From assembly GCF_001194135.2 (NCBI RefSeq), contig NC_068999.1, positions 48,349,562-48,413,561 of the forward strand: a stretch of 64,000 nucleotides of DNA. Reading direction: 5' to 3'. The stretch's first letter is position 1, and every line of letters begins with the position of its first letter. The notes below the pieces were generated by a model, which was given only the letters and a program-made list of their open reading frames with translations, was not told where the DNA came from and did no database searches. The position numbers were made by a program, and so were the translations under genes. Source of the stretch: Octopus bimaculoides (taxonomy: Eukaryota). Shown in pieces: positions 1 through 64,000 of the stretch.

Positions 1-262
1 ATTGGTCTTTTTTTGCCAAACTGCTAAGTTACAGGAACATAAACAAACTAACACTGATTGTCAAGTAGTGGTGGAAGAAACACAAAGACACACACACATA
101 TATATGTGATAGGCTTCTTTCAGTTTCCATCTAATAAATCCACTCATGAAGCTTTGGTCAACCTGGGGTTGTAGTAGAAGACACTTGCCCAGGGTGCCAT
201 GTAGTGGGACTGAACCCGGAACCATGTGGTTCATAAGCAAGCTACTTACCACACAGCCACTC
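1..262 (-). mobile_element. tRNA-derived CORE-type SINE (family A, OR2-like), truncated by window edge
   Basis: Reverse complement of the head gagtggctgtgtggtaagtagcttgc...ccctgggcaagtgtcttctac shared with many copies here. Confidence 0.85.
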
Positions 263-1781
263 TGATTAAAAAATTATAAAATAAGTGCAAAAGAGTTAGA
301 AAAATCACATTTTATTTTTTTTATATACAAGAAAAGTATTTTTCTGCAAGAAGAAAGGCACAACTGATTGAACCAACCTCAATCCATTAACTGTAATTTA
401 TTTATCAATCAAGAATGGGAAAAGAATAAAGTCAGTCCCAGCAAGATTTGAACTCAAAACTATGGGGTACAAAAGCAGGTGTATGAAAGCAGCTGGTAAT
501 CTTGCACATTCTTATTGAGAACAAATTCTTACTAGGTACATGGTAAATGTGTAGGGCAGGGGAAGGAAGACATATAAACACTTGGGTTTGTTAGAAATAT
601 ATTTATCAGTCTTTTTTTAATATTTTTTTTCCAAATATTTATTCTGTGTTGCTGTGGCTTCTATCTCTTCTCTTAAATCCAGAGTATATTACAGGTATTT
701 AAATAGCACTCTTATTGTTTCACTGCGTAAGACTGCGGCCACATCATATCACTGTCTTCACAGCTTTTAGTCAATTATACCAAGCCAAGTACATACTTAA
801 TCTGGCATTTGTATGGTCAGTTATATAAAAAAAAAAAATAGAAAGTGAACAAAACAGTTAAGGGGAGATAGTTATGTCAGACATATTAGATCTTGTCCAC
901 CTGATATAAACACACTAATGCACACATACACACACATGCATGTATATATATATATGAAAGAAAGAAAAGAAATAAAAATACTGCGTGATCAAGGAAGAGG
1001 GAAGAGTGCTCAGTGCATATCGTAGAGTTTTATCTTATTTAAAGCAAACTGGAAATTTCACTAACCTCTATTGCAAGTTTCACATTACTGAGAATCACTA
1101 ACATGAAATTTGAATAACAGCTTCTGAAATTTAATCTTGTAATCTATAACTGTCTGCATACGTGGTGTGTGTATCAACGTTTTGCTTAGGTATACAGGAA
1201 TATTAATGACTCAGAGTTTGAATTCAATATATTTACATTATTTAGAATGAAACATTAGTTGGGTACAAAGCATAATATGAAATTGATAAAAATGACAAAG
1301 TAACAGATCATGTAACATTGGACTTGCTACTTCTTGTTCGTTTATCATTTATTTAAGTGTGTGTGCATGTGTACATGTGAATGTTTTCTTCTATCAAATT
1401 TTAAGTGGCACTATTTAACCAAGACCAAAGTGTTGTACACTGGACAGTGGAAATTGGATCTGGATCCATGCCCATGTCCATCGTCAGATAAAGATACTCC
1501 CTACTAAGAGATAAACAAAAGAACAACTAAATTAAAGCAATTCGAATGCATTGAGAATGTATCTAATGTTATATAGTCAAATGATTTTACAATAAGATCA
1601 AATGTGACTTTATCATATTCAATATGTGATAAAATGACCAGAACCATCATGCTTGTGTTTAAATATCTACAAACTCATTTAATGATCTACATTTTAATTA
1701 TTTAAATGAGGGGAGACAAAAAAGAAAAGAAAGGTGGAATAATACAGGGCAAAATCTTAACAGGGTCGTTCATAATGACGT

Positions 1782-1909
1782 TTACCACCACCACAAAAAT
1801 GGTGACCATAGCATCGACCCAACTAGAGCACCGGTAGCCACGCCCATTGCAACGTCACAGCCAGTATAACGCTGGCGATAAGGTTCTTGTACGTAAATCT
1901 GTCTGGTAC
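1782..1909 (-). CDS. PLEKHB2: PLEKHB-like last coding exon (TRQIYVQEPYRQRYTGCDVAMGVATGALVGSMLWSPFLWWW*)
   Basis: tttttcag|GT ACC...TGG TAA; 128 nt; not in the ORF track. Confidence 0.92.
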
Positions 1910-4900
1910 CTGAAAAACAAAATAAGAAAAAGATAAAAAATATTTCTCATGGATGCAAAGAGAAAATGCATTTGTGAGAAAACTAGCTTTTATCTTTTAC
2001 TTGTTTCAGTCATTTGACAGCAGCCATGCTGGGGCACCGCCTTAAATGGTTTTTAGTTGAAGAAATTGACCCCAAAACTTATTTTTTAAAGCCTGGTACT
2101 TATTCTATCAGTCATTTTTGCTGAACTAAGTTATGGGGACGTAAACACACCAAAACTGGTCGTCAAGTGGTGATGGGGGGGGGGGAGACAAATACAGATA
2201 CAAAGACACACACACATAGATATACATATACATATATGATAGGCTTCCTTCAGTTTCCATCTATCATATCCACTCACAAGGCTTCAGTCGGCCTGAAGCT
2301 ATAGTAGAAGACATTTGCCCAAGGTACCAAACAGTAGGACTGAACCTGGAACCATGTGGTTGAGAAGCAAGCGTCTTACCACACAGCTACTCCTGTGTCT
2401 ATATCAAAATTAATGTTCCAAACACCAGCTTAATAATGACTAAATGTTATTTTGCTATATTCTTCATTATTTTCAAAATTAATTGAATGAAGGGCAGCGT
2501 ATTCCAATAGAAATAGGGTAACAAAAGGGATAAAAGACATTTATGCAGCTTTTATGTATAGTCAGCAAAAGCACATGGCTCAGTGGTTAGAATGTCAGGC
2601 TCACAATCATGACCTGGACTGGACTATGTGTTGTGTTCTTGAGCAAGACACTTCATTTCATGTTGCTCCAGTTCACTCATCTGTAGAAATGAGTAGCAAC
2701 ATCACTGGTGCCAAACTGTATCAGTATTTGCTTTTCCCTTGGATAACATCGGTGGCATGCTGGTCTTCCATAAGCAACTTTGCCTGAACTTGTTCCTCAG
2801 AGGGTAACTTTCTAGGTGCAACCCCATGACCAAAGGGGGTCTTTATCCTTTACCCTTTACATATAGTTAATTATCTATTTCCTAAAAATCATCATTCTGC
2901 CTGTCACTTGAACAGGCATAGGGGATACTGTTATAAGATAGCTAGCAATAGTCAAATGGTCACTATAGTGTTTGAGAAGAGAATTAGAACTGTGTAGCAT
3001 TGCCAGATGTCTTTAGCTAATGATCCCTGCAGGGTAGCTAGATCTTTGCAAGAAAGTCATGCTGTACTAAGATTTAATACAAAGAAGGTGTGATAGCCAG
3101 TAGGGAGTTTGTTCATGGAAGGGACATTGAACAGGACAATTAACTGTAAGTAGAAGCTTCATGAATGTCTTTTTACCCTGTTGAGAATAGATGATAAAGA
3201 TCTTACTGAATGATACTGAGATACCCTCAGCCTTCTTGATGATTTTTGAAATGTGGTTTGTCTGATACTAATCACTATTGACAATAAAGCCCAGGTCACA
3301 TTCACCAGCTGCTTCTATGTAACCCAATTAGCATACTAGGAAAATATATTCAGCTCATATAGCCTTGTTGTTGTTGACTACACTCAGAATATCAAATCAC
3401 TTTTATGCAGGCAGGTTACAATTCCCAAAATACAATGCATGCATTAATTCATTGTTTTTCCTTCACAAAAACAGGAAAAGTTTTATGTCATTGGCTGACA
3501 TATCACTATCAGGTGACTTTCCCTGGCTATTATTCTTACAAGATTTCTGTTTAACCTAACTGCTGCATTTTCTTCTCCAGGCAATTTTATTTGTGCCACT
3601 GGTTGGGGGTCGAGGGCAGCTCATTTTCATGAATACACTCCAGATCATGTATCAGAACTAAAAAGAGTAATGGACCAAGCACTGAACTGTGTTGGACTAG
3701 CGTGATAAAGTGGTACACAGAAAAGTGAGGGAGAGGATGATATTGATGGATTTTTCATTTAGCTATCTTTGAAGTATCCAACAGACTTCCATGTGGTTTC
3801 CATCTACTCAATTCCACTCTCAAAAGTCAAGGCAACATGTGGTTATGAGAAACAACACTCGTAATAAATGTTAACGAGATTGAATCTAAGACCTTGTTAT
3901 TTCAAAGCAATTTTCTTAACCACATAGCCATACCTGCCCCCATCTGAGATAAATATATATATATATGTTGTGTTTGAGAAGACCTATCAAGCCAACTGAG
4001 ATCAAAGTCATGGCTAATGCCAGTATTTCATAGCTGGTACCCATGCTGGTGGCATGTACGAAGCACCCGCTACACTCTTGGAGTGTTTGGCATTAGGAAG
4101 ACCATCCAGCTGTAGAAACTAAGCCAAATCAGATTGGAACCTGGTGCAGCTCCTCTGCTTACCAGTTTTTAGTCAAACTTTCCAACCCATGCCAGCATGG
4201 AAAGTAGATGTCAAGTGATGATGCTGATCTTCTACAGAAAATGAAGGAATTTTCAAATCCAAGGGTGACTGTGAAAACAGCTTAGAAAATTAGGTAAATA
4301 TCCTTTAGAAGATGGAAAACAGTGGCCAGCAAGCCTCTACAGGGATTTGAACCCTGCACCTCGTAAAGTTTAGCTGAGCACTCTACTGACTCACTTGGCA
4401 CTTCTACGTTTGCTTACAATATATATGATACCCACACATACTGCATCCAATGCATACACACTCACACATATGCACATTGCCACACATATCATATATAGAT
4501 CAGTACATATGTTCTTGCACAATACACACACACACACACATATATACACCTTACATCTGTATATCTTTTACATGTGTGTAGATAGGCATATTTGACTAAA
4601 TAAATGCATATCACCATATATCACATATACACAAATACATGAAATATATATACATCATCACCATTATTATCCTTTAACATCCTGAGGGTAGGAATTACCA
4701 GGACCTTCAGGGGCCTAAAAATGGGAGATATTGATGAAGGCCAGTGGCCAGTTCTGAGGCTGCTTGGCGGCTGTCGTCAAAGCCAAAGGTGGGTTCATTG
4801 AGTGAGGTCATCAGAACATGTCATGAAGACAAACTGACCCAAATTGGACAAATATGTCTCAAAAAATAAAATGCTTTATTTTTTTGTGAGACAGTCATCA

Positions 4901-7900
4901 TGCAAACAAATACCACCCCACTCAATCAGTGTAAGCTGTTACCAGTATATTCAACAAGGTGTAAACTTATACCTGTATGTTAAACGAGATGTAAACTTAT
5001 ACCTGTAAATATTCTACTTATGTAGACAGATGTATTTGACTAAATATATGTGTGTCTGTGTACCAAATTTCATAGTGTGTGTGTGTGCACAGTGGAGGCG
5101 CAATGGCCCAGTGGTTAGGATTGCAGCTTCGATTCCCAGACCGGGCGTTGTGAGTGTTTATTGAGTGTTTATTGAGCTCCACGAGGCTCTGGCAGGGGGT
5201 GGTGGCGAACCCTGCTGTACTCTTTCACCACAACTTTCTCTCACTCTCTCTTCCTGTTTCTGTTGTACCTGTATTTCAAAGGTCCAGCCTTGTCACACTC
5301 TGTATCACGCTGAATCTCCCCCGAGAACTACGTTAAGGGTACACGTGTCTGTGGAGTGCTCAGCCACTTGCACATTAATTTCACGAGCAGGCTGCTCCGT
5401 TGATCGGATCAACTGGAACCCTCGAAGTCGTAAGCGACGGAGTGCCAACCACAACCAACCAACCATGCGTGCACATGTGTATTTGTGCACATCTCCCTGT
5501 GTGTTCACATTGACACAACCTGAGCAGCTGAGGCATTTAGTCCCATATAAACAACATATCTCCACAGCCTAGTGGTTGGACATGGCATCTTGGCATAGAA
5601 TAATGCTGCCTCAAGAAATCTCACCCAACTGATGAAAGCCCGGAGAAACTAATGTAATAATAATCCTTTCTACTATAGGCACAAGGCCTGAAATTTGTTG
5701 GTGGGGAAGAAGTCAATTACATTGACCCCAGTGCTCAACTAGTACTTATTTCGTTGACCCCCCCTGAAAGGATGAAAGGCAGGCAAAGTCAACCTCAGCA
5801 GAATTTGAACTCTGAACATGAAGACAAACGAAATACTGCCAAGCATTTCACCCAGCATGCTAATGATTCTGCCAGCTTACCGCCTTATTATTATTAATAA
5901 TAATAATGATAATAATAATGGTGGTATGTGTGTACTTGTCTTTATGGTATACTTACCATAAGGTAAACTATTAACATGATGCACAGAATAGCCTGTTGGA
6001 TACTCATTGGTGGCATATGTTAGAATCTGAGGTTGGTTGTAAAGCTCAGCATAAGAAGGTGGCGGCTCCATGCCTTGGTGATGATCTGGTCGGAATGTGT
6101 CTGAAAATCGTCGAGTTGGGCGAACTGCTCTGGCTTCTTCAATTGCCATTTTCCAAGCACTTTGGTGAAATACAAAAATTATGCAGTTTAATGAATATCA
6201 TTCATCTCATTCAACAAAGCACAAGGTTAACTTTTCTTAATAAGGTGGTGGTGCAGGAGGAATTTAAAAAGCTGATAGAATTTAGAGCAGTGATTCTCAA
6301 TGTGGGGTAAATGCCTCACTTGTTGGGCCTGTGAAAATGGTGATAGGGCATGGTCCCGTAGCTGCCAGGCACGAGGTTCTCAATACAGTGATTCATTTGT
6401 TTTTTTCTTAGTCAATAATGTACTGATTTTTGTACTCAGTACTTAATAAGAGTTACCGGTAGATTCTTTTGTATTAAATCAATGGTTCTCAGCAAGGGTT
6501 CATATGGCCCCTGATAGTCCATATAATATTTTTGGGGTCCACACAATAGTATATTAAGGGTCCATTAAAAAATTTTTGATTCTGATGTATTTACTGGAAG
6601 AAAAAGATAGGGTTCTTTCTCTAACATGTTAAATAGTTAAGCCTACATAAGTTAATTTGTGAAAAACAAAACAGGAGTTTTGAAAGAAGTTTCTATAAAA
6701 CTAGTCTTTAAACATCCAAGAAGCTAAAAGGGGGGGGGGGTCCACCAGAGTAAAACAGTAATCAAGGGTGTCTATAGATTAAAAAATGGTTGAGAACCAC
6801 TGGAATATAATAACTGTGACAAAATATTAAAAATAAAGTTGTTTTTCAATCACTGGTGGGGCATACATATTTATGGAACGTTATAGTGGGGCCTGGGGGA
6901 AAATAGGTTGGGAAACACTGTTTTAGGAGCATTCATTTTAAAGACAACTGAATTCAGAGTATTCTTTAACTGGTTTCACTTAATGTACTTCAGCTATGTC
7001 TAGATTCTGTCTTCTAGTGCCTAAGTCAATTACATCCCAGTCACCCTGGACTCAATTCATTAGTTCAAGGTAGTTGAAATACAATTGGGATGTAATCCCG
7101 GGTGGCTGGTAGTAGCTGTGACTGAGGAGGTACAACAATTTCAAAACACTAGGTGTCTTAAAGTCTCCTTATACTAATAAATTGAATGTGTTATGAACGC
7201 ACATTCACTTCAAAGAAGTTGTTCCCCAATGAGGAAATAGAACAGTAATGATTTATTATCTGTTAGCAGATATCAGTATGCATCAGTAACTAATTTGTTT
7301 GCTGATATATATTTTTTATGATACCCACAAATACTGTATACACATATACACACTCTTTTATTTACGCACATCACTGTATATCATTTATACACATATACAT
7401 ATCTATCTACACAATACACATACATACAGCTTATGCCTGTATATATTTTACTTGTAAGTAGGGGTATTTGACTAAATGTATGCACATCTCCATATATCAC
7501 AAATACACAAATACATAAATATATGTCGTCATCATTGTTTAATGTCCATTTTCCATGTATGCAAGGGTAGGATGGTTCTCAGGAGCTGGCCAGGTAGAAA
7601 AACTACCTATGGCTGCTCTGTGTGTTTTGGAAGGGTTTTTATGGCTGGATGCCCTTCCTAACACCAACCACTCTGCAGAATAGACTTAGGTAAACAAATT
7701 AACTTTAACAGAATGAAATCATTCTATTCGGCTGTTAATAAACATTTTCCTAAATGTAGCAAGTATTATCGAATTTTCACCTTGCATAGAATAAGAACTT
7801 TTCAAATTCGAAAAACATAGCACAAATAATAGCAGCACAAAACTTGAAAAAATTAAATTATTTCTACAAGAAGGAGATTAACTATAACGTAAATATATTA

Positions 7901-9671
7901 TCTAATAGTAACAAAATAAGTCATTAATGTAAATAAAGTCAATAAGGAAAATGATGCAAGGGAAATAACTGGTGAAAATTCTATGCAAGGATCTGAACAG
8001 GTAAACACGTGCTAAAAAGCATAGCAATCTGAAAGGAAGTATTCATACCAAAGATAGTAACCTAAAGCATATCATCATCATCATCATCATCCAGTGTTTT
8101 AAATCCGGGTTTTTTTCCCCCGTTAACAGGGGTGGCCAGAGCTACCTCAATGCCATAAGCAGCCAAGGTAGCCAGATCTACCTTAATGCCATAAGCAGCC
8201 AACTTTTGGGCTGGCTGGCTGGTAACCATTCTCCTTTGCTATCATGAGGCTTTTCTGGAGTTGTATTTTCTACGGGAAGCCTCTGCCCTTGCTTACCCCC
8301 AACCTCAGTTTCTAGACATGTGTGGTCCCAAGACCAAAGCCTCTACCACAATTTTTAAGAAATGCGGTGGAAAACCACTTAGTAACAGCAAAATTAATAG
8401 AGATGTAGTGAACGGTAACAAGAACAAGAGGGAAAATGTTGTTGTCTTTTCCTTCAATAATGGTTGCAGGCGAGATCTCATTATTGTCTCACGTATAGCA
8501 ATGGTTGCAGGTAAGATCTCGCTGTTTTAAAATGGCGCTGGCTTCTTTGTGTTTCGCTACAAACTGATAGTTTATTTATCAATATCAGTTTCCGATAAGG
8601 TGGCGAGCTGGGAGAAACATTAACACGCCAGACGAAATGCTTAGCGGTATTTCATTTGTCTTTACGTTCTGAGCTAAAATGCCATCGAGGTCGACGTTGC
8701 CTTTCATCCTTTCGGGATCGATAAGTACCAGGTGCGTACTGAGGTCGAAGTAATCGACTGACCCCCTCCCCCAAAATTTCAGGGCTTGTGCCTAGAGAAG
8801 AAAAGAATATTAATTTCCGATAACTGTAGATACTACAAGGTATTCATTTATTACCAAGAGTTACTTCCCCTTAACTATTTTACCTTATATTTATTAACAC
8901 CCATCCCCATCCGAGGTATTCTGGAAGTTGATGATAATTAAAAATAGCTGCTGTTGTTGTTTAGCCCCAAGATCAACTCTGACTGAGCAGACCTATTGGT
9001 CAAAGACGTTCTAGTCGGGCCCATCCAGTCTTTTTTCCAGCAAGTGCAATCAAGACTACATAATCCTATCACATCATACAATCTTTTCTATGAAAGAAGG
9101 GTATGGTGTGTTTGAGTGAATTTGAAGGAAAATTTGGCTGCTATTTCTGAGTGTCCACATATAGGGACGTCACTGACTTGCTCTAAAAATAATTTGTTAA
9201 TTATGTACAATGCTTTCTCTCTTTCTCTGAATAACAAAGACATTTGGCTTTGGACAATTGAGACAAATGAATACGAAAAATGTAAAAATATACAGAAGGT
9301 AATAGCTGAGGTTTTTGCTAGGGATTTTAATGTTTAAAATGGATATTTTACCTTGTGTCATCAGAACTTTCTGCACACAACAACAACTTTCTTTCCCGTG
9401 CAACCAATTCTATCAGACAATTGCGGTTCAGGTGTGAAGGAAGTGGGTTGGAAATAGCCACCTAAAAATAGTTGAAGAATAAAGATGAAAGGCAAAGTCA
9501 ACCATGGTGGAATTTGAACTCAGAACATAAAGATATACCTATTATTAGTACTGAAAGAAAGAAAATGGAGAAAGATGGATGTATGAATAATTTATTTGTA
9601 TGATATAAAGATGTTGAAATTAAAAAAAAAAAATAACAATATAAGTAAATTATAAGTTGTAAAGCTCAAAA

Positions 9672-9745
<74 letters not shown>

Positions 9746-10507
9746 AAAAGATATTTTTCATACCTATGAGAGTAACTTCCCTTTTATTCAACGGGGAGGG
9801 GGTTCTTTTTCATAATGTCTATCGTCAAAATAGCTGATGAAAATGCCTCGAAGTTCTTAGCTCCAGCATTTGAACCTCTGAGTTCTATTATGACAACTTA
9901 CTGATTGTCCTATACTATATATATATATATATATATATTAATTCTCTAAATGAAGTATTAACAGTAACTGCACGATAAAGTGAAGTATATTGCCACTTAA
10001 GTGTGGCTGACCCCTAGGGGTGGATGTTACTGTTGCTTTTAGCCCCAGGAGGACATCTCCTCCAGTTGGCTTATCGACACACTACTGTGTCCTGTTTGTT
10101 TTGCCAAGGGAAGTTATCCCTCTCATCTTGATCTGTAGCACGAACGGACCCGGGTTTCAGGGTTATTTCCCTTCGTCAGCGTCCGATAGCCACCGATCTT
10201 CGATGAGAGATACAAATTCTTGGCAACCTTATGTATACTTTTCCAGTGAAATTCTTCACTGATATCGAAGAATTTGTATCTCTCATCGAAGATCGGTGGC
10301 TATCGGACGCTGACAAAGGGAAATAGCCCTGAAACCCGGGTCCGTTCGTGCTACAGATCGAGATGAAAGGGATAACTTCCCTTGGCAAAACAAACAGGAC
10401 ACAGTAGTGTGTCGATAAGCCAGCTGGAGGAGATGTCCTCCTGGGGCTAAAAGCAACAGTAACATCCACCCCTAAGGGTCAGCCACACTTAAGTGGCAAT
10501 ATACTTC

Positions 10508-10538
<31 letters not shown>

Positions 10539-10870
10539 TCCTCTACTTACATAATATCGAGGTCTCATTCTTTTGTTGTCATTTTATTATTATTAATGCC
10601 AACCACTTGACAGGGTGCACTGGATGCTCCTTTTCAAAGCAGTGGCACTAATGAAGTAACTAAGTACTTGCAAGAGACAGGACCTCTCAAACTGAGTGGA
10701 ATGTAGTATTGAATGGGGTGAGCACAAATGACAGGAAAATTGGATGCAAGAGGAATTGGCTGTAGCATGCAAGAGAAGAGATTGTACCAATATGGACATG
10801 TTAGAAGGATAACAGATAGGAAATGATATACCAAGATATCTACGTAAAAGAAAGTTGTGCAAGAGGAAGA

Positions 10871-10903
<33 letters not shown>

Positions 10904-21347: not shown

Positions 21348-22189
21348 CTGGAAGAAGTTAAAAAAAAAGAAAAAAAGTTGGACAGGCTAAAATTAACTTT
21401 TTTGGCAAAATCGTAATTTCTATTGTCAAAAATATAAGTATAAGAAAAAAATTGAGTGGAGATGGGGTACCTATTCGAATAATGCAGAATAATGCCAATA
21501 TTTCCATTTTCAGGTCGTGTTCACAAACTGAAAAGTAACATTAGAACCGAATCCATGACTACAAGGCTGAAAATTCGGTCAGAGAAGCGAGAGTGAAGAT
21601 TTCAAATTTTGGGTGTAATTATCGTTTTATAAAGTTCCAGTTTCACAGAAGAAAAAGCATTACTTAATTTTACTGACAATTTTTATCGCCGGATTATCAA
21701 CGATTATGATTTTCTTTCGCCTTTCATTCATTGAAACTTCATTCAGTTTCACTTTGCCGAAAAGCCCTTGAAAAATATTTATCCTTATATGCACAGTGAA
21801 TAACAAAATGGGTGGGGTGAACAAGCCCTTAAACAACAACAAAAATATACTATAATCGTATCTTCGCATTTTAAACAACAACCACAGATTAAACAATATG
21901 CTCCTCAAAAATAATTCTTAATTACACCCCCCAAAATCTTCCGGAACCAAAAAGGTGGAAGGAAAAAATTCTAGTTTAACAAAGTGAAAGTAGTACGTTA
22001 TAATCAAAAATCAAGTTTAGATAGATGCAGAACAGTTCCTTAATAGTTCAAGATTAAATAAAATGTTAAGAAGATACTATATGTAGAAATAAAATTGCTT
22101 TAATAAACGACCCGAAAGCTTCTAATACTTTATTTTGTTCCGCTAAAGTAAGTAAATACAAAGCTAATGTAAATGGTATACCTTATGTC

Positions 22190-22740
22190 CCAATCTCCAC
22201 GTCGTTTTCTTATAACTTAAAAATCGATATTTTTTAATGAAATTTTCTACAAAAACCTTTCAGATGGTATAGATTATGATTATATCAGAGTTTAATGTGA
22301 AAAAAATTTGATAGGCGCACGCATGCACGCACACACACATACATACATCACATTTATATTGACAAAACTTTAACCATTCCATTTCACTCCTTTTCTCCCA
22401 TGTCTTTTCAGCAATAATGTATCCCCAACTGCATTATTCTGTTTGTCTTTCATGACGGTAGAGCAGTAGTATCATATTACCCACAGAAATTTTCAGTCCC
22501 ACCATTCGACTCAATTTTATAAAAATAAATTATTAATATTTTTTTTTTTTTTTAAATAAAATTTGAAATTTCGAAAAAAAAAAGGGTGGGGGGTCAGTAC
22601 GTATGAGTGTGAACCCACCATTTTTTTCTTCTTCACACTACATTCCAATATAATCGCCATCAGAAAGGTATTCGTAGAAAATTTCATTGAAAAATACCCA
22701 TTTTTCTGAAAGTTATGAAGTCGAGTGGGAGGAGCACAAT
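22190..22740. mobile_element. Old MITE with long, diverged terminal inverted repeats
   Basis: aatgaaattttctacaaaaacctttcagatgg (about 22237) is inverted at ccatcagaaaggtattcgtagaaaatttcatt (about 22657); flanks also align loosely. Confidence 0.55.
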
Positions 22741-23519
22741 TGCGTAGATATGCAGACTTACACATCTTTTGAAATTGCACAAAATATATTAAAAACCTCA
22801 TGACTAATCACTACTCCGTACAAGTTACTGACACAGCTGTGACAATAGATATATTTAGAAATCTAGTTTCTTCGTCCAAGAAATTGGCTAACGTTTATGA
22901 ATGCCGTCATTATCAGCTGACAGACGATAAGGCTCTTGTGATTTATCAGATGATACAAACGGAATTTACGAACAAACCCCACCTCAATCCAATAACAATA
23001 ATAGCTAAGAAATTAATTGCAGGAGAAATAATCTTTATTCCGAAATTCTTTGAATGGAAGTTTTACCATTTCAAAGAAAATAATAACAAGCTAATAATTT
23101 TGGAGATCATGAACAAAATGTGAAAAGTTCCACAAGTTTATGAGAGGAATACACACACACACTCAAGCGTACATTAAGGTGGTGCTCCAGCATGGCCAGT
23201 CAAATGACTGAAACATGTAAAATAAAAGAACACACACACACACATACAAATAACTAGGTGTTAAAACTCAGTATATATATGCTTCACAACAAAGCTTAAA
23301 TCGAGTACAGATCAGTAATAAGAAATTAAAATAAGAAAAATTATTTCGTGAACTTCATTAGCTTACAGCTTTTCAACTATAAAGTTGCCCTCAGTTGAGT
23401 GCGTGTGTATCGCCCCATTGCTTAAAAAATGAAGTACAATTTTATTTAGGAAAGCATCTACATCTATATATACACAGAGAAAAGCATTACCGTCGAAAAA
23501 AAAAAAAAAAATGGGCAAA

Positions 23520-23642
23520 TATAGGCGCAGGAGTGGCTGTGTGGAAAGTAGCTTACTTACCAACCACATGGTTCCGAGTTCAGTCCCACTGAGTGACACC
23601 TTGGGCAAGTGTCTTCTACTATAGCTTCAGGCCGACCAAAGC
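23520..23642 (+). mobile_element. SINE family A head, truncated before the gap
   Basis: ataggcgcaggagtggctgtgtgg...ccttgggcaagtgtcttc. Confidence 0.8.
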
Positions 23643-23665
23643 TAAGTGGAATCCCAACCCACCAA

Positions 23666-23793
23666 NNNNNNNNNNNNNNNNNNNNNNNNNNNNNNNNNNN
23701 NNNNNNNNNNNNNNNNNNNNNNNNNNNNNNNNNNNNNNNNNNNNNNNNNNNNNNNNNNNNNNNNNNNNNNNNNNNNNNNNNNNNNNNNNNNNN
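23666..23793. other. Assembly gap (others at 33715-33724, 39449-39458, 40986-41288, 52061-52191, 53911-54022)
   Basis: Runs of N. Confidence 1.
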
Positions 23794-23912
23794 ACTGAAA
23801 GTTTGGAATGCTGATTTTTTTGCCAGAATTGGTATCTCCGTTGCTGAAAACGTCGGAATCTGCAGTAGGAAAAGCAATAGGGGTGGAGTGCATTTGGTAC
23901 GCTTCCGTCTTT

Positions 23913-23944
<32 letters not shown>

Positions 23945-24130
23945 TGATTGATTGTATAATTTGATATATACATACGTCACCCTAATTGCGCAGTTTTCGA
24001 GACATGGCGGTACGTTTTTAGAAAACGAAAGTAATTAGGGGTGGCAAGGGAAGACCACTGATAATACGCCGTGTTATATTTATTGAAACGGATTCACCAA
24101 CAAATAATTGGTAGCTTCCTGTGGCATCTC
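23794..24130. promoter_or_regulatory. Candidate bidirectional promoter / first exons
   Basis: CpG-rich; ETS-like CTTCCG at 23902, half-CRE TACGTCA at about 23973, YY1/TISU-like GACATGGCGG at 24001 with donor GTACGT at 24010. Confidence 0.35.
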
Positions 24131-24586
24131 AGAAACAAATTTAAATATAGATGTTGAATAGATATAGTTTGTTATGAAAATTACCTAAGGAGTGCAATTT
24201 TACAACTGTTATTATTTCTTCTATCTAGATAAACCAAATAAAATTAAATTACTAAAGACAATGTCCTAGTATGGCTCAGGCCTTTGGTCTGCCACGCGTA
24301 CAAAAAAAAAAGTGTGATATCCACAGCTATTTGCTAAGGTTATTTCACTTTCATTTAACTATCTATCTATCGATATATTTATAAATAGATCTTCGTCCAC
24401 CCTTCTTTTTTTGTATATATTCCTGTATTCAAGTTACCTCCTTAGGTGTAAGGGACAAAAGACAGAAATGCAGGAATGCATCGAATAATATAATAGATGA
24501 TTACACACGTTTTGGAAACAACATTTGGGATATCAGTGTATATGAATAAATTTGAGAACACATATTTATATATACATTTTATAAGG

Positions 24587-24918
24587 TCCCGCTGCGTGGC
24601 ACCTTGGGCAAGTGTCTTCTACTATAGCCTCGGGCCGACCAAAGCCTTGTGAGTGGATTTGGTAGACGGAAACTGAAAGAAGCCCGTCGTATATATGTAT
24701 ATACATATATATGTGTGTGTGTGTCTGTGTTTGTCCCCCTAGCATTGCTTGACAACCGATGCTGGTGTGTTTATGTCCCGTCAATTAGCGGTTCGGCAAA
24801 AAGAGAACGATAGAATAAGTACTAGGCTTACAAAGAATAAGTCCCGGGGTCGATTTGCTCGACTAAAGGCGGTGCCCCAACATGGCCGCAGTCAAATTAC
24901 TGAAACAAGTAAAAGAGA
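24587..24918 (+). mobile_element. SINE family A, 5'-truncated, young (CpGs retained)
   Basis: gcgtggcaccttgggcaag...gcggttcggcaaaa...ggccgcagtcaaattactgaaacaagtaaaagag. Confidence 0.88.
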
Positions 24919-25859
24919 TACCTGGATATATTTTATGTCGGTTTTTTTTTTTGTTTCTTTTCGTGAAATCCAAGTTGATATTTTACATTTCCCATAAGCA
25001 GACGGTCGAGAGACGATTCTACTTTTGTGAGGTTAATGACATTAGGAAGTAAATATTTATAAGTTCTAAACACCAGTCAATTTTTATTTTAAAATATCTG
25101 GTTTGGCGCTCTATATTCACTGCTGTTTGAAATTGACACCCCGTGTTCAAATCCTGGTCGGATCGTCATAACTGTGGGAAACTTGATTTAATTGATAAAA
25201 CTGTACTTTGTAAAGTGAAACCGTGTACCTAAAGGAATTATTATTTAACAATCTCTTCCTGAATTTCCACTTGCCTCACAAAATAATTAAGTATTCATTT
25301 AGTTTATGCACCCGAGATGATGAAATTTATGCGCAAACTTTAAAGATAGGTCTAAAGATAAGATTTTCGAAGACAATGTGCAACAGGCTATACTTTTTTT
25401 AAAAATCCTAATTCAATGAATCTTATAGAAAACAACAAACCACAAAGCTAAATTGTTTCTCATAAATCTACCAAATAACACAAACATTGACGGTTAGCAT
25501 GACGTACCCACCAAGTACTGAGATCGATTTATAATTCTGAAAAATAACTTAGAAATGAACAGAATTAAAACAGAAGACAAGACACAAGACTGATAAGTGG
25601 CCAAAAATTAAAAACAAAAAGAAAGCAGGACAAAATACATTCATTGACGAAGGTATAAAACACTGAATGAAGTTTTTAATTCGTTTTTATGCACACATAC
25701 ACACAAACATATATATATACGCATACATACTATTTGTGTGTGTGAAACAATAGGGCTAACTTAGAGTTTAAAAGTTGACTTACGCTAAAAATAATTTGTA
25801 ATAAAACGTCCGGGAGTTGGAAAACTTGTATTTTTCGAGCAGTAATTAAAAAGTCATCC

Positions 25860-26040
25860 GGTAAACAACTATTGGTTGTATTTTAGCGTGATGTCATGAG
25901 GATTTGTTTACGCCTGACGTCATCGTTACCGTCATTCCTGGGTTGACCCGGACTACATATTCAAGCTAACCCCAATCCTGGATCTCTCGCACCGCTTTAA
26001 AGGGATAAAGTAGTTGTCTTTGACAAGTTTTCGCGTCGTA
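25860..26040. promoter_or_regulatory. CpG-rich element with a full CRE
   Basis: TGACGTCA at 25915-25922, ATTGG at 25871, FOX-like GTAAACA and TGTTTAC. Confidence 0.3.
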
Positions 26041-29000
26041 ATTAACTCCTTTTCTAGTCTAGATGTCTTTGACTAATTATATCAACAACTTTCACTTCTC
26101 CACACAGCTTTATTTGCGAACCTACTAACTCCCATACCTCTACCTTTCTTCTTCATATCCCACAAACACCTAATCTAGTAATCGTTTTTCACAATTCATC
26201 TGGCACCACTGCCTCTACAGTAAAGGTATAGACCTCGCTGCAAACTCAAAGTAAACGTGCCATTTTCCTCTTACGTGGCTACTCCCATCATATCGTTCGT
26301 CGACTCTGCTCTCCATCTTTCGGTCGTATTCATGTCACGTACCCGTTCTCCTGCAGTTCTGAATTATTTTTCACCTCTTCGTGTTCCACTTTACTACTCG
26401 GCCTGCCATTTCAGCACACCCTCTTTTATAACTTCCGCTATCTGACTCTGCTGCTGCTACACCTATCCTAATTCTCTTACACCCGCTTTCCCTTGTCCTC
26501 CTACCTACCTTGTTTTTTTTTGTTTTGTTTCGGGCTGGTCTTTTTAGCATTGCCGATTACCGTACTCGTCTCCAATGATGAGGGGGGACTGGATGGCATT
26601 GTCCTATACCTATCTTTCAGCTGCGCATCCTCAGATTTCGAAAATAAGAGTTTTAAAGAAATATGGAATACGCCGTGTGAAATCCTAAGTTCTCTCTCTC
26701 TTTCACTCTCTCTCTCTCTCTCTCTCTATCTCTATCTATCTATCTATCTATTTATCTTTCTCTCGATACAAGAACAAAAAGAAATTTAAAACGAAAACGG
26801 AGAAAGTAAACCAAAGAAGAAATAATTCCTTAGAGAGATAAAAGAAAAGCGAAAGAAGTACGGAAAACAAAAACAATGTCAACTACGACAACAGTAGTAA
26901 CAACAACAAAAAGGAAAGCACAGAAGCAGTGGTGATGAAATAAATATATACACACTGAGTAGAACTGACCAGCTCTATCACCACCAACAGCAGTGTCGAG
27001 CACTATTTTCTTTATATATGGCTTTTGTCCATTGCCTCCTCATCTTCTCACCTGTCCCGTAAATGACTTCGCCACCATCACCCACTCTCATTCCAGCTTC
27101 CTTTATTATTCTTACAACATATTTTTACCGTACTCACTTTCTATACTGCCTCTAAAATAACTCATTGCCAACACTATTCCCGCAATCTTTATTCTCCTTT
27201 CTCATTCCTCGCCGATCACTCCACATCACTTTTTCACCATCTCCATTCTCTCATTCGCCTGTCCATTGACCATGGTGATGCCTTAACTGTAAGAATTTTA
27301 AACAAATGAAGACAATATTGTGATAGCAATAATGATTGTAAACAAATGAACGAAATATTTTTTCATATAGCAATGATAATTTTTGGTTAATGCTCATCCA
27401 AGACCGGCGTGTAATTTACAACCACACAACCTCCAACTTCTTCATTCTTTCTATCTGAGGAAAGACAGCTCTCCGAAACGTTAGATTTTTCACTCCTCGC
27501 AAAAAATCAACTCGCGGGTTTTTTGGGGGTTTTTTTTTTGTTCTTTTTCTCCAAAGACAGAGCAGTGGTGATGAAATATATATACACCCTGAGTGGAACT
27601 GACCAGCTCTATCACCACCAACAGCAGTGTCGAGCACTATTTTCTTTATATATGGATTTTGTCAATTGCCTCTTCCTCTTCTCACCTTTTCCATAAATGA
27701 CTTCACCATTTATCGCTTTAATTGATACAGATTACCAACAGTTTTCTTAGCTTCTGGAGCTTGAGTATGTTGGTGTTCTACTTGAAGTACCTGAGGTATT
27801 TAGTTACATTCATTTACGTTCTAAGTTCAAATCCCGCCAAAGCCAACTTCGTATTTCAACCTTCCGGGGTTTCTAAAACAAACTTCCAGTCAAGTGCTGT
27901 GGTTGATTTGATAGCCGTCTCAGAACATTTCGCAATCTTTCGCTTTTCATTCAGAATGATTGTAAACAAATGAATGAAATACTGTTCTCATATAACGATG
28001 ATAACTTCCTTTTGTACCCACCCCAAAATGCCCCCTTTATTTATTAATTTTTTTTTTTTTACCCTTAAGCTATCCAGCCATGCCTGCACCTATATAAATA
28101 AATAGATTGAAGATTTTTAATAAATTTCTAAAACAACGCACGCACACGCTCAACTGCGAGGATTTGGGTGATTGCTCAGTGGAAGAAACTAGATAAACGA
28201 ATTCGGTACTGGTTTAAAAATAGATTTTACTGATTTCTCAGAACAGGTATATGTCATGTTTTACTGATCCGTAGAATTATCGAATTACTGATTAGTTACT
28301 TTCTGGGTATATATAGAAGCTTATGACAGATATTGGAGAAAAGTGAGAGGGAATAAAAAATTTAAAAAAAGGTATGATGCAACTTAGTGTTTTTTGTTTA
28401 ATATATTTTCTTTTCTTTCTTTTTTTTTTACAAAGAATCTAATATAATAATGAGTGTATTGTTTTTGTATATTTGTATATAAACAATTAAAAGATATTTT
28501 TAATATGCTAGCCACTGATGAAATTTTTTGGAAAAAAATTTTATCTTTATATTAGAAGTTTATTTGTATAAATATATATTTGTCCAGAATCACGCCGGCC
28601 GCGGAGGAGGAGAGAAAATAGTAATTCAGTGAAGGAGAAGTAGTGAGATTAATAGTCCTGACTGAGAGGGAGTAAGAGAAAGTAATAGCAATGAGAGAAA
28701 GGAAGGGGTGATAGATGAATAAGGAAGGGGTGATAGAAGAATAAGGAAGGAACGGGTGAAAAAATCGGTGTTTCGTGTACGTGTACATGGGAAGTATGTG
28801 AATGTTTATATGTGTGATAATTATCTACCTTATTTATATATAAAATACTACAATTAGTCTCGTTATTGACGGCACCAGTGTCAGCTAATTAGTTTATAAT
28901 TTTAAAAGTTTTGAAACTTATTTATAGGGTAAGGGAAATAACTCGTATATTATCTAGTTGAACAGTTGCGTAAGGGAAGTGATGACGAAAGAGAAGAACA

Positions 29001-29626
29001 TGACAAACAAGAAACAATTGGAGAAATATTATTTACTGAACTAACCTAATACAGGAGAAACACAATCAGATTTATGAAATGTATTTCTCCAATAGAAAGG
29101 AGAAAGTGGTATGAAGGGCTTGCAAGGTTTGAGATTGCAGGTTTGGTTTGGCAAGTGCTTCCAGAAAAGGTATCTGGGTTCAGGTCTGCCAATAGTGATG
29201 ATTTTGCATAGCATATAACTGGGAAGAGACATTTTTTGTAATATTTATGGTAAAATCTGCAGACCGTCAAATAAGCTGCAAAGTCATTTACACTTTGCTG
29301 TTCATTAATAAGAACTGGACATGTTCATTACTGAGTTTACTGTCATCACACACACACACACTTGCATGTACAAAAGTGTATGTGGCATAAAATATGTGTG
29401 GGTGTGTGTTTGTGTATGTATGTGTATATACATAAAAAAGTCAACTCATAACACCATAACTCCAAAGATTTCCCGAAGAAGAGATCCTAATTCTGAAATA
29501 TTGAAGTATAAGATAAAAGTACAAACCATTGACTTGTGTTGTGTCTTATAATTTATAACTTACATTGTTTTAGCTTAAAAAAAAAACTAAAAACATTTAT
29601 ATGAAAGTACCTATGTATACCTTATA

Positions 29627-29879
29627 CTGTAATCCCTCGCCGTATTGTGGTTCACCCATCGCGGTTCACCCATCGCGGTTCACCCATCGCGGTTCAATTA
29701 TCGCGGTTTATTATTTAAGCTTACGTTGATTCCTCTGTGGTGTTGTTTTGCATTTAAAATAAAATAAATATATAAAAATTATTAAAAAATATATATACTG
29801 TGCAGTAGTTTCTACTTCGCGGATTTTCACTTATCGCGGGGGTGGAACGTAACACCCGCGATAGTCGAGGGATTACCTG
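29627..29879. mobile_element. Tigger/pogo-like MITE with TA TSD
   Basis: TA-CTGTAATCCCTCG...CGAGGGATTACCTG-TA; internal 14-bp tandem repeat; solo right end at about 57100-57152. Confidence 0.75.
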
Positions 29880-30908
29880 TAATCATGTTTCAATAAATCT
29901 CAATCTCTTTCTCACTCTCCTCTTCCTTTTTCTCTACCTTGTACCTCTCCTACTACGTCGTTTTCCCATTACAACAAATATTCAACTAGCTCATACATGA
30001 GTTATTTCCCTTATCTTATACCTTTTCGAACTTCAGAGATTATAACCAAATTCTGCAAAAAGACGGGGAAAAGAAACATTAGATATTGCTCCTCGCTTTC
30101 TTTATAGTTTTTATCTATATCTATAATCTGCTTCTCCCTCCCTCCCTCCCTACATACATACATACATTTAACCCTTTTTCAGCTGACTGGCTAGCTGGTT
30201 AGGTGGTTGGTTGGTTAGGTGGCTGGCTGGTTGACTTGGCTGGCTGGCTGGTTGACTTGGATGGCTGGCTGGCTGGCTGGCTGGATGGATGGATGCCCTA
30301 AGAATACTTCTTTTTCCTCTGTATATCAGATGTCCATACGTCTATACAAATATCTATTTGTCCAAAAAGATAACAAAAAACACAAAGATTAAAAAGGATA
30401 AATAAGATACAACACTGTAGTAATCACACATCTCATAATTTTAGCCTGATCAGAATGAAAATATCCCTGCTCTTCCTGTGTCATCTTTGATATATTTTCA
30501 CTGTCATAATTCACATCCAGCAGCATCTGTCTTATTGAATATCAGTTTGTACAACCTGGATGAGAGTCTGAATAGTTTGTGATTTTTTTTTTTTTGTTTT
30601 TTTTTGTTTGGTACTATATGATGTACAAACAATAAAGAGTTGAGCTGACAGATCTCAAGAAGACATCAATTCTGTGCCGCTACCACCCCTACCTCTAAGA
30701 CCACCACTACCATCACTTCTACTATGATGACAAAGCAAACAGAACAGATGACCTCTTGAGGTTTGTTCCAGTTTTTGTTGTTGTTGTTGTTGTTGTTGTT
30801 GTCGTTTACCCTCACATCACTTATGATTGAGGAGACCTATGATCATAGAACTTCCAGCCTTGACCATCCTGTTATTTCTGTATAATTATAACTTGAAGTG
30901 CACTTCTA

Positions 30909-30955
<47 letters not shown>

Positions 30956-30990
30956 GTATTAAGAAGAAGAAGAAGAAGAAGAAGAAGAGG
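30909..30990. repeat. (AAT)n-(AAG)n compound microsatellite
   Basis: Direct reading. Confidence 0.95.
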
Positions 30991-32381
30991 AAGAAATATA
31001 TAAATAAATGAATAACTAATCAAACACACACTAAAAACAAAAAAAAATCACTACTTTTTATTTTTCAAAGCAGAACGTATTTGATTGCAAAAAGTGATCT
31101 GAAACACATCTGAGTTTCTGGGTCGAGGATATTGATTGAGACATTTGGTATTTGTGTGTGTGTGAGAGAGAGAGAGAGAGAAAGAGAGAGTCACACAATA
31201 AAGTACAGTCACACGGAATATTTATTAAACAAACCAAGTCCTATATACATCCATATATACACATTATCTCTTCACATGAAATCTGAGAAACAAGAACATC
31301 CACTTCACATTTATAAACTCATATTACGTACATGACACACTTTTACATATATACAGGAGTTGTGTTTTTGCTTCATCCTTTTCGGGTTTTTTTTATATCA
31401 TTTTAATGGCTTAGTTAGAGGAGGAGGATCGGTGCCCATAGGCCTTTTCAAAGCCATTAAAGCTGATGGGATGAAAGGAGGCTGTTATCCAACAGAGGAG
31501 TAAAACAAGCCACTGTAATAGTAATACAAAAGCAGAGGGATGCAATAGCGAGTTTGTGAGACAGGTGCATGGAAGAAAATAGTCACAGAAAACAGTCAGA
31601 ATTTTATTTAGGAGAAAGTCACATTTTATTTAAAGACTGCTATGAACAATTAACTAATGAAAAAATATTTTAAGTAAATTATTAATTAACTTGGGTATGT
31701 GGGTATCTTGAAAATACCTCACAGATGATTGTACACTTAGTTACCAGTTGCCCTTTGGCAAGTTATAGCACCTGTCCAGCCACCCTGCCAGGGACACAGC
31801 AAAGTCATGGGATTGCAGCATGGCAGATTGTGAAGGGGTAGCAGAAGAGCTCAACTGAGCCAATGGTGCTTTTTACATTGATGCTGAGCAGAGGAATCCT
31901 AGAAGATCAATGATCAAGATCACCAAATGCTATCAAGAGAGCATCCATAGGGGCGGTGTCCATGGTTGTGAAAATTTCACTAATGTTTGTGTGGCTAAAA
32001 TGTTTGCTGGAAAAGTGTCTTGATTGACCAGTGCCTTGTGGGTGGAATTTATATAATATAATAATATTACATAATATAATAGTATATTGTACTATATTGT
32101 AAGATATATATATCATTTATATATACACACACTTATACATATACACACATATAAATACATACATACACACACACACATATGTAGGTGCATACATACATGG
32201 ACATGCATACACGTCCATACACATCCATATATAAATGTGTGTGTGTGTGTAACATGTAGGTAGTTTCCTGCATGTTAATCCACAGTCATTTACTGGACAG
32301 ATAATTATTGCCACTGCCTCTTCTTGCAGATTAACTAGCAAAGTCACACATGCACAGTCATGCATATACACATTCAGGTAA

Positions 32382-32416
<35 letters not shown>

Positions 32417-33329
32417 TACATTGTTTCCCCTCTTCAGTGACTCCTCCTTCTCCTCCTCCTCCATCATTTCCTTTATCTCTTTTCGAGGTTCCTTAAACGA
32501 AATTGTCGTGTTCTAATGTCCGTGTAATGGTACGGGAATAATCAAAAGCATGAATAGTGAACGTAAACCAATTGATTTATTATTAGATGGAGGGAGCCTG
32601 AAACGAAATGGACAATGGTAGAAAATAGAATACTGAATAACAATGCTAGGACTTCTTATCTTTTGATTATGTGATTACTCATGTCAAGTCAAAGGAAATG
32701 GTTTTATTCCGCAGTCTGCATTAATTTCTAGCCTGAAGCTGCATTTCATTTCAATAAGTGTCTTTCCAGTCTATTAGGCGAAAAACCATGTAAAAAAGAA
32801 CAACAAAAAGCAAAAAGACAAATAAAATGCTTAAAATAATATAAATATACAAAAAAAAAGAAAGAAATGCATTCTTGGGATTTTAAAAGGGTCTGCGTGA
32901 TCAGACATTAAAGTTGATGTAATTGTCATCAAGATTTTGTTTTATTTTCACTGGAGTATTTTTGCTTGGCTTTGACAGATTTCACAACAGCAGCGATCAA
33001 TCATGTTACCGTAGTTCTTGCTGATGTTGTAGTGGTCGTTCTTTGGTCCCAGATTATCTCTGAAGGGAGCTATCTGGCTCGTCAGATAAATTCATCCATT
33101 TTTGTTTGTTTGTTTGTTTTTTCTACCTGGCATTCCATCGTCATATGTCTGTAAATTGGTAAAATATATTCAAATTTCAAAACTGATAAATATTGTAGAA
33201 AAATAAATCTCTAGAAAAAAAAAACAACCTTAAAACACAATAACAATATTTTTCATGCTAATTCAAATAACATTGGAAATTATTAAAACAGTGTTTCTCA
33301 AACATTTGGTCATTCAGCCATTCATCGAC

Positions 33330-33714
33330 ACCTGCACTAGTAGAAAAACGACCATCTTTGGTTTCAAATCGAAAGGTATTCTTCCATCAGGATAACAGCA
33401 AGGATGACATTCTAAAGGCTGCAGCACCATATTCGCCGGACATTGCCCCATCTGATTATCATTTATTCCGCAGTTTTCAAAATCATTTGGATGGAAAAAA
33501 TAGGAATTCTGTAGACAAGGTCTGAACAGTAATGGAGGAGTATTGTTTGTCATGGACAAGCGAATTTTGAAAGAGGGGACTTCCGAGTCTACTAGATAGA
33601 TGGAAGAGCATTGTAGAAAATGAAGGAGAGTATATTTTTAGATTTAAAAAGAACTTTGTTCATCTTAATTTTGAAAAAAAAAGTATAAAAAACGCATCAT
33701 TTATGGGATGACCT
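33330..33714 (+). pseudogene. Mariner transposase C-terminal (DDD) relic with start of 3' TIR
   Basis: VFFHQDN...PYSPDIAPSDYHLFRSFQNHLDGK...LDRWKSIVENEGEYI (YSPDLAPSDY signature); ends at the gap. Confidence 0.88.
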
Positions 33715-34778
33715 NNNNNNNNNNGGAGAGGAGAGAGAGAGGAGGGAGAGGAGAGCCTAGAAAGTCAGGCGGTATGAGGTGTGAATATGTTTCACCACTT
33801 GATATCCGTAGGATTACGACCTTTTCACAGCCTTCATCATGTAACAATAATATCGGTGTATAATAAATTATTTTACATGTTTACCTCCCAATATGTATGC
33901 TACATATTGCAGAGTAAAGTCAAAGAATAAAAGTTTACAAGCAGCTACAAGAACGCTTCTGTAATTTGTGTGTCACTTGAAGGGAGAACTTCAAGACTGA
34001 TAGAGTTTCTTCATGTCGTCGGCTGGAATATTCCTCTTTGTCATACTCTTTTATACTCCTTTACTTGTTTCAGTCATTTGACTGCGGCCATGCTAGAGCA
34101 CCGCCTTAAAAGTCGAGCAAATCGACCCCAAAATCGCCAACCTTTTTTTCCAGTGACTTTTTTCCTAGCTAAAATTGTGACATTTTTCTCCGGACACTTA
34201 AATTGATAAATGCAGGTCATGGGCAAACGGAAAAACAAAATCGAAAGTGCACCATTCCAAAAATAAGTTACAGATCCCTGTTATATAGTTCAGATCGTAG
34301 TTTTATTAATTTCTTAGTTTAATTTCTTCTTTTTTTTTTTTCTCTTTATTTCTCTTTTAGTGCTCGAAAAATACCATTTAATCGCTTTCTTTTTTCGTTA
34401 AGAAGCAAAGCAACCAGCTGAAAATATAAAACGACAAAACAAAATCAATAAAGCATTGCTTTTCTTTTCATTCGTTTTTTTTTTTAATGTTTTTTTTACC
34501 TTTGAAGTGAGACCAACTCTAATCAAAAAGTAGGCATTTTAAAGTCCATGATTATCTCTCACCAGATGTTTTCATGTTATTCCGACATCTGTCTCTGCTT
34601 TTTGTTTACACGTTTGGGCCATTCTTCAGCATATGACATTATCGATAATGCATTCTGATTGATTATAGTGCTCTATCCATATTTTGATATCGATCTCATA
34701 TCTCCCAAATCAATAGCTAACACTAGGGTGTATTGTGTGTAAATATATATATATATATATATACATATATACACACAT

Positions 34779-34818
<40 letters not shown>

Positions 34819-64000: not shown

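What the first reader, a model, noticed from the sequence alone, without database searches (positions are those of the whole stretch)
10141..10348. Intact hammerhead ribozyme on the PLEKHB pre-mRNA strand, locked by its own antisense arm; the mirror copy is core-mutated
Seen: the left arm of the foldback reads on the minus strand as a complete type I hammerhead (CUGACGA core, stems I and II, GAAA, palindromic ACCCGGGU stem III, GUC site, predicted cut between 10147 and 10146). The right arm has the same motif on the plus strand but with G8->A at 10315. Established: G8 is essential for hammerhead catalysis, and minimal hammerheads with palindromic stem III are typical of Penelope-like elements and retrozymes and cleave as dimers. 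Inference: the intact copy is in the sense strand of PLEKHB intron 2 and is transcribed after 247 nt of its near-perfect complement, so it should be trapped in a duplex. This looks like a built-in antisense lock that could be released by A-to-I editing, helicases or splicing kinetics. The asymmetry could also be chance decay.
Basis: partly seen in the sequence, partly recalled or inferred. Interest (0 to 1): 0.85.

Follow-up and report, generated by a model that had tools for sequence, protein, structure and literature searches.

The report
Inverted hammerhead retroelement pair in intron
Two truncated copies of a mobile element that carries a hammerhead ribozyme sit head-to-head in an intron of a PLEKHB-like gene; the ribozyme motif is real, but the layout is the usual insertion scar of Penelope-like retroelements, not a regulatory lock.

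Summary
Arms 9975-10221 and 10268-10514 form a 247-nt inverted repeat with 6 mismatches. The left arm, read on the minus strand (10185-10141), is a complete type I hammerhead: 6-bp helix I, CUGACGA, 4-bp helix II, GAAA, palindromic ACCCGGGU helix III, and GUC with the cut at 10147|10146. The right arm has the same motif on the plus strand, with G8->A at 10315. The host PH-domain (PLEKHB-like) gene is on the minus strand, and the foldback lies in its 1706-nt intron 2.

A covariance model built from four published, cleavage-tested retrozyme hammerheads ranks these two sites first and second in the window (E 2.5e-5 and 0.004). Rfam's own hammerhead models do not match.

The layout matches published Penelope-like-element insertions: 3' ends outward, abutting (TA)n; 5'-truncated ends joined in the middle; a 36-nt extra tail on one side only.

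In the pre-mRNA the motif is buried in a -503 kcal/mol hairpin. It also lacks the dimer partner it would need. G8->A is a CpG transition, and a core hit among six substitutions has about 28% probability, so chance decay is enough. No other copies of the family could be retrieved.

Verdict: a new member of a known kind, of low interest.

The parts
9916..9938 (.). Left (TA)n remnant of the target microsatellite
   Evidence: Read directly. (TA)n is a preferred target of Penelope-like elements (PMC8557442), and the enzyme cleaves AT-rich DNA (PMC11167929).
9939..9974 (-). 36-nt segment with no partner in the other arm, lying between (TA)n and the left arm. Candidate Penelope-like-element 'tail', i.e. 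a 3' extension of the left copy only.
   Evidence: It lies outside the inverted repeat. Its size and one-sided presence match the 30-40-bp tail described in PMC8557442, which PMC11167929 explains by two reverse-transcription start sites. This assignment is an inference, because no family consensus is available.
9975..10221 (-). Left arm: a 5'-truncated element copy whose sense strand is the minus strand, the same strand as the host pre-mRNA
   Evidence: 247 nt, 97.6% identical to the reverse complement of the right arm.
10141..10185 (-). Type I hammerhead with an intact core. CUGACGA is at 10179-10173 and G8 at 10174. The predicted cut is between 10147 and 10146.
   Evidence: single descriptor hit in the window; covariance model R1, 25.8 bits, E 2.5e-5, full-length match, no non-standard pairs.
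10113..10213 (-). Extended rod around the hammerhead: helix I continues into three further stems beyond the internal loop UAU/U
   Evidence: Folding.
10222..10267 (.). 46-nt spacer joining the two 5'-truncated ends. It contains its own 7-bp hairpin (CAGTGAA/TTCACTG) and, on the minus strand, a repeat of the arm's first 8 nt (AAGAATTT).
   Evidence: Its origin (an unequal truncation point or junction filler) is not resolved.
10268..10514 (+). Right arm: a 5'-truncated element copy whose sense strand is the plus strand, antisense to the host gene. It abuts (TA)n directly.
10304..10348 (+). Mirror hammerhead with G8->A (10315; CpG->CpA) and a loop-2 A->G change (10326)
   Evidence: 18.7 bits, 7 bits below the left copy.
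10515..10538 (.). Right (TA)n remnant of the target microsatellite
9462..11167 (-). Host intron 2 (1706 nt, GT..AG) of a PLEKHB-like PH-domain gene. It is flanked by exon 2 (11313-11168) and exon 3 (9461-9352); exon 1 is at 12630-12588.
   Evidence: (Pfam PH domain, E 2.5e-9).

Best explanation
This is the scar of one retrotransposition event, or two closely linked ones, carried out by Penelope-like-element (PLE) machinery. The template was a short, non-coding RNA carrying a hammerhead (a non-LTR retrozyme, or a derivative of a PLE pseudo-LTR).

Inferred from the anatomy plus published biochemistry: the endonuclease cut both strands of a (TA)n microsatellite in intron 2 of the PLEKHB-like gene. 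[quoted passage not shown] One cDNA started at the distal site, which gives the 36-nt tail. Both cDNAs stopped short of the 5' end, and their truncated ends were joined through a 46-nt spacer. The result is two copies head-to-head with their 3' ends outward.

Shown here: each copy carries a canonical invertebrate-type type I hammerhead. In the element's own life cycle this motif would process multimeric transcripts by pairing two copies through the palindromic helix III.

Partly shown, partly inferred: in this intron the motif has no function. The host transcript contains only one sense copy, preceded by its complement. It folds into a 247-bp hairpin (shown by folding), is not cleaved (inferred), and is removed with the intron (inferred). 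The G8->A change in the other arm is ordinary CpG decay, or a difference already present in the template. The most likely molecular consequence for the host is that the intronic hairpin is a substrate for dsRNA-binding enzymes such as ADAR, as with any inverted repeat pair.
For: Motif:
- Descriptor scan, 1 hit in the window versus 0.0025 expected.
- An independent covariance model built from published retrozyme hammerheads places both arms at ranks 1 and 2, with all pairs standard.
- The architecture is the one described for canonical metazoan/invertebrate hammerheads (PMC4209133, PMC7229834): 6-bp helix I, an internal loop, 4-bp helix II, and a 2-bp helix III with a palindromic tetraloop.
- The homodimer fold forms the double hammerhead with an 8-bp helix III (-60.7 kcal/mol, against 2 x -27.6 for two monomers).

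Insertion signature:
- (TA)n on both sides, sense strands diverging from the centre, and a 36-nt extension on one side only.
- PMC8557442 describes inverted 5'-truncated copies, a (TA)n target bias and a 30-40-bp tail at one end.
- PMC11167929 shows that the PLE protein cleaves and extends both strands of AT-rich DNA, and that the tail is the stretch between two reverse-transcription start sites.
- PMC4209133 reports dual hammerheads 100-700 bp apart on opposite strands.

No activity expected in the host transcript:
- The foldback minimum free energy is -503 kcal/mol, with 44 of 45 hammerhead nt paired.
- The isolated monomer prefers an inactive fold (-40.8 versus -33.2 kcal/mol).

Decay:
- G8->A lies at a CpG. 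P(at least one core hit among 6 substitutions) = 0.28.
- Intronic retrozyme copies are commonplace: about 43% of copies in Xenopus (bioRxiv 10.64898/2026.07.22.740005).
Against: - No second locus of this family could be obtained: none in the window, no protein-level relatives, and no DNA matches in the metagenome, prokaryotic-genome or viral collections. There is therefore no consensus. The tail assignment, the truncation points and the ancestral state of position 8 are all inferred.
- No PLE reverse-transcriptase ORF was noticed among the window's ORFs of 90 aa or more (read by eye, not scanned against protein families).
- Rfam hammerhead models do not match.
- The 10.1-11.1 pair is A-U, not the conserved G-C.
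- A later inverted duplication of a single copy cannot be told apart from a twin insertion.
- All six arm differences are purine transitions in the element's sense orientation (p about 0.04). This fits differences introduced at the RNA/cDNA stage somewhat better than post-insertion decay.
Confidence: 0.75

Rival explanations
1. The sense-strand hammerhead is a selected, antisense-locked self-cleaving switch in the PLEKHB-like pre-mRNA. A-to-I editing, helicases or splicing kinetics release it, and the antisense-strand copy was inactivated by selection.
For: - The core-intact copy is on the host sense strand and is transcribed after its complement.
- The duplex is a plausible ADAR substrate; inverted repeat pairs are the main ADAR targets (PMC526178).
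- Intronic hammerheads with a proposed role in mRNA biogenesis exist in amniotes (cited in PMC7229834).
Against: - The architecture is fully explained by PLE insertion (PMC8557442, PMC11167929).
- There is no dimer partner in cis.
- The monomer prefers an inactive fold.
- The duplex is about 470 kcal/mol more stable than the ribozyme fold.
- Hyper-editing would probably damage essential core adenosines; the 45-nt motif contains 12 A (inference).
- The asymmetry has about 0.28 x 0.5 probability by chance, and the change is at a hypermutable CpG.
- The arms differ by only 2.4%, so the insertion is young, with no sign of long-term conservation.
- No literature precedent was found.
Confidence: 0.03
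2. The foldback is not a twin retro-insertion. It is either a foldback/MITE-type DNA transposon that happens to carry a hammerhead, or a single retro-copy that was later duplicated in inverted orientation by replication template switching.
For: - Near-perfect long inverted arms with a short spacer are typical of foldback elements and of palindrome-forming duplications.
- TA-rich targets are also used by Tc1/mariner-type MITEs (general knowledge).
- The spacer contains an 8-nt repeat of the arm start, which could be microhomology.
Against: - No direct target-site duplication is identifiable.
- The ends are asymmetric: 36 unmatched nt on the left only. A transposon with terminal inverted repeats should not show this.
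- The ribozyme sense strands point outward, with 3' ends at the AT-rich target, as expected for target-primed reverse transcription on both strands (PMC11167929).
Confidence: 0.12
3. The hairpin itself has been co-opted, for example as a source of endogenous siRNA against the element family or as an ADAR-recruiting element. The hammerhead would be irrelevant to this role.
For: A 247-bp near-perfect intramolecular duplex is predicted in the sense transcript. Such duplexes are known substrates of ADAR and Dicer (PMC526178; general knowledge).
Against: Nothing here shows selection. Being a substrate is a default property of any young inverted repeat. No expression or conservation data are available.
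Confidence: 0.05

Closest known systems
Canonical type I hammerheads of metazoan non-LTR retrozymes (coral, mussel and axolotl; PMC7229834)
   Same: - Same core.
- 6-bp helix I followed by an internal loop and a closing stem.
- 4-bp helix II with a 5-6-nt loop.
- 2-bp helix III capped by a palindromic tetraloop; the mussel motif is ACGCGCGU and this one is ACCCGGGU.
- GC below 50%.
- The motif sits in a highly self-paired unit of a few hundred nt.
- A model built from those ribozymes finds this one.
   Different: - Retrozymes are defined by direct tandem repeats that yield circular RNAs. Here there are two partial units in inverted orientation and no tandem.
- The 10.1-11.1 pair is A-U.
- Loop nucleotides for the tertiary contact were not assessed.
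- No expression data.
Penelope-like element insertions and their pseudo-LTR hammerheads (PMC4209133, PMC8557442, PMC11167929)
   Same: - Inverted 5'-truncated copies.
- (TA)n / AT-rich target.
- One-sided 30-40-nt tail.
- Hammerhead upstream of the 3' end.
- Dual hammerheads on opposite strands a few hundred bp apart.
- Dimer-dependent helix III.
   Different: - No reverse transcriptase / GIY-YIG ORF here.
- PLE minimal hammerheads usually have a longer helix II (6-8 bp), a shorter helix I, a bulged nucleotide after A9, and little or no helix III. This motif is of the canonical type instead.
Conserved intronic hammerheads of amniotes (cited as refs 22 and 25 in PMC7229834)
   Same: A type I hammerhead on the sense strand of an intron of a protein-coding gene.
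   Different: Those are isolated, deeply conserved motifs, not young repeat copies, and are not embedded in a foldback (partly from general knowledge). No conservation can be shown here.
Intronic inverted repeat pairs (e.g. inverted Alu) as dsRNA and ADAR substrates (PMC526178)
   Same: Two retroelement copies in opposite orientation within one intron, predicted to form a long intramolecular duplex.
   Different: The element family is different. Editing at this locus was not tested.

Membership tests
Hammerhead ribozyme, type I | Conserved core: C3 U4 G5 A6 N7 G8 A9 / G12 A13 A14 / A15.1-U16.1 / H17 | tested here: met
   The left arm (minus strand) has all of them. The right arm fails at G8 (A at 10315) with no compensating U3.
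Hammerhead ribozyme, type I | Three helices around the core, with the open end at helix I | tested here: met
   Helix I is 6 bp, helix II 4 bp and helix III 2 bp plus a tetraloop. The descriptor gives a single hit in the window, against 1 hit in 400 simulated windows. No non-standard pairs in the model alignment.
Hammerhead ribozyme, type I | G10.1-C11.1 base pair, highly conserved in natural hammerheads (PMC4209133) | tested here: not met
   The pair is A10.1-U11.1 in both arms (10172/10159 on the minus strand). It is still a pair, but not the conserved one, so activity may be reduced.
Hammerhead ribozyme, type I | Match to the curated Rfam covariance models (hammerhead clan) | tested here: not met
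   No hammerhead match at gathering score or at E<=10 on 701-nt and 76-nt slices.
Hammerhead ribozyme, type I | Match to a model built from experimentally cleaving metazoan type I hammerheads | tested here: met
   Model R1 was built from four constructs in PMC7229834 Suppl. Table 2. Left arm: 25.8 bits, E 2.5e-5, rank 1 of the window. Right arm: rank 2. The calibration is rough, and only 4 sequences went into the model.
Hammerhead ribozyme, type I | Self-cleavage at H17 | not testable with these tools
   Needs in vitro transcription of the monomer, the tandem dimer and the full foldback.
Non-LTR retrozyme (metazoan) | Direct tandem repeats of about 170-400 bp, each with one type I hammerhead | tested here: not met
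   Only two partial units are present, and they are inverted. There is no direct repeat of the unit in the window. At this locus it is a dead derivative at best.
Non-LTR retrozyme (metazoan) | Low GC (below 45-50%), non-coding, highly self-paired RNA | tested here: met
   Arm GC is 0.478. There is no ORF in the sense frames. The arm alone folds to -86.6 kcal/mol with a rod around the hammerhead.
Non-LTR retrozyme (metazoan) | Expressed as circular RNA | not testable with these tools
   No transcriptome data are available.
Penelope-like-element-mediated insertion | 5'-truncated copies, often with an adjacent inverted copy forming an inverted repeat | tested here: met
   The arms diverge from the centre with 3' ends outward. 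Truncation is inferred, since no full-length consensus is available.
Penelope-like-element-mediated insertion | AT-rich / (TA)n target | tested here: met
   (TA)n at 9916-9938 and 10515-10538 flank the insertion.
Penelope-like-element-mediated insertion | Optional 30-40-bp tail at one end only | tested here: inconclusive
   A 36-nt unmatched segment lies at 9939-9974, on the left side only. The size and position fit, but without other copies it cannot be shown to be element sequence.
Penelope-like-element-mediated insertion | Autonomous partner encoding a reverse transcriptase and a GIY-YIG endonuclease in the same genome | not testable with these tools
   None was noticed among the window's ORFs of 90 aa or more, read by eye.

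The most novel reading that the evidence does not exclude
The sense-strand hammerhead is kept silent by its antisense arm and becomes active when the duplex is remodelled by ADAR hyper-editing or helicases, giving conditional self-cleavage of the PLEKHB-like pre-mRNA.

A milder novel reading: the six purine-only differences between the arms were written at the RNA or cDNA stage of retrotransposition by a deaminase. In that case the G8A copy was dead on arrival.
Probability: 0.03. Interest if true: 0.8.

Novelty: new member of a known kind. Interest (0 to 1): 0.2.

Why it matters
It adds one well-formed hammerhead of the retrozyme / Penelope-like-element type in an intron of what looks like a mollusc gene. 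The locus also displays several textbook features of a Penelope-like-element insertion: a (TA)n target, twin inverted truncated copies and a candidate one-sided tail.

It is useful as an annotation and as a worked example of why a good ribozyme motif in a host transcript need not be a host function. If the lock idea were true, it would be a new type of gated natural ribozyme, but nothing here favours it over neutral decay.

Tried and rejected
- Rfam scans of the whole window at gathering score, of 9900-10600 and of 10125-10200 at E<=10 gave no hammerhead family. The only strong sub-threshold hits (MIR869, MIR841, MIR399) simply reflect a long hairpin. They fall far below their gathering scores, and I reject them as microRNA genes.
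- A loose pattern, CTGANGA..GAAA..TC, is not informative: 10 matches against 3.75 expected.
- Searches for further family copies all failed. blastn of an arm against the window found only the partner arm. An exact look-up of the 97-aa ORF that runs through the foldback found nothing. A homology search with it gave 0 hits. Exact-pattern scans of the metagenome, prokaryotic-genome and viral collections gave 0 hits.
- A literature search for the helix III sequence string returned only an unrelated paper.
- The host organism could not be identified. The PLEKHB-like N-terminus finds only one relative, a land-snail protein at 46% identity.
- Similarity between the neighbouring 9744-9914 segment and the arms is marginal (score 27, against a shuffle maximum of 26), so I dropped it.
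- The MAFFT alignment of the two arms with the four published hammerheads (A2) mis-registers helix II. I did not use it for pair counts and relied on the model alignment instead.
- I considered a MITE with a TA or TWA target-site duplication. The apparent flanking dinucleotides are part of the palindrome, not direct repeats, and the ends are asymmetric.

Full report
**1. What is in the sequence**

The region holds a 540-bp foldback. The arms are 9975-10221 and 10268-10514: 247 nt, 98% complementary, separated by 46 nt. A base-by-base comparison gives six mismatches.

Read on the minus strand, 10185-10141 is CGGACG CUGACGA AGGG AAAUAA CCCU GAAA CCCGGG UC|CGUUCG. It has these features:
- All invariant hammerhead core positions are present.
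- Helix I is 6 bp, including one G.U pair.
- Helix II is 4 bp with a 6-nt loop.
- Helix III is A-U and C-G around a CCGG tetraloop, which makes the 8-nt palindrome ACCCGGGU.
- Helix I continues past an internal loop (UAU/U) into GUGGC/GCUAC, GAUC/GAUC and CUCUCAUC/GAUGAGAG. The motif therefore caps a rod of about 100 nt.

The right arm carries the mirror copy on the plus strand (10304-10348), with G8->A at 10315 and a loop-2 change at 10326.

**2. Is it more than chance?**

A loose pattern is uninformative. A full descriptor requires the core, helix I of at least 5 bp, helix II of at least 3 bp, and a palindromic or hairpin helix III. It finds exactly this one site in the window, against 1 hit in 400 simulated 64-kb sequences.

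Rfam 15 gives no hammerhead match at gathering score, or at E<=10 even on a 76-nt slice. I count that as a failed membership test for those particular models.

To get an independent test I took the four retrozyme constructs whose self-cleavage is reported in PMC7229834 (coral, mussel and two axolotl; Suppl. Table 2). I aligned their hammerheads and built a covariance model that excludes the window sequence. I then scanned the whole window on both strands with filters off:
- The left arm is the top hit (25.8 bits, E 2.5e-5, full-length match).
- The right arm is second (18.7 bits).
- All 13 modelled pairs are standard in both, although the helix sequences differ from the model consensus.

The motif is therefore a real type I hammerhead of the canonical metazoan kind. 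One deviation remains: the 10.1-11.1 pair is A-U rather than the strongly conserved G-C (PMC4209133). So 'intact' describes the core, not proven activity.

**3. Host context**

Exons with canonical AG/GT borders on the minus strand are 12630-12588, 11313-11168 and 9461-9352. Together they encode MDYEIMKAGWMHRQSSILHRWKKNWF..., which matches the Pfam PH domain (E 2.5e-9).

The foldback lies in the 1706-nt intron 2, 653 nt from the 5' splice site and 513 nt from the 3' splice site.

The only database relative of the protein is a land-snail protein at 46% identity. The genome is probably molluscan, but the species is unknown.

**4. What the foldback is**

The two element copies have their sense strands diverging from the centre. 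Their 3' ends point outward and their truncated 5' ends meet at the spacer. The right copy abuts (TA)n directly (10515-10538). The left copy is separated from (TA)n (9916-9938) by 36 nt that have no counterpart on the right.

This combination is the published signature of Penelope-like-element (PLE) integration:
- PMC8557442 describes heavy 5' truncation, an adjacent inverted 5'-truncated copy forming inverted repeats, a preference for (TA)n, and a 30-40-bp tail often present at only one end.
- PMC11167929 shows biochemically that a PLE protein cleaves and extends both strands of AT-rich DNA. It starts reverse transcription at two internal sites, and the stretch between them is the tail.
- PMC4209133 had already noted pairs of hammerheads 100-700 bp apart on opposite strands in genomes rich in these elements.

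The ribozyme is of the canonical type found in non-LTR retrozymes rather than the minimal PLE type. Retrozymes are thought to be non-autonomous passengers of PLEs (PMC7229834; bioRxiv 10.64898/2026.07.22.740005). The arm has no sense-strand ORF.

I conclude that this is a twin, 5'-truncated, dead insertion of a non-autonomous hammerhead element. The tail assignment and the truncation points are inferences, because no other family copy could be retrieved.

**5. Would the ribozyme act in the host transcript?**

Folding the minus-strand RNA 10530-9960 gives one hairpin of -503 kcal/mol, in which 44 of the 45 hammerhead nucleotides are paired. The six arm differences appear there as three G.U and three A.C oppositions; G8 itself sits in a G.U pair.

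Even without the antisense arm, the 101-nt hammerhead domain prefers an inactive fold (-40.8 kcal/mol) over the catalytic fold (-33.2). Two copies together do form the double hammerhead with an 8-bp helix III (-60.7, against 2 x -27.6 for two monomers). This agrees with the dimer dependence described for such motifs (PMC4209133). A 2-bp helix III does allow some monomer cleavage in axolotl, 22% in an hour (PMC7229834).

The pre-mRNA has only one sense copy. Cleavage of the host transcript is therefore unlikely on two independent grounds.

**6. The asymmetry**

G8->A is a CpG->CpA change, and 2 of the 6 differences are at CpG. With six substitutions in 247 nt, the chance that at least one falls on one of 13 invariant core positions is 0.28. 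Which arm is hit is a coin toss. G8 is indeed essential, pairing with C3 (PMC11167929), and the right arm has no compensating U3.

Nothing requires selection. An editing-based release would also put the essential core adenosines at risk (inference). I found no precedent for such a lock in the literature.

**7. Verdict**

The identification as a hammerhead of the PLE/retrozyme type is supported. The 'built-in lock' is not supported.

This is a new member of a known kind, in an already described arrangement, and of low interest. The main gap is the lack of other family copies, which a genome-wide survey would close.

Noticed in passing
window 51642-51687 (+): Third-best hit of the hammerhead model (18.6 bits, E about 0.004): UUCCCA UUGAUAA CGACAAAAGAGCUA GAAA CAUUAUG UC UGGGAA. 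It has a perfect 6-bp helix I and a near-palindromic helix III. Its core has U3 and A8, the covariation reported for Schistosoma PLE hammerheads, but helix II does not pair. It is either a decayed hammerhead of another family or chance. No inverted partner lies nearby.
   Followed up: partly
window 10174/10315, 10163/10326, 10129/10360, 10122/10367, 10066/10423, 10014/10475: All six differences between the arms are A<->G in the element's sense orientation, three in each direction, with none C<->T. Given six transitions, p is about 0.036. At the three positions where structure is informative (G8, the extended helix I, and the palindrome CCCCUAGGGG), G is the state that pairs or functions. This could hint at G->A changes made on RNA or cDNA during retrotransposition rather than later DNA decay. 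The sample is too small to conclude.
   Followed up: partly
window 10222-10267: The 46-nt spacer contains its own 7-bp hairpin (CAGTGAA ATTC TTCACTG). On the minus strand it also carries the 8-mer AAGAATTT, which opens both arms. This may be junction microhomology or an unequal truncation point.
   Followed up: no
window 9673-9743 and 9744-9914: A second, longer (TA)n tract lies 170 bp to the left of the insertion. The segment in between contains GAGAGTAACTTCCCTT, which resembles the arm's GAGAGGGATAACTTCCCTT, but the overall similarity is marginal (score 27, against a shuffle maximum of 26).
   Followed up: partly
window 10099-10390: Rfam plant microRNA precursor models (MIR869, MIR841, MIR399) give low E-values but score far below their gathering thresholds. 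This is an artefact of any long perfect hairpin.
   Followed up: yes
window ~40582-40740 and ~54693-54900 (+): ORF fragments with sulfotransferase-like motifs (..[10 protein letters not shown].., ..PRVIKTHLQ..) suggest a sulfotransferase gene on the plus strand downstream of the PLEKHB-like gene. This was recognised by eye and not tested.
   Followed up: no
window ~23560-23880, 37195-37494, 44389-44670, 51917-52059, 54746-55240, 55863-56252: Recurrent short interspersed repeats, seen as similar spurious ORF translations (e.g. ..[22 protein letters not shown].., ..NHMVPGSVPL.., ..QSLVSKFGIRKLKEA..). There are also very abundant (TA)n, (CA)n and other microsatellites, and 694 N of assembly gaps.
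   Followed up: no
window 5877-6149 (-) and 1806-1904 (-): Downstream exons of the PLEKHB-like gene: a PPPSY motif and a hydrophobic C-terminal tail (..GVATGALVGSMLWSPFLWWW*). Both fit an evectin-type, tail-anchored PH protein.
   Followed up: partly
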